This document shows, piece after piece, positions 1 to 64,000 of a stretch of DNA of 64,000 nt. Where the stretch lies: sequence record OR192075.1; one strand, written 5' to 3'. The notes beneath the pieces were generated by a model. It was not told the origin of the DNA. It ran no database searches and was given only the letters and a program-made list of their open reading frames with translations. Position numbers and translations under genes: made by a program. Source of the stretch: Escherichia phage MIZ6. Each line of letters starts with the position of its first letter. Within the stretch, counting starts at the first letter, position 1.

Positions 1-260
1 TCATTAGACACACGAATGTTTCCGGTTCGGTCATCAACCGTAATATCTGCTTCATCGCCTACCAGATTCAGAATACCCAGGAAAGAGTTAAGATCATAGA
101 TCCCAATTTCGTGTTCCAGTTCTTGATTCAGAGTCGCTTCACCATATACAACGTTTGTCATGTTTTTGGTGATCAGGACGTTTCCTTTTTTCAGGATGAT
201 ACCTGGGTTAATCGCGGAAAAGTTTTTCAGGGTAGCAATGGTTTCTTTAGTCAGTTTCAT
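1..260 (-). CDS. 45: DNA polymerase sliding clamp gp45, N-terminal part (gene runs off window start)
   Basis: ATG at 258-260 on minus strand; translation MKLTKETIATLKNFSAINPGIILKKGNVL... resembles T4 gp45 N-terminus; synteny downstream of gp46. Confidence 0.8.
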   Translation of the reverse strand, partial: MKLTKETIATLKNFSAINPGIILKKGNVLITKNMTNVVYGEATLNQELEHEIGIYDLNSFLGILNLVGDEADITVDDRTGNIRVSN

Positions 261-290
261 CAAATCACCTTTATCATGTTAATCAATTAA

Positions 291-689
291 TTACGGGTTT
301 ACTTCGTGCTCATTTTGAATCTTTAGCATTCTTTCGATAAATTTTTTCTCGGCTTCCTTGTCGGATGAGTGAGTATACTTCAATCCAATGTAAGCTGTCA
401 AGTATTGTTGCAGAGCATAGACAGTAACAGGATTCTTTGCGGTCTTTTTGCCATCGAGATATACCAGATCACCACGAACATCAAACGCAAGTTTACGACG
501 AATCACATCATCAACAAATTTATCTAGGACAAAATACCACTCAATACACTCTATCCCGTGACGGTAGTTCATTACATCATTATCTTTGATATAGTCAAAC
601 GGAATATGGCATAATTTACTATTTTGTAGGATGAATAGCATTTGTTCTTTTAAGCTCATACGTTTCATTCTATCACTTCCCATCAGCAA
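291..689 (-). CDS. hypothetical protein (position of T4 rpbA between 46 and 45)
   Basis: 132-aa ORF in track; synteny only. Confidence 0.45.
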   Translation of the reverse strand: MLMGSDRMKRMSLKEQMLFILQNSKLCHIPFDYIKDNDVMNYRHGIECIEWYFVLDKFVDDVIRRKLAFDVRGDLVYLDGKKTAKNPVTVYALQQYLTAYIGLKYTHSSDKEAEKKFIERMLKIQNEHEVNP

Positions 690-1050
690 TTGCGATCAGA
701 CGAGTTACTACTACGCCAGCGGCTTCAATCAGCAATTCATCAGTGTCAATCTGATAACCCTTTTCGAGAATATCTTTACCTCGAATAGTTTTAGCGCCTT
801 TAGCAATTGAATCTTCGTAATACTTGCGCATTGCCGCGATCCATTCTTTTTGCACCATATCATCAATATGAGCATACAGTTCAAAACGTGCTTGCTGCGG
901 GATAACCTTCATTTTAGCTTTCTCGCTTTCCGGCATTTGTAGTACCCACGCTTTACGGATCTTGTTCATTGCTCGGTCAAATTCGAGGCTGGTTTTCTTG
1001 TTCTGAATGTCTGCTACAGTAATTTTAGCCAGGTTTGCGGAAGTCGTCAT
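673..1050 (-). CDS. hypothetical protein
   Basis: ORF track 673..1125; likely true start ATG 1048-1050 (MTTSANLAK...) preceded by GGAGA. Confidence 0.5.
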   Translation of the reverse strand: MTTSANLAKITVADIQNKKTSLEFDRAMNKIRKAWVLQMPESEKAKMKVIPQQARFELYAHIDDMVQKEWIAAMRKYYEDSIAKGAKTIRGKDILEKGYQIDTDELLIEAAGVVVTRLIAIADGK

Positions 1051-1081
1051 AATATTAATCTCCAAAAATAAAATCAGTATA

Positions 1082-1312
1082 TCACGTTCTAAAGTTTGTT
1101 GCAACCCCAGCATCAGGGTAATCAAGTTTATCTAAGTTGGGGACCAGCATAAACTCATGATGACGACAAGACAACATTTTTGTTATGTCTTCATCGCTGT
1201 ATATGCTGTTTTTCATATCCCCCATACTAACTACATATTCTTCACCGGAATATAGATTGATTAAGGTATACAATTCTAACTCCGGCTGCGTTACTCTGTC
1301 AAATGTTAACAT
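1082..1312 (-). CDS. hypothetical small protein
   Basis: 76-aa ORF; start overlaps end of gp46. Confidence 0.4.
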   Translation of the reverse strand: MLTFDRVTQPELELYTLINLYSGEEYVVSMGDMKNSIYSDEDITKMLSCRHHEFMLVPNLDKLDYPDAGVATNFRT

Positions 1313-2996
1313 TCATTTCAGTGAATCGCCCACGTTTAACCATCTTGAGATGACGGCTAAAATCATCAGGGTTATGGTCACGATGGCTGATAATATACAC
1401 GTTATCATCTAACTTGTCAATGATGGAATCAAGTGCTTTTACGCCTTGAACGTCCGTAGCCCCATCATAAATTTCGTCGAGTACCAACAAAGAAATATTA
1501 GTACCAGATACCTTACCAGCAACATCACGCCATGTAAAGAGCATCGCAAGATCAATACGTGCTTTTTCGCCTTGACTGAATGATGTATACGAAAACGATT
1601 CACGCCCCCGTGATTTGATTGTTTCGTTAAACTCTTCATCTAGCGTAAAGATATAATCCGCTTCCATGATATCAAGATAATATGCAATCCGATCATTGAA
1701 ATATGGAATATATTTCTTGACGATAGACGCCTTAACACCGGAATCCTTCAACATTTCTGTTACAAATCCACGGTGATATTTTTCAAGAACTAGCTTTGAT
1801 TTTTCATTAGTAATCTCTACCAGTTCGTGTTCCAGTTTAGCAAGTTCTTCGGAATTGTCAACCCTTTCTTTTTGTAATTCCTGAATTGCTTTCTGGATCT
1901 GCTTAGCACGACCTACAGATGCCGTTAAATTCGCTCTCTGTGACTCTATAGCGCGTTTAATTTCCAAGACCTTAGTTTGTGCTGTCTGGAAAGAATTGGC
2001 CTTCTCTGCGTACTCTACGCGTTTCTCGTCAATCAGAGACAGTTTATGTTCTGCTTGTGCTTTTTGTTCTCGTACAGCTTGATCATTACCCTGAATGATC
2101 GGTTGTGTGCACGTAGGACAGATCCCGCCTTTCTCATGCATATGAATAACACGGTCAAAGTTCTGGATCTGTGCACCAATCTGTGCGATAGCCGTATTAA
2201 TTTTAGCCAATGCCGCGCTAGGATCTTCCGGCATAACAACAGCCAATAGCTCATCGGTCAAGCGCGTTTCTTCGGCTTTAAATGCTTTAGCAGATTCTAC
2301 CTCTTTATCATACATATTCTGTAAACGCTGGAGATTCTCGGCACTCGCCTTGCTAGCGTCTTCTATGTACTTTTTATGAGTGTTGATTTGTTGCTGAACG
2401 TGATTAGCTTTCATTTCCTGCATTTGGATATTCTGGGTAATCTCGCGCACATACGCTTTATTCAGTTTATCCATTTCGCCTAGTGTAGCAATATCAAGCA
2501 AATCCTCGACCAGTTTACGGCGACCCGCTGCCGGAAGACTCATAAACGGAACATAACCAGCAGTGCCTAAAACAACGATCTGTTTAAAGCTGGCTAGGTT
2601 CATGCCTATGATACCTTCAAAATATTCCTGAAAGTCTTTGGTGCTTGCGCTCTCGTCGATCTTTTGACCGTCTCGATGCACTTCGAATACTTCCGGCTTT
2701 TGTCCACGTTTAATATAAAATTCTTTCCCGTCCAGTTCAAACCAGACTTCGACTAACAGTTTCTTTTTGTTGACGCTGTTAATCAATTGGCCTTTCTTGA
2801 TACTACGAAACGGTTTACCGAACAACACAAAGCAAAGCGCCTCAATCATGGTCGATTTACCAGCACCGTTAACACCAGTGATTAGTGTCTTTTTGAATCC
2901 GTCTAGCTGAATCTCTACAGGTTCAGCACCCACGCTCATTATATTTTGATAGCGCAAGGTTTTAAAATTTAACTTTGCCATTAATCCACTCCGCAA
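1299..2996 (-). CDS. 46: recombination endonuclease subunit gp46 (Rad50/SbcC-like ATPase)
   Basis: 565 aa; Walker A GVNGAGKST near N-terminus, long coiled-coil middle, CPTC zinc hook-like motif; length and synteny as T4 gp46. Confidence 0.9.
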   Translation of the reverse strand: MRSGLMAKLNFKTLRYQNIMSVGAEPVEIQLDGFKKTLITGVNGAGKSTMIEALCFVLFGKPFRSIKKGQLINSVNKKKLLVEVWFELDGKEFYIKRGQKPEVFEVHRDGQKIDESASTKDFQEYFEGIIGMNLASFKQIVVLGTAGYVPFMSLPAAGRRKLVEDLLDIATLGEMDKLNKAYVREITQNIQMQEMKANHVQQQINTHKKYIEDASKASAENLQRLQNMYDKEVESAKAFKAEETRLTDELLAVVMPEDPSAALAKINTAIAQIGAQIQNFDRVIHMHEKGGICPTCTQPIIQGNDQAVREQKAQAEHKLSLIDEKRVEYAEKANSFQTAQTKVLEIKRAIESQRANLTASVGRAKQIQKAIQELQKERVDNSEELAKLEHELVEITNEKSKLVLEKYHRGFVTEMLKDSGVKASIVKKYIPYFNDRIAYYLDIMEADYIFTLDEEFNETIKSRGRESFSYTSFSQGEKARIDLAMLFTWRDVAGKVSGTNISLLVLDEIYDGATDVQGVKALDSIIDKLDDNVYIISHRDHNPDDFSRHLKMVKRGRFTEMNVNI

Positions 2997-3225
2997 TCAC
3001 ACATTCCATAATATTAAATGCTAACACATCTTCATCAATGTTGTAAACACTTGCCGCCTTCACTTTAACTAATGTGTCTCTGCGATCTGGCAACATGATC
3101 ACATAATCCAGTGTCGCAGGATCATATGTCATAAAGGGATCAACATAAATCCCTTTATTCAATGCCAGATATTCGCGAAGACCTTCTATAACCCTGTGTC
3201 TAAGGTAGGTCATCGATAGAATCAT
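2962..3225 (-). CDS. hypothetical protein (46.x position)
   Basis: 87-aa ORF between gp46 and gp47. Confidence 0.45.
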   Translation of the reverse strand: MILSMTYLRHRVIEGLREYLALNKGIYVDPFMTYDPATLDYVIMLPDRRDTLVKVKAASVYNIDEDVLAFNIMECVIAEWINGKVKF

Positions 3226-3818
3226 TTTAGTTTATGTTCCTCTAAAAATTCTTCAATTTCACCTTGCAGGTCTTCCGCTTGCTGTTCCAGAATATCGCGA
3301 AATTCACCTACAGTCAAGCGGTAATCACATTTCACCAGTCGATGCGGGAGAATATACCCTTTATACATTGTCTCTGACGCTTCCAGGAATACCCCACTAT
3401 GCATGACAGAGATCCAACCTGTTAACGTCAATGGAGTATTCGGAAAATAATACTTGCTGGATTGTTTCCACTGTACGAAAGCACCATATACAATAGGATT
3501 ATATTCACCAACCACACTCTTAATAATGGATTCTACTTTGTCTTTTACAAAGTCGCCAATGTCCATAGTTATCATCAACTCTTTTGGATGAATAATTTTA
3601 AGGTAACGACGATAGCCATCATCATAATACAGCTTAACTACTGGTTCACCCCACATAGACGAAATATTCGCTTTCAGATATCCATAAATCGGATTCTTAT
3701 CATATGATTGTTTTAGCGTGTAGGTATGCAACAGCGTAATAAAATGTCGCATTACCAGTTTATCTGGATCAGCCGCGACCATAGTCGTATTCATAATATG
3801 TTCCTCGTTCAATTTCAT
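3222..3818 (-). CDS. hypothetical protein (46.x position)
   Basis: 198-aa ORF, coupled stop/start with neighbours. Confidence 0.55.
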   Translation of the reverse strand: MKLNEEHIMNTTMVAADPDKLVMRHFITLLHTYTLKQSYDKNPIYGYLKANISSMWGEPVVKLYYDDGYRRYLKIIHPKELMITMDIGDFVKDKVESIIKSVVGEYNPIVYGAFVQWKQSSKYYFPNTPLTLTGWISVMHSGVFLEASETMYKGYILPHRLVKCDYRLTVGEFRDILEQQAEDLQGEIEEFLEEHKLK

Positions 3819-4086
3819 ATTGTTTCAGGTCTTCTAAAAGTTCATCCACTGCTTGTTTCAGCACATGACGCAGCGTAAAGTAATAGCTTTCATCAAATTC
3901 TATTTCCGCGCGAGGAATAGAGCGAAACTTACACTTAACGGTAGTATCAGTGAGTCGCTTTTCGACCATCATCCGAACTTCTTCATGCTCTTTGGAATAC
4001 CATACATCAACGGAGATCCCCTTACGTCGAGCAAACATAGGCAATGCCGCATTAAATTCCATGACCTTTTGTGCAAGTGTTTTCAT
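3769..4086 (-). CDS. hypothetical protein
   Basis: 105-aa ORF. Confidence 0.45.
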   Translation of the reverse strand: MKTLAQKVMEFNAALPMFARRKGISVDVWYSKEHEEVRMMVEKRLTDTTVKCKFRSIPRAEIEFDESYYFTLRHVLKQAVDELLEDLKQYEIERGTYYEYDYGRG

Positions 4087-4346
4087 CGTACAGACCCCAT
4101 AGATCCACGCGCAATAACATTCTGAGTAATATCAGCAACCTTACGGGATACGATGTTTGTTAGCCCCTCTTTGGTGATATGTTCACGATCAAATGGGATT
4201 TCGTCATGAGTCCATAAACCATAGTTAGACCGAAATGATAGCATATACTGACCATCTCGCACAACCTCAAATACATGGATCTTAGTGAATTTCGATAAAC
4301 CTTCGTTGATTTCTTTCAGTGCATTAGTAATCATAACAACCTCCAA
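4083..4346 (-). CDS. hypothetical protein
   Basis: 87-aa ORF. Confidence 0.45.
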   Translation of the reverse strand: MEVVMITNALKEINEGLSKFTKIHVFEVVRDGQYMLSFRSNYGLWTHDEIPFDREHITKEGLTNIVSRKVADITQNVIARGSMGSVR

Positions 4347-4388
4347 TCAATTTTTAGAGAGTATAACGGGGATTTCTCCCCGCGTCAA

Positions 4389-5414
4389 CTAACTTTTTGC
4401 GCTATTTACTTCGGCTAAAAGTTCATCAGAAATACGCTTGACCGCCGCAAGTTCTTCCGGTTCTAGGTTTTGTTCTTCCAGATATTCATAGACCATCTGA
4501 ATAGTGCTTTTAACTTCAATAACACCTGTTTCCTGTGATGCGCTACTCTCCAGCTTATGGACCACTTTTAGCTTGTGTACAACGGCCTCTAACGCGCTTT
4601 CTAACTTACTTAACCCATTATCAGCAACCGTTGCGATAAGACGCACACTAAGCCCCTTAAAGCGTTCTACATCGATTTTATCATCTGACGGGTAAGTGAT
4701 ACGCACATGATAAGTTTTATCATTCTGGATAAACTCTTTTTTGTGTGTATCGGTATCGAATACCCAAAAACCACGCGGATCGTTTTCGTCACCAGCCGTT
4801 AGTGTGTATGGTGTACCAATATACGTTACGTTACCGCCATCACTGATAGTATGAAAGTGACCAGAAAACACTTCACGGTATTTCTTGAGGAAGTCCGCGC
4901 TATAACCTTCTGATTTTAGCCCTTTATAGAAATAGTAACCGGACAATTCCCAATGGCCTACACAATATTCGCTGAATGAGTTTTGAATAAACTCTAAAAT
5001 CTCTGATTTATTGTCATCACAAAACCACGGGAACAGATCAAATGATACACCATCAAAGGTGACTGTTTCCGGCTTATCGATAACTTTAATACAATCATAC
5101 TGGCTTAACACTTCACGCGGTGCGTTAGGCTGGATCTTGTTTCGTTTAAACATATCATGGTTCCCGACCGTGATATAACAAGTAATACCAGCCTCTTCCA
5201 GTAACGGGATGACCTTAGTGCGGTTAAATTTCATGGTTTCATGGGTAATTGCTTTTCGGCAATCAAACCAATCCCCTGTTTGAATCCATGTCTTAATATT
5301 ATGCTCTTTGGAGTATTCAACCGCCTTCTTGATGGTATCAAGAATATACTCATGCACCCACGGATCATCGCCACCGATACCAGTATGCAGATCACCTAAA
5401 AGCAAAATTTTCAT
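4389..5414 (-). CDS. 47: recombination endonuclease subunit gp47 (Mre11/SbcD-like phosphoesterase)
   Basis: 341 aa; metallophosphatase motifs (GDLH, GDxxD, GNHD, GHxH); matches T4 gp47 along its length. Confidence 0.9.
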   Translation of the reverse strand: MKILLLGDLHTGIGGDDPWVHEYILDTIKKAVEYSKEHNIKTWIQTGDWFDCRKAITHETMKFNRTKVIPLLEEAGITCYITVGNHDMFKRNKIQPNAPREVLSQYDCIKVIDKPETVTFDGVSFDLFPWFCDDNKSEILEFIQNSFSEYCVGHWELSGYYFYKGLKSEGYSADFLKKYREVFSGHFHTISDGGNVTYIGTPYTLTAGDENDPRGFWVFDTDTHKKEFIQNDKTYHVRITYPSDDKIDVERFKGLSVRLIATVADNGLSKLESALEAVVHKLKVVHKLESSASQETGVIEVKSTIQMVYEYLEEQNLEPEELAAVKRISDELLAEVNSAKS

Positions 5415-5504
5415 AGTCTCTTCCTCTCTTCGTTTTCGATGCTCTCACTATATCACAGAAAAATAAAAAGGGAAACCCCTTTCAGAGTCTCCCTTATAAA
5501 GCCA

Positions 5505-5792
5505 TTACAGCATACTTAATACAGTTTGCCGTGTACTAATCCACATAGCAGAAAGCAGTTCTGGCGTGTGTGGCTGTTTGTAGATATCACGTAACTTTCC
5601 GATAGCGTAGATATACGCATCGCGGTTATCATCGATGATAGCTTGTTCAGCCCACCGCTTAAGGCGTGCAATCTCTCGCGAGTTCTTACGCAAGATCTTT
5701 TCCGCTTTCTTAGCGGCTTTAGCCTCTAGTTCTGCTTGTACTTTGTCTACTTCATTCACTGCAATCTGGTCATGCTGTTCATTGCAAGTCAT
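5505..5792 (-). CDS. hypothetical protein
   Basis: 95-aa ORF between gp47 and gp55. Confidence 0.45.
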   Translation of the reverse strand: MTCNEQHDQIAVNEVDKVQAELEAKAAKKAEKILRKNSREIARLKRWAEQAIIDDNRDAYIYAIGKLRDIYKQPHTPELLSAMWISTRQTVLSML

Positions 5793-5793
5793 A

Positions 5794-6027
5794 TTATTTT
5801 ACCTCTGGGATATAATCAATTATTAAAGAAAATTCATCTTCTGATACATTATAGCTATGTGAGATTGTACCCGTAAAGACCTCAAGATCCGGTGATTTGA
5901 TATTGCACGGATCGATAATCACCGGAACGCCGCAATCTCTCAAAAATAATTTGGCGAAATACGGCACGAGGTCAGTTTCAAACTCTGCTTCTTCCAGCAA
6001 ACGGGAAATGTTAATTTTCAATCTCAT
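5794..6027 (-). CDS. hypothetical protein
   Basis: 77-aa ORF. Confidence 0.4.
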
Positions 6028-6544
6028 AAAATTGGTCCAAGCTAGGCAATTCCTCGGTCAATACATCTTCAACCTTTGGCGCTTTCGGTTTATTGACCGA
6101 TTCCTCGTAGTTGTTGATTTTATCGTAAATGTCCTGTATGAATGCCTCATCAGCAATCTGGCACATATCAGCGTCGCGTTCGTCATATACATGATGCACA
6201 AAATATTTGTATTTTGCGGCTGTCGCTGTTCTTTCTTTTTTAATGCGCTGTACAAAAGCATTAAAGCACGCTTGCGTGATGTAAGCATGAGGATTTTTAT
6301 ACTTTGTCTCGTCAAAATTAATCAAACCCTTGACCGCCGCTTCGATTCCGTCGTCGATCATTTCTTCGCGCCATGTTTGACTATAACCAGAAAAGTTAAA
6401 ACGACGTGATAGATTTTTAGAGATTTGCATAATTGCTAGGCCGATTTGATCGCTCATTGGAACTTGCCGACCTTCTGCTGCAATTTGTTGTTTCCAACGG
6501 CAAATTTCTTCGTAAAGCTCTTTATTGTTTACATAATCAGACAC
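6011..6544 (-). CDS. 55: late-transcription sigma factor gp55
   Basis: 177 aa; ...[63 protein letters not shown]... closely resembles T4 gp55. Confidence 0.9.
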
Positions 6545-6584
6545 TTCGCACCCTCGCTATTATTTAGGAAATAACCCTTTCGGG

Positions 6585-8054
6585 CTATTCCCCATTACCA
6601 TTATACTTTCTTTGCTTAGTTATCCACACTCTAACCATCTCTACGGATTCACCGTCAGACGGATCAAGAGTTTTTCCTTTTTTCTTCATGCGGTACTTAA
6701 ATCCGTTAAATCTTGCATTCTCTTGCTCGTTAAAGTCGAACATCTTTTTAAATGATTTTCGCCCTTTACGCTCACCGCATTCTAGCGGAATCATTCGGTC
6801 TGTTATTACATTGGCATTAGGCAGAAACGTTTTTAGATAATCCACCAACGCCCAATCAGGAACATATAGATTAACATTCTCCTTGCTCTCGTTGTCTCTC
6901 AGGTTACAACGCAAACATAATTGAAATGCTGGTTCCAGATAATCAGACACATGACGCGCTTTCAAAAACTCGTTTGTTGGGAGATCACAACTATTAGCAA
7001 GACCTTTTAAAATATCAATCTCCCATCGTTGAGGGTTAAAGCTGAACATCACAGCAACATTTTTATGATGAATGTAAGAGTTAAGACCATAAGATCCGTA
7101 AGGTATCCGCTCACCAATACCATTTGTGCACGCTTCACGGTCCCGATTCACGGTATAAATGAAGTCATCACCACATTCATTTTTAACCATATCAACAAGA
7201 CGTTCAAAGGTATTGTTTGTTTCTGACTGGTGACGCGACCATCGTTCGGAGTCCGTCATAAGGATGATGTTAACTCTATCTGTATTTTTATACTCTTTGA
7301 AATATAGTCTGGATTCTAGCGCACTCGGAACAAAATCGCAATTTGCATAGTATCGTAGATACTTCCCACTATATGTATCAAAGAGATTTGCACATGCTAT
7401 CGTAACCTTTTTAAAGTCTCCCCACGTACCGTGTTTGTTATCGTTCAAGAAAACAATTTTCGACCCATTCTTCCGGTGTCCTTCGTTATGTTTTACCATA
7501 ACGTTGATTTTCTTCTCTAATAACGCCTCATAAAGCCCTCTAAGAGAAGAATCGATCATATCAGTACCATCCTTTGCACTTTCTATCTTTTCTTTGATAG
7601 CGGCCTTCTCAGAGTCTTTTAGAACTAAGTTCTGTAGGCATTCCGATTCGTCGGCGATTGGTTCGCAATGCTTCGTGATAAGTTCAAGATTAGACTTAAA
7701 CGGATACTCATTAAATTCAACCAGTTGAGGAACTTCATCAATGTAAAGAGCATATTCACCAAACATTTTTGAACGTTCCATATTAGATAACGCTGTATGT
7801 GTAATGAATATCACATCAGCACCATCTTTAACTGATTGCATTATAGACGCTTGCACTGTCTTAAGGCTTCTTAGTCTTGTGCTATCAATCAAGACAGCAC
7901 GACCGCCCATTCTTTTAAACTTATTGTAAGATTGTTCACTTAAAACACGAGATGGCGAAGCAATAACCGCTTTTTCTTTTGTCTCTAGGACGTGGGAAAG
8001 TATAGCATCAGTTTTCCCCGCCGCTGGCAATGCGATTAATGTTTCAATCTTCAT
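6585..8054 (-). CDS. P-loop NTPase with helicase-like motifs and a large unassigned C-terminal region
   Basis: 489 aa; Walker A LPAAGKT, motif Ia-like SPSRVLSEQ, Walker B ALYIDEV in first ~110 aa; remaining ~370 aa no recognisable motif; start overlaps stop of upstream ORF (ATGA at 8054). Confidence 0.7.
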   Translation of the reverse strand: MKIETLIALPAAGKTDAILSHVLETKEKAVIASPSRVLSEQSYNKFKRMGGRAVLIDSTRLRSLKTVQASIMQSVKDGADVIFITHTALSNMERSKMFGEYALYIDEVPQLVEFNEYPFKSNLELITKHCEPIADESECLQNLVLKDSEKAAIKEKIESAKDGTDMIDSSLRGLYEALLEKKINVMVKHNEGHRKNGSKIVFLNDNKHGTWGDFKKVTIACANLFDTYSGKYLRYYANCDFVPSALESRLYFKEYKNTDRVNIILMTDSERWSRHQSETNNTFERLVDMVKNECGDDFIYTVNRDREACTNGIGERIPYGSYGLNSYIHHKNVAVMFSFNPQRWEIDILKGLANSCDLPTNEFLKARHVSDYLEPAFQLCLRCNLRDNESKENVNLYVPDWALVDYLKTFLPNANVITDRMIPLECGERKGRKSFKKMFDFNEQENARFNGFKYRMKKKGKTLDPSDGESVEMVRVWITKQRKYNGNGE

Positions 8055-8359
8055 TAGAAACCCTTACGTCGTGCTTTCTGGCATTTCTTGATCATTTTAT
8101 CAGAAATTTCGCGCTTAGGTGCAATCTCTTTCACACCGAAAGCACTAATGCCAAATTCAGAGAGAATATATTCAACTAACAATTCACGCACACGCGCTTT
8201 ACCGATATTCACGCCGTTATTTTTCAGATATGTCTGGCCTTCGACTTGCATCAGATCTAAATCAGCGTCGGTAATATTGATTTCTTCCATGCGCCCAAAT
8301 CGAGAGTAAACCATGTGTGCGATTGTATTGTGTACTAACATAATATATTCCTCACTCAA
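8054..8359 (-). CDS. hypothetical protein, translationally coupled to the P-loop protein
   Basis: 101-aa ORF ending at 8054. Confidence 0.5.
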   Translation of the reverse strand: MSEEYIMLVHNTIAHMVYSRFGRMEEINITDADLDLMQVEGQTYLKNNGVNIGKARVRELLVEYILSEFGISAFGVKEIAPKREISDKMIKKCQKARRKGF

Positions 8360-8362
8360 GAA

Positions 8363-8470
8363 TTACTTAATGATACTTACTTTACCAGATCCGTGACAAT
8401 GAGCGCAACACCCATCACCACGCAATCCTGTTCCGTTACAGTGTTTACACTTCTTCAACGGTAAAGCCAT
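8363..8470 (-). CDS. candidate 35-aa zinc-finger peptide (two DnaJ-type CxxCxGxG repeats)
   Basis: ATG 8468-8470; translation MALPLKKCKHCNGTGLRGDGCCAHCHGSGKVSIIK; below track cutoff; weak RBS. Confidence 0.3.
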   Translation of the reverse strand: MALPLKKCKHCNGTGLRGDGCCAHCHGSGKVSIIK

Positions 8471-8510
8471 TATAACAAATAAAGCAATAATGAACACCGA
8501 AACTAAATTC

Positions 8511-8780
8511 TCAATAATCATAAATCGCCCTCAGTTCTTTATAGCCTCCAATGTGCTCGTTGTTAATGAATATCTGGGGGTATACAAACCGGAGGCTCTT
8601 TGAGTTCAGCCTCCCCGCCAGTTCTTCAATCATATCACGGTCGGGAATAATGTCAACCCCGACCTGCTTGAATACTGGTTTAAGTGTATACGGAATACCC
8701 AGATCATCCAGTAGCTTCATTGCACTAATACAACCATAACAATGATAAGCCTCTTTCGGTATGCCGTATATCTCGATCAT
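8511..8780 (-). CDS. nrdH: glutaredoxin-like protein NrdH
   Basis: 89 aa with CYGC redox motif; synteny next to nrdG/nrdD. Confidence 0.75.
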   Translation of the reverse strand: MIEIYGIPKEAYHCYGCISAMKLLDDLGIPYTLKPVFKQVGVDIIPDRDMIEELAGRLNSKSLRFVYPQIFINNEHIGGYKELRAIYDY

Positions 8781-9277
8781 TTCTCAGCCTTTAATCTTTC
8801 TAGTTCTTCTTCCAGTTCCTTGATCCGTTGGTCACGTTCAAAGTCACGTTGTAGCTTAGTGGCAAATACCCGCTTAAACTGATTGTAATCATCGATTTTA
8901 AACACTTCTTCTTCGCCATAGCGACGTACAGAAACTTCGTAGTTATTGAAGAATTGTTGCATCATTGCTTCGGATGATAGTTCTGCTGATACTACTTTAA
9001 AATATTGATCTTCTGTAGGCGAAAACCAATTACAAGCATAAAGATAAACCTTTTCATTGTCTGGGCACTGGTAAGCCTTACCATCGATTTCAATCACAGA
9101 AACATATTCAGGTATAGTAGATGAATCAATAGCTAAGACTTTAAACTGACGGTCCCCGATAAACTCAGAGATCACACGATTCGCATCACTGGTTGCAAAG
9201 GCTTTACGCGCTTGTTCGCTTTTCCACTGATAGGTCATACCAACAACAAACATATTACCAACCTCGCTCTTTACCAA
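8777..9277 (-). CDS. paralogous modular protein A (beta-rich domain plus C-terminal coiled-coil tail)
   Basis: shares KSEQARK and domain pattern with neighbours; tail ...QRIKELEEELERLKAEK. Confidence 0.6.
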   Translation of the reverse strand: MVKSEVGNMFVVGMTYQWKSEQARKAFATSDANRVISEFIGDRQFKVLAIDSSTIPEYVSVIEIDGKAYQCPDNEKVYLYACNWFSPTEDQYFKVVSAELSSEAMMQQFFNNYEVSVRRYGEEEVFKIDDYNQFKRVFATKLQRDFERDQRIKELEEELERLKAEK

Positions 9278-10079
9278 TCAAAAATTCAACTTCACGACGT
9301 TTAATGTCTTCTTGAAGGTCTTTAATCTTCTGGCGATCTTGCATGATTTCGTCCATTTTGTCAAGTGCTGCAATAAAATCATCGAAACGTTCAAAGGTTT
9401 TACCTTCATTTGCTTCGCCAAATTTAACCATAGTCAGACCGTAACGACTACTAAACAGACGTTTCAACTGTCCAACGATCTTAGAATCAGTGGTTATAAC
9501 TTCCAATTCTTCTACTTCTTGAAAGAATTTTCTATCAGAATCAATAAACCAGCTAGTTCCTTTATGGTTGCTATCTTCGGTTGCACTCATTAGAGTATGG
9601 TCTTTACCATCAATTTCAATTACATCAATTTGCCCACATGGACGAACATTTTTAACAGTAAAAGGTCTATAATTTATTGCTCGTGCAATAACATAATTAA
9701 GGTTAGATACGTTTTCAGCATAATGGCAGAAGTCGGTCATAGCATTCGCATCTTTCCAAGTATAAGTTTTACCAACTTCCCATTTCTGGGGAACTTCTTC
9801 AACTTCACGAAAGAATTTTCTATCGAATGGACTAAAGAAATATGTTGCCGTCCAAATGTCTTTTCCTGTAGCAGTTTTCGCCGTATGATAAACACCGTCT
9901 AGCTCTATTGCATTAATCCAACCATTACCCTCGATCTCGATGATGGTAAATGGCTTGTCACCAATAGCTGCACTAATATCGCTATTAAGTGGAGAAAGAA
10001 CACCTTCTCCGTTAGTAATAAACTCAGTTTTAGCGTTTACATCTTTCCAGGTGTAAGTTTTACCAATTTCCCATTTCAT
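9255..10079 (-). CDS. paralogous modular protein B (internal tandem duplication of the ~95-aa domain)
   Basis: MKWEIGKTYTWKD...DRKFFREVEE repeated as KWEVGKTYTWKD...DRKFFQEVEE. Confidence 0.65.
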   Translation of the reverse strand: MKWEIGKTYTWKDVNAKTEFITNGEGVLSPLNSDISAAIGDKPFTIIEIEGNGWINAIELDGVYHTAKTATGKDIWTATYFFSPFDRKFFREVEEVPQKWEVGKTYTWKDANAMTDFCHYAENVSNLNYVIARAINYRPFTVKNVRPCGQIDVIEIDGKDHTLMSATEDSNHKGTSWFIDSDRKFFQEVEELEVITTDSKIVGQLKRLFSSRYGLTMVKFGEANEGKTFERFDDFIAALDKMDEIMQDRQKIKDLQEDIKRREVEFLIGKERGW

Positions 10080-10091
10080 AATATATTCCCC

Positions 10092-10577
10092 TTAACCGAT
10101 TTTATCAAGTTCGTTTAATGCTTTCTCTGCTTCCTGTATAGCTTGCACCCTTTCCGGCATTTTGTCAAGAAAATCTTTCAACTCTTCAAAACTGGAGATA
10201 TGACGCAAGGCATTAGCACCGATAGCCGCATGTGATTTGCATTCAAAGCGAATTTTATAATTATCCATAGCCAATTTGAGAAGATCAATTAGATCATATT
10301 CACGACCAGGCAATAAAACTTCTTTGAAGCACGCTCGGTCGCCATCGGAAAACCATATATTATCGCCAACATCGATAGAACTAATATAATCCCCTTCGTG
10401 ATTATAGATTGAACGTACATTACCCCAACGGTCTACAGTAGCGACAGTAAATGGTTTATCTAGATATGTAAACACACCATCAATATTAGGTTTTTGTTCG
10501 TAACGCCAACAATCACGCAAAATACGCTTTTCGTACTCACCAACCAACTTATATGTCTTCCCTTCTTCCCATTTCAT
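10092..10577 (-). CDS. paralogous modular protein C
   Basis: likely start at MKWEEGKTY...; same domain and helical tail (..MPERVQAIQEAEK..). Confidence 0.6.
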   Translation of the reverse strand: MKWEEGKTYKLVGEYEKRILRDCWRYEQKPNIDGVFTYLDKPFTVATVDRWGNVRSIYNHEGDYISSIDVGDNIWFSDGDRACFKEVLLPGREYDLIDLLKLAMDNYKIRFECKSHAAIGANALRHISSFEELKDFLDKMPERVQAIQEAEKALNELDKIG

Positions 10578-10581
10578 AATA

Positions 10582-11109
10582 TCATCTCTCATTTTTGATA
10601 TGTGATTCTAATTGGATCATACGGTCGCGCGTTTGCTTATATTCTCGGATAGCACCGATCCGGCTAGGCATACCATCCAGTACGCTCTTAATCCCTTCTA
10701 GGGTAGTGATTTTAGCAATACTATTATGCAATCCCATCTTATCGATTAACTGAATGTCGTAGGCTTCCATAAGCAGACCCAGACGTTCTAAAGTTAGGTC
10801 TTCTTCTTTTTCTTCCGATTCTGGAATCTTAGGTTCAATAGTAACTTCGGTAAAGAAACGACGCTCGCCCGACCAAAACCACACACCGGAACAGCCAATA
10901 GGGGATTCTTTTAACGTCATAGAGTCGTAACCGCTGCCGATAATAGTAATTTCTCTAACATCACCATCATCGTCAATGTCTTCTACCCTAAACGGGCGAC
11001 CAGCCAACAAGTCAACAATACATCTGTTAATAGACGACGAAAATTTAGTCAGTTCGGCTTTCGACGCTTCGCATTCAATCTTGTAAGTTTTACCAACTTC
11101 CCATTCCAT
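10582..11109 (-). CDS. paralogous modular protein D
   Basis: likely start MEWEVGKTY...; tail ..GMPSRIGAIREYK.. Confidence 0.6.
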   Translation of the reverse strand: MEWEVGKTYKIECEASKAELTKFSSSINRCIVDLLAGRPFRVEDIDDDGDVREITIIGSGYDSMTLKESPIGCSGVWFWSGERRFFTEVTIEPKIPESEEKEEDLTLERLGLLMEAYDIQLIDKMGLHNSIAKITTLEGIKSVLDGMPSRIGAIREYKQTRDRMIQLESHIKNER

Positions 11110-11119
11110 AATAATCACC

Positions 11120-11629
11120 TCAAATAATTTTCACTGGAATACTATTAACAATCTTGTATTGTACTTGATTGTCAGACCCCCGCCACGGCTTCTTCGTTGG
11201 CATATCTTTAATATAACGACCATCGATGAACATGTCAACTGATTCTACAATTTTTCTTTGCTCATCATTCAATTGGTCAAGGGTATAACCAGACCATAGC
11301 CAAATATCTTTATTTGGCATCCATGATTTTACTTCATCGATGATCCGCTGTACACCCTTTAAATTGCGTTTATACAGTGGATCGCCACCTAAGAATGTTA
11401 GCCCCTGAATAAAATCAGGTCTAAGCAGATCCAGAATCAATCCCATTGTATCATCGGTGAATGGTTCCCCGTTCTTAGGATTGAGTATACTGGAATTAAA
11501 GCAACCATCACATGCGTGTGAACATCCGGTAACGTAAAGGGAGACTCTCACTCCCTCACCGTTAACCATATCACAATCTTTAATATCGGCATAGCGTAGT
11601 TTGCCGTATGTATCAGAACTCATATTCAA
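11120..11629 (-). CDS. nrdG: anaerobic ribonucleotide reductase activating protein NrdG (radical SAM)
   Basis: 169 aa; CxxxCxxC cluster (CSHACDGC) near N-terminus; synteny with nrdD. Confidence 0.85.
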   Translation of the reverse strand: MNMSSDTYGKLRYADIKDCDMVNGEGVRVSLYVTGCSHACDGCFNSSILNPKNGEPFTDDTMGLILDLLRPDFIQGLTFLGGDPLYKRNLKGVQRIIDEVKSWMPNKDIWLWSGYTLDQLNDEQRKIVESVDMFIDGRYIKDMPTKKPWRGSDNQVQYKIVNSIPVKII

Positions 11630-11765
11630 TTACCCCGAACTCGTTTACAATCTGCGCTTTATAGTAACCACCGCGAGATGCTAATAGATAAGCTGGGCTT
11701 AGGTATTCGTATTCACGGATTTCTACTTGTGCGTTTTCAGTTTCCCAAATCAGTAAAGTCCACAT
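11613..11765 (-). CDS. hypothetical small protein (50 aa)
   Basis: track ORF 11613..11840 has the promoter inside its 5' end; true start likely ATG 11763-11765 with AGGAGA. Confidence 0.4.
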   Translation of the reverse strand: MWTLLIWETENAQVEIREYEYLSPAYLLASRGGYYKAQIVNEFGVIEYEF

Positions 11766-11807
11766 ATTTGATTCTCCTGTAAAGTTGTATCTCGTCTTGA
11801 TGAATAT

Positions 11808-11836
11808 AGTATAGGGGATCTCGCGATCCCCGTCAA
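11808..11836 (-). promoter_or_regulatory. sigma70-like early promoter
   Basis: -35 TTGACG 11831-11836, 17-bp spacer containing palindrome GGGGATC-GCGA-GATCCCC, -10 TATACT 11808-11813. Confidence 0.55.
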
Positions 11837-11840
11837 GCAT

Positions 11841-12389
11841 TTATTTTAAATTTTTTCGAATGTATTCAGACCATTCCTTCCCTGTCATTTCGGACCCGTT
11901 CTGGAAACTGAAATATTCATACGGCATCGAGTCAAGATAAAACAGGATCATACATCGCGCCATATAATACCAATCACGATTAAAGTAAACTACGTTATCA
12001 CCAGTACCATCAACCCCTTTATCATAACCATCGCGGGTACGGGCGACCCATTGAATAGTATCATTTTTCTCGCGGATCGTAACAGGTTCCCAATATCCAG
12101 CACATCCAGCATGACCACACGAACAAGTCAGGAAATATTGACCTTTTGCTTTGTTGTCATCCCATTCACGATGGATTGGTTCGATCTCGTGAAACAGTGC
12201 TAAGCAATCATGATTATGCAACACTGGCTTACCATCAATCAATGCATGGAATGTATACAAACGACCAGTAGACAAATAGCTATCCTCACGCTCAACCAGT
12301 TCAATAGCAATCTTTTTAGCTCGTTCTTTGTGTCGTTGTGCTTTACGCTTACGGTTTAATGATTTCATATTCACCTCACACATTATCAA
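11841..12389 (-). CDS. hypothetical protein
   Basis: 182-aa ORF; Cys/His-rich segment CSCGHAGCAGYW. Confidence 0.5.
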   Translation of the reverse strand: MIMCEVNMKSLNRKRKAQRHKERAKKIAIELVEREDSYLSTGRLYTFHALIDGKPVLHNHDCLALFHEIEPIHREWDDNKAKGQYFLTCSCGHAGCAGYWEPVTIREKNDTIQWVARTRDGYDKGVDGTGDNVVYFNRDWYYMARCMILFYLDSMPYEYFSFQNGSEMTGKEWSEYIRKNLK

Positions 12390-12796
12390 AGGTCGCGATA
12401 TAGTACATTATGAAAATGAGAACTTGCATTACCAATATTGTAGATAATAAATTCTTCATCCGGCGCTTGCGCTACAAATTGAGTATGAGCAACCGCCACA
12501 ACCTTAAAAATACGATCCGTGATCTTGTGTTTAATTTCTGCTCCTACTTCCATAGGAACATATTCATGTGTTTCTGTTTCAGTCGCAAAACAGCCATCTT
12601 CTTCATAAGCACGAACAAATCGATCGCAATCAGTACGCTTAACAAATTCAAGAGTATATAATTCTCGTGAATTGTCGGTATAGACCAACACAGAATTATT
12701 CTGATAGCGAATCACATACAGGTTATTATCATCGTCAATTACGCAAAAGCTACGGATTTGTGTTCCTTCGCCTTTACTCCAGCAGATATTAACCAC
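12386..12796 (-). CDS. hypothetical protein (GTG start with GAGGA RBS, or -1 frameshift continuation of upstream ORF)
   Basis: 136-aa ORF; 5' end overlaps 12739..12930 by 58 nt in the -1 frame. Confidence 0.5.
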   Translation of the reverse strand: MVNICWSKGEGTQIRSFCVIDDDNNLYVIRYQNNSVLVYTDNSRELYTLEFVKRTDCDRFVRAYEEDGCFATETETHEYVPMEVGAEIKHKITDRIFKVVAVAHTQFVAQAPDEEFIIYNIGNASSHFHNVLYRDL

Positions 12797-12930
12797 CGTT
12801 CCTCTAATAAAAAACTTTCCTTTAAATTAAAACTAGACAATGTGCTAGCGTGCATTTTCACAACAACACCATCGCCAATTTCCAGTTTACGAAGTTTAAC
12901 TTCTTTGCTCAGTACACAAAACATCATCAT
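12739..12930 (-). CDS. hypothetical protein (63 aa) containing T_TTT_TTA slippery heptamer
   Basis: ATG 12928-12930 with GAGAGGA RBS and promoter upstream. Confidence 0.5.
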   Translation of the reverse strand: MMMFCVLSKEVKLRKLEIGDGVVVKMHASTLSSFNLKESFLLEERWLISAGVKAKEHKSVAFA

Positions 12931-12959
12931 GTTGTCCTCTCGTTGTTTTCGATGTGAGC

Positions 12960-12988
12960 ATTATACATTAGCTAATCATGTTGTCAAC
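12960..12988 (-). promoter_or_regulatory. sigma70-like early promoter (cassette with terminator 13005-13024)
   Basis: -35 TTGACA 12983-12988, 17-bp spacer, -10 TATAAT 12960-12965. Confidence 0.6.
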
Positions 12989-13004
12989 ACCCCAAAACGA
13001 AAAA

Positions 13005-13024
13005 GCCGACCCTTTCGGATCGGC
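13005..13024 (-). terminator. rho-independent terminator hairpin after nrdD
   Basis: GCCGA-CCCTTTCGGA-TCGGC flanked by A/T runs. Confidence 0.55.
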
Positions 13025-13030
13025 TGAAAA

Positions 13031-14893
13031 TTACATGTGCTTAACGCGGTTTACCATCTCGGAGTGTTTCCCGTGGTTGAATGGACGCAGATCAACAGAT
13101 CCAAGATATCCACTAACGCGACGGATAACATTCATCTTTTCCAGATTGTCATTGCCGCAATCAGGGCAAACAAAACCAGACTCGGTCGCTCTCATTTCCT
13201 TAGTAGATCCGCATACATGACATACATCAGAAGGAGTATTAACACCGAAGTAGTGCAATTTATCCATTGCATAGTCTACTACAGTTTCAAGACCTTTCAG
13301 GTTGTTTTTCATGTCTGGGAACTCAACATAAGAGATCATGCCCCCGGACGCCAGCCAGTGATAATCTTTCTCAAAGTCGATTTTCTCAAATGGAGTGACT
13401 TTCCGGTCTACGTCAAGGTGGAATGAGTTGGTGTACCAGTCTTTATCGGTAGCACCCTTAACAATACCAAATTGCTCTCGGTCCAGTCGATTAAATCGAT
13501 AGCAAAGGCTCTCGGCTGGCGTACCGTAAAGACTAAACCCAAGTCCAGTTTCGTCCTTCCATTTTTCAGTATAATGACGCAAGATCTTAAGAATATGTTT
13601 ACCGTATCGCTGCGCAACTTCCGAATCAAACGGATGAACACCAAACAGGACGCTCAATACCTCATGTAAACCAATATATCCAAGAGAGATACTAGCGCGA
13701 CCATCTTTCAGAACTTCCAAAATTTCATCGTTTTGATGAATACGGAAAAATGCACCTTCGGTATACAGTACAGGAGCAACATTGGCTTTAGCCCCTTTTA
13801 AAGCGTCTACGCGACTCATGAGCGCATCAAAGCAAATAGGCATACGATTAGCTAGCTCTTGTTCGAATAGCTCAATTCTGCGCATTACAGACTCTTTACC
13901 AGCACGACGAGCGGCAATAAGGGCAATACGCGGAAGATTCAGAGTCACAACACCTAAGTTATTACGTCCGTCTAATACTTCCTCGCCTTTCTCATTATGC
14001 CACACACCCAGGAAGCTACGACAACCCATCGGGCTAACCGGAACACTAGATCCGGTGATACTACGGTTATTCTTTGCAGAGATATAATCAGGGTAAAGAC
14101 GCTTACTAGAACATTCCAATGCAAGTTGCTTAATGTCGTAGTTCGGATCTTCCGGTTTAAGGTTTAATCCTTCTTCTAAGAACATCACCAGCTTAGGAAA
14201 CACCGGAGTGATACCATCTTTACCTAAACCTTTAGTTCGAACTTTCAGGATCGCTTTCTGAATCAGTTTTTCTTCCCAGCTAGTACCCATACCAAATGTT
14301 AAAGTCACAAAAGGTGTTTGACCGTTGGTGGAGAACAAAGTGTTGATTTCATATTCCAACGCTTGATACCCGTCTAGCGTTTCTTTTTCTGTCTTCTCTT
14401 GTGCATAGAGAGTATCAGCTTTGATTCCGTAGGTTTCGGCATCAGCAAGGTGTTTATAATATGTTTTCTCAACGTATGGAGCTAACACCTGATCGATGTT
14501 TGCAATTGTGGTCCCGCCATATTGATGACTTGCCACCTGTGCGATAATTTGAGCGGTTACAGCACAAGCAACACCGATCGATTTAGGACTTTCGATTTGT
14601 GCGCTACCCAATTTAAAACCATTCTCTAGCATGTCTTTTAGATTAACAAGACAGCAGTTAGTAAACGGCATAGCGGGTGCATAATCCATATCATGATAAT
14701 GAATATCACCGTCTACATGCGCTTTATAGATGTGCTCAGGTAACACGGTTTTAGCAATCTGTTTAGACACAGCGCCAGCAATCAGATCTCGACGTGTCGG
14801 GAATGTTCGCGCGTCTTTGTTCGCGTTCTCTTTGCTTACTTCGTTTTCTTTACCCGTTGCGATCTCTGTAATGTCTTTGATTAGTTTTTCCAT
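13031..14893 (-). CDS. nrdD: anaerobic ribonucleoside-triphosphate reductase NrdD (intact, no intron)
   Basis: 620 aa; C-terminal glycyl-radical motif RRVSGYL and CxxC...CxxC zinc ribbon; continuous reading frame. Confidence 0.95.
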   Translation of the reverse strand: MEKLIKDITEIATGKENEVSKENANKDARTFPTRRDLIAGAVSKQIAKTVLPEHIYKAHVDGDIHYHDMDYAPAMPFTNCCLVNLKDMLENGFKLGSAQIESPKSIGVACAVTAQIIAQVASHQYGGTTIANIDQVLAPYVEKTYYKHLADAETYGIKADTLYAQEKTEKETLDGYQALEYEINTLFSTNGQTPFVTLTFGMGTSWEEKLIQKAILKVRTKGLGKDGITPVFPKLVMFLEEGLNLKPEDPNYDIKQLALECSSKRLYPDYISAKNNRSITGSSVPVSPMGCRSFLGVWHNEKGEEVLDGRNNLGVVTLNLPRIALIAARRAGKESVMRRIELFEQELANRMPICFDALMSRVDALKGAKANVAPVLYTEGAFFRIHQNDEILEVLKDGRASISLGYIGLHEVLSVLFGVHPFDSEVAQRYGKHILKILRHYTEKWKDETGLGFSLYGTPAESLCYRFNRLDREQFGIVKGATDKDWYTNSFHLDVDRKVTPFEKIDFEKDYHWLASGGMISYVEFPDMKNNLKGLETVVDYAMDKLHYFGVNTPSDVCHVCGSTKEMRATESGFVCPDCGNDNLEKMNVIRRVSGYLGSVDLRPFNHGKHSEMVNRVKHM

Positions 14894-14910
14894 TGTATCA
14901 CCTATGAAAA

Positions 14911-14929
14911 AGCGGGATTTTCTCCCGCT
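14911..14929 (-). terminator. terminator-like hairpin upstream of nrdD
   Basis: AGCGGGA-TTTTC-TCCCGCT followed by T5 on minus strand. Confidence 0.5.
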
Positions 14930-14938
14930 CGTTGATAG

Positions 14939-15433
14939 TTATTTTACCAGTTCTGCTAATTCTTTTTCTTTAGCTTCCAGTTCAGCCTTAAGCTGTTTAA
15001 TCTCTTGTCGCTTCTTATTAGCGGCTTCTTGCTTACTATTTCGGATAACCTGATCTAGATACAACTCCCAATCCTGAATATTTTTGATAATATAACCGTC
15101 AACATTAATTGGTCGGATATTTAGTACAGCTTCCAGTTTAGTCGCAAAAACTTTAATTGCTGGGGTGAAGTATTCATATTCGTTATCTTCAAACCAATAA
15201 CCTAGACTTGCATTATCAATACGAAGACGAAGTTCAAGATCAAGGTCTTTATCTTCGGTGTAAAGATCTTTCACCTGACCCAGCGAACTAACAACAACTT
15301 TAAAACGAATTTTATCTACACCACCAAACACATCAGTAAGTATACCAGCAATTGAGCTATTAGCGCAAGATTGGTCGCTGAATGCGTCAAGGTTTTCTTT
15401 AGTTACAGTATACCAAACATCTTGTACCCACAT
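14939..15433 (-). CDS. hypothetical protein with C-terminal coiled-coil tail (family-related)
   Basis: 164 aa; tail ..KKRQEIKQLKAELEAKEKELAELVK; own promoter and RBS. Confidence 0.55.
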   Translation of the reverse strand: MWVQDVWYTVTKENLDAFSDQSCANSSIAGILTDVFGGVDKIRFKVVVSSLGQVKDLYTEDKDLDLELRLRIDNASLGYWFEDNEYEYFTPAIKVFATKLEAVLNIRPINVDGYIIKNIQDWELYLDQVIRNSKQEAANKKRQEIKQLKAELEAKEKELAELVK

Positions 15434-15463
15434 AATATAATCCTCTCGTTGTTAAGTGGGAGT

Positions 15464-15491
15464 ATTATAGCATACTCCCTTCGCATGTCAA
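15464..15491 (-). promoter_or_regulatory. sigma70-like early promoter with inverted repeat around -10
   Basis: -35 TTGACA 15486-15491; -10 TATAAT 15464-15469 bracketed by GGGAGTAT (15458-15465) / ATACTCCC (15472-15479). Confidence 0.6.
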
Positions 15492-16666
15492 GCACTAACT
15501 TTTTTCTTTATTGCTTTCACCTTCTGGCGAATTGCTCGAATCTCTTCGATCTCTTTTTCAGTATCTTTAACAATTTCTTTGCGATTCTGAATATCTTTAT
15601 CGAGATTATCATCAAGTTTAGGCAGCATGTCAATCAAGAACTTTTTAAGGTCTTTCAGGTTGCGAATAACAGTACCTTCACCCATTACCGCCACGCCTAC
15701 ACCATCCGGCAGATCACCAAACAGCTTAACCAGTTCAGACAGATGATCATGATCTTCTAGTGCTTCTTCTGATTCAGATGGCAGTTCAACAAAGTTATAA
15801 CGTTCATCATTGCTGATCAGGTGATACCAGCAAAGCCCAAAAGATTTAGGAGTATATTCTACACCACCAACTTCAACTGCGTCAACACTTCCGAAAGAAT
15901 CTACTTTAGTTACCTTAAATCCATGTTCCAGCGTTTTAATAATTTCAATAACATGACTGGATACGGTTTCAGTATTAAACCAATGAGGCAAATTATGTGG
16001 ATTTGGCTTGTATCGTTCGCCTACTTTAAATCTCTGACCACGCTCTTGCATACGGACATATTCAACTCGCGTGATTTCCGCGAAGTATTCAAATTCGCTA
16101 CCGTCAAACAAGCAATTCCATTGATCACAAAAACGATCCGCCTTGACGGTTTCACCTTTCGCGGTGATCATGGTAGCTGATCCGTGCAATTCTTCTTCAA
16201 CCAAAAAGCCATATTCGACAAAATCAACAAGTTTCATGGCTTCTTTGTGCTCTGGGTCATGCTCTCCCCAGAATCGCTTAAATTCTTGCAAACCTTCTGG
16301 TGTAAACGAATAACATTTACCTTTTTCAAAGTAAGTCGGCATTGCATCCTCTTTCTTGTTCATCGCTTCGTATGCCTCTTTTGAGATGCGTTTAAAGTAT
16401 TTACGCTCATCGTGCATAATCATAGTAGCCCAATAATAAACGATATCCTCAGCGGAATAAACTACATCTCCAGCTTCAATAGTAATAACATGACCGTTGT
16501 CATCTTTTTCTAATACTTTAAAGCCCTTTTCGACGATTTCAGCAACCCGAATATGACCACGGCGCGAAGCATCGGTCAGAATAATTGAATAGCGAGAAAA
16601 GTCTAGAAACTCATCTTTACCACCTTCACGGAATGCATAGTAATGACCTTCAAAGAATTTAGCCAT
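15488..16666 (-). CDS. paralogous modular protein E (three repeats of GFKV-type domain plus helical tail)
   Basis: 392 aa; repeats GFKVLEKDD..ERKYFKRI, GFLVEEEL.., GFKVTKVD..ERYNFVEL. Confidence 0.65.
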   Translation of the reverse strand: MAKFFEGHYYAFREGGKDEFLDFSRYSIILTDASRRGHIRVAEIVEKGFKVLEKDDNGHVITIEAGDVVYSAEDIVYYWATMIMHDERKYFKRISKEAYEAMNKKEDAMPTYFEKGKCYSFTPEGLQEFKRFWGEHDPEHKEAMKLVDFVEYGFLVEEELHGSATMITAKGETVKADRFCDQWNCLFDGSEFEYFAEITRVEYVRMQERGQRFKVGERYKPNPHNLPHWFNTETVSSHVIEIIKTLEHGFKVTKVDSFGSVDAVEVGGVEYTPKSFGLCWYHLISNDERYNFVELPSESEEALEDHDHLSELVKLFGDLPDGVGVAVMGEGTVIRNLKDLKKFLIDMLPKLDDNLDKDIQNRKEIVKDTEKEIEEIRAIRQKVKAIKKKVSA

Positions 16667-16694
16667 AATATAATCCTCTAGTTGTTTAAATGGG

Positions 16695-16723
16695 AGTATC
16701 TTACTACTCCCGTTTCATCATGT
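16695..16723 (-). promoter_or_regulatory. sigma70-like early promoter with inverted repeat around -10
   Basis: -35 TTGACA 16718-16723, 17-bp spacer, -10 TAAGAT; arms GGGAGTA 16689-16695 / TACTCCC 16702-16708. Confidence 0.6.
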
Positions 16724-16729
16724 CAAGCG

Positions 16730-17290
16730 TTAAAGTGACTTTTGGATCTCTTTCAGTTCAGCTACTTTATCGGCGCTGAATTTAGCGTAGGTATCATGTC
16801 GAATAATTTCACTTTCAAGAAAGGTTTCCAGCCGAGATCTATTTTCAATAAGGAACTCTTTCAGGTCTTCCGCGTTCTTGATAAAGATTTTATTGTCAGT
16901 AATGTCATCTTCAATCGCAAAGGAGATAGAGCGAACTTTACCAAACAAGTTAATCAGATCTTCCAGCGATTCTTCTTTCTTAACTGGTTTCATTTCTTCA
17001 AACTGCTTTTTAGTGATGCGTTTAAAGTATTTGCGCTCGTTTGCAGCAATCAGAACAGATGCACCTTCATACCCATGAGTTTCTACCAGATACACACGCC
17101 CCATCGCATCAACAGTGAGAACTTTAAAGCCGTTACAAAGCACGTCATACAAGAACTTATTATGTTGCGGACATCGTTTGATAAATTCTGCGGCTGTTTC
17201 TGCACTACGGAAAGTATAGTAACGACCTCGTTCAAAAACAGCATCATTTGAAGACTTAGCCGGATACAATTTATACGTTTTCTGTACCAT
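16730..17290 (-). CDS. paralogous modular protein F
   Basis: likely start ATG 17288-17290 (MVQKTYKLY) with GAGGAT RBS; GFKVLTVDAMGRV..ERKYFKRI. Confidence 0.6.
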   Translation of the reverse strand: MVQKTYKLYPAKSSNDAVFERGRYYTFRSAETAAEFIKRCPQHNKFLYDVLCNGFKVLTVDAMGRVYLVETHGYEGASVLIAANERKYFKRITKKQFEEMKPVKKEESLEDLINLFGKVRSISFAIEDDITDNKIFIKNAEDLKEFLIENRSRLETFLESEIIRHDTYAKFSADKVAELKEIQKSL

Positions 17291-17304
17291 AATATAATCC
17301 TCTA

Positions 17305-17577
17305 TCATTTCACTAATTGAACAGCACGAAACAGAATGCGGTCACACGGAAGAAGCATAAATTCCCAACGCGGATCAAAGTCTTTAGCGGTATATGTTTT
17401 CCCATCAACCGAGATTTCACTTACATAACCAATAGGTGACACTTTAAGAACAGTAAACCCATTCTTGATGACTTCGTAGGTATCTTTCAATCCTTCGTAG
17501 TCATCCTCTAGGAAGTCTTTACGTGCTTGCTCAGATTTAAAAACATAGGCAACACCGGATTTAAACATCTTACGCAT
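17305..17577 (-). CDS. paralogous protein G (single domain)
   Basis: likely start ATG 17575-17577 (MRKMFKSGV) with AAGGAG; shares KSEQARK with A and GFTVLKV with E/F. Confidence 0.55.
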   Translation of the reverse strand: MRKMFKSGVAYVFKSEQARKDFLEDDYEGLKDTYEVIKNGFTVLKVSPIGYVSEISVDGKTYTAKDFDPRWEFMLLPCDRILFRAVQLVK

Positions 17578-17608
17578 TGTTGATTCTCCTTCTTGATTAG
17601 ATGGGAGT

Positions 17609-17637
17609 ATTTTACTACTCCCATTTCTTATTGTCAA
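17609..17637 (-). promoter_or_regulatory. sigma70-like early promoter with inverted repeat around -10
   Basis: -35 TTGACA 17632-17637, 17-bp spacer, -10 TAAAAT; arms GGGAGTA 17603-17609 / TACTCCC 17616-17622. Confidence 0.6.
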
Positions 17638-17640
17638 CTA

Positions 17641-18114
17641 CTATCTTAATCTTTGTATAAATTGTTTCTTATACTTCTTCGTGATCTCTTCTCGTGTATC
17701 AGCGTCGCAGTAATCGAAACCTTCTGCGTCCATAATAGCAACCATCTCCGCGCGTGTCAAGCGTGAAAATCGTTTTACTTTATCAACAGCATATTGAGGA
17801 TGTAAATGATTGTTGGTGTAGTCTCCTTTGATGTAATTAACATAGTTTGTAGCCCAAACAACGAAATCAGCACCTAAAGCACCAACACCAAACCGTTTAA
17901 AGTCTCCGGTCAACGATCCTTCTAGGCGGTTGCAACACGAATGAAGCAATCCCCTTACGCGGCCTTGCCCTTTACCATCTAGATCGTGGTCGTGGTCAAG
18001 ATGGTTTTTGCTCATATCCTCAAAAAGTGGCAATTGACAAAGGGGGCAAATGCCCCCCTGTTTTTCGAATAGTTCTTGTTTGTACTCTTTAGCACTCTTA
18101 GCAGTCAGTAACAT
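17641..18114 (-). CDS. 49: endonuclease VII (Holliday junction resolvase, gp49)
   Basis: MLLTAKSAKEY..CPLCQ..HLDHDHDLDG..VRGLLHSCCN.. resembles T4 endo VII; track start 18129 is likely upstream of the true start. Confidence 0.85.
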   Translation of the reverse strand: MLLTAKSAKEYKQELFEKQGGICPLCQLPLFEDMSKNHLDHDHDLDGKGQGRVRGLLHSCCNRLEGSLTGDFKRFGVGALGADFVVWATNYVNYIKGDYTNNHLHPQYAVDKVKRFSRLTRAEMVAIMDAEGFDYCDADTREEITKKYKKQFIQRLR

Positions 18115-18138
18115 AAATTCACCCTCCAAAGAAGGTAT

Positions 18139-18432
18139 TTAACCATTAATCTTGTTTTTGACTACAAAGGATCGGAACTCATCAAAGCCACCGATATAAT
18201 CACCATCATAGAAAATCTGCGGCATGGTGGCAATAACTTCTACCCCTGCGCGATCCTGAATGTCGGCAATGATAGAATCAATCTTTACCGGACGACCGTT
18301 TTCGTCCACACCATCATTGACAGGAATATAGATGTAAGGGATCTTACGCGATTCACAAAGGCGCTTTGCATTCTGGCAATACTTACAGTTGTAACCTTCA
18401 AAACCAAAAATTTCTACCATGTTGTACCTCAA
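18139..18432 (-). CDS. nrdC: glutaredoxin/thioredoxin NrdC
   Basis: 97 aa with CKYC redox motif; synteny. Confidence 0.75.
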   Translation of the reverse strand: MRYNMVEIFGFEGYNCKYCQNAKRLCESRKIPYIYIPVNDGVDENGRPVKIDSIIADIQDRAGVEVIATMPQIFYDGDYIGGFDEFRSFVVKNKING

Positions 18433-19241
18433 TCTACGTTAGTTACATAAACTTCTTGTGTATCAGAAGACTTACCACCTGAACGATCTAGGCAATAGGT
18501 CTTATTCAACAGGACGCAGTTTAAATCATTCCGCTTGATAAAGTCAAGAAGATGATCATTTACCTTTCCCTTATGATGTGTGACATTACTGATACCAAAC
18601 TGAAAACCACGCGCCATAATAGATTCTACCCACTGATAGAATTTAATCTCTTCCTCGTCACTCCAGAACTTATTATATTCCGCAGAAGTGATAAGGTACG
18701 GCGGGTCCAAATAAACGAAATCACCTGGCAAGATCTCGATCTCGTCATAACGACCAGACGTAAAACTGATTCGACCGTCTTTGTTTTCTTCCTTAAAATT
18801 CAGGACACGCTCTACCGCGTTTTCGTTAAAAGTCCGGCGACCAAAATTAGCATTAAATTCGCCCTTCCGGTTATGGCGGTTAAGGTTGCTAAAACTGTGC
18901 TGAATCAACACAAACAGCGATAGCGGATCTGGATTCTCGTTATACTTCTTACGGAATGCCATGTAAGCATCTTTATCATCGCGAGACAAACCATTTTCGG
19001 CAATAATCCGCTTGATCGTAGAAACCGGATCAGGACACTCGTCAATGGCCTTGTAAGCATCAATTAAGCGGTGATCATAGTCATTAGCCAGAACATCCCC
19101 TTCGACGTACAGAGACACGCTCAAACCGCCACAAAAGGCATCGACAAAGCGGTTATAGTGCTTAGGGAAATATTTACTAACACCGGGCAATAACTTTTCC
19201 TTATTGCCCGTATAGGGAATTAAACCTAATGCTTTCTTCAT
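18429..19241 (-). CDS. dam: Dam DNA adenine methyltransferase
   Basis: 270 aa; FVDAFCGGLSV SAM-binding motif and DPPY catalytic motif; resembles T4 Dam along its length. Confidence 0.9.
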   Translation of the reverse strand: MKKALGLIPYTGNKEKLLPGVSKYFPKHYNRFVDAFCGGLSVSLYVEGDVLANDYDHRLIDAYKAIDECPDPVSTIKRIIAENGLSRDDKDAYMAFRKKYNENPDPLSLFVLIQHSFSNLNRHNRKGEFNANFGRRTFNENAVERVLNFKEENKDGRISFTSGRYDEIEILPGDFVYLDPPYLITSAEYNKFWSDEEEIKFYQWVESIMARGFQFGISNVTHHKGKVNDHLLDFIKRNDLNCVLLNKTYCLDRSGGKSSDTQEVYVTNVD

Positions 19242-19672
19242 TATCCCTTCCTCAAATAAGTTCGTTCAATCTCTACCAGTTCGAAAAATTCTTGCCAATC
19301 ACACGGAAAGTTACAGTTTCCAAAATGGTCTTCGTTATAGAGTTCTTTACCGGATGGCAACTTAATATCTGTTACAGTATACCAACCGCAACAATCGCAA
19401 TCACCCTCAGCAACAGAAACCTTCGTAGGAATTTGCATCATTGCCAGATAGGTTGGCACGTCAGACTGTTCAAAGATCATGTAACCTTCATGGTCAAACG
19501 AGACAAAATTGTCATCACCCAAAAAAGGAATGTAATGGTCATAATCGGTTACATGTTGACCGTGTAATTCCCATTCTACAATTTTAACATTACCACTAAA
19601 CTTTATACCCATAATTTCAACAAGAAAATGAGTATCGTCAATGTAAATCTTACTAGGGGTTGGATAAACCAT
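19241..19672 (-). CDS. hypothetical protein
   Basis: 143-aa ORF; CDCCGWY cysteine cluster. Confidence 0.5.
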   Translation of the reverse strand: MVYPTPSKIYIDDTHFLVEIMGIKFSGNVKIVEWELHGQHVTDYDHYIPFLGDDNFVSFDHEGYMIFEQSDVPTYLAMMQIPTKVSVAEGDCDCCGWYTVTDIKLPSGKELYNEDHFGNCNFPCDWQEFFELVEIERTYLRKG

Positions 19673-19682
19673 TATATAATCC

Positions 19683-19979
19683 TCATATCTCAGAGAATAG
19701 AATCTCTGTTAGCTTCACTGACTGCTCTCTGAATGTTAGCGTATACTCGAAAGGAAAGTCAACACCCAACTTCAAAAGAGAATAGCCTACCGCCTCTTTA
19801 TGCTTATCGGTTATGGCGATCCTAACCAATTCCCGTTGAATCTCTTTAGGCGGTGAATGGATAGTAACACGGGTATCATGTAATGTCCAATCACCATTTC
19901 GAATTAAGATTAACGGTTTATCATCATTGAAGATCACCGACCCCTTTCCGGTCGGTGAATGTTTTATATTAATCATCAA
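19683..19979 (-). CDS. hypothetical protein
   Basis: 98-aa ORF. Confidence 0.45.
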   Translation of the reverse strand: MMINIKHSPTGKGSVIFNDDKPLILIRNGDWTLHDTRVTIHSPPKEIQRELVRIAITDKHKEAVGYSLLKLGVDFPFEYTLTFREQSVKLTEILFSEI

Positions 19980-20190
19980 ATTCTAAGAAATATTCTGGAA
20001 CGATATAACCGTTAAAGTCATTGCACTTATAAAAATGTGGTGCATTTAATGCTGGATGAGCATTAGTAAAGAGTTTACCCTCTAGAAACAGAATGTAATT
20101 AATCGGTCTAATACCGACAGAATCAGGATCTAAACCTTTTTCTTTCAGTTCAGCCAGCGTTAAAACTCGTCCAGATCGTAACTTAGCCAT
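19969..20190 (-). CDS. hypothetical protein
   Basis: 73-aa ORF. Confidence 0.4.
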   Translation of the reverse strand: MAKLRSGRVLTLAELKEKGLDPDSVGIRPINYILFLEGKLFTNAHPALNAPHFYKCNDFNGYIVPEYFLEFDD

Positions 20191-20476
20191 GATTTACCCC
20201 AAATTCATCAAGATTATGTCGCAGCATTTCAGAGTATTTTTCTACTTCCTTAATCTTAGTGTGGATCTCCACGATCTCATCTTCACTATCAGAAAGTTTA
20301 ATGGCAATTGCTAGCGTGCTTTTACCAGCTTTCATAGTCTCTTTACGTTCAACCAATAGATCCGCGTGTTTCAATAGTAATTCTTCACGTTGAACATAAG
20401 CGACGGTCAAAGCATCATCAGCGATTTCTAAAGCATTTTCAGCGACACCAACAACCATTTTACGAGTAGACAGCAT
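20183..20476 (-). CDS. hypothetical protein
   Basis: 97-aa ORF. Confidence 0.45.
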   Translation of the reverse strand: MLSTRKMVVGVAENALEIADDALTVAYVQREELLLKHADLLVERKETMKAGKSTLAIAIKLSDSEDEIVEIHTKIKEVEKYSEMLRHNLDEFGVNHG

Positions 20477-20490
20477 AAATTCACCTCACA

Positions 20491-20799
20491 TTATTTCACG
20501 TTAACGCCGTCATCAATCCAGCCGACGCTATTTGGTTTAACAGTTTTACCATAGGATGCATACTTAATCAAGCATGGTTTAACATCATTATCAAATCTTC
20601 CTAAACGTACTCCCAAATCAGGAATATCCATGTATGCGGCTTTATACCCCCATGTGCCGTATTCAGAATCAATCTCAACCGGACGGCCTTTAAAAGCATA
20701 CACTACACCGTGACGGTCAACGATAACATAGCGATAACCAGCCGGAAGATACACAGTTTCGCCGTAAACTTTAACTGGAGTAGCAGAAGAGATAAACAT
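20491..20799 (-). CDS. hypothetical protein
   Basis: track start 20835 lies in the promoter; likely start ATG 20797-20799 with GAGGAT. Confidence 0.5.
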   Translation of the reverse strand: MFISSATPVKVYGETVYLPAGYRYVIVDRHGVVYAFKGRPVEIDSEYGTWGYKAAYMDIPDLGVRLGRFDNDVKPCLIKYASYGKTVKPNSVGWIDDGVNVK

Positions 20800-20833
20800 A
20801 ATATAATCCTCACATCGTTCATTTGATGCGGTC

Positions 20834-20862
20834 ATTATATGATAACCGCATTTTCATGTCAA
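20834..20862 (-). promoter_or_regulatory. sigma70-like early promoter with inverted repeat around -10
   Basis: -35 TTGACA 20857-20862, 17-bp spacer, -10 TATAAT 20834-20839; arms ATGCGGT 20826-20832 / ACCGCAT 20845-20851. Confidence 0.6.
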
Positions 20863-20868
20863 CAGTTT

Positions 20869-21243
20869 TTAAAAATCTTCTTCCGGTTTATATCGACCGT
20901 CATCGACTGGTTTTGGACTGAATCCGGTATGTTTGCGCGGCTTCGCTTCCGGTTTCCCCGCGATCGATAGTCCAAGCCATTTAAGAAGTTTGTATGAGTA
21001 AGCGATGATCACAACCACCCACGTTAAAGGCCATACAATAGAACAAATGGCATATGCTCCGGTATCGACCTCTTTGGTGTCCTTATCGAATCTGGCATAC
21101 AAGCAAATTATAAGATATGTGATCATTGCACCAGTAGGCCAAATATAAAGCACATTAACAATATCTTGTGTTGTCACGTTATCCTCCTTACATGTCTTGC
21201 AGTGCATAAAAGCATTTTTCTTCGTAGTCATAGAAAATGTCAA
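20869..21243 (-). CDS. hypothetical membrane protein
   Basis: 124 aa with two hydrophobic segments; start uncertain. Confidence 0.45.
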   Translation of the reverse strand: MTFSMTTKKNAFMHCKTCKEDNVTTQDIVNVLYIWPTGAMITYLIICLYARFDKDTKEVDTGAYAICSIVWPLTWVVVIIAYSYKLLKWLGLSIAGKPEAKPRKHTGFSPKPVDDGRYKPEEDF

Positions 21244-21466
21244 AGTATGCTTTTTCTACATACTCACCATTGATCCAAGCGGCAGTAACAATCAGAGTGG
21301 TCCAGTTAGATCCGCTCTCAACGGTAAAGGTTTTAATACCCAGCTTCGCTGCCAAGTCACGAGCAAACTGATCGCAACCACGGCAGGAAGTGATATTGGA
21401 AGTTTTGATTTTAAAGCCACCGCGAGTTTTAGAAATTTCTACTTTAGCGAAAGACAGGTTGCTCAT
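21188..21466 (-). CDS. hypothetical protein
   Basis: likely start ATG 21464-21466 (MSNLSFAK) with AAGGAGAAT leader. Confidence 0.45.
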   Translation of the reverse strand: MSNLSFAKVEISKTRGGFKIKTSNITSCRGCDQFARDLAAKLGIKTFTVESGSNWTTLIVTAAWINGEYVEKAYFDIFYDYEEKCFYALQDM

Positions 21467-21508
21467 TTTGATTCTCCTTAAGAAAGTGTGTTTCGTTTTG
21501 ATGTGTGT

Positions 21509-21537
21509 AGTATAGGGGATCACCGATCCCCTGTCAA
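21509..21537 (-). promoter_or_regulatory. sigma70-like early promoter
   Basis: -35 TTGACA 21532-21537; spacer palindrome GGGGATC-ACC-GATCCCC 21515-21531; -10 TATACT 21509-21514. Confidence 0.55.
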
Positions 21538-21546
21538 CAACTTTTT

Positions 21547-21876
21547 TTATGATTTTAGTGAATTAACCACTACATCAAAATGATGTACAGAGTACACCTT
21601 ACGAAACACATACTCATCGTGTTTAGGAATAGCGCCTAACCGCTTTATTTCGCTCGCTGACACGATAAACCGTTTATCCGGTGCATTTACCTTATATGCT
21701 TCAACAACGCACGGAAAACGCGTTTTAGCGAGTTCGGGATAGTTTTCTGACTCCATCAGGACAATGAATACCCTGTTACATTGATTGTAGAATCCTGTTT
21801 TTGATTTCATCAAGTTTTCTTCTCTGTACAATTCGTGCAATCTTCCTTTCATGATTTCGTTGGTTCTTGTCTTCAC
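21547..21876 (-). CDS. hypothetical protein
   Basis: 109-aa ORF; start ambiguous. Confidence 0.4.
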   Translation of the reverse strand: MKTRTNEIMKGRLHELYREENLMKSKTGFYNQCNRVFIVLMESENYPELAKTRFPCVVEAYKVNAPDKRFIVSASEIKRLGAIPKHDEYVFRKVYSVHHFDVVVNSLKS

Positions 21877-22117
21877 AGTTTACCCATTCAACAAGATCTT
21901 TACCCAACTCGAAAGCCCATTCTCGGTCTTGCTTTACGTTTTGTAGGTATGGACTTTCTGACACTCTACGAAGTGATGTTGTCGTAACAAGAATGATCTC
22001 AGGAATGGTCGGATGTTCTTTTCCATATACAATAGGACGCGAGTCACTATCAATACCTTGTAAGAAGGTGTATCCTGAATCACTTAGAATCATATACTTT
22101 TTCATTTCACACATCAC
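21776..22117 (-). CDS. hypothetical protein
   Basis: 113-aa ORF. Confidence 0.45.
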   Translation of the reverse strand: MMCEMKKYMILSDSGYTFLQGIDSDSRPIVYGKEHPTIPEIILVTTTSLRRVSESPYLQNVKQDREWAFELGKDLVEWVNCEDKNQRNHERKIARIVQRRKLDEIKNRILQSM

Positions 22118-22371
22118 AGTTTCCTCAACCAGTTATTAAAGCGAGCAAACCATGACGCTTTTCGTGCTTCTTTTACTTTATGTGCACGAAAACCACTGAA
22201 ACACCATTCATAATCATCACCGAAACATGATTCAACAGGAACACCCGCATTTCGTAGTTCTCTGGTCTTTATCATGAATCCTTGACATAAGGGGCGACCT
22301 TCAACAATGATAGGAAGTTTAACTTTTTCCATGAAAGTATACCCAGCACGGTCAATAATTTCAATTTTCAT
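22114..22371 (-). CDS. hypothetical protein
   Basis: 85-aa ORF. Confidence 0.45.
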   Translation of the reverse strand: MKIEIIDRAGYTFMEKVKLPIIVEGRPLCQGFMIKTRELRNAGVPVESCFGDDYEWCFSGFRAHKVKEARKASWFARFNNWLRKL

Positions 22372-22616
22372 TTTACATTATCTCCATAGATCTTTCCATC
22401 AATATCAATTTCACCAGCGCGAACATCTAGGATAAGATGCGGTAGGTGTATGCAGTTTTCCCACCCTACGCGCTTCATTTCTGAAACAGTGACGTAAGCC
22501 CACCCGTTCGCTGTAATAAAGTCTACTTCAACCTTGAGAGGAAAGCAAGACTTTTCTATGTCTTCGAATCCGATAATGTGTTTTGTCGTTGAATATGGAA
22601 TATATCCGATGATCAT
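22368..22616 (-). CDS. hypothetical protein
   Basis: 82-aa ORF. Confidence 0.45.
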   Translation of the reverse strand: MIIGYIPYSTTKHIIGFEDIEKSCFPLKVEVDFITANGWAYVTVSEMKRVGWENCIHLPHLILDVRAGEIDIDGKIYGDNVK

Positions 22617-23074
22617 TTTGTGATCTCCTTATACTCAACACACCATAAGCGGGTAGCCCATGATAAACGCTCATAACGCTGGCAGAAATCGGACCATAGA
22701 TATTGTGTACCGTCTTGCATGGTTGAAATATGCGTTTTCTCACCTACTTTCACGAAAGAAGTATTCGATTTTGTGATCTCGACCGGAGTATATCCGAAAG
22801 CGGGTTCCAAGTCAACATCTGAACTAAATGCCAATTTAACAGAATTTGTTTTTCTGACCGCTGTCCGGTTTCCTTCTGGGTACAACACAGCAGGTTTAGC
22901 GCCTAAGCGGATAAACTCAGTATTTTTAATGAACAGAATATCATGATAACCGTCATATTCCGACACTTCCATAGTAACAGGAAAATTGATATGTGCTAAA
23001 CCTGGTAGATCTCGCATATCATGAAATGTAGCCATAATCTTTTTCATTCTATATTCCTCACTCTTCTGTTTCAT
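22613..23074 (-). CDS. hypothetical protein
   Basis: 153-aa ORF. Confidence 0.5.
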   Translation of the reverse strand: MKQKSEEYRMKKIMATFHDMRDLPGLAHINFPVTMEVSEYDGYHDILFIKNTEFIRLGAKPAVLYPEGNRTAVRKTNSVKLAFSSDVDLEPAFGYTPVEITKSNTSFVKVGEKTHISTMQDGTQYLWSDFCQRYERLSWATRLWCVEYKEITK

Positions 23075-23255
23075 TTCTTTTATATGGTACTATAACAGGA
23101 TTAATACAGCAAGCACCAATTACGTTATGAGCACCACAATTTAAACATTTATAGTCATGGAACTTATTAAGGAATCGACCAAACTCATAACCGACTAGCG
23201 CCGCATGTACTTGAGTCTCGATCTCATCCATATCAGCCAATGTTTTAACCTTCAT
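23058..23255 (-). CDS. hypothetical Cys-rich small protein
   Basis: 65 aa; CLNCGAHNVIGACC. Confidence 0.4.
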   Translation of the reverse strand: MKVKTLADMDEIETQVHAALVGYEFGRFLNKFHDYKCLNCGAHNVIGACCINPVIVPYKRNETEE

Positions 23256-23265
23256 AATATAATCC

Positions 23266-23556
23266 TCAAATTGTAGTTTTGCGAAGATGGTTATTACATG
23301 CTTTTAATGCATCATTCGCGGTGTCATAGCGAGTATTATCATAGCACCAATAACCATCTGTCAACCGATAAATTAATCCATCCTTTTTAGCTTCTATGAA
23401 AGATAACTCTTTGAAAGTTTCTACTTTCTTTGCTGATACTCCACGGTCACGGCGTTTATAGAGTTTAGCTAAAATGCGTTCAGCTTGTTCCTCTTTATCA
23501 CCTGACAGATCCCAGATGATGTTTCGGATATGCTTGATTAATTGTTCAGTGGTCAT
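23266..23556 (-). CDS. hypothetical protein
   Basis: 96-aa ORF. Confidence 0.45.
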   Translation of the reverse strand: MTTEQLIKHIRNIIWDLSGDKEEQAERILAKLYKRRDRGVSAKKVETFKELSFIEAKKDGLIYRLTDGYWCYDNTRYDTANDALKACNNHLRKTTI

Positions 23557-23585
23557 CTTTGATTCTCCTTAGTTGGTATGCGTGC

Positions 23586-23613
23586 ATTATAGCATTGTGA
23601 TTATCTTTGTCAA
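23586..23613 (-). promoter_or_regulatory. sigma70-like early promoter (cassette with terminator 23631-23650)
   Basis: -35 TTGACA 23608-23613, 16-bp spacer, -10 TATAAT 23586-23591. Confidence 0.55.
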
Positions 23614-23630
23614 CACCCAAAAACAAAAAA

Positions 23631-23650
23631 GGCTACCCCGAAGGATAGCC
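23631..23650 (-). terminator. terminator hairpin
   Basis: GGCTACC-CCGAAGG-ATAGCC followed by T-run on minus strand. Confidence 0.5.
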
Positions 23651-23657
23651 CATAAAA

Positions 23658-24443
23658 TTACACGCGAGCACCGTAGATCGTGCCTACTTTATCCCAGCGA
23701 GGGGCATTACCAGTAACAGCTTTACCCGCAGCACCACCAGAGTGAACAGTTCCTCCAGTACCACCTTTAATATATGAAGATTTGCCAGCAGCTCCCAAAT
23801 CTCCACCATCTCCTCCATAATGAACCCCAGAAACAGTGCCTTTACCTGGGGCAGAAATTGTACCAGCAGATGCTGCCGCTGCGCCGCCTCCTGCCGCACC
23901 CGCAGCACCAAATGGACGGCCTCCACCGCCGCCAAATTTCATATCCATTTGAGGGAAAGGATTGTATCTAGCACCAGCACCGCCACCACCGCCACCACCA
24001 ATAATACCATTATTGTTTATTCTTAAACGAGTTCCAATTCCGTTATTTATTGCATTTCCTCCTGCTCCACCAGCAGAGTTACTTCCGCCATTTCCTCCAC
24101 GACCTAATACATGAACACCAGAGTTAATAATGAGTGTTACATATTCGTTTGTCAGTGAGCTAGGGAAATCAAGACAAGGAACGCCAGTAGATTGGGAAAC
24201 AATATTACCCGTGATAGTAATTACTACCGGAGTAGATCCTTGTGCTTTCATCCAGTTAATAAGAGTGTCTTTATTGTAAGAGTTACTAGCACCAATGCTA
24301 TAATGAATCTCTTTAGAGCGTCCGACCATTGCCGACATATACGCCGGACGACCTAAGCGAACAGCTTGCATTGCGGCGCTCATCCACCGTTGACCAGTCT
24401 CGGACACAGCAGATGATCCTACCCATCCAGAAGATATTGCCAT
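23658..24443 (-). CDS. glycine/alanine-rich low-complexity protein with ~110-aa N-terminal globular region
   Basis: 261 aa; runs GGGGGGGAGA, FGGGGGRPFGAAGAAGGGAAAA, GGDGGDLGAAG; GAGGAAA RBS. Confidence 0.6.
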   Translation of the reverse strand: MAISSGWVGSSAVSETGQRWMSAAMQAVRLGRPAYMSAMVGRSKEIHYSIGASNSYNKDTLINWMKAQGSTPVVITITGNIVSQSTGVPCLDFPSSLTNEYVTLIINSGVHVLGRGGNGGSNSAGGAGGNAINNGIGTRLRINNNGIIGGGGGGGAGARYNPFPQMDMKFGGGGGRPFGAAGAAGGGAAAASAGTISAPGKGTVSGVHYGGDGGDLGAAGKSSYIKGGTGGTVHSGGAAGKAVTGNAPRWDKVGTIYGARV

Positions 24444-24463
24444 AAAATTTCCTCACAAGAAAA

Positions 24464-24479
24464 GCCCCAATTAAGGGGC
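24464..24479 (-). terminator. terminator hairpin upstream of Gly-rich gene
   Basis: GCCCC-AATTAA-GGGGC followed by TTTTCTT on minus strand. Confidence 0.5.
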
Positions 24480-24497
24480 ATTGATTGATAATATTAC

Positions 24498-24719
24498 TTA
24501 GATGACCTCTGCTTCACCATTCAGGAAGAAAGACCATGTTTTGTTAGGATAGCGAAGCGCCCATGATTCAGCGGTTTTAACACCAGATTCGAACAATTGA
24601 CGGCTGGTTACTTTAGCCATACCATCTTCGATGGCAACGTTTTCAATAATCATCGGGTACTTAGCGCCACGCATGAAACCGAAGCCAGCGGAAGATTTGA
24701 TAATTTTAACCGTTGCCAT
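24498..24719 (-). CDS. hypothetical protein
   Basis: 73-aa ORF. Confidence 0.45.
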   Translation of the reverse strand: MATVKIIKSSAGFGFMRGAKYPMIIENVAIEDGMAKVTSRQLFESGVKTAESWALRYPNKTWSFFLNGEAEVI

Positions 24720-24760
24720 TTTTGATTCTCCTAGAAAGTGTATCTCGTTTCGATGTGTGT

Positions 24761-24789
24761 ATTATGCAATAACACCGGAACGCTGTCAA
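24761..24789 (-). promoter_or_regulatory. sigma70-like early promoter
   Basis: -35 TTGACA 24784-24789, 17-bp spacer, -10 CATAAT 24761-24766; conserved CATCGAAACGAGA leader. Confidence 0.55.
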
Positions 24790-24807
24790 CACTTTCTAAG
24801 AAAAATT

Positions 24808-25092
24808 TTAAACTAATCGAATGTAGCCCAAAATTTCAGCATTTTTAGCCAGATCTAAAATTTCCCATTCAAGATCGCCGTAGTCATAATTTGCAACCAT
24901 CAACTGACCATTTTTCATGCAGCAATCATGAGAGAAAATTTGCCCCGCATAAACTACGATAGTAATAAACTTTCCTGATTCTGGCGGTGTGGAAGACAAA
25001 GCGACCATATGACCATTCAGCTTAGTCACCAGTGATGGAACAATAAAATTCGGGCTTACCTGAATACCGTTAAATTCGTTTGTGTCTTTCAT
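24808..25092 (-). CDS. hypothetical protein
   Basis: 94-aa ORF. Confidence 0.45.
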   Translation of the reverse strand: MKDTNEFNGIQVSPNFIVPSLVTKLNGHMVALSSTPPESGKFITIVVYAGQIFSHDCCMKNGQLMVANYDYGDLEWEILDLAKNAEILGYIRLV

Positions 25093-25439
25093 GCCAGACC
25101 TCGCAAAACACTAATAGCATAATCATGCTGGTTATTCATAATATCAATTGCATTGTGATAACGAGCTAAACCATCAAGGATAAATTCTTGTTTATCCTGT
25201 TTCAGTTTGGTATCACGCGCAGCCATAAGAGCATCAAGAACAGGTCCAAAGTGATTATCTAATTCATCTTCGGTTGCAATGTTTCCTATTGCCTCGTCGA
25301 TCCGTGATTCTAATGCTTGCTTTTCGTTGATCACTTGCTGGGTATATTCCAACACATCAAGAATATCGCGGGTAACGTCGCCATGATAAGGTATCCCCGC
25401 ATGAAGATGATCGATTAATCGCTGAATATCAATGTTCAT
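25089..25439 (-). CDS. hypothetical protein
   Basis: 116-aa ORF. Confidence 0.45.
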   Translation of the reverse strand: MNIDIQRLIDHLHAGIPYHGDVTRDILDVLEYTQQVINEKQALESRIDEAIGNIATEDELDNHFGPVLDALMAARDTKLKQDKQEFILDGLARYHNAIDIMNNQHDYAISVLRGLA

Positions 25440-25774
25440 TTGTAACCCTCCTCTGAAAGCACATCCCAGATCGTTGCGTCAAGATGCATTAAATTCCACA
25501 TAATAGAGTCATAACTACCGAAGCCAGAAGTAAAAATTACATCACACTGGCGATATGTCTTATGAAAATCGGTGGCTGTCTCTGCATCAATCGGCATATC
25601 GTCACCGGAAAGCACCAGACATTTAAGAATCATAACTCTGTTAGCCGTTGGCGCTTGCTTAGTCTTTTCAGCATATTTTTCGATGATCCGTTTTGCCTTT
25701 TCTTCTTTGATACGTCCAGACCAAATCCGGTTTCGGTATTGATTCATAATAATTTCAATCACATCATTTTGCAT
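25436..25774 (-). CDS. hypothetical protein
   Basis: 112-aa ORF. Confidence 0.45.
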   Translation of the reverse strand: MQNDVIEIIMNQYRNRIWSGRIKEEKAKRIIEKYAEKTKQAPTANRVMILKCLVLSGDDMPIDAETATDFHKTYRQCDVIFTSGFGSYDSIMWNLMHLDATIWDVLSEEGYK

Positions 25775-25973
25775 TCTTCACGGTCTCCATAATTGTTTTG
25801 TAAGCCAGTTTAAGATGATCACCGAAAAACTTTGCGGTGTTACCCTTCGGATCGCGGAGCATGGTTTCTACGATCTCATCGGTAGTAACAATTTCTCCTT
25901 TCTTTGCTGCATGTTCTACCATATACTTCAAAGTTTCTTCGGAAGCAAGTGCTGCCGCTACTGGATTAATCAT
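25764..25973 (-). CDS. hypothetical protein
   Basis: 69-aa ORF downstream of promoter cassette. Confidence 0.4.
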   Translation of the reverse strand: MINPVAAALASEETLKYMVEHAAKKGEIVTTDEIVETMLRDPKGNTAKFFGDHLKLAYKTIMETVKNAK

Positions 25974-26002
25974 TTTGATTCTCCTTTGTTGTCGATGTGT
26001 GC

Positions 26003-26031
26003 ATTATGCTATACCCTATTCCGGTTGTCAA
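26003..26031 (-). promoter_or_regulatory. sigma70-like early promoter (cassette with terminator 26047-26068)
   Basis: -35 TTGACA 26026-26031, 17-bp spacer, -10 CATAAT 26003-26008. Confidence 0.55.
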
Positions 26032-26046
26032 CACCTAAAAACGAAA

Positions 26047-26068
26047 AAGCCACCCTTTCGGATGGCTT
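26047..26068. terminator. terminator hairpin flanked by A-run and T-run (either strand)
   Basis: AAAAAGCCACCCTTTCGGATGGCTTTTT. Confidence 0.55.
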
Positions 26069-26301
26069 TTTGATTATATTTTATTCACGTCCATTTGTAT
26101 AGTAGTGTTTGAATCGACCTTTGCTAAACTAGTTAAACATAGTAACCAATTCACCATCCCTTTCCAATGATAACACTTCCTCGTCTTAGACGGGTCTTCT
26201 GATTCGGCAGTAATTGAACACGCGAAAGTATGAGGAAGCCAAATAGTTGTGTTGATGCTAGTATTCTTTTACTTCTGGTATGTATCCCAATGTGACTAAC
26301 A

Positions 26302-26700
26302 TTAAGCCAATCGAGTGAGTTTATAAATTGTTTTAAAGCATAGAGCTTTGATATCGTCTAAAACGCTCTGTAACGAGCTATCAACATCATTATAAATCTC
26401 ACTAGCCATTTGCGTTAACTCTTGCAAATAGGCAATTTCGCTCATCTCCTTGCGGACGACCAACGTTGGCCGATAACGACCAGTGATCCCAATATTGGTT
26501 TCAGTGAAATCATCAACCAATTCTTGCATTTCAAGATAGAACTCTTCTAGAGCCTTATGTTTTGCATAAGATCCAGGACCAGTTACCCCAAAATGCGCAG
26601 AATGCATATAAGTAACACTCATCAGACATTCACCGATAAAGCGGTCAACTTTATTATCTTTTCCATCTTCGGACGTCTTTCGAAAATCACTGAATTTCAT
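26302..26700 (-). CDS. hypothetical protein (possible ferritin/Dps-like helical bundle, weak)
   Basis: track ORF 26302..26799; likely start MKFSDFRK at 26700 with GGAGAA; segment HSAHFGVTGPGSYAKHKALEEF. Confidence 0.4.
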   Translation of the reverse strand: MKFSDFRKTSEDGKDNKVDRFIGECLMSVTYMHSAHFGVTGPGSYAKHKALEEFYLEMQELVDDFTETNIGITGRYRPTLVVRKEMSEIAYLQELTQMASEIYNDVDSSLQSVLDDIKALCFKTIYKLTRLA

Positions 26701-26989
26701 GTTCTCGATTCTCCATATTATGCAACATAACAAACTGTTGTGCGGCATATTCCCCCATAATAAAACACTGCTTAGAATCCATACATTTACTACGAGCATA
26801 CATCTTCATAATATGGGCATGAAATTTCTGGCTGGTTTCAATGGAAGGAGATATTTTGTTTACATATACTATCATTGCACCGTCGAAATAATCAGTAAAG
26901 TCACCAGTTGGATCATATTGATCAGCACTGACACTTCCGACCGCAGTCAAGCATATTGCCGCTGTTAGAGTTTTACGAATAAATGACAT
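26687..26989 (-). CDS. rI: lysis inhibition regulator rI-like periplasmic protein
   Basis: 100 aa; N-terminal signal/anchor; Cys pattern resembling T4 rI; sits immediately upstream of tk as in T4. Confidence 0.55.
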   Translation of the reverse strand: MSFIRKTLTAAICLTAVGSVSADQYDPTGDFTDYFDGAMIVYVNKISPSIETSQKFHAHIMKMYARSKCMDSKQCFIMGEYAAQQFVMLHNMENREHEIQ

Positions 26990-27057
26990 AAGTCATTCCC
27001 CCAGATTAAAAATATTCAGTTATATTTATAATCTGGGGCTTTATTTATGATTAACTC

Positions 27058-35246: not shown

Positions 35247-35452
35247 GTCACCGTTTTGTAAAGAAACACAATAAAATCCAAGACAAGAAAGACAGTGTAA
35301 ATGATCATCGTCAAGACAGTAAACACTGTCAGATTTTCATCGTTAGTTAATTCATAGTCGCCCATCCATACAATAACAAGATATAGCATTGAAAGAATGG
35401 AAGCACCTACGAAGTTAAAAAACATATTCTTGAGCGTCATATTAACAACCAT
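35243..35452 (-). CDS. small membrane protein
   Basis: 69 aa hydrophobic. Confidence 0.4.
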   Translation of the reverse strand: MVVNMTLKNMFFNFVGASILSMLYLVIVWMGDYELTNDENLTVFTVLTMIIYTVFLVLDFIVFLYKTVT

Positions 35453-35624
35453 CGCGGCTTAAGTCAACAGCAATTGCATACAGCATAATGAATATGCTAG
35501 CAGATCCAAGAATCAATGCACCGTCACATTTTGAAACTCGCTCATCAAAATGCAACAGTATCCATCCGAGGATGTTAAAGGCGCACACCGCGCCTATATT
35601 ATCTAACCAATTAATCTTTTTCAT
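35442..35624 (-). CDS. small membrane protein
   Basis: 60 aa hydrophobic. Confidence 0.4.
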   Translation of the reverse strand: MKKINWLDNIGAVCAFNILGWILLHFDERVSKCDGALILGSASIFIMLYAIAVDLSRDGC

Positions 35625-35632
35625 AATATACC

Positions 35633-35959
35633 TTAAAAAGAAACAGTTTTCAAGAAATCCAGATTTTCAGTACCGAAAACAGAAAAGTAGTGTTTTCCTT
35701 TTTCGGTTTTAGAGAAAGCGATTGTCTTCTCTACATGGTGACGGAAGCCAGACAGACGATCGCCCAGGTCAAGGCGGCAAGCGTAAGTAGTGCCGTTTTC
35801 GAAAGTAACCTCGATTTGAGTTTTGTCATATTCGCTTTCATAGGCTTTTGCTGCCGCTTCCAGTGCTTTACGCTCGAAGTCTTCGAAGTGGAATACTTCG
35901 TTTGCGTTAGCGAATACAGAAGATTCAGAGAAGATAACTTTAACAGATACTGGTTTCAT
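35633..35959 (-). CDS. hypothetical protein
   Basis: 108 aa; promoter cassette and AAGGAG RBS upstream. Confidence 0.55.
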   Translation of the reverse strand: MKPVSVKVIFSESSVFANANEVFHFEDFERKALEAAAKAYESEYDKTQIEVTFENGTTYACRLDLGDRLSGFRHHVEKTIAFSKTEKGKHYFSVFGTENLDFLKTVSF

Positions 35960-35992
35960 TTTGATACTCCTTAGTAGTTCGTGTTTCGTTTC

Positions 35993-36021
35993 GATGGGTG
36001 TATTATGCTATACACCCTCTC
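35993..36021 (-). promoter_or_regulatory. sigma70-like early promoter with inverted repeat around -10
   Basis: -35 TTGACA 36016-36021, 17-bp spacer, -10 CATAAT 35993-35998; arms GGGTGTAT 35987-35994 / ATACACCC 36001-36008. Confidence 0.6.
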
Positions 36022-36038
36022 GTGTGTCAACAACTTTT

Positions 36039-36227
36039 TTAGTCTTTTTTCATAATTTCTAGAGCAGTTTCTACCGCACCTTTCCACCCCTCCCACATAA
36101 TGGACATAGTAATGAAGTTAAAGCACCCGCAGGAATCAGCCTTTTTAGAAATAAACCATTCTGCAAACGCTTCGCTCATACCATGCTCTTTAGCGGATTC
36201 GCGTAATTGTTCAATTTGGTCTTCCAT
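36039..36227 (-). CDS. hypothetical protein
   Basis: 62-aa ORF. Confidence 0.4.
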   Translation of the reverse strand: MEDQIEQLRESAKEHGMSEAFAEWFISKKADSCGCFNFITMSIMWEGWKGAVETALEIMKKD

Positions 36228-36236
36228 AGTATCACC

Positions 36237-36437
36237 TCAACACTTAACGTTATTCAAACGATTTTGAAAGTACATATAGCAAGCATAATTTTGTTTTGGC
36301 TGTACCGTATCAGATAAGCACGCTTTTACAGCCTCGCGGTCCGATGGATCTACGCCCTCAGCGTTAAGCAATGCTAAGATCTGATAATAGCGTACTCTCA
36401 GTTGCGTTAATGGTTTCTCTCCCATAAAACCCTCCAA
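36237..36437 (-). CDS. hypothetical protein
   Basis: 66-aa ORF. Confidence 0.4.
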   Translation of the reverse strand: MEGFMGEKPLTQLRVRYYQILALLNAEGVDPSDREAVKACLSDTVQPKQNYACYMYFQNRLNNVKC

Positions 36438-36665
36438 TTAAAGTTGTTCTGCAATGTATGCGGTGCATTTACGGAGTTTAGCCATCGCACCACCTTTCAT
36501 GTCGCTTGCACCTACAAGGTTCATGATCTCTAAGCGGTCAGTCGGATTCAGTCTAGTAGCCCAGATCTGGTTAGCCAGTTCCATTTTACCCATCTGCGGT
36601 TCCATCTCAAACAGTTCGCGCTCAAAGTCGATAATTTCTTTTGCTGCGTCTTTAAAGTTAATCAT
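36438..36665 (-). CDS. hypothetical protein
   Basis: 75 aa; promoter cassette upstream. Confidence 0.45.
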   Translation of the reverse strand: MINFKDAAKEIIDFERELFEMEPQMGKMELANQIWATRLNPTDRLEIMNLVGASDMKGGAMAKLRKCTAYIAEQL

Positions 36666-36694
36666 TTTGATTCTCCCGTTTCGTTGATGGTTGT

Positions 36695-36723
36695 ATTGTA
36701 GGGGAGTTATCCTCCCCTGTCAA
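36695..36723 (-). promoter_or_regulatory. sigma70-like early promoter
   Basis: -35 TTGACA 36718-36723; spacer palindrome AGGGGAG-TTATC-CTCCCCT 36700-36718; -10 TACAAT 36695-36700. Confidence 0.55.
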
Positions 36724-36731
36724 CACTTTTA

Positions 36732-36917
36732 TCAGAAATATGCAATATAGTTTGCCAGTCCTACAGAGTCATCATTCGGCATTGCTTTTACTGCCAGTTC
36801 AAACCCTGCTTCAACTTTCTGTTTAGCGGATTCTTCGTTATAACCCCAGATTACCAGAATAGCTACTACGTTTTCTTTGCTTACTGCTTTCAGTGCTTTA
36901 GTGATGCGACGTGCCAT
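36732..36917 (-). CDS. hypothetical protein
   Basis: 61 aa; promoter cassette and GGAGAATCAAATTATG leader. Confidence 0.45.
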   Translation of the reverse strand: MARRITKALKAVSKENVVAILVIWGYNEESAKQKVEAGFELAVKAMPNDDSVGLANYIAYF

Positions 36918-36963
36918 AATTTGATTCTCCGTTTAAGAAAGTGTGTTTCGTTTCGATGGGTGT

Positions 36964-36992
36964 ATTATGCTATAGGCCGGATCTGGTGTCAA
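36964..36992 (-). promoter_or_regulatory. sigma70-like early promoter (cassette with terminator 37026-37043)
   Basis: -35 TTGACA 36987-36992, 17-bp spacer, -10 CATAAT 36964-36969; 29 nt identical to the 35975-36003 copy. Confidence 0.55.
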
Positions 36993-37025
36993 CAACTTTT
37001 TTAAAAAATTTTAGGCAATAAAAAA

Positions 37026-37043
37026 GCCACTCCGAAGAGTGGC
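37026..37043 (-). terminator. terminator hairpin with UUCG tetraloop
   Basis: minus strand GCCACTC-TTCG-GAGTGGC followed by T6. Confidence 0.6.
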
Positions 37044-37046
37044 TTA

Positions 37047-37194
37047 TAGGGAAGGTAGCGAATCTTCCTTGTCTCCAACCTGCTAGCGGCCTAGCAAGGG
37101 AATGCTTTAGCGTACCGGATCGCCCACATACGCTGTAATAAATGCGGCTAGGTGACGTCCAAATCATTCTAACCGCGCTGTCTTTAGTTCACTA
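37047..37194 (-). ncRNA. candidate structured RNA / structured 3' UTR upstream of terminator
   Basis: ~150 nt between stop at 37195 and terminator hairpin 37026-37043; three predicted local hairpins; no ORF with RBS. Confidence 0.25.
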
Positions 37195-37413
37195 TTATTT
37201 ATATCGCTTTCTCTCGCGACGTTTTTGATCTTCTTCCTTGATAGAGTTAAATGCATCAAAAAGACACATGACACTGATAATGAACATAACCGTATTTTCT
37301 ACGATATCCCACGGCTTCGCATCAGTACAGATCCCCCAAACGGTAAGAAATGCAAATAAGGCAGAAGAGATCACAAGCATGATACTTGCTAAGATATAAA
37401 AAGTCATTTTCAT
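37195..37413 (-). CDS. small membrane protein
   Basis: 72 aa, two TM segments, basic tail. Confidence 0.45.
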   Translation of the reverse strand: MKMTFYILASIMLVISSALFAFLTVWGICTDAKPWDIVENTVMFIISVMCLFDAFNSIKEEDQKRRERKRYK

Positions 37414-37604
37414 GGTTTTACCTCAATTCTTCGATATTCATCACACATCCACGCAGTAAGCAAGAATCCCAACACATAAGCAACAAAATACGTTAATGCT
37501 TCTTCTGGTTCGGTGCTATGCGCCATCATCAGACCAGCGAGAAAGGTCTTAACAATTACATTTAAAATAATTAGCCACGCAAATAATTTCATCGTTTGCC
37601 CCAT
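37410..37604 (-). CDS. small membrane protein
   Basis: 64 aa. Confidence 0.4.
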   Translation of the reverse strand: MGQTMKLFAWLIILNVIVKTFLAGLMMAHSTEPEEALTYFVAYVLGFLLTAWMCDEYRRIEVKP

Positions 37605-37828
37605 TTCGGTCGAGTCTTTTCAAACTTATACATTCCGTAACAATCTCGAATCATCCACGTAACAAGAGCACCAGTCAACACAGACAATACACAGAAGAAG
37701 TAAAACGGTCCGGTTGCATTATCAACATGAGCAAGCCAGGTAAAGAAAACACATGCTAAGAATGTAAAGAACATCATAAAGCACAAGAAAGCGAAATATT
37801 TTATACTACTCATAGCGCCACCATACAA
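37589..37828 (-). CDS. small membrane protein
   Basis: 79 aa. Confidence 0.4.
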   Translation of the reverse strand: MYGGAMSSIKYFAFLCFMMFFTFLACVFFTWLAHVDNATGPFYFFCVLSVLTGALVTWMIRDCYGMYKFEKTRPKWGKR

Positions 37829-37916
37829 CAGATCATAAGAAAACCCAACGCAATAAGAATTGCATCAAATTTAGTGAACTCAGGCCCACCTATCAACATC
37901 ATTCGTTCTATTTCGT

Positions 37917-38159
37917 TCATAGCGTACAAAGCCATTTAAAAGCACCACATAAAGCGAGCAGAATACTAGGTATAAACGAGACCAAAACAAGACTACAAAA
38001 ATCATCTAAGGTAACACCGGAATAGCTACCTACTGTAACAACACCGATCATCAGACACAGAAAGAAAACAAATGCAATCATAAACAAAGTATTGCTAAAC
38101 AGTTTAGTGATCATTAGACACCCCACGACGATCAATTTCAAAAACTTTTTTATCATCAA
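37917..38159 (-). CDS. small membrane protein
   Basis: 80 aa. Confidence 0.4.
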   Translation of the reverse strand: MMIKKFLKLIVVGCLMITKLFSNTLFMIAFVFFLCLMIGVVTVGSYSGVTLDDFCSLVLVSFIPSILLALCGAFKWLCTL

Positions 38160-38307
38160 CGAAGCATGTCACAACTGCCTCGTTGACTTCCGCAAATTGT
38201 TGTGTCACCCACTTAAGGTCAGAGCGAAACAATGTTCTATTAATAACAAATGTTTTACCGCTCTTATCCTTACCCATAAATTTTGCTTTAACCATATCCA
38301 ATTCCAT
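38104..38307 (-). CDS. hypothetical small protein
   Basis: 67 aa, soluble. Confidence 0.4.
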   Translation of the reverse strand: MELDMVKAKFMGKDKSGKTFVINRTLFRSDLKWVTQQFAEVNEAVVTCFVDDKKVFEIDRRGVSNDH

Positions 38308-38316
38308 ATTATCACC

Positions 38317-38520
38317 TTATTTGCTAATCGCTAAACCCAATCCGAAGAGAGCACCCGATGCTACAGTATACCCGAAAGTTTCAAAGGCAGTAAAGATATC
38401 TAAGCCACCAGCTAACAGAGTTGCGGTAAACAGAGTACCAGCTACGAACATAAAAGTTTTACCGATAAATTTCATTTTGATTCTCCTTTCGTTTGTTTGT
38501 GGGGGTATCTTACTACCCAC
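38317..38520 (-). CDS. small membrane protein
   Basis: 67 aa; promoter cassette upstream. Confidence 0.45.
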   Translation of the reverse strand: MGSKIPPQTNERRIKMKFIGKTFMFVAGTLFTATLLAGGLDIFTAFETFGYTVASGALFGLGLAISK

Positions 38521-38536
38521 CGTTTCATGTTGTCAA
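38507..38536 (-). promoter_or_regulatory. sigma70-like early promoter with imperfect inverted repeat around -10
   Basis: -35 TTGACA 38531-38536, 18-bp spacer, -10 TAAGAT; arms GTGGGGGTA / TACCCAC. Confidence 0.5.
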
Positions 38537-38542
38537 CTGTTT

Positions 38543-38935
38543 TTAAGAAAATTTTACTTCGTCTACAATGTCTTTCATGACATTGATTTCCATTCCGGTC
38601 AGAACACGTTGGAACATGTGCTGAACATACGCTTTCAGGTATTCATTTGATGGCTTGCTATCGAAAGTCTTTTTAGTGTAGTAGTCATCACCGAAAGCTA
38701 CTGTAATTACATTTTCGTCGTCGTTCCAAGCGATATAAGCAAATTTGCCGTTATCCCAGAAGCGAGCACTAATTGCTACTTTTGTTGAATCGAATCCTAC
38801 TTCGCTGTGAGATTCAAGAACTACTTGCGTGCCAGTTTCTTTATGAATGTAGTAGCGGGATACTAAGTCAAAGTTACGGGTGTAGTGACATTCGAACTTA
38901 TCTTTAAACATCATCATCATTTTTGATTCTCCCAA
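38543..38935 (-). CDS. hypothetical protein
   Basis: 130-aa ORF; promoter cassette upstream. Confidence 0.5.
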   Translation of the reverse strand: MGESKMMMMFKDKFECHYTRNFDLVSRYYIHKETGTQVVLESHSEVGFDSTKVAISARFWDNGKFAYIAWNDDENVITVAFGDDYYTKKTFDSKPSNEYLKAYVQHMFQRVLTGMEINVMKDIVDEVKFS

Positions 38936-38958
38936 GTGTTTTTCGTTTCTATGTGTGC

Positions 38959-38987
38959 ATTATGCTATAGTCGTTTATGGTTGTCAA
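38959..38987 (-). promoter_or_regulatory. sigma70-like early promoter (cassette with terminator 39006-39024)
   Basis: -35 TTGACA 38982-38987, 17-bp spacer, -10 CATAAT 38959-38964. Confidence 0.55.
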
Positions 38988-39005
38988 CACATAAAAACAA
39001 AAAAA

Positions 39006-39024
39006 CCCCGAAAATTTTTCGGGG
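39006..39024. terminator. terminator hairpin after 57B-like gene
   Basis: AAAAAAACCCCGAAAATTTTTCGGGGTAT. Confidence 0.55.
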
Positions 39025-39031
39025 TATAGAA

Positions 39032-39502
39032 TTACAGTTTGGTCGTCCACTCCAGGTCTAGATCTTCGACATATTCATGAGATCGGACAATCTCTAAATC
39101 GAACTCTAGGTCAGTGCCAAATTTACGCGCACCAACATCATAAGAAAGCGTGATATGCGGTACATATTCAGGATAATCCCACGTCGCACCTAAAGCAGTT
39201 CCGATATCGTGTCTGAATTGCATGTAGTCGCTTTCAAATGCCAACACAAGCGCATTAGTACCGGATTGAGTTTCAAACACTTTCAGATGGCATAGAGAGC
39301 CTAAAAACTTTTCACCCTCTTCTGGGATAAACGGAACATAGACACGAGAATATAAGATAGTGCTATGCAGTTTATCACGAGGAACGGCATTAGGCAGATC
39401 GTAGAACTCCTGCAATTTTTCAATGCGGTCTAGTGTATCCTCAGTGAATTTAACAGCCGCATATGTACCTTTAACGGATTCTCGAAACGGGGTCATAATC
39501 AA
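39032..39502 (-). CDS. 57B: 2H-phosphoesterase-fold protein at T4 57B position (Acb1-like anti-CBASS candidate)
   Basis: 156 aa; two H-x-T motifs (HSTIL ~aa46, HITLS ~aa116); sits immediately downstream of 57A/gene 1 as T4 57B does. Confidence 0.55.
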   Translation of the reverse strand: MIMTPFRESVKGTYAAVKFTEDTLDRIEKLQEFYDLPNAVPRDKLHSTILYSRVYVPFIPEEGEKFLGSLCHLKVFETQSGTNALVLAFESDYMQFRHDIGTALGATWDYPEYVPHITLSYDVGARKFGTDLEFDLEIVRSHEYVEDLDLEWTTKL

Positions 39503-39765
39503 GCCTCCGTGATCAGTTCTACTTCCTCTTTAGCGTCTTCCGCTGCTTCGTCTTTAGGGAGAAGTGCTTTCACTTCTTCGACAATAGCATCAAGGGAAAC
39601 AGTGCCGTTTTCGTCTGGCTGAATACCCAGAATGCGTACCAGTTCCATCAATACACGCTCACGATCTTTCAGTTGGCCTTCTAAGAATGCGGCCTTTTCT
39701 TGAGTGTCAAACAGACGTACTTTCAGGACATTAATCATTTGTTCATGCTGATTGGACATATTCAC
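39499..39765 (-). CDS. 57A: gp57A-like tail fiber chaperone
   Basis: 88 aa acidic coiled-coil protein adjacent to gene 1; synteny. Confidence 0.55.
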   Translation of the reverse strand: MNMSNQHEQMINVLKVRLFDTQEKAAFLEGQLKDRERVLMELVRILGIQPDENGTVSLDAIVEEVKALLPKDEAAEDAKEEVELITEA

Positions 39766-39791
39766 ATCTCCTACTTGTTGATAACTTTTTA

Positions 39792-40448
39792 TTAAATGTT
39801 CGCGAGAATCGCGCTTTCAAATTCTTCTAATGTACCATTATTTATGATAATGGTTTCACCGTCAATAGGCAAAATTCCTTTTTCGGTGGAGTGAGTCGAT
39901 ACAATACCAGTATCACGCTGAATATGCAACACCTTAGCACCCATAGCACGCATGAGAGCAATTTCAATAGGCTGACGCACATCAACCACTACAAAATACC
40001 CTTCTTCATTTTTGCGCTTCATAAACTCATTCACGAAGAGATTACACCAATAAAGCGGATTGATCAAGTTAACCATTATATCAGTACCGAGAGTGGTTAA
40101 CATGAGACGAATAGACCAGACGTTATTATGTTTTTCGCCGATCTCATTAACGACCTTGTAAATCTCAGCCAGACGATCACAAGTAAAGGAACTACCGCCA
40201 TACTTCGAATCTAGCATAAGCAGACACTGAATAAACCACTTATGCGCGGTATAGGTATCAATACCTAGATCGGCTTCTCTGTCACGCCCTAACCCGTCAA
40301 AGTCAAGATAAGTCAGACCTAAGTCTGGTTGACATTCGCATAAGATTTCTTTGATCGGTGCTGCCAGTTGATAACTGTGTCCATCAATGATTAACGCGGC
40401 AGTATCTTTTCCTACTCGCTTTTTACCACAAAGTGCAATCAATTTCAT
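39792..40448 (-). CDS. 1: deoxynucleoside monophosphate kinase gp1
   Basis: 218 aa; MKLIALCGKKRVGKDT P-loop; LGTDIMVN and C-terminal region resemble T4 gp1. Confidence 0.85.
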   Translation of the reverse strand: MKLIALCGKKRVGKDTAALIIDGHSYQLAAPIKEILCECQPDLGLTYLDFDGLGRDREADLGIDTYTAHKWFIQCLLMLDSKYGGSSFTCDRLAEIYKVVNEIGEKHNNVWSIRLMLTTLGTDIMVNLINPLYWCNLFVNEFMKRKNEEGYFVVVDVRQPIEIALMRAMGAKVLHIQRDTGIVSTHSTEKGILPIDGETIIINNGTLEEFESAILANI

Positions 40449-40463
40449 TATATAAGCCTCTTA

Positions 40464-41054
40464 TTACTTTCTAAAAGCAGGGTGCATAGCTTTAATACCT
40501 TCCACCCTCTGACGATCCGCCGCCTGAATTGCTGGGCGAGGAACGATCAGTTGACCATCACGTTCAATGCTCATTGTTTTAAAGGGAAGAATTGCAGTAC
40601 ACACCAGAGATTCATGCATATCATCGGTGTATGTTAACTCAAGTTCCCCCAATTGTGAACACCAACAACCATAAAAGTTAAAAGTGCACACAATGTTACG
40701 TCGTTCGTTGTCCATCATGTGAACTTGAACGGCTTCCGGCATTGAATCCTTCCACGCAGTGGAGTTACCGTTATTGTAGTCTACTATAGAAAGCATCCAT
40801 GTGTAAAGGTTTAGATAGCTTTCCAAATGCTCATCGACAATAAACCGGACTACCAACGGGTCAAACTCCACATGACTAGACGGATAATCAGCGACCGCCA
40901 AACCATATTGACCAGCAACTTGCTTAGTCGGTGGAATGGTTATAGCCGGAAGTGTAACACCTTGAGCATTTAAAGTAAAGCCTTTTGTTAGTTGTCCATC
41001 TGGAATATTGATCTGCCAGTTGCTAGGGTTAGCATAGTTAAAGAGATTAGACAT
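40464..41054 (-). CDS. 3: gp3 tail completion protein
   Basis: 196 aa; synteny 1-3-2-4 as in T4. Confidence 0.6.
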   Translation of the reverse strand: MSNLFNYANPSNWQINIPDGQLTKGFTLNAQGVTLPAITIPPTKQVAGQYGLAVADYPSSHVEFDPLVVRFIVDEHLESYLNLYTWMLSIVDYNNGNSTAWKDSMPEAVQVHMMDNERRNIVCTFNFYGCWCSQLGELELTYTDDMHESLVCTAILPFKTMSIERDGQLIVPRPAIQAADRQRVEGIKAMHPAFRK

Positions 41055-41244
41055 TACTGATTCCTCAAATGAAAATATTTATTAACAATTGTCGCTTTGC
41101 GACGTGCCGTAGGCACTGACTACTTTTTAACCGAAACAAATTTTTTATTATTCTAAAGATCTTTCTTCGTTTTGGTTATGTTTTAACCAATAACTATATT
41201 TTTATACAGTAATAAATAAAACGGGTACTATACGAGGACTTCTT

Positions 41245-41499
41245 ATGACAGAAGACATTTTGTTAAAACTCTATGATCGTCTGGATAACGAATTAGCAAC
41301 ATTGCGGGGTGAAGTTCTCTATTTGTCTAAATGCAATACAGATCTGCTTAAGCAGATTGCAGAAAGGGATGATCAAATAAAATCCCTTTCAGGTGCATTA
41401 CGTGATCGCGACAAGGCATTAGAGATTTTACAGCGTGTTACCAATAAGGAAGAATTAAAAGACTTCTTACATGGTTATGCTCATGCCATCGATCTATAA
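41245..41499 (+). CDS. hypothetical coiled-coil protein, oppositely oriented insert between gp3 and gp2
   Basis: 84 aa; followed by bidirectional terminator. Confidence 0.5.
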   Translation: MTEDILLKLYDRLDNELATLRGEVLYLSKCNTDLLKQIAERDDQIKSLSGALRDRDKALEILQRVTNKEELKDFLHGYAHAIDL

Positions 41500-41506
41500 T
41501 AAAAAA

Positions 41507-41523
41507 GCCCGTCAATGACGGGC
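41507..41523. terminator. bidirectional terminator between convergent genes
   Basis: AAAAAAGCCCGTCAATGACGGGCTTAATCTTAT; palindromic stem flanked by A6 and T-rich tract. Confidence 0.6.
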
Positions 41524-41529
41524 TTAATC

Positions 41530-42351
41530 TTATGCATCCTTCCAAACTTTCCTTGCGTCGTATTTCTTGCCTTTTGACATAAACTGATATGTAGGCATAT
41601 AGATAATATTGCTCCAGTCTTTCGGGCTAATCTCAACAAGTTTTGTTTTAATGTGTCCCGGTAGATATGCTTTGATCATGTGGTCACTACCACGCATACC
41701 TTTTACATCGCTCCATTTGATTTTTAAGCGTGTTTTATTGCTCAAGGTAGGAGTAGATGCATATTGCTTTAAAAGTGCCTCTAAAAACTGCTGACGGGCT
41801 TTAGGCGTTACATAGTGTAAGTTAAGACCCAGCATTACAGTATTACCCGCCTTTGTCTTAGAATCACCCAGACAAATGATCAGCGGGAAAACATCCCAAT
41901 ATGGCAAAGTGTCTTTATACTTCGCATCATACATAAAGGTATAGATTCGCCCTACTTGCGGTTTTACAATCTGGTGTCCCTTTATTCCCGCTTTTATTGT
42001 TTTAGTAAACCACTCCTGTGATTTTTCTTTAGGACGACTCTTTGATACAGCACGCATAGACGCACGAAAATCATTAATCATCATCATTGCGCGTTGCTGC
42101 TTATTGAGACCCTTTGCACTTTTCCCTTTTAGTTTTTCAACTTCTATTGCTGTTTTAATTTCGCTGGCATAACGAGACATACTTTTAGTGAAAGTCGCAT
42201 AGGCTATTCCCTTAGAATCTGCAAATGCTTTAGCTGTCATTCCTTTGGCTTTTGTTTTCGCAAATTCTACACCCAATTCGACCCACTGTTTAGACTTTCT
42301 TTTTTGGGGAGACGGCTTTTCGTCTTCGGTGATTATTTCAAATACGCTCAT
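41530..42351 (-). CDS. 2: gp2 DNA end protector protein
   Basis: 273 aa (T4 gp2 ~274 aa); synteny between gp3 and gp4. Confidence 0.65.
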   Translation of the reverse strand: MSVFEIITEDEKPSPQKRKSKQWVELGVEFAKTKAKGMTAKAFADSKGIAYATFTKSMSRYASEIKTAIEVEKLKGKSAKGLNKQQRAMMMINDFRASMRAVSKSRPKEKSQEWFTKTIKAGIKGHQIVKPQVGRIYTFMYDAKYKDTLPYWDVFPLIICLGDSKTKAGNTVMLGLNLHYVTPKARQQFLEALLKQYASTPTLSNKTRLKIKWSDVKGMRGSDHMIKAYLPGHIKTKLVEISPKDWSNIIYMPTYQFMSKGKKYDARKVWKDA

Positions 42352-42362
42352 AATATTATCCT

Positions 42363-42836
42363 CTATTTGTTAAGCCCTTTAAAGCCAAACACTTTCTTTA
42401 ATGCATGTTCGGTTATGATCTTAAACTCCATGTTATGCTTTTGGCATAATTTCACGGCAGCTAACCATTTTTCAGTATTTTTTGTGTATGTCCATACTTC
42501 ATGCATATATCGTTGCTTTGTCTTCGCGGTCATTCTTTTTGGCTTTTCCGGTGGCCTTGTCTCTTTAGCTGGTTTAACTTCCCATAAATGCTCCTTGCCA
42601 TCATCAAACTTAACGTAAAAATCCATAAAGTATCTGTGTCTTTTTCCGTCGGTTGATGACTCATAAGGAATTACTACGGTCTCAGATCCCCATTTTGCAA
42701 CTCTAGGATTGCGGTCTAAAAATTTCATTATATGTAATTCCCAACTTGACCTGTAGACGATTTTTTTCAGGTCGCCTTTATACTTCTCAGGATTTTCAGG
42801 TCTATATTTACCCTTATATGTGTTGCAATTACCCAT
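42363..42836 (-). CDS. 4: gp4 head completion protein
   Basis: 157 aa; ..NPEKYKGDLKKIVYRSSWELHIMKFLDRNPRVAKWGSETVVIPY.. resembles T4 gp4. Confidence 0.85.
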   Translation of the reverse strand: MGNCNTYKGKYRPENPEKYKGDLKKIVYRSSWELHIMKFLDRNPRVAKWGSETVVIPYESSTDGKRHRYFMDFYVKFDDGKEHLWEVKPAKETRPPEKPKRMTAKTKQRYMHEVWTYTKNTEKWLAAVKLCQKHNMEFKIITEHALKKVFGFKGLNK

Positions 42837-43531
42837 TATACCACCTTCTTCTTGCAGTTGTCACCATGCCATCTAACATAATTTCCCTGATTGGCTGTTT
42901 TTCCACAATGAGGACAGGTGAAATACGGACGGGACTTTGACAATTCACTATATTTTTGTTTCATTTCTGGTGTGTTATGAATACGTTTCCATTTCTCTAC
43001 GTTTTCTTGTGACAACTTTCTACCCTTACCCGCTTTAGAGATGTTGTCTCTCCATTCTTGTGTAATTTCTCTTGACGCAATATTTCTTTTATGTTCTTCT
43101 GTAAACACTCTACCTTTTAATGAAGCAGATAATTTCTGTCGATGTTCCTCAGACAATTTAATTCCTTTTCTCTTTCCTTTAGTTGCTTCTGATATTCTGC
43201 GTCTAGTCTCTTCGGATCTTTTTCTTCCTGTATGAAATTTTCTTGAAGTCTCGACCGCAAGTTTTCTTACCCACTCAAATTGTTTATTGTTATAGTTGGT
43301 AGACCCCATCAATATTTTCGCCGCATGTACAACTCCGTGATGTGTTGGATGCATTTTTGCTAAAAGTTGATGAGCAACAAAATGTTCAGACCCCGTTAAC
43401 TCCACTATATTTTCTGGACTATCATCGCCTCCCATACAACGAGGAATAATATGATGTTTTTCTTTATATCCTTCAAGCGTTCTATGCTTTGCGCGTTCAA
43501 TTAATCGATCATAATGTTTTTGATAGTCCAT
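42836..43531 (-). CDS. free-standing HNH homing endonuclease with NUMOD-type DNA-binding repeats
   Basis: 231 aa; HHIIPRCMGGDDSPENIVELTGSEHFVAHQ HNH motif; repeated SEExRRxISxxxKGK units; C-terminal CPHCG zinc ribbon; inserted between gp4 and gp53. Confidence 0.8.
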   Translation of the reverse strand: MDYQKHYDRLIERAKHRTLEGYKEKHHIIPRCMGGDDSPENIVELTGSEHFVAHQLLAKMHPTHHGVVHAAKILMGSTNYNNKQFEWVRKLAVETSRKFHTGRKRSEETRRRISEATKGKRKGIKLSEEHRQKLSASLKGRVFTEEHKRNIASREITQEWRDNISKAGKGRKLSQENVEKWKRIHNTPEMKQKYSELSKSRPYFTCPHCGKTANQGNYVRWHGDNCKKKVV

Positions 43532-43546
43532 TTTAGCACCCTTTAT

Positions 43547-43554
43547 TATAAATA
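43547..43554 (+). promoter_or_regulatory. T4-type late promoter (TATAAATA) upstream of gp53
   Basis: TATAAATACATAATAC about 33 nt upstream of gp53 ATG. Confidence 0.6.
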
Positions 43555-43586
43555 CATAATACTATTTATCAATTGAGGGTGCTAAA

Positions 43587-44141
43587 ATGCTCTTTTCTTT
43601 CTTCCCTGCCATTGAATACAACGGCAAGATGATTACTGACATTGTGCGCAATTACCGCGCATATTTCAACGCAATAATTTCTGATTATAACATACAAACA
43701 TATTACATTCAAGGGAGTCCACGACCGGAACAAGTTGCATATGAAGTATACGGAAACCAACAACTTTATTGGATCTTGCTGATGCTTAATGACGTATACG
43801 ATCCGTTCCATGACTGGATCACCGATCAAGAGACAGCATATGAATCAGCCGAACAGCGATATGCAAATGTAGGAGGAAATCAAGTATTATACCACGTTGA
43901 TATTGACGGAAACAAGTATTGGAATCTTACCGAATATCCGAAAGGATCAAGCAATTGGTATGATAAAGGGGATATTCATCATCGTCATTTGCAGTTTCAA
44001 GGTGCACTATCGGCAGTAGACACACTGGAAGATGCGATCCTCCGTAATGAGGAACGACGCAAGATCAAGATCATAGATCCTACACAAATTAAACAATTTA
44101 TTAATGCATTCATTCGAGAAATGGAAAAGGCTGATGTGTAA
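43587..44141 (+). CDS. 53: gp53 baseplate wedge protein
   Basis: 184 aa; late promoter TATAAATA at 43547-43554; synteny before gp5. Confidence 0.75.
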   Translation: MLFSFFPAIEYNGKMITDIVRNYRAYFNAIISDYNIQTYYIQGSPRPEQVAYEVYGNQQLYWILLMLNDVYDPFHDWITDQETAYESAEQRYANVGGNQVLYHVDIDGNKYWNLTEYPKGSSNWYDKGDIHHRHLQFQGALSAVDTLEDAILRNEERRKIKIIDPTQIKQFINAFIREMEKADV

Positions 44142-44152
44142 GGTGATTAATT

Positions 44153-45952
44153 ATGCTAATGTTTAATAACTCCGTTAAATGGTTTACCGGAATTGTAGAA
44201 AACAGGGAAGACCCATTAATGCTGGGGCGTGTTCAGGTTAGGATTCATGGTATACATCCCTCGCTATCCGCACACGGTGACATTCAAGGTCTTCCAACCG
44301 AAGATCTATTATGGATTACGCCAGTACAAGATATTACAAGCGCGGCGATCTCCGGTATAGGTCAAAGCCCTACTGGTATTGTTGAAGGTTCAATGGTATT
44401 TGGTTTGGCTTTAGATGAACGTTATTTAAACTGCGTTATTCTGGGTACTATTGCCGGACAATATACAGAGAAACCACTCACTACAGAGGGTTTTTGTGAC
44501 CCTTCTGGTGCATATCCTCGTTATATTGGTAATGATGTTAATATTCTTGCTCGTGGCGGTATTAACCCAGAAACCGGACAAACAACAAAACCTGATAGTG
44601 TCTATATTCGAGATGAAAACACTGGAGTTGCAGTAAATCCAGACGACGAGCCATTAGACCAAATTCCGGTTGATGATAATCCTGATTTTACAATAGAAAA
44701 AATGCTGCGGGGCGATGAGGGATATCGCGAGAAATGGTATCTTGATTCAGAAGGATATCCGACAATAGGCATCGGGCATTTGATCATTTATAAGAAAACC
44801 AGTGATCTTGGTATTATCAATAATGAACTTTCTAAGCTGGTAGGGCGTGAAGTTACAAACGGAAGACTTACCGCCGAAGAAGTTAGTAAAGTATTTGCCG
44901 ACGATATAGAAAAGACTCGTCGTGATATGCGCAAACATCCACGAATTGCACCTGTCTATAATAAATGTAATGCCTCTCGTCGCATGGCATTAGAAAATAT
45001 GGCGTTTCAAATGGGTGTTGGTGGATTGGGTAAATTTAAGAATAGTCTTGCTGCGATGTTAGCGGAAGAATGGAAACAAGCCTATGATGGATTACGTCAA
45101 TCTGTATGGGCTAACCAAACTCCAGGACGCTCCAGCCGTGTTTCTAAAATTATTTTAACTGGTAACTTAGAATCATATGGCGTAATTGCTCCAAAGAAAG
45201 AGGAATCAATTTCTGATGATCCGCGAGCACGTTTAAGAAATGCCCGTATTGCGGCCTATAAGACGCAGAGAGCAGAAGAAGACCCAGAAGCACCGTTTAC
45301 CCCACAAGACACACGAATCATGTTTAAAGAGCCTAAGAGTTCGTATTCTGCAAGGTATCCATATAACCATGTGTACGAGTCAGAGAGCGGTCATATTATC
45401 GAGATTGATGATACTCCTTCTCATGAGCGATATCATCGTAAACATCCTTCTGGTACATTTGAAGAAACCAGACCGGACGGAACGAGGGTAGAAAAGATTG
45501 AAGGCGATGATTATCTGATCGTTAAACAAGGCCGGAAAGTAAACGTCAAGGGTAATTTGCAAGTTGTTGTTGAAGGTGACGCGCAAGTTTATTATATGGG
45601 TAATGTGATGCAAACCGTTGATGGTAACGTCACTGAATTTATTCGTGGCAATGTTAATCAGACCGTTGAAGGTACTGCTAACATGCATGTTGTTGGTGAT
45701 GTTATCGCACAGCTTGACGCTAATTTGACGGCTAACGTCAAGGGTAATGCTGAATTAATGATCGAGGGTAACACTACCGAAACAATTAAAGGTAACTATG
45801 ATTTAACCGTTGAGGGTAATTTTAATATGACAGTCAATGGCACTAAATCAGATCAGGTTAATGGTGACTGGTCCCGTAATTGTGGTGCAAGCGTTAAAGA
45901 TATTGCATCTGGTACAGTTAAAATTGATGGTAGCCGTATTGATCTTGGGTGA
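44153..45952 (+). CDS. 5: gp5 baseplate hub / tail-associated lysozyme with C-terminal beta-helix
   Basis: 599 aa; lysozyme motif DSEGYPTIGIGHLI; C-terminal VxGxxxxx repeats. Confidence 0.9.
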   Translation: MLMFNNSVKWFTGIVENREDPLMLGRVQVRIHGIHPSLSAHGDIQGLPTEDLLWITPVQDITSAAISGIGQSPTGIVEGSMVFGLALDERYLNCVILGTIAGQYTEKPLTTEGFCDPSGAYPRYIGNDVNILARGGINPETGQTTKPDSVYIRDENTGVAVNPDDEPLDQIPVDDNPDFTIEKMLRGDEGYREKWYLDSEGYPTIGIGHLIIYKKTSDLGIINNELSKLVGREVTNGRLTAEEVSKVFADDIEKTRRDMRKHPRIAPVYNKCNASRRMALENMAFQMGVGGLGKFKNSLAAMLAEEWKQAYDGLRQSVWANQTPGRSSRVSKIILTGNLESYGVIAPKKEESISDDPRARLRNARIAAYKTQRAEEDPEAPFTPQDTRIMFKEPKSSYSARYPYNHVYESESGHIIEIDDTPSHERYHRKHPSGTFEETRPDGTRVEKIEGDDYLIVKQGRKVNVKGNLQVVVEGDAQVYYMGNVMQTVDGNVTEFIRGNVNQTVEGTANMHVVGDVIAQLDANLTANVKGNAELMIEGNTTETIKGNYDLTVEGNFNMTVNGTKSDQVNGDWSRNCGASVKDIASGTVKIDGSRIDLG

Positions 45953-45960
45953 GGTAACTA

Positions 45961-46527
45961 ATGGTTGAAATTCTTCCGATGAGTTCAAAATTGGAGGATA
46001 TCAGCGAGCGAGAAATCTTTGAGGTGGTGTTCTCTTATAAAGCAACGCCACCGGATGCAAATACCACATACACGATTAAAGAGTTTAAGATCAGCGAGTA
46101 TCGCCCTAATAAGGGCGTTACCGTTGAAGAAACTAAAATATCTGGTGAGTATCGGGATAGTTTTTCGCTTGGCGCGGATTCTCTTAAATATATAACGAAA
46201 GATAGAATTAAAAAATCTGCCGGAAGTTTTGATGATTTACCAGATCCAACTACCGCAGATCTATATTATTTTAACGCTCCTACACGTCTACAGGAGGTTT
46301 ATACTTATAAAGTCACCCTAACCTATATCCAATCTGTTTCAGAGTCTTCTGGTGGTTCTGGTGAAGGAAATAGTGGTGGTTCCAATAGCCGAGAGGGTGC
46401 TGGTGAAACTAATCCGCCTCCGGTAGTAACCGAACACACAATAGAGAAAGTTTATACTCAAACCGTTTTTGGAAATTGGGATGTGTGGGCGCAGCAACTA
46501 AGAGATTATGTACATAGGGGTGTTTAA
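45961..46527 (+). CDS. hypothetical protein (T4 5.1 position)
   Basis: 188-aa ORF between gp5 and PAAR-like gene. Confidence 0.55.
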
Positions 46528-46820
46528 TGGCTGGATTATCCTACGATAACGCTAAAACTACAGGGCACGGAAACTACCCACCTACGGTAATTAATGCAAC
46601 TCAATCTAAGGTATTTGTTGAGGGTATCCCTGTATTAGTCGAAGGAGACCCAATTACACCACACACAAAAACAACAAAGCCTTATGATACACACGGGGGA
46701 ACTACGGTCGCCAGTACCCCGAAAGTATTTGTTACCGGAAAGAAAGCAATTCAAATGGCAGATCGTATTAGCTGTGGCGATACCGTCGCTATGGCATCAC
46801 CGAAGGTATTCATAAAATGA
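46527..46820 (+). CDS. 5.4: gp5.4-like PAAR-repeat spike tip protein
   Basis: 97 aa; ..[18 protein letters not shown].. and ..[15 protein letters not shown].. Confidence 0.65.
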
Positions 46821-48721
46821 CAAAGCAAAAGATTACACAAATTCCTGATATTTTTAATGCTGCTACATTCGATGAAATTAAAAGCGCATTAACAGACTGG
46901 ATGAGAAACCAGGAAGAATTTAAAGATTTTGATTTTAATGGTGCTGGTATTAACGTATTGATGGACTTGCTCGCATATAACACTCTGTATATTCAGCAAT
47001 TCGCTAACGCCGCGCTATATGAATCTTTTATCAGAACGGCAATTAAGCGTAGTTCAGTTGTTCAAGCCGCGCAAGATTTAGGATATTTGCCAGCAAGTAA
47101 AACTAGTGCATCGACTACAATTATGTTGCACGTAACACATCCGCGAAATCCGGCAAGTATTCGAATCCCACGAGGAACTAAATTTATTGCAAGTGTGGAT
47201 CGCCAGACTTCTTACCCGTTTGTGACTACAGAAGACGTTGTGAGCGTTTTAGGTTCAAATGGTTTATATACGCCTATGCTTAAAGTCGCACAAGGTCGTA
47301 TTGTTCGTACAGAAATGTTATTTGATCCGAAGAAACAAATTCTGATCCGCGATCCTGATATTGACCGCGCTCAGGTTAAGTTGTGGGTAGATGGTGCTGA
47401 ATGGAAAGACTGGACGCGAGAAAGTATTGTTAATGCAACTGGCGCTAGTAATATTTTCTATATGCGTGAAACCGTAGACGGACATACTGAAATTTTCTTT
47501 GGTGAGGGTGAATCAACTTTATCTGCCGCTGGCGGTGCACTGGAAGCAAATTATATTGGTGGACTTAAGCCGTCAACTGGTGCTAATATTGTTATCGAAT
47601 ATATCAGCACTAAAGGCGCGGAAGCAAACGGTTCAGTTAATTTCACATACGCGGATACATTGGCATCAATTTCTATTGTTAAAATTATTGAGAATCCGAC
47701 AAATGATCGTGATTATGTCGGTGCAGATGGTGGTGGTGATCCTGAATCAATCGAACGTATCCGTGAACTTGCTCCGGTAATGCGTGAATCTCAGCGTCGT
47801 TGTGTGACTGCTTCCGACTATGAGGCTTTTGTGTCTAGCCGTTTTGGTAGTATTGTTCAGGCGGTACAATGTTTCACCGACCGAGAAAAACCGGGTTATG
47901 CTTTTGTTGCTGTTAAGCCTAAATCTGGCTTGCGCTTGACAACCGTTCAAAAAGAAGATATGCGGGATTATCTGGCAAAATATAACCTTGCCCCTATCAC
48001 GCCGAGCATCATTGACCCTAACTATCTGTATATTAAACAGAATATTAAAGTTTCCTATTCAATCAACGACTTGTCAGAATCAGAGCAGTGGTTGCGCGGT
48101 GCGGTTATTGATCAGATTGATGCATATTATACCGACGAAGTGGAAATTTTTAACCAGACCTTTAGTAAGTCTAAAATGCTTGCGCGTATTGACAAAGCTG
48201 ATGTATCTGTGATAGGTTCTAGTGCAGAAATCGAGATGGTGCGAGAGATCGACAACTTCTATAAAGCACCGATGGCTGGAATCAAGTTTTTAAACCAGTA
48301 TAAGAGCGGAATCAAGTCTAGTTCATTCAACTTCGAAAAGGACGACAAGCAATATCCAATCCATTATGTAAGTACAGAAATGAACAAAGAATCCGGTTTA
48401 GCTAAATTGCTGGTTGGACCTTTCCCTGTTGATTCTACAATCGCTTTACCGCACTATTCCGGCACTGATTTTGATAAAGAGGTTATTGACGGGGCGGACC
48501 TATACTTTGAGGTTGGAGAGGTTCAGCATTATGACGACCTTATTTCATGGGATCTGGGTAAACTGAATATCAATAGCGATCGCTTTACTGGTTCATATAT
48601 TGAGTTGACAGCTAAACCGATTGCTGATAACATCTTTACTAAAGACGGTTCTTTGATCGTGTTTGAAAACGATCTCCGTCCTCAGTACACAACTATTAGT
48701 CTGGAGGCAATTGCTCAATGA
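46817..48721 (+). CDS. 6: gp6 baseplate wedge protein
   Basis: 634 aa; ..[39 protein letters not shown].. resembles T4 gp6. Confidence 0.9.
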
Positions 48722-51700
48722 TTAAAGCGCCTAGTGTAACTAGCTTGACAATAGAAAAATTGTCTGCTAATCAGGCGTATATCACATGGGATGACGTAGG
48801 CGAAAACTTCTTTTATTTTGTGGAGTTAGCCGAAACCAGAACACGAGACGGGGAGATCATCCCCGTCGATGAGTTAAGCTGGGTAAACCTGGGATATACT
48901 GCCGAACAAAACTGGTTTGAGGATAAAAACCTTTTTCCAGAATATTATTACAAGTTTCGTGTAGCAGTAGCCGCAGAAGGATTTGAACAAAGTAAATGGG
49001 TTGAGACAGAAGAGTTTCAGACATTTAAAACAAACGCATATAATTTTTCTATGATGCGAGAGTTCAACCTTGCAAACGAGTTTATAAAGGAAAAATTTAC
49101 ATACGATAATCGAGAGTATGTCAAGTTTAATACTGACCTGATTCAAGCATCATTGATGAAGGAAGATTTTGTCTTTAGTCCTGAATATGCAAACATGACA
49201 AATATCTCAAACTACATTGTAGTTGATGAGAACTTTCATGAAATACAGGACCACATAGAAAAAGTTTGTACTGATATAAACCGCACTATGTTAGCGGAAA
49301 TGAACGGTGTTTTGTACCTTTTCGAACGGTTCCAGCCGATCGTGAAAGTGTCAAATGATAAAGGCCAATCATGGAAAGCATACAAGGCTTTTAATGACCG
49401 TGTAGGCAATCCGGTTTCCCGTACATGCGTTTATCAGTCTAAAACCACTACTTACGTTTTAGGATATGATCGAATCTTTTACGGACGACAAGCGAGCGAT
49501 ACTCGATGGAGCGCGGACGATGTTCGATTTAGTGATGATACGATCACTTTTGCAAAGGTCGGTGACGAAAACGATTTAGGCTTTGACGTTGAGGTCTTTG
49601 GTGTATTTTCCAGATTAACAGGTGATACCACAAAATACGCCGAAGCTATGGCGTGTAGTGATGACTATTTGTGGGTTGGTGCTAAAGATGTTATTCGCAG
49701 GATTCGTCTTAAGAATACTCCTGTTGATACCGTACAGGGTTCGCCTACGTTTGGAGAAAAAATATTCGATCCTGATGTTATCCGAGTAACAGGAAATGAT
49801 AAAGCTGTCATTCAGAAAATGGATGTGATCGACGGTAAATTGCTTGTATTTGTTACGGGTGAAGTTAAACAGCTTTATCAAGATCCAACTAAACCAGAAA
49901 ACGTTGTTCCGTCAGATGATGCTGGTGTATACTTAATAGGGAGTGATGGTCTGTCTTTTCAGAGAGTATTTGGCAACACTCCGCAGGAAAGGGAATATAT
50001 TCAGCATGGGTTCAGTAATATGTCAACCAATGGTGATGAGGTGTTCATAAGCCATTATAATCATCACTTCGAAAGCATTTTACCTGATCCAGAAACTGCC
50101 GAGAAATATGAATTGGGCGAAGCTGTAAAATATTCTCAGGAGCCAACTTATCTAACTGATAAGAAAATACATCAAACTACTTTCAGAGCAAGTTATGATG
50201 ATTTGCGTATTTGGGAGTTAGGACCGCAAGCGTATTATAACGAGGCTGATTATACATGGATGCGTCGAAACGGTGTCCGTGTGTGGATCACAAATGATAA
50301 TCGCCCGTTGGTTGTTTATCCAGAGGTTATCTATACTCAAGAAGTTGATACGTCTGGCATTCTTGACCAAAATAGGGTCAACCGAGAAGTTTATGATAAA
50401 GGGACCGTGACCTGTTATCTTAACAATGTTAAATTTGAAGGATTCAAACAATATGCATCCGGTGTAATGTTCCATAAAAACACAGGAGAGATCATAGGAT
50501 TCTATCAATTTAATTATCGTGTTCGTGATCAGGTTGGTGTATATTGGAAACCTACAAATGTAGCATTTGTTGCTGAATTGCAAAATCAGGTTCGAGAGGT
50601 TCCCTGGGTTCCGGTTCACTACGATCGAGAGCAAGATCCAGATTTGCGGCCTTTACTGAATAAGATGACCCCTGATAGCTTTTTACTTGAGAACGAAAAT
50701 TTCAGAAAATTCTCTGAATATTATCTGCAATTCTTAAGCGATGGTTCAGGAACATATTATAATAAACTAAAAAATCTGATTAAAAACAAATATCCACGCG
50801 AGAAAGATGCATATGAGTATCTTTGGTCAGAGATGAACAAACGAAACATCTATGCAGATAAAAACAAGCGAGATGCGGTAGTAAGATTCTTTGAATCCCG
50901 CAAATCAGATTTTTATTCCACTAAGGGCGTGGAGGCTTCTTATAAGTTCTTGTTTAAGTTACTTTATAATGAAGATGTGGAAATTGAGGTTGAATCACAA
51001 GCCGGACTAGAGTATGATATTGTTGTTAGTTCAACGAACATTGACGAGGATATCGTAGGTCGCACGATTTATACTCCAACCGGACGGGCTAACGTGACGT
51101 ATCTTGAAAGGGAATATGAAGGTGGTCGCCTACGCTGGCGAGTAACCATTCATAACCTGATCGGGCGGTTCGAAGAAGGTCAAGTGATCAAATCAGAGAA
51201 AACAGCGTTTGAAGGGATGATCCTTGTTGGTGTACGTGGTAAAGAGTTGTTGAGTAGTTCAATCGACTATATCAACCGCTCACGAAGCCAATACACCATG
51301 AAGATTAAAAGTGCATTGCCAGTTTCGCGCTATGCAAATGATGTAATGCGATTCGTTCATCCTGTCGGCTTTGGGTTTATCGGTGTTACCCTGCTTACAA
51401 TGTTCATTAACAGCGGGTTAAGCATGAAGCACACCGAGACTATAATTCAATCTCTGAAAAATTATAAGTTTGACAGCGGATTGCCTAGCGTGTATCCTGA
51501 TCGGGTGGCAGACCTTGACGTTGACGGAAACATTAAGAAAGACCCGCTTACCGGAAAAGCATTATATTTGACTTCACCTTTAATTGGTGAAGAATTTCCG
51601 GTTCCTCCTGAATATGATCAGGAGAACAGCGAATTGTTCCACGGACTTAAAGCAAGCGAACGAAGATTTGCAATGAGTCCACTGTTTGACCAGTCGGCGG

Positions 51701-51804
51701 TAACATTCTCTATGTTCCGTGAACTTGTAGATAAACGGTTGAAGGATAATATAGGGAATCCACGCGATCCGAAGAATCCGACACAGAGGAAAATTAATGG
51801 CTAA
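48718..51804 (+). CDS. 7: gp7 baseplate wedge protein
   Basis: 1028 aa (T4 gp7 ~1032 aa); synteny. Confidence 0.85.
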   Translation: MIKAPSVTSLTIEKLSANQAYITWDDVGENFFYFVELAETRTRDGEIIPVDELSWVNLGYTAEQNWFEDKNLFPEYYYKFRVAVAAEGFEQSKWVETEEFQTFKTNAYNFSMMREFNLANEFIKEKFTYDNREYVKFNTDLIQASLMKEDFVFSPEYANMTNISNYIVVDENFHEIQDHIEKVCTDINRTMLAEMNGVLYLFERFQPIVKVSNDKGQSWKAYKAFNDRVGNPVSRTCVYQSKTTTYVLGYDRIFYGRQASDTRWSADDVRFSDDTITFAKVGDENDLGFDVEVFGVFSRLTGDTTKYAEAMACSDDYLWVGAKDVIRRIRLKNTPVDTVQGSPTFGEKIFDPDVIRVTGNDKAVIQKMDVIDGKLLVFVTGEVKQLYQDPTKPENVVPSDDAGVYLIGSDGLSFQRVFGNTPQEREYIQHGFSNMSTNGDEVFISHYNHHFESILPDPETAEKYELGEAVKYSQEPTYLTDKKIHQTTFRASYDDLRIWELGPQAYYNEADYTWMRRNGVRVWITNDNRPLVVYPEVIYTQEVDTSGILDQNRVNREVYDKGTVTCYLNNVKFEGFKQYASGVMFHKNTGEIIGFYQFNYRVRDQVGVYWKPTNVAFVAELQNQVREVPWVPVHYDREQDPDLRPLLNKMTPDSFLLENENFRKFSEYYLQFLSDGSGTYYNKLKNLIKNKYPREKDAYEYLWSEMNKRNIYADKNKRDAVVRFFESRKSDFYSTKGVEASYKFLFKLLYNEDVEIEVESQAGLEYDIVVSSTNIDEDIVGRTIYTPTGRANVTYLEREYEGGRLRWRVTIHNLIGRFEEGQVIKSEKTAFEGMILVGVRGKELLSSSIDYINRSRSQYTMKIKSALPVSRYANDVMRFVHPVGFGFIGVTLLTMFINSGLSMKHTETIIQSLKNYKFDSGLPSVYPDRVADLDVDGNIKKDPLTGKALYLTSPLIGEEFPVPPEYDQENSELFHGLKASERRFAMSPLFDQSAVTFSMFRELVDKRLKDNIGNPRDPKNPTQRKING

Positions 51805-52792
51805 TGAAAATAGTGTGATCTATCGCTCAATCATTACTAGTAAATTCAGAACGGAAAAACTTCTGAATTTCTATAATTCTGTAGGCGATGAGGCAAATCA
51901 AATTACAATTTATGGAACGTTTGGACGTTCGGAGCCGTGGTCAGAAAACGAAAAAGAGGTGGGCTTTGCCCCACCTTATCCGACCGATTCAACGGCTGGT
52001 GTTGTTGACATGTGGACCCATATGATGGGGGCGGTTAAGATTAACAAATCACTTCTTGATGCGGTTATCCCTCGTAAAGATTGGGGTGATACCGGACAGG
52101 ATAACCCGCGCACATTCTTTATCAATGACATTGTTGTTGTCAACTCAGCACCATATAACAGAACTGATGTTGGTAGCGGCTGGATGGTGTATCGCGTAAC
52201 CGATGTTCCTGATCGCGGTTACTGCTCGATTTCAAGCATTGACGCTAAAGTAGAGTGTTTGAAGTTGGGCGGAAAGTGGACCCCCACTCATGAATCAATT
52301 GCGCCACCTGTAGGAAAGGGCGATTCTATTGATATGGGTGATGGGTATCGTTGGGAATATCTGTACACAATTCCACCTGATGCGGCGATCAACCGTTGCA
52401 CCAATGAACATATTGTTGTACCGTTCCCCGATGAACTGCGACAAGATCCGGCGCGTTGGGGTTATGACAATGTGATCACCTGGTATAATGACTATAATCT
52501 GCTTTATCGGCTGAAAGTAGTAACTTTGCGTTTTCAGGCTTATATGGACTCTGCGCAATTCCCAACTACCGCGTTAGTGGGTAATACTGGTTTCCGTCAG
52601 TTAAGCATTATCCTTAACCCATTGGAAAAGAAAGCACGCCCTAGCGATCCAGACGTTAAAGCGGTCAAAGATAAGTACCGACCGCAAGACTTAGAGCCAC
52701 ACTCAGGCGAAATGATCTACATGGAAAACCGACAACCTATCGTTCGGTCATTAGATCAAACAGAACTTGTTTCTGTATTGTTTGAGTTCTAA
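51797..52792 (+). CDS. 8: gp8 baseplate wedge protein
   Basis: 331 aa; synteny. Confidence 0.85.
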   Translation: MANENSVIYRSIITSKFRTEKLLNFYNSVGDEANQITIYGTFGRSEPWSENEKEVGFAPPYPTDSTAGVVDMWTHMMGAVKINKSLLDAVIPRKDWGDTGQDNPRTFFINDIVVVNSAPYNRTDVGSGWMVYRVTDVPDRGYCSISSIDAKVECLKLGGKWTPTHESIAPPVGKGDSIDMGDGYRWEYLYTIPPDAAINRCTNEHIVVPFPDELRQDPARWGYDNVITWYNDYNLLYRLKVVTLRFQAYMDSAQFPTTALVGNTGFRQLSIILNPLEKKARPSDPDVKAVKDKYRPQDLEPHSGEMIYMENRQPIVRSLDQTELVSVLFEF

Positions 52793-52807
52793 GTGTATGA
52801 TTTAAAA

Positions 52808-52827
52808 GCCAATTCGAGAGAGTTGGC
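52808..52827 (+). terminator. terminator hairpin after gp8
   Basis: GCCAATTC-GAGA-GAGTTGGC followed by TTTTT. Confidence 0.55.
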
Positions 52828-52844
52828 TTTTTCTATTTTGGGTG

Positions 52845-52872
52845 TTGACAATCTTGTCTGATAAGGTATAAT
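52845..52872 (+). promoter_or_regulatory. sigma70-like early-type promoter on plus strand, inside the late module
   Basis: -35 TTGACA 52845-52850, 16-bp spacer, -10 TATAAT 52867-52872; preceded by terminator 52808-52827; drives the three-gene MTase cassette. Confidence 0.6.
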
Positions 52873-52901
52873 GATCACATCTAAACAACGGAGGATAAAT
52901 T

Positions 52902-53159
52902 ATGGCACGTCGTAAATTTACAGATAATTGTGAAGCAATTCAGGTATCCCCTTGCGGTTGGGATGTGATCGCGAACGGTGAAAAGATCGGAGAGATCATC
53001 GATCATACTCATTCATCACTAGCCGATTACACCGATGAACTATGGGAGGGTATCAACTTCATGAATGACACTAAACGATTCAAGACTATCGACGAAGCTA
53101 TCTATTTTGTGTATAATCCAACTTTCGGTATGTGGGGTAATAGAAAATGGCACGCGTAA
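52902..53159 (+). CDS. hypothetical protein, first gene of inserted cassette
   Basis: 85 aa starting MARRKF; GGAGGA RBS; downstream of sigma70-like promoter. Confidence 0.55.
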   Translation: MARRKFTDNCEAIQVSPCGWDVIANGEKIGEIIDHTHSSLADYTDELWEGINFMNDTKRFKTIDEAIYFVYNPTFGMWGNRKWHA

Positions 53160-53479
53160 ATATTAAATTGCATTACACAATGAATAAAGCTAAGTTCCCA
53201 ATGCAAAAGCATTACTATGGTCTACGTGCACAAGATCCTAAACTCTATGGTACTCATTGGTTTTGTAAACATGATAACCAATGGCACACATACGAAGAAA
53301 TGCACGAGATGATGAAACAGGGTATTGAATTTAGTTATTCTAATTATGACCATCGTATAACTTGCATTCGAAAATTGAAACGATGGATTCGTAAGAATCC
53401 GCAATTTAAAAACTTTGTGTTCTTTATGTCTCATGTTTATTTGGGACATAGCGTTACCGTCACAGCAAAGGTTAAATAA
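53147..53479 (+). CDS. hypothetical protein, second gene of inserted cassette
   Basis: 110 aa starting MARVNI; overlaps neighbours. Confidence 0.55.
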   Translation: MARVNIKLHYTMNKAKFPMQKHYYGLRAQDPKLYGTHWFCKHDNQWHTYEEMHEMMKQGIEFSYSNYDHRITCIRKLKRWIRKNPQFKNFVFFMSHVYLGHSVTVTAKVK

Positions 53480-54318
53480 TGGCACGACTTTCTAAACAAG
53501 AACAAAAATTACACGATCGGGTGATGGAGTTGATTAATTCAGATCGCCCATTGACATATGAAGAAAAAGAATTTTGCTATAATAACTATCATGGCGATGG
53601 TCTAGGCGGTTCAGGTGCATTCTTTACCCCAGAAGGGCTTGCATGGGATTTTACCATCGATGCACATTGCACAGGAAAAGTATTAGATCTTTGTGCTGGG
53701 ATCGGTCGCTTATCTTTTTGTATGTTACATCGTTGTAAGCCAGAAAAGATCGTATGCGTCGAACTCAATCCAGAATTTGCGCGGATTGGCAAGAGACTAT
53801 TACCGGAGGCAGAATGGATCACCAGCGATGTATTCGAATTTGAGTCAAACGAAAAATTCGATGTGGTGATCAGCAATCCACCTTTCGGGAAAATCAATAC
53901 AACCAACACAAAGGATGTATTTGAGTACACTGGCGGCGAATTTGAATTTAAGGTTATGACATTAGGCCAGAAGTTTGCCGATGTTGGCTATTTTATTGTT
54001 CCTGTGGGTTCCGCTGGTTTTGCTTATTCCGGCAGACCTTATTATGACGGGACCATGAAGTCTAATAAATATCTAAAATGGAGCAAACAAACTGGTTTGG
54101 TGACTTATGCCGGATGTGGGATCGATACATCAATCTATCGCGATGAATGGCACAGTACCAACGTTTTAACAGAAGTGGTTGAGGTTCGGTATTACGAGAA
54201 AGAAGCCGTAGAAGCGCCTAAATCACGCCCTAACGAACAAATAGAAGAAAGTAAGGAGATTACCTTACCGAAACAGGAAAGCGAGTCTGGGACGCTCTCA
54301 GATTTGTTTGACATTTAA
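53479..54318 (+). CDS. N6-adenine-type (gamma-class) methyltransferase
   Basis: 279 aa; motif order AFFTP - VLDLCAGIG - VISNPPFG. Confidence 0.75.
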   Translation: MARLSKQEQKLHDRVMELINSDRPLTYEEKEFCYNNYHGDGLGGSGAFFTPEGLAWDFTIDAHCTGKVLDLCAGIGRLSFCMLHRCKPEKIVCVELNPEFARIGKRLLPEAEWITSDVFEFESNEKFDVVISNPPFGKINTTNTKDVFEYTGGEFEFKVMTLGQKFADVGYFIVPVGSAGFAYSGRPYYDGTMKSNKYLKWSKQTGLVTYAGCGIDTSIYRDEWHSTNVLTEVVEVRYYEKEAVEAPKSRPNEQIEESKEITLPKQESESGTLSDLFDI

Positions 54319-54324
54319 TTATAA

Positions 54325-54342
54325 GCCGTCCTTGTGGGCGGC
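54325..54342 (+). terminator. terminator hairpin after MTase cassette
   Basis: GCCGTCC-TTGT-GGGCGGC followed by T7. Confidence 0.55.
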
Positions 54343-54359
54343 TTTTTTTGTATGTATTT

Positions 54360-54367
54360 TATAAATA
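54360..54367 (+). promoter_or_regulatory. T4-type late promoter (TATAAATA) upstream of gp9
   Basis: TATAAATAATAC about 28 nt upstream of gp9 ATG, directly after terminator 54325-54342. Confidence 0.6.
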
Positions 54368-54394
54368 ATACATCATAACATGAGGAATTAAACA

Positions 54395-55249
54395 ATGGCA
54401 CAAGTTCCAAAGAAAAGAATAGACACAGGTACTGTCGGCAATCCATCGACTGGCGATATCTTATATGATGGCGGCAATAAAATTAACGATAACTTTGATT
54501 CAATATATGACGCATTTGCTGATCAGCGGTTTAAAGACGTAGACCACGGCGTGGGAAGAATGGTTATTCATGCAACCGGATACTATCAGAAGCATCCACG
54601 TCAAAGCTACGCTGGTTCCGCTGTTGAGATTGGGAGTCTACACGATATCGATACAACTCAAGGCGCACTTATTGCTATTCTACCTAAAGCAAAGGTCGGT
54701 GAGGGTGTTGTATTCATAAATAGTAACGGTAGCCTTTCAACGACGACACCGCTCAATATTCGAACTCAAGCAGGTGATTCTATTAGCGGTTATTCCGGTG
54801 ATGCTACAATAACACAACCATTTTCAAAAGTCACTGTTTGGTGTACTGCCGTTGAAGGTAGTCGCGTAACATGGCGATTGGGTATCGAAAGTATGTTTAC
54901 CGATACAACAACGCCATTAGATAAAACAGTTAACGTAACTGGAGTAGCAACAAACGTTGCTATTGCCGCAAAAACAGAATACGTTTCCATCAAATTATTA
55001 ACTACCGCTAGCAATACATCCGGTTCAAAAATGCGTTCAAGTGAAACGCTACTGATGATTGATTCTAAAGCCGGAAAAGTTTATGCGACGGAATATGCAG
55101 TTTTGCAGAAGACAGAAGATGAACTATACACGGTTCGTTATTTCATCGGTTCCGGCGATAAAGTATATGCAGAGTATAAGGCTACTGGCGAAAATATTCG
55201 TTTAGCAGTTAAAGCCGTAGACACTATTAAAATCGGGGTTGCTACATGA
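54395..55249 (+). CDS. 9: gp9 baseplate wedge / long-tail-fiber socket
   Basis: 284 aa; ..RIDTGTVGNPSTGDILYDGGNKINDNFDSIYDAF.. resembles T4 gp9. Confidence 0.85.
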   Translation: MAQVPKKRIDTGTVGNPSTGDILYDGGNKINDNFDSIYDAFADQRFKDVDHGVGRMVIHATGYYQKHPRQSYAGSAVEIGSLHDIDTTQGALIAILPKAKVGEGVVFINSNGSLSTTTPLNIRTQAGDSISGYSGDATITQPFSKVTVWCTAVEGSRVTWRLGIESMFTDTTTPLDKTVNVTGVATNVAIAAKTEYVSIKLLTTASNTSGSKMRSSETLLMIDSKAGKVYATEYAVLQKTEDELYTVRYFIGSGDKVYAEYKATGENIRLAVKAVDTIKIGVAT

Positions 55250-57048
55250 AACAATTAATTAATATCGGTAACGTTGTTGATGACGGTACAGGTGATTATC
55301 TAAGAAAAGGCGGTCAAAAGATTAATGACAACTTTTCTGAACTTTATACTAAGCTGGGGGATGGTGATATCCCTCATGCATCCGGCGCGTGGAAAACTCA
55401 CACACAACCAGTATTAAAACCAAATTTTGGTGATGCATGGGCGATTAATACAACGAACAACGCTGTTTCTGTTGAATTGCCTAAAGGAAGCGCGAGTGAT
55501 TATAATAAAACAATTAAACTTCGTGATGTTTGGCGCTCATGGGCTGCACATAACGTAACGTTGAAGCCAGCACAAGGTGATACCATTAAGGGATCTCCAA
55601 TCGACCGTGAGTTGTATAAAGATTTCATGGATGTTGAATTGGTTTATTGTGCGCCCGGACGTTGGGAATATGTCGAAAATAAACGAGTAGATACTATCAC
55701 CACTTCCGATTTAAGCACAGTCGCTAAGGAAGTTTATATTGCAACCGAAGGACAAACAGACTTCCCTAATGTGTTTGGTTCCAATACTTACAATATTCGA
55801 AATGTTGAAGTGTATTATCGCGGTAACTTGCTTTATTATGGCAAGGATTTAACCGATGATTCTAACTATGGTTCAATCGGTGAAAACGGTGATATTGTTC
55901 CTCTGGACGGTAAAAGCATTAAATTACGCTTCCCTTGTTCGGCGGGTGATACCATTCAAATCATCACTTATATGGACGGTATCGCATCCTTCCGGTCAAG
56001 CTATATTACTCATACAATCCGCGTTTATGAAACAGGAATGACCACTTTGGAATCCATCCCTGGTGAAGTTTGGGTCGGTGAACTTGCTAATAAGAAAGAG
56101 TTTACTAATGCTGAATTAGGCGTAAGTAAGCGAGATCTTATTAATCCAAATTCATTTGAATTGCTGATCAACGGCACACAAATGATTAAAGCGGGTGATG
56201 CGGATTTACCTTCCTTTATTTGTGAAGGTGCTGACGGTGAAACGGAAGAAACCTGCGTACTTGCTGGCGGTCAATGGGTGGAATCTGGTGAAGATTATTC
56301 ATTAATGTTTGACGAAAACAGCGTGGTGACTGGTATTAAATTATCTAAAGCACTAGATAACAGAGACACTATCACAATTCGCTGGTTTAATAATGATATC
56401 GGAACATTAATGGAATGGGACGGTGTAGGCGGTATTAAAGAAAAAGCAGATAAAATCTATCTTAATAACGAAGATGAAGTTACTCTGACAAATCGAATTG
56501 AATATACCGATTTCCAGAATCCAAGCCAAGCAACTAAACGCCCAATGGAAGATTATACAGGTCGTGTGATGGATATATATTCCATCTTTGATATTTTCCA
56601 TCCTATAGGCACAATTTATGAAAACGCGCATAACCCAGCTAACCCGGCGACATATATGGGAATTGGTACATGGGTACGTTATGCGGAAGGAGAATTTCTG
56701 GCTGGTTGGTCTTCTGACGCAAGCGATCAAAACTTCGCACTAAACAACAACGATCTTGATACACATGGTCAACCTACACACACCGCAGGTGGTAACGGTG
56801 GTGATGTTGCATACCAGATCAAGAAAAATATGATTCCTGAATTACAGAGCAACGATCGAGTTCTTGTAAAAGATGATAACGGAAATATTATTATCGGTGG
56901 TTGTCAGGTAGACCCTGATGCAGTAGGTCCAGCGTTTACCAAATATCGAGAAGATAATGTTAAGGTTAATCAGGGAAATACCGATCCATCAATGATGGGT
57001 ATTCTTCCTCCATACAGAACTGTCTATCGTTGGCTAAGGGTAGGTTAA
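55246..57048 (+). CDS. 10: gp10 baseplate wedge protein
   Basis: 600 aa; synteny. Confidence 0.8.
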   Translation: MKQLINIGNVVDDGTGDYLRKGGQKINDNFSELYTKLGDGDIPHASGAWKTHTQPVLKPNFGDAWAINTTNNAVSVELPKGSASDYNKTIKLRDVWRSWAAHNVTLKPAQGDTIKGSPIDRELYKDFMDVELVYCAPGRWEYVENKRVDTITTSDLSTVAKEVYIATEGQTDFPNVFGSNTYNIRNVEVYYRGNLLYYGKDLTDDSNYGSIGENGDIVPLDGKSIKLRFPCSAGDTIQIITYMDGIASFRSSYITHTIRVYETGMTTLESIPGEVWVGELANKKEFTNAELGVSKRDLINPNSFELLINGTQMIKAGDADLPSFICEGADGETEETCVLAGGQWVESGEDYSLMFDENSVVTGIKLSKALDNRDTITIRWFNNDIGTLMEWDGVGGIKEKADKIYLNNEDEVTLTNRIEYTDFQNPSQATKRPMEDYTGRVMDIYSIFDIFHPIGTIYENAHNPANPATYMGIGTWVRYAEGEFLAGWSSDASDQNFALNNNDLDTHGQPTHTAGGNGGDVAYQIKKNMIPELQSNDRVLVKDDNGNIIIGGCQVDPDAVGPAFTKYREDNVKVNQGNTDPSMMGILPPYRTVYRWLRVG

Positions 57049-57049
57049 T

Positions 57050-57694
57050 ATGATTTCTAAAACACGTTCAAAAGCTAGTGTATTTTCCAGCGATGCGGCG
57101 TTTATTTCATACGATCCAGGATCGAAAGATCCTGTTATCGGTGGTTCTCGTCCAATTGGTGGCGTTAATGTCGATCAATCAAGAAAAGGTTCCTATGTAA
57201 ACAACGTTCAATCTGCAATTGATGACCTTTATTCATTGTCAATGATCCGAATTGGTGATGTGTTGGTTACAACCAACTCAACTCCACCACAAGCCGCAGG
57301 ACAGATTGAAACTCTGTCATTTTCTGGTTCTGTTAACAATCAACATAATCCAGACGCAAACAAAGTATTAATTGATGTTTTGGGTTATCCATTTATTGTT
57401 GATGTTGGGTCTTCCGGCGTTTCTCTATGTGAGAAAGTAACGGAAAAATTTACCGAACTAATGAATAAAAACATTATGTTCAAAGAAGTAAAAAGAAAAG
57501 GAAGTAGCAACGACCAATTAGAAATTCATTATATCGATTCTCTTGAACACCCACCAACCGATATTAACAAGTACGGAATTACAATCACAGGAAATGTTGA
57601 TTCTCCTGCTCGTGTTGGTTATGGTTCATGGTCTCGAATGGGTACAGAAGAGAAATTTGGAACTACCCTATATTATTTCAAACGTATTGCATAA
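57050..57694 (+). CDS. 11: gp11 baseplate wedge / short-tail-fiber attachment
   Basis: 214 aa; synteny. Confidence 0.75.
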   Translation: MISKTRSKASVFSSDAAFISYDPGSKDPVIGGSRPIGGVNVDQSRKGSYVNNVQSAIDDLYSLSMIRIGDVLVTTNSTPPQAAGQIETLSFSGSVNNQHNPDANKVLIDVLGYPFIVDVGSSGVSLCEKVTEKFTELMNKNIMFKEVKRKGSSNDQLEIHYIDSLEHPPTDINKYGITITGNVDSPARVGYGSWSRMGTEEKFGTTLYYFKRIA

Positions 57695-57705
57695 GGTGAT
57701 GTATA

Positions 57706-59106
57706 ATGGCAAACAATACTATTAACCATGTAAAAGACGATGCTCAATACGTCAAGTTTAACCCTGTAAATGATTGGCCTCAAAGCATTACCAACGTACA
57801 AGCGGCTTTAGCCGCTATTAATGGCTTTGCCGTAAATGGATTACCGGACGCTACGGAAGATACAGCCGGGGTCGCTGCAATCGCAACTCAGGAAGAAGTA
57901 AACGACGGCACTGTAGACAATAAGATCGTGACTCCAAAAACACTAGCTGTTAAAATGTCACGTCCAGATGCTACAAAAGAAGTAAAAGGCATTACCCGAT
58001 TTGCCACGATGGAAGAATCGCTGCAAGAGAGCAACGAGAACATGGCAATCGGTCCAGACACACTAAACCATTACTTCACCACTAAAAAGGCGTCAGAGAG
58101 CGTTCAGGGGACTATTAAGATATGTTCTCTTGAGGCAGCAAAGATTGGCAGCGATGACACAATGGCAGTAACACCGAAAAAGATGCACACTGCTATTGCA
58201 CAGATTGTGCCGGGATTAATTCCAGATCAAAACACAGCAACCGAAAGCGCACAGGGTTTAGTTCAGTTAGCAACTAATGCGCAGGTTTTACAAGGCCAGA
58301 TTCGAGAAGGTTTTGCAATTAGCCCTTATGCATTTGCAAATGCTCGCGCCAATGAGAATCAGGCGGGTACTGTTAAGATCGCCAGCCAGTCACAGATGAA
58401 TGCTGGTTCAGATGATACTGTAGTTGTTTCTGCTAAGAAGTTTGCAAGCACTAAGGCAACAACGTCTCAATACGGCATTGTTAAACTACGAGACACCGTA
58501 GGAAGTGAGGCTAACGCTGCACTATCAGCAAATGCTAAGGTTCTTCCTAGCACTGGCGGTACGGTAAGCGGAAACGTCTATAAAGGTTCAAACTCAGACG
58601 GCAACCAGTTTGTTACTAAAAATGAATTAGCGAATCACGCAATGCCAATTGGTGGTATTATCCTTTCTGGATTCAATGCCGATCGAGGTGACTTTCTGAT
58701 CTGTAATGGTCGTTCACTGAATAAAAATCAATATCCGCAATTATTTTCTGCGATTGGTTATACCTTTGGTGGTTCAGGTGACAATTTTAATATTCCTGAT
58801 ATGCGCGGTTTAGTTGCTCGTGGTTGCGATCATGGAAGAAACCTTGATCCAGGTCGTCGATTTGGTTCTTATCAAGAAGATGCTATGCAGAGAATTACTG
58901 GTAAATTCCCTGTAGCTGACCGCTGGCGCGGTTGGTATGGTGGCGCATTTACTGCACAGCGCGGTCAATGGAGCACGAACTATAAAAACGGTGGTGGTGA
59001 TGATTGGGGTTCTACTGTTAACTTTGATTCAGGAAGATCCGTAAGAACGGCTAACGAGACTCGCGTCAAGAGTCTGGCATTAAACTATATCATAAGGGTG
59101 CGCTAA
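57706..59106 (+). CDS. 12: gp12 short tail fiber
   Basis: 466 aa; N-terminus ..YVKFNP..ITNVQAALAAI.. and C-terminal ..IPDMRGLVARG..LALNYIIRVR resemble T4 gp12. Confidence 0.85.
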   Translation: MANNTINHVKDDAQYVKFNPVNDWPQSITNVQAALAAINGFAVNGLPDATEDTAGVAAIATQEEVNDGTVDNKIVTPKTLAVKMSRPDATKEVKGITRFATMEESLQESNENMAIGPDTLNHYFTTKKASESVQGTIKICSLEAAKIGSDDTMAVTPKKMHTAIAQIVPGLIPDQNTATESAQGLVQLATNAQVLQGQIREGFAISPYAFANARANENQAGTVKIASQSQMNAGSDDTVVVSAKKFASTKATTSQYGIVKLRDTVGSEANAALSANAKVLPSTGGTVSGNVYKGSNSDGNQFVTKNELANHAMPIGGIILSGFNADRGDFLICNGRSLNKNQYPQLFSAIGYTFGGSGDNFNIPDMRGLVARGCDHGRNLDPGRRFGSYQEDAMQRITGKFPVADRWRGWYGGAFTAQRGQWSTNYKNGGGDDWGSTVNFDSGRSVRTANETRVKSLALNYIIRVR

Positions 59107-60875
59107 TGATTGAACAATTAAACATCCACGAGATCCCACATGTTGACGGTGTACCAAGCGAAGGACAGCACCGTATTAACTGGATCAAGAATGGCGAATG
59201 TTTAAGCGCAGCAACGACACAGACTGGCAATGACGGGACGCTTAACCGCGCCCCTGTTGCAATTCAAGAAAACGTTGCACGCGTAAACGAAAACGCAAAA
59301 TCAACCGTCGCTAAAGTTAACGAGGTTGTAACGGCGGTTAACGATATTAAAACAACTTTAGGGGTAATTTCTGACGGAAGTATCATTGATGTGGTTAACC
59401 AGACTGTCGCAAAAGTTGAATCCGTCGAAGATAACTTAGGAGAAACAGCAAGAACTCTACAAACAACGGTAGACGCTGTATCAGAACTTAACATCAAGAT
59501 TGGTGATCGCCCCGCTGCCGATCCTAGCACAAGAACAATCTATGATGACATTTCTTTCATCAAACAAGAAATGGGTTCTTATCCTAACTTTAATATCAAT
59601 GGTTCCCCTGATGCTGGCAGTTCCGGTTCTGGCATCAAATACCGAGTTATTCAGAATACCGCAGCATTAAATGACCACGGTCGCCGAATCATTCAGCTTG
59701 AAAACGACTGGCAAGATTCTGACGTAGGCGAGTTAACAAAACAAGTTAACAAAATGCGCAGTGAGATCGGCGACACGTCTCTTGCAACACAAGAAAATGT
59801 GTATGTTCGTCTCCGCACCAACGCAAGAAACATTGCTAACTTATCAAACGAAGTTCTAGAAGTCAAGAAAGCAATTTTGTTTGATTCAATCCCTGATATC
59901 GGGACTAAAGTCACTACGCTGGGAACTAATTATGAACGTCTAAACAATGATGTTAATGGTGTAGATTCCGGTATTCGTCCTCGTCTTCTGGCTGTCGAGA
60001 ATAAGATCGGAACGCCTCAATCGGCTGGAAGCATTGACTATCGATTAACCAACACAGAGCGAGAATTTTTAGATCTTAAACAGGTTGTTGGTGTAAGCGG
60101 TGCTGACGGTTTGCGCGGTGAAGTTGTTCGACTTTCCAATGAGATTGGCACTGACAGCGATCGACATACTCTAGCCGGACGTCTTAAAGTTGTAGAAAAC
60201 ACTCAGGGTCGGTTAGAAGCAAGCGTACAGGACATGGAACAGATTGTAGGTGATCGCGAATCAGGTTTGACCGCTGGCGTTATTAAACTATCAAGTGATA
60301 TCTATGGCGATGATGGTTCAGAAGATCCATTTACTCAGAAAGGCGTGATTAAAATCGTCAAAGAGCTACAAACATCTAACGGAAACAAAGTAGATGATGT
60401 ACCTGATGACGGTTTCCATTATCTGCGTAAGCGCGGAGAATGGGTGCAAGTTGCATATGCTACTGGAGCATTTAAAAATACCGCAGATATTACGGTTGAA
60501 CTTGACGAACAGGATGTTTATAAACCGATTCCGCTTAACGACATGGCGGAAGAAGTTAATGCTCGTCAAATGGTGAAAAGTGAATCTGTTGTTACCGTTC
60601 AGGACAAAGGTTTATTCCGTTGTGTATTCCGTTGTGATGTACAAGCTCAACATAATGCAACATTCATTGTTGCGATTTTCAAAAATGGACAGATGGTACA
60701 TGAAGCGAAAAATGGTCATTACGGAACAGACGAATTGATCAGCTATTCTACCAGTGCTTTCCTAAATATTGAAACGGGAGATCAGATTAACATCAGTATT
60801 AAGGGTGTATCTGCCGAAGCAGTAGCACAGCCAGTACAAATTAAAGAGTTCCTCTTTGGGATTTCTCCGGTATAA
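59106..60875 (+). CDS. wac: fibritin (wac) with foldon-like motif followed by ~135-aa C-terminal extension
   Basis: 589 aa; N-terminus ..VDGVPSEGQHRINWIKNGE..; foldon-like PDDGFHYLRKRGEWVQVAY at ~aa 430-450. Confidence 0.8.
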   Translation: MIEQLNIHEIPHVDGVPSEGQHRINWIKNGECLSAATTQTGNDGTLNRAPVAIQENVARVNENAKSTVAKVNEVVTAVNDIKTTLGVISDGSIIDVVNQTVAKVESVEDNLGETARTLQTTVDAVSELNIKIGDRPAADPSTRTIYDDISFIKQEMGSYPNFNINGSPDAGSSGSGIKYRVIQNTAALNDHGRRIIQLENDWQDSDVGELTKQVNKMRSEIGDTSLATQENVYVRLRTNARNIANLSNEVLEVKKAILFDSIPDIGTKVTTLGTNYERLNNDVNGVDSGIRPRLLAVENKIGTPQSAGSIDYRLTNTEREFLDLKQVVGVSGADGLRGEVVRLSNEIGTDSDRHTLAGRLKVVENTQGRLEASVQDMEQIVGDRESGLTAGVIKLSSDIYGDDGSEDPFTQKGVIKIVKELQTSNGNKVDDVPDDGFHYLRKRGEWVQVAYATGAFKNTADITVELDEQDVYKPIPLNDMAEEVNARQMVKSESVVTVQDKGLFRCVFRCDVQAQHNATFIVAIFKNGQMVHEAKNGHYGTDELISYSTSAFLNIETGDQINISIKGVSAEAVAQPVQIKEFLFGISPV

Positions 60876-60884
60876 GAAATTAAA

Positions 60885-60899
60885 GGGGCGTTAAGCCCC
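60885..60899 (+). terminator. terminator hairpin after wac
   Basis: GGGGC-GTTAA-GCCCC followed by TTTTT. Confidence 0.55.
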
Positions 60900-60921
60900 T
60901 TTTTCGTTTATAGGTGATATT

Positions 60922-61854
60922 ATGTCAGGATATGTAACCAATAACCCAAGAGAATTAAAAGACGCTATTCTGCGTCGTTTAGGCGCACCAGTAATTAACG
61001 TAGAAGTAACAGAAGACCAGATTTACGATTGTATTCAGAGAGCATTAGAACTCTATGGGGAATATCATTTCGATGGTGTGAATAAAGGATATAAAGTATT
61101 TCGTGTTAGTGCCGAGCAAGCGCAACACGGGGTATTTGATTTAAGCGATTCTGGAGTATTCGCAGTAACTAAAATAATTCGAACAAACGTAGGTAGCGCG
61201 GCTACGATGGATGGTACTGCCGTTTATCCGTGGTTTACTGACTTTCTGTTGGGTTTAGCTGGTGTAAATGGCGGTTTAGGATCTGGCTGTAGTAAATTTT
61301 ATGGTCCAAATGCAATGGGTGGTGATCTAGGATATTTCGAACAGCTTATGAGCTATCGAGCCACTATGCAAAATATGCTCAATCCGCTGCCAGATTATTG
61401 GTATAACAGCGCAAACGGACAACTTAAGATAACAGGAAACTTCCGAGAAGGTGATCTCATTGTTGTTGAATTATATGTTAAAAGCTATGTAGACGTTCCT
61501 GATATGATCGGCGCGGTTGCTGGTTATGCTCATGCGGGAGGATGTTCTACCGCTGGCGGGATTAGCGCCGTTTATGATAATCCAACTGCTGGTTTAAGCG
61601 GGATTGTTGCTGGCATGGGACCGATCAGTGAGAACAAGCAGGGCGCATATAATAACCGTTGGGTTAAAGACATGGCAACCGCTTTCACTAAGGAGGTGTG
61701 GGGGTCCATCATGGCTAAACATCAAGGTCTGCAATTACCCGGCGGTGTCACTGTTGATGGTATCCGAATCATTGAAGAAGCACGCGCCGACATTGAGAAA
61801 TTGCGACAAGAACTAGAATTATTAGATCCTCCGTTCGGCATCCTCATGATTTGA
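60922..61854 (+). CDS. 13: gp13 neck protein
   Basis: 310 aa; synteny. Confidence 0.8.
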
Positions 61855-61892
61855 TTTATTGTGGGGGAGTATTCCCCCATTTGGAGTAACAT

Positions 61893-62633
61893 ATGTTTAA
61901 CAACACTCTTTTTGCTCGCCTTGAATCGCAAAAGGATTATGAGAATACACGACAAACAGAGATTCTTAATCCTTATGTGAACTTTCACAAATATACAAAT
62001 ACTCAGACGTTAGCCGACGTTATGGTCGCCGAAGCTATTCAGATGCGAGGTGTAGAATTATATTACATCCCTCGTGAATTTGTCAAGCCAGATATGATCT
62101 TTGGTGAGGATGTTCAAAGCAAATTTACTAAAGCATGGAAATTTGCGGCGTATATTAACTCATTTGATGGGTATGAAGGAGCGGGTAATTTCTTCTCTAG
62201 TTTCGGGTATCAAGCTAATGATGAATTAACTTTTACGGTTAACCCCAACCTATTCAAACATCAAGTAGATGATCAAGAGCCAAAATCAGGTGACTTAATT
62301 TATATTCCGATGAGTAATGATTTATTTGAAATTAATTACGTTGAGCCATATCAGCCGTTTTTTCAGGCTGGCAAAAATGCCATGCGTAAAATTATTGCAG
62401 AGAAATTCGTGTATAGCGGTGAGGAATTGCGACCAGAATTACAACGCAATGAGGGAATTAATGTTGATGAGTTTGCGGATCTGGATCTTGCACCGATCAC
62501 TAATCTGGACGGGTTAACAGATATCAACCTAGATCAGTACAAAGAAGATAAGCAATTCAGAAGCGAAGGACAAGATTTTATTGATCCGTTTGATCCTATT
62601 AATGGCAAGGGTTCACCTTTCGCCGATTTTTGA
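61893..62633 (+). CDS. 14: gp14 neck protein
   Basis: 246 aa; synteny. Confidence 0.75.
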
Positions 62634-62659
62634 TAAATACTCATAAACAAGGGGGTCAA

Positions 62660-63493
62660 ATGTTCGGTTGGCACTATAATTCGTCAATTAGACGGTATAT
62701 TGTATTGCTGGGTAATTTATTCTCCGGCGTACAAATTAAAAGGGTGCGTAGCGACGGTGAGCGTTTTATTAAAGTTCCTATCACCTACGCAAAGAAAGAA
62801 AAATTCATGATGAGTCTGGACAAATATAACAATATCTCAAGTGAGGAAGACGTAGCAAAGGTAGAAACTATTTTACCGCGTATGTGTCTTTCTTTGATTG
62901 ATATGACATACGCCCAGAACTTTAAAACAAATATTGCAAATAAGACAGTACCAAAATATACGGCTGATGGAATCAGGAGCGTAACACAATATAATCCTGT
63001 ACCATATAAGTTTACTTTCGAGTTAGGGATTTATACGCGTAACGAAGATGATATGTTTCAGATAATTGAACAGATTCTTCCTTACTTCCAGCCTCATTTT
63101 AACTGTAAGATTAAAGAACTACACGGTAATGATGTATGGATTGATCGAGATATTCAGGTCACAATTAGTTCTATTACTCCAGATGAACAGGTAGGCGAAG
63201 ATAAGTTTTCTCGTCGTCGTCTTGAGTGGACCATTATGTTCGAATTTATCGGGTTTATATATCCTCCAGCTACCGACGTTAAGGGGGAAATCAGAACGAT
63301 TTATCTTGATTTTCATGCCAATTCTCGTGAATTGAATCCTAGCGGTAATTTTGAATCAGTGGATCACGAGGTCGTTAAACGTGACGTCGAGCAAGAAGAA
63401 TGGGATGGAACAATCAAAGAATCATATTCTAGTGATATTCCAATACCAGTTGCACCGACCCCACCGGGTCCACGTATTGTAAGAGAATTTTAA
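62660..63493 (+). CDS. 15: gp15 tail completion/sheath stabilizer
   Basis: start ATG 62660 (MFGWHYNSSIRRY..) with GGGGG RBS; resembles T4 gp15. Confidence 0.85.
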   Translation: MFGWHYNSSIRRYIVLLGNLFSGVQIKRVRSDGERFIKVPITYAKKEKFMMSLDKYNNISSEEDVAKVETILPRMCLSLIDMTYAQNFKTNIANKTVPKYTADGIRSVTQYNPVPYKFTFELGIYTRNEDDMFQIIEQILPYFQPHFNCKIKELHGNDVWIDRDIQVTISSITPDEQVGEDKFSRRRLEWTIMFEFIGFIYPPATDVKGEIRTIYLDFHANSRELNPSGNFESVDHEVVKRDVEQEEWDGTIKESYSSDIPIPVAPTPPGPRIVREF

Positions 63494-63506
63494 GAGGTAA
63501 TTTATT

Positions 63507-64000
63507 ATGTCAGATCTAGGCTTAGATATGAAGCAATTAATGAATTTCGAAAGTCTAGGTCTTCCGGGGTCATTCGACGCGGAAGAAGATCGAGTGAGCT
63601 ATGATCCGCTCGTCTTGACTCCGGTCGAAAGTCATCCAGAAGATCGTAATATTGACTTACAACGAGATTATAATGAGGCACGTCAGAATATTCATTTTCA
63701 GAATCAGATGATGATGGACGCCGCAAAGATTTATCTTGAACTTGCAAAAAATAGTGAGTCTCCGAGGTTCCTACAAGCATTTAACGGCCTCATGCAGCAA
63801 ATGAGCAACAACAATAAAGAATTGCTGAACATCCATAAGGATATGAAGAAAATCACCGAGCAAGCTGGAGAGAAAAAGAAAGATAATACCCCAGCCGCAC
63901 CAGTTAATATCCAGAATGCGACCGTCTTTATGGGTTCTCCTAGTGATTTAATGGATGAAATCGAAGACGAGGAAGCGCGAGTTATTGAAGGTGAGACAGT
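63507..64000 (+). CDS. 16: gp16 terminase small subunit, N-terminal part (runs off window end)
   Basis: ATG 63507 with AGAGGT RBS; ..NIHFQNQMMMDAAKIYLELAKNSESPRF..LNIHKDMKKITEQ.. resembles T4 gp16. Confidence 0.85.
   Translation, partial: MSDLGLDMKQLMNFESLGLPGSFDAEEDRVSYDPLVLTPVESHPEDRNIDLQRDYNEARQNIHFQNQMMMDAAKIYLELAKNSESPRFLQAFNGLMQQMSNNNKELLNIHKDMKKITEQAGEKKKDNTPAAPVNIQNATVFMGSPSDLMDEIEDEEARVIEGET

Follow-up and report, generated by a model that had tools for sequence, protein, structure and literature searches.

Between the baseplate genes gp8 and gp9, a late operon of Escherichia phage MIZ6 is interrupted by what our data support as an early-type (sigma-70) transcription unit complete in itself. 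Its third gene encodes a 279-aa amino-methyltransferase ending in a peptide that strongly resembles the C-terminus of the DNA polymerase (gp43) of the same phage, a peptide established in T4 and RB69 as the binding epitope for the gp45 sliding clamp. Since the enzyme ends in nearly the same peptide as the polymerase, methylation of the phage DNA during replication is suggested, and the reading we favor, with moderate confidence, is that of a clamp-tethered, replication-coupled DNA adenine methyltransferase within a PeSL-type early unit (see below), probably protecting the phage DNA from restriction. The window, i.e., the whole stretch analyzed (64,000 nt of record OR192075.1), is that of a Krischvirus (RB49-like) and has 100% identity with phage MIZ3. 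The tail of the methyltransferase is what is new here, while the PeSL-type layout matches published cassettes. The coordinates of all the features are collected in Table 1.

Table 1. Features of the gp8–gp9 junction of phage MIZ6 and of the genes used for comparison, by position in the window.
Feature	Position (nt)	Residues	Strand	Remarks
gp55 late sigma factor	6011–6544		-	Annotated late sigma factor in MIZ3; comparison clamp-binding epitope at C-terminus
Dam-type (D12 class) DNA adenine methyltransferase	18429–19241		-	PF02086, E=1.6e-30
gp8 baseplate wedge gene	51797–52792		+	PF09215, E=8e-144; last gene of the late unit starting at TATAAATA 43547
Intrinsic terminator/stem-loop ending the gp53–gp8 late transcript	52804–52831		+	12-bp stem and T-run; kept in L013, L016, and L017
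Early sigma-70 consensus promoter	52845–52872		+	TTGACA-16-TATAAT, 12/12; annotated promoter in GEC-3S
85-aa ORFan	52902–53159		+	Starts MAR
110-aa ORFan	53147–53479		+	Starts MAR
279-aa methyltransferase gene	53479–54318		+	Starts MAR; RB49ORF143w family, phrog_3820
Catalytic body of the methyltransferase		1–244	+
FFTP, motif X-like element N-terminal to motif I	53620–53631	48–51	+	Invariant in 30 homologues
DLCAGIG, AdoMet-binding motif I	53686–53706	70–76	+	L71–G76 invariant
NPPF, catalytic motif IV of amino-methyltransferases	53875–53886	133–136	+	Invariant in 30 homologues
Acidic low-complexity linker	54211–54291	245–271	+	Predicted disordered, pLDDT <50
TLSDLFDI, putative gp45 sliding-clamp-binding motif	54292–54315	272–279	+	Likeness to gp43 C-terminus
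Candidate clamp-binding peptide from the methyltransferase C-terminus				KQESESGTLSDLFDI
Intrinsic terminator closing the early unit	54323–54344		+	9-bp stem, 6 GC pairs, and T-run; kept in relatives
Late promoter TATAAATA restarting late transcription for gp9–gp10 and downstream	54360–54367		+	Kept in L013, L016, and L017
gp9 baseplate/tail-fibre connector gene	54395–55249		+	PF07880, E=1e-40

A terminator follows gp8, then a sigma-70 early promoter without any mismatch, three genes that overlap and encode 85, 110, and 279 aa, a second terminator, and, ahead of gp9, a late promoter. A previous sequence-only reading of this stretch had described the same succession, and its observations are confirmed throughout, with features lying at, or a few bases off, the positions it gave (terminators at 52808–52827 and 54325–54342, a sigma70-like promoter at 52845–52872, three overlapping genes each starting with MAR, and a late promoter for gp9 after the second terminator). 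The genes overlap stop-to-start by 13 nt and then by 1 nt. This same layout is already annotated in public records. The promoter agrees with the consensus at all 12 positions and belongs, as had been claimed, to the family of the minus-strand early promoters, sharing the extended context TTTTGGGTGTTGACA...TATAATG.TCACATC.AA with the sites at 12987, 23613, 26031, and 38987. It is the sole plus-strand member among the 26 early-family sites with at least 11/12 matches found in the window. Plus-strand copies of TATAAATA amount to only two in the window, the one preceding gp9 and another at 43547 that heads the gp53–gp8 operon. The positions of promoter, terminators, and TATAAATA all agree with an early-promoter-driven unit lodged inside a late operon.

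The combination of terminator and promoter is a published type of element, the PeSL, for promoter-early stem-loop (PMC2839356), a correspondence that the sequence-only reading overlooked. PeSL elements isolate early ORFan cassettes from late genes (PMC2839356; PMC4122927), and in one subclass the stem-loop is found upstream of the -35 box (PMC2839356). The insert has the make-up of a PeSL cassette, in which a consensus sigma-70 promoter with an AT-rich upstream region and an associated stem-loop flanks non-core ORFs; here the promoter has all 12 matches and the stem-loop precedes the -35 by 14 nt, the terminator behind gp8 being the stem-loop half of a PeSL-type element as defined in PMC2839356. 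Similarly to the PeSL and ORFan cassettes of RB49 and phi1 (Arbiol et al., 2010, PMC2839356; Comeau et al., 2014, PMC4122927), which come from the same phage group, a near-perfect sigma-70 promoter and a stem-loop/terminator bracket non-core genes, and the downstream late virion genes are shielded from early ORFan expression. Unlike those cassettes, the insert is located within the conserved baseplate module instead of a hyperplastic region and is fixed across the genus, and its stem-loop is an AAAAGCC...GGCTTTT terminator, whereas theirs is of the G(n)-loop-C(n) type. There is only one PeSL-type promoter at the insert, its downstream end consisting of a plain terminator and the late promoter. 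The gp8–gp9 locus is absent from the text of both PeSL papers (PMC2839356; PMC4122927).

In three other genera of the Straboviridae, gp8 and gp9 are practically adjacent, as the earlier reading had stated for T4. Just 9 nt separate them in both Tulanevirus Aes012 and Slopekvirus Miro, and 63 nt in Tequatrovirus RB18. This comparison of the junction supports the unit being an insertion relative to these genera. Within Krischvirus the insert is carried by all 57–58 genomes of our collection, the unit being counted in 57 of 58 records, so that it is not recent. Horizontal acquisition, which had also been proposed, is likely, although as an old event, and the composition is not clearly foreign. 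Base composition as a sign of recent transfer was rejected, the small-ORF region having 35–38% GC, within the range of the operon. The order terminator, promoter, genes, terminator, and TATAAATA is preserved in three diverged metagenomic relatives (L013, L016, and L017), with methyltransferases 62–70% identical to that of MIZ6. Two of these uncultured relatives (L013 and L017) have gp8, the methyltransferase, and gp9 in succession, the small genes being absent, and in L016 the junction holds beside the methyltransferase an unrelated 154-aa ORF with kinship to neither the 85-aa nor the 110-aa protein. Such variable upstream ORF content fits with PeSL shuffling, although it is no proof of it. 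The occurrence of the same three genes in all relatives under late-type regulation had been named as evidence that would count against an early module; this objection does not apply, because regulation is of the early type in every relative examined.

The comparison was less favorable to the idea of a partnership between the methyltransferase and the products of the two small genes. According to this view the three genes form one anti-restriction unit, with the small proteins acting in specificity, regulation, or as inhibitor, and the single promoter, the overlapping stops and starts (suggestive of translational coupling), and the co-conservation of the genes in nearly all Krischvirus genomes speak in its favor. 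We nevertheless consider it very unlikely, as the same junction can have the methyltransferase without the small genes or with an unrelated ORF (see above), the small genes are missing beside the methyltransferase in RB43, KP15, Phynn, and prophages, and rV5-like Vequintavirus genomes carry both small genes, or only the 110-aa one, among unrelated small ORFs, e.g., in FV3, where no methyltransferase adjoins them. In addition, the 110-aa gene swaps alleles independently, with two of them within the genus (at least 98% and ca. 72% identity). The small genes are therefore accessory, separately mobile ORFans and not obligate partners. The acidic 85-aa protein (phrog_16603, E=6e-61) has its gene in Krischvirus and three Vequintavirus records only, and it gave one cluster among 5.8 billion, the homologue searches with the two small proteins retrieving 5 and 1 clusters. 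The 110-aa protein (phrog_12630, E=2e-68) is basic, with conserved Cys/His residues; its gene was found in 88 phage records, an exhaustive HMMER search gave four matches among 1.84 billion representatives, and its AF2 model (pLDDT 62) was too poor for a fold search. The homology search proposed earlier has thus provided relatives in Vequintavirus, but neither protein had Pfam, NCBIfam, or informative PHROG matches that could indicate a function.

The methyltransferase itself is easier to classify. FFTP, DLCAGIG, and NPPF are present as the earlier reading had indicated, in the gamma-type order and followed by a conserved C-terminal subdomain (residues ca. 140–240). Motif I is located on a Rossmann fold and motif IV is of the (N/D)PP(Y/F) type, NPPF aligning with the NPPF/NPPY of PH1948, RsmC, and TaqI, so that the protein is an amino-methyltransferase with the motif order of the gamma class, as had been claimed. 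It also differs from the product of the gene at 18429–19241, as stated before, because the latter is a D12-class Dam. The best Pfam match is the generic MTS family PF05175, with scores of 27.8 for Eco57I (PF07669, cutoff 25.3) and 17.5 for N6_Mtase (PF02384, cutoff 20.4). In fold comparisons, HsdM, MmeI, and lmo1582 can be aligned over 204–214 residues, a stretch that takes in FFTP, the helices at the N-terminus, and the extra C-terminal subdomain, whereas the alignment with METTL5/PH1948 is limited to the Rossmann core of ca. 170 residues. Compared to the gamma-type N6-adenine DNA methyltransferases (type I HsdM, MmeI, the Eco57I family, M.TaqI, and CamA) the phage enzyme is much smaller, with a body of ca. 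240 aa, and it has neither a recognizable target-recognition domain of the kind found in these families nor an S or R partner.

One alternative, that we consider unlikely, is methylation of RNA (m6A/m2G) by a METTL5/PH1948- or RsmC-like enzyme, or of protein glutamine by a PrmC-like one, acting in host takeover through ribosomes, tRNA, or release factors, with the tail serving another purpose. The sequence-only reading had itself pointed to an RNA or protein substrate as the outcome that would contradict it, and judging by the models the fold is compatible with this and would by itself leave the choice between DNA and RNA undecided. However, the tail (see below), which matches that of the DNA polymerase and so looks like a clamp-binding peptide, argues against RNA or protein as substrate, as do the longer alignments with HsdM, MmeI, and lmo1582, the restriction of the family to phages and prophage ends, and the location of the gene in the replication cluster of RB43/KP15-type phages. 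The NCBIfam scores are also far under the cutoffs. PrmC/HemK, the label found in several public records, is rejected (37.4 against a cutoff of 199.1 for TIGR03534 and 16.2 against 115.5 for TIGR00536), and so is RsmC (29 against 295). The METTL5/PH1948 class is likewise rejected, these being compact Rossmann-only enzymes of ca. 200 aa with NPPF that do not have the extra N-terminal helices or C-terminal subdomain of the 279-aa enzyme; the family of the latter, unlike METTL5/PH1948, is phage-borne and has a polymerase-like tail. METTL5 moreover requires TRMT112.

The genomic contexts of the family, confined to phages and prophages, are those of an orphan enzyme. In RB43, KP15, and Phynn the gene is flanked by genes 41 (helicase) and 61 (primase), and prophages have homologues, in both cases without the 85-aa and 110-aa genes. 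The bacterial homologues examined lie at prophage ends or in a small-ORF island with no recognizable nuclease, and the upstream genes of ca. 255 aa that recur in the prophage contexts are unannotated and have 14–24% mutual identity. Within the phage cassette itself there is no endonuclease or specificity subunit gene, just the two small ORFans. We found no experimental work on this methyltransferase family in the literature searched (subscription-only papers were outside the search).

The feature that sets this enzyme apart is its C-terminus, which the earlier reading overlooked. A disordered acidic linker, of ca. 35 aa in round terms, precedes the tail. The methyltransferase ends in ...GTLSDLFDI and gp43 of the same phage in ...ASLTDLFDI, with six of eight residues identical, including the last five, and the last 14 nt of both genes are the same (for comparison, gp43 ends in ASLFDMFDF in RB69 and in ASLDFLFG in T4). 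Among the 947 ORFs of the 163.7-kb genome, only gp43, gp55, and the methyltransferase have [ST]L..[LMF][FY] within their last 12 residues, DLFDI is found only in gp43 and the methyltransferase, and five end in [LF]D[IV], namely gp43, gp33, the DNA ligase, a DprA-like protein, and the methyltransferase, the ligase with KEVFDV and the DprA-like protein with SDLSWLDI as its last residues. These rarity statistics are partly post hoc, since the motifs were defined after the tails had been seen. The Dam encoded elsewhere in the window ends in ...EVYVTNVD and has no clamp-like tail. Among homologues, all 13 of the phage type that have the extension end in a conserved hydrophobic/aromatic peptide, with linkers varying from 17 to 47 aa, and the tail is absent from the 96 bacterial-type ones. 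The relatives mentioned above, with bodies 62–70% identical and different linkers, end in TLTDLFDI, SLSMFDI, and TLDFVDFSEI. In RB43, KP15, and Phynn, a C-terminal [LMFN]F[TDG][FIWD] core is found, among real genes, in gp43 and the methyltransferase only, although the LFTFxIE tail of the RB43/KP15 type resembles the tail of its own gp43 just in this core of 3–4 residues. Co-variation of tail and gp43 across genera was tried and turned out to be weak, because only a DLF/LF core is common to both.

As far as known gp45 ligands are concerned, gp55 carries its epitope on a flexible linker that diverges in both sequence and length, and the epitopes of gp43, gp55, and gp33 are interchangeable (PMC2988020). 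For the T4 ligase, a likeness of this kind to the tail of gp43 led to the prediction that it interacts with gp45, which was later confirmed (PMC6212786). The methyltransferase tail, a gp43-like hydrophobic/acidic peptide on a flexible divergent linker, has the sequence characteristics of these ligands (gp43, gp55, gp33, and the loop of T4 DNA ligase) and would appear to be another member of the group. In the literature searched, the reported gp45 ligands do not include a methyltransferase. The gp45 gene is mostly outside the window.

The tail could nonetheless be devoid of clamp function, either because gene 43 and the methyltransferase gene have recombined at their 3′-ends or because a hydrophobic C-terminus arose by chance, in which case the enzyme would be a free-diffusing orphan DNA methyltransferase. 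The 14 identical terminal nt, as expected after recent transfer of a patch, would fit with this, together with the post hoc definition of the motifs and the RB43-type tails being unlike the gp43 tails of the same phages. We regard it as quite unlikely. The identical nucleotides could indeed stem from recombination and not selection, but conservation of the motif in the diverged relatives, with different linkers, argues for function. So do the persistence of the RB43-type tail across many phages despite variable linkers, the lack of tails in the bacterial-type homologues, and the genome-wide limitation of the motif to known clamp ligands and DNA enzymes.

Putting this together, a clamp-tethered methyltransferase would work as follows. 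A PeSL-type early unit would have become lodged between gp8 and gp9, with the downstream late promoter restoring expression of gp9. Its conserved core would be a single gene, the orphan NPPF amino-methyltransferase of a phage/prophage family, which in enterobacterial T4-like phages may have gained a flexible acidic linker and a short hydrophobic/acidic end peptide, the small ORFans being separately mobile accessories using the same promoter. The enzyme, presumably produced early, would use its tail to dock on gp45 clamps that have been loaded onto phage DNA in replication, and N6-methylate adenines of the newly made DNA, shielding the fast-replicating genome from host restriction. From the sequences, which directly show the layout of the locus, its conservation, the class of the enzyme, and the likeness and rarity of its tail, we infer clamp binding and DNA as the substrate, and an anti-restriction role is plausible; canonical cytosines have been reported for Krischvirus TB34 (PMC13390438). 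Given that the phage already has Dam and a further annotated methyltransferase (its third), it is not obvious why this enzyme should be needed against restriction. T4 Dam and other phage orphan methyltransferases are likewise early adenine-specific orphans in the setting of the restriction–modification arms race, but Dam is of the D12 class (alpha type), targets GATC, and has no clamp-like tail, in contrast to the NPPF motif and putative clamp-binding tail of the 279-aa enzyme.

A clamp-associated DNA methyltransferase could alternatively have a regulatory role, e.g., by labelling DNA once it is replicated, as a signal for late transcription, packaging, or recombination, or by contending with gp55 and gp33 for the clamps. 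Its tail is of the same class as those of gp55 and gp33, which couple late transcription to replication via the clamps (PMC2988020), and the presence of Dam in the phage would also be in line with it. Such a role seems improbable to us, as our data give no sign of methylation-dependent regulation in T4-like phages and the tail-less homologues in the terminal accessory regions of prophages fit better with a protective/epigenetic orphan methyltransferase.

Eukaryotes are known to couple DNA methylation to replication by means of a sliding clamp, a clamp-binding motif directing DNMT1 to newly replicated DNA through PCNA (PMC9690074), and nothing of the kind has been described for phages or bacteria in the literature searched. 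Clamp-bound phage methyltransferases were also not found there, subscription-only papers being outside the search. The enzymes are unrelated, DNMT1 being a C5-cytosine maintenance methyltransferase that uses a different clamp and motif, and the analogy is only functional. We give about even chances to the broader proposal, derived from the sequences, that gp45 serves T4-like enterobacterial phages as the anchor of a DNA adenine methyltransferase held there by a polymerase-type C-terminal peptide, as a first viral/prokaryotic counterpart of DNMT1–PCNA, with replication-coupled and possibly processive methylation, and that in Krischvirus a C-terminal [LF]D[IV] is a code of the clamp toolbelt common to polymerase, gp33, DNA ligase, and the DprA-like protein. 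For the annotation of these phages, the public label "release factor glutamine methyltransferase" is corrected for the 279-aa protein, and the 85-aa and 110-aa genes are to be studied as independent mobile ORFans and not as its partners. If the tail binds gp45, a DNA-modifying enzyme would join the T4-type clamp toolbelt, and it would explain how a phage whose genome is copied hundreds of times within minutes, and which apparently lacks hypermodified cytosines, could methylate the new DNA before it is restricted. It would also provide a simple sequence rule for finding further clamp clients in phage genomes.

Between gp8 and gp9 of phage MIZ6 lies an early-type, insulated transcription unit. 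The order of terminator, promoter, three genes, terminator and late promoter described there by the sequence-only reading was confirmed by ORF calls, Pfam matches and a signal scan (see table), and the GEC-3S record already annotates terminator, promoter, three CDSs and terminator in matching order. The region is 100% identical to that of Escherichia phage MIZ3, the window corresponding to the final 64 kb of the MIZ3 record. The sequence TATAAATA has only two plus-strand copies in the window, one ahead of gp53 and the other ahead of gp9. Searching the window for early promoters (TTGACA-N16-18-TATAAT, at least 11 of 12 matches) gave 26 sites, 25 of them on the minus strand, with the cassette promoter as the sole plus-strand site. 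Its flanks are common to several minus-strand sites (TTTTGGGTGTTGACA ... TATAATG.TCACATC.AA), bearing out the kinship proposed earlier, and judged from them it is a member of the phage's own early family. All three genes open with ATGGCACG (Met-Ala-Arg), at 52902, 53147 and 53479; the methyltransferase family keeps an MA(R/K) start, the 110-aa family MA(R/H)VNIKLHY (FV3 included), and gp8, gp9 and a gp12-like gene also start with MA. The MAR starts probably reflect a translation-initiation preference, not relatedness.

Promoter-early stem-loops (PeSLs), near-perfect sigma-70 promoters fused to stem-loops, are known from RB49 and phi1, where they bracket ORFan cassettes and block early read-through into late virion genes, modular shuffling being their proposed role (PMC2839356; PMC4122927). 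The stem-loop and consensus early promoter of the cassette correspond to such an element, in an unusual position: unlike PeSLs in their usual placement, it sits within the baseplate module. Neither paper mentions the gp8/gp9 locus (PMC2839356, PMC4122927). Inverted repeats spanning the spacer or the -10 box are seen in many early promoters of the window (e.g., GGGAGTAT..ATACTCCC, GGGGATCGGTGATCCCC) and correspond to PeSL subclasses described by Arbiol et al. 2010.

Coordinates of the cassette and of related features (window positions unless another record is named)
Feature	Position	Strand	Remarks
gp8			upstream neighbour of the three ORFs; PF09215, E=8e-144
Terminator-like hairpins	52804-52831; 54323-54344		signal scan
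Sigma-70 promoter	52845-52872	+	12/12, signal scan
85-aa ORF	52902-53159	+	
110-aa ORF	53147-53479	+	
279-aa ORF, methyltransferase	53479-54318	+	
gp9			downstream neighbour of the three ORFs; PF07880, E=1e-40
TATAAATA	43547; 54360	+	
Repeat-bearing early promoters (examples)	15491-15464; 17637-17609; 20862-20834; 21537-21509; 36030-36002; 36723-36695	-	
gp55	6011-6544		
DNA ligase, MIZ3 locus L032	38754-40250	-	outside window; ends KEVFDV
DprA-like, MIZ3 locus L032	11868-12455	-	outside window; ends SDLSWLDI
gp33, MIZ3 locus L033	11212-11466	-	outside window
'DNA methyltransferase', MIZ3 (L032)	30915-31586	-	outside window; 223 aa, motif FAFPPC, no Pfam match
KP15_25, KP15 (L010)	20001-20777		homologue of the methyltransferase
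85-aa and 110-aa genes, FV3 (L001)	2510-3330		

As had been claimed, the unit is inserted between genes that are adjacent elsewhere, the gp8-gp9 gap being 9 nt in Tulanevirus Aes012, 63 nt in Tequatrovirus RB18 and 9 nt in Slopekvirus Miro. The idea of an acquired module holds for this insertion relative to other genera, but not for a recent event: of 58 phage records that match the 2.6-kb query, 57 align over 80% or more of its length and all are Krischvirus (RB49, Phi1, JSE, GEC-3S and others), every Krischvirus genome in the collection carries the insert, and base composition gave no clear sign of recent acquisition. The insertion is old, and its core is one gene. Three uncultured relatives (L013, L016 and L017) have at the junction a methyltransferase 62–70% identical to that of the window, alone in L013 and L017 and behind an unrelated 154-aa ORF in L016; all three preserve the order of terminator, TTGAC(A/T) promoter, genes, terminator and TATAAATA, so that the early-unit layout is kept but the small genes are missing. 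In RB43, KP15 and Phynn the methyltransferase is flanked by gene 41 (helicase) and gene 61 (primase), again without the small genes. We considered a true three-gene module, the arrangement found throughout Krischvirus, but because distributions differ across these relatives the cassette consists of a conserved methyltransferase preceded by ORFans that can be exchanged, and support for the proposed three-gene anti-restriction module is only partial.

Homology searches showed the 85-aa and 110-aa proteins to be ORFans with tiny families, and structure modelling gave no usable model. The former was found in Krischvirus and three Vequintavirus records, the latter in 88 records (about 30 of them rV5-like phages), and in the Vequintavirus FV3 both genes are adjacent amid unrelated small early ORFs. 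Within Krischvirus the 110-aa gene has two alleles (at least 98% and about 72% amino-acid identity) while its neighbours, the 85-aa and methyltransferase genes, remain at least 95% identical, a localised replacement within the cassette (53147-53479). Such a patchy, separable distribution, together with allelic replacement, is what is usually seen in accessory early genes that PeSL-type recombination shuffles. The 110-aa gene also matches, at 58% identity, three 'Campylobacter phage' records (e.g., C9 and A112b; 128–135 kb) whose resemblance to rV5-like coliphages raises the possibility of mislabelling or contamination; MG065661.1 and MG065682.1 were the records noted with the FV3 observation.

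A 2006 listing gave the methyltransferase the name RB49ORF143w and noted its match to a 'methyltransferase small domain' (PMC1524935). It matches Pfam MTS (E=1e-9), Eco57I (27.8 bits, cutoff 25.3) and phrog_3820 'DNA methyltransferase' (E=3e-117), scores under the cutoff for N6_Mtase, and has FFTP, L71-G76 of DLCAGIG, and NPPF invariant in an alignment of 30 homologues. Its AlphaFold model has a confident body (mean pLDDT 83; residues 245-279 below 50), and the amino-methyltransferase chemistry class is well supported because the structural matches act on the exocyclic N6 of adenine or fall into related classes. An RNA or protein methyltransferase was weighed, and the modelled fold by itself would be compatible with DNA or rRNA; the alignments with DNA enzymes are longer, taking in the N-terminal helices and FFTP, and lean towards a DNA substrate. 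The label 'release factor glutamine methyltransferase' in some records is unsupported, NCBIfam PrmC and RsmC scores being far under their cutoffs. After the Krischvirus-type proteins, the nearest among the best 120 of 1,729 homologues (E<=1e-5) come from Citrobacter, Salmonella, Enterobacter and Klebsiella and are 235–245 aa long (54–61% identity). In the contexts examined these lie in accessory regions at the ends of prophages or islands, with no recognisable nuclease partner beside them; the family is a conserved, phage-borne orphan with the NPPF motif, not a housekeeping enzyme, and our literature search found no experimental work on its members. The tail-less bacterial homologues occupy chromosome-proximal prophage or island ends (L021-L023 in Salmonella, L024-L026 in Enterobacter, L004-L007 in Citrobacter). 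The Salmonella homologue comes after tail and terminase genes of T7 type, pointing to a T7-like prophage integrated beside mipA/gapA, and a poorly conserved gene of about 255 aa recurs upstream of bacterial homologues, its product possibly membrane-anchored to judge from the consensus.

In the homologue alignment only phage versions, not bacterial ones, extend past the catalytic body, in MIZ6 by an acidic, disordered linker of about 27 residues ending in TLSDLFDI, a near-copy of the polymerase clamp epitope. In the DNA polymerase gp43 the C-terminus reads ASLTDLFDI in this phage (final five residues identical, six of the final eight matching), ASLDFLFG in T4 and KKASLFDMFDF in RB69; the C-terminus of the late sigma factor gp55 was also used as a comparison epitope. 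The clamp epitopes of gp43, gp55 and gp33 are functionally interchangeable, and that of gp55 is carried on a flexible, divergent linker (PMC2988020). That T4 DNA ligase binds the sliding clamp gp45 was first deduced from a loop of the ligase that resembles the gp43 tail, and SEC, ITC and crystallography later bore it out (PMC6212786); our reasoning is the same. A resemblance without function was considered, the motifs having been set after the tails were seen and the RB43-type tail matching the gp43 tail of the same phages in a short core only. Among 947 six-frame ORFs (at least 40 aa) of the complete 163,664-bp genome, [ST]L..[LMF][FY] falls in the last 12 residues of gp43, gp55 and the methyltransferase only, DLFDI is confined to gp43 and the methyltransferase, and a C-terminal [LF]D[IV] is found in five, all real genes for DNA transactions (gp43, gp33 (PF16805), DNA ligase (PF01068), a DprA-like protein and the methyltransferase). 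An extension of at least 12 residues is present in 13 of 109 anchorable homologues and in none of the other 96, and all 13 end, after linkers of 17–47 residues, in a conserved hydrophobic/aromatic peptide (LSDLFDI, LTDLFDI, SLSMFDI, LDFVDFSEI or [LN]F[TD]FxIE). In RB43, KP15 and Phynn, gp43 and the methyltransferase are the only real genes with the core [LMFN]F[TDG][FIWD] in the last nine residues. The tail is absent from the homologues of Aeromonas phage AS-zj, phiM12 and jumbo phage GAP32, and a Vibrio phage homologue carries an extension unrelated to it. The methyltransferase and gp43 genes are identical over their last 14 nt and match at 21 of the final 27, compatible with capture of the polymerase tail. 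The [LF]D[IV] ending may serve as a C-terminal code, peculiar to Krischvirus, for clients of the gp45 clamp; the Krischvirus ligase has this ending, whereas that of T4 relies on an internal loop.

We propose that the methyltransferase would be made early, dock on gp45 clamps on replicating phage DNA and methylate adenine N6 in nascent DNA, a model that agrees with the enzyme's position in the replication cluster of RB43/KP15-type phages. Its role would likely be protection against host restriction, because canonical cytosines are reported for Krischvirus TB34 (PMC13390438); a regulatory role instead of a protective one was considered and seems the less likely. The same 2026 paper reports cytosine modification without explanation in Krischvirus SAP, 99.96% identical to TB34, and no known pathway genes for it (PMC13390438). 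A third gene annotated as a 'DNA methyltransferase' lies elsewhere in MIZ3. Both papers on KP15/KP27 DNA modification treat Dam and Dcm only, overlook KP15_25 and leave the restriction resistance of KP27 without explanation (PMC3620542, PMC5219037). The nearest functional analogue of the proposed coupling is DNMT1-PCNA (PMC9690074), our literature search having turned up no methyltransferase of phages or bacteria reported to use a sliding clamp. A polymerase-like, putative clamp-binding tail on an uncharacterised phage methyltransferase thus appears to be undescribed and to be the noteworthy result here, and its prediction is directly testable.
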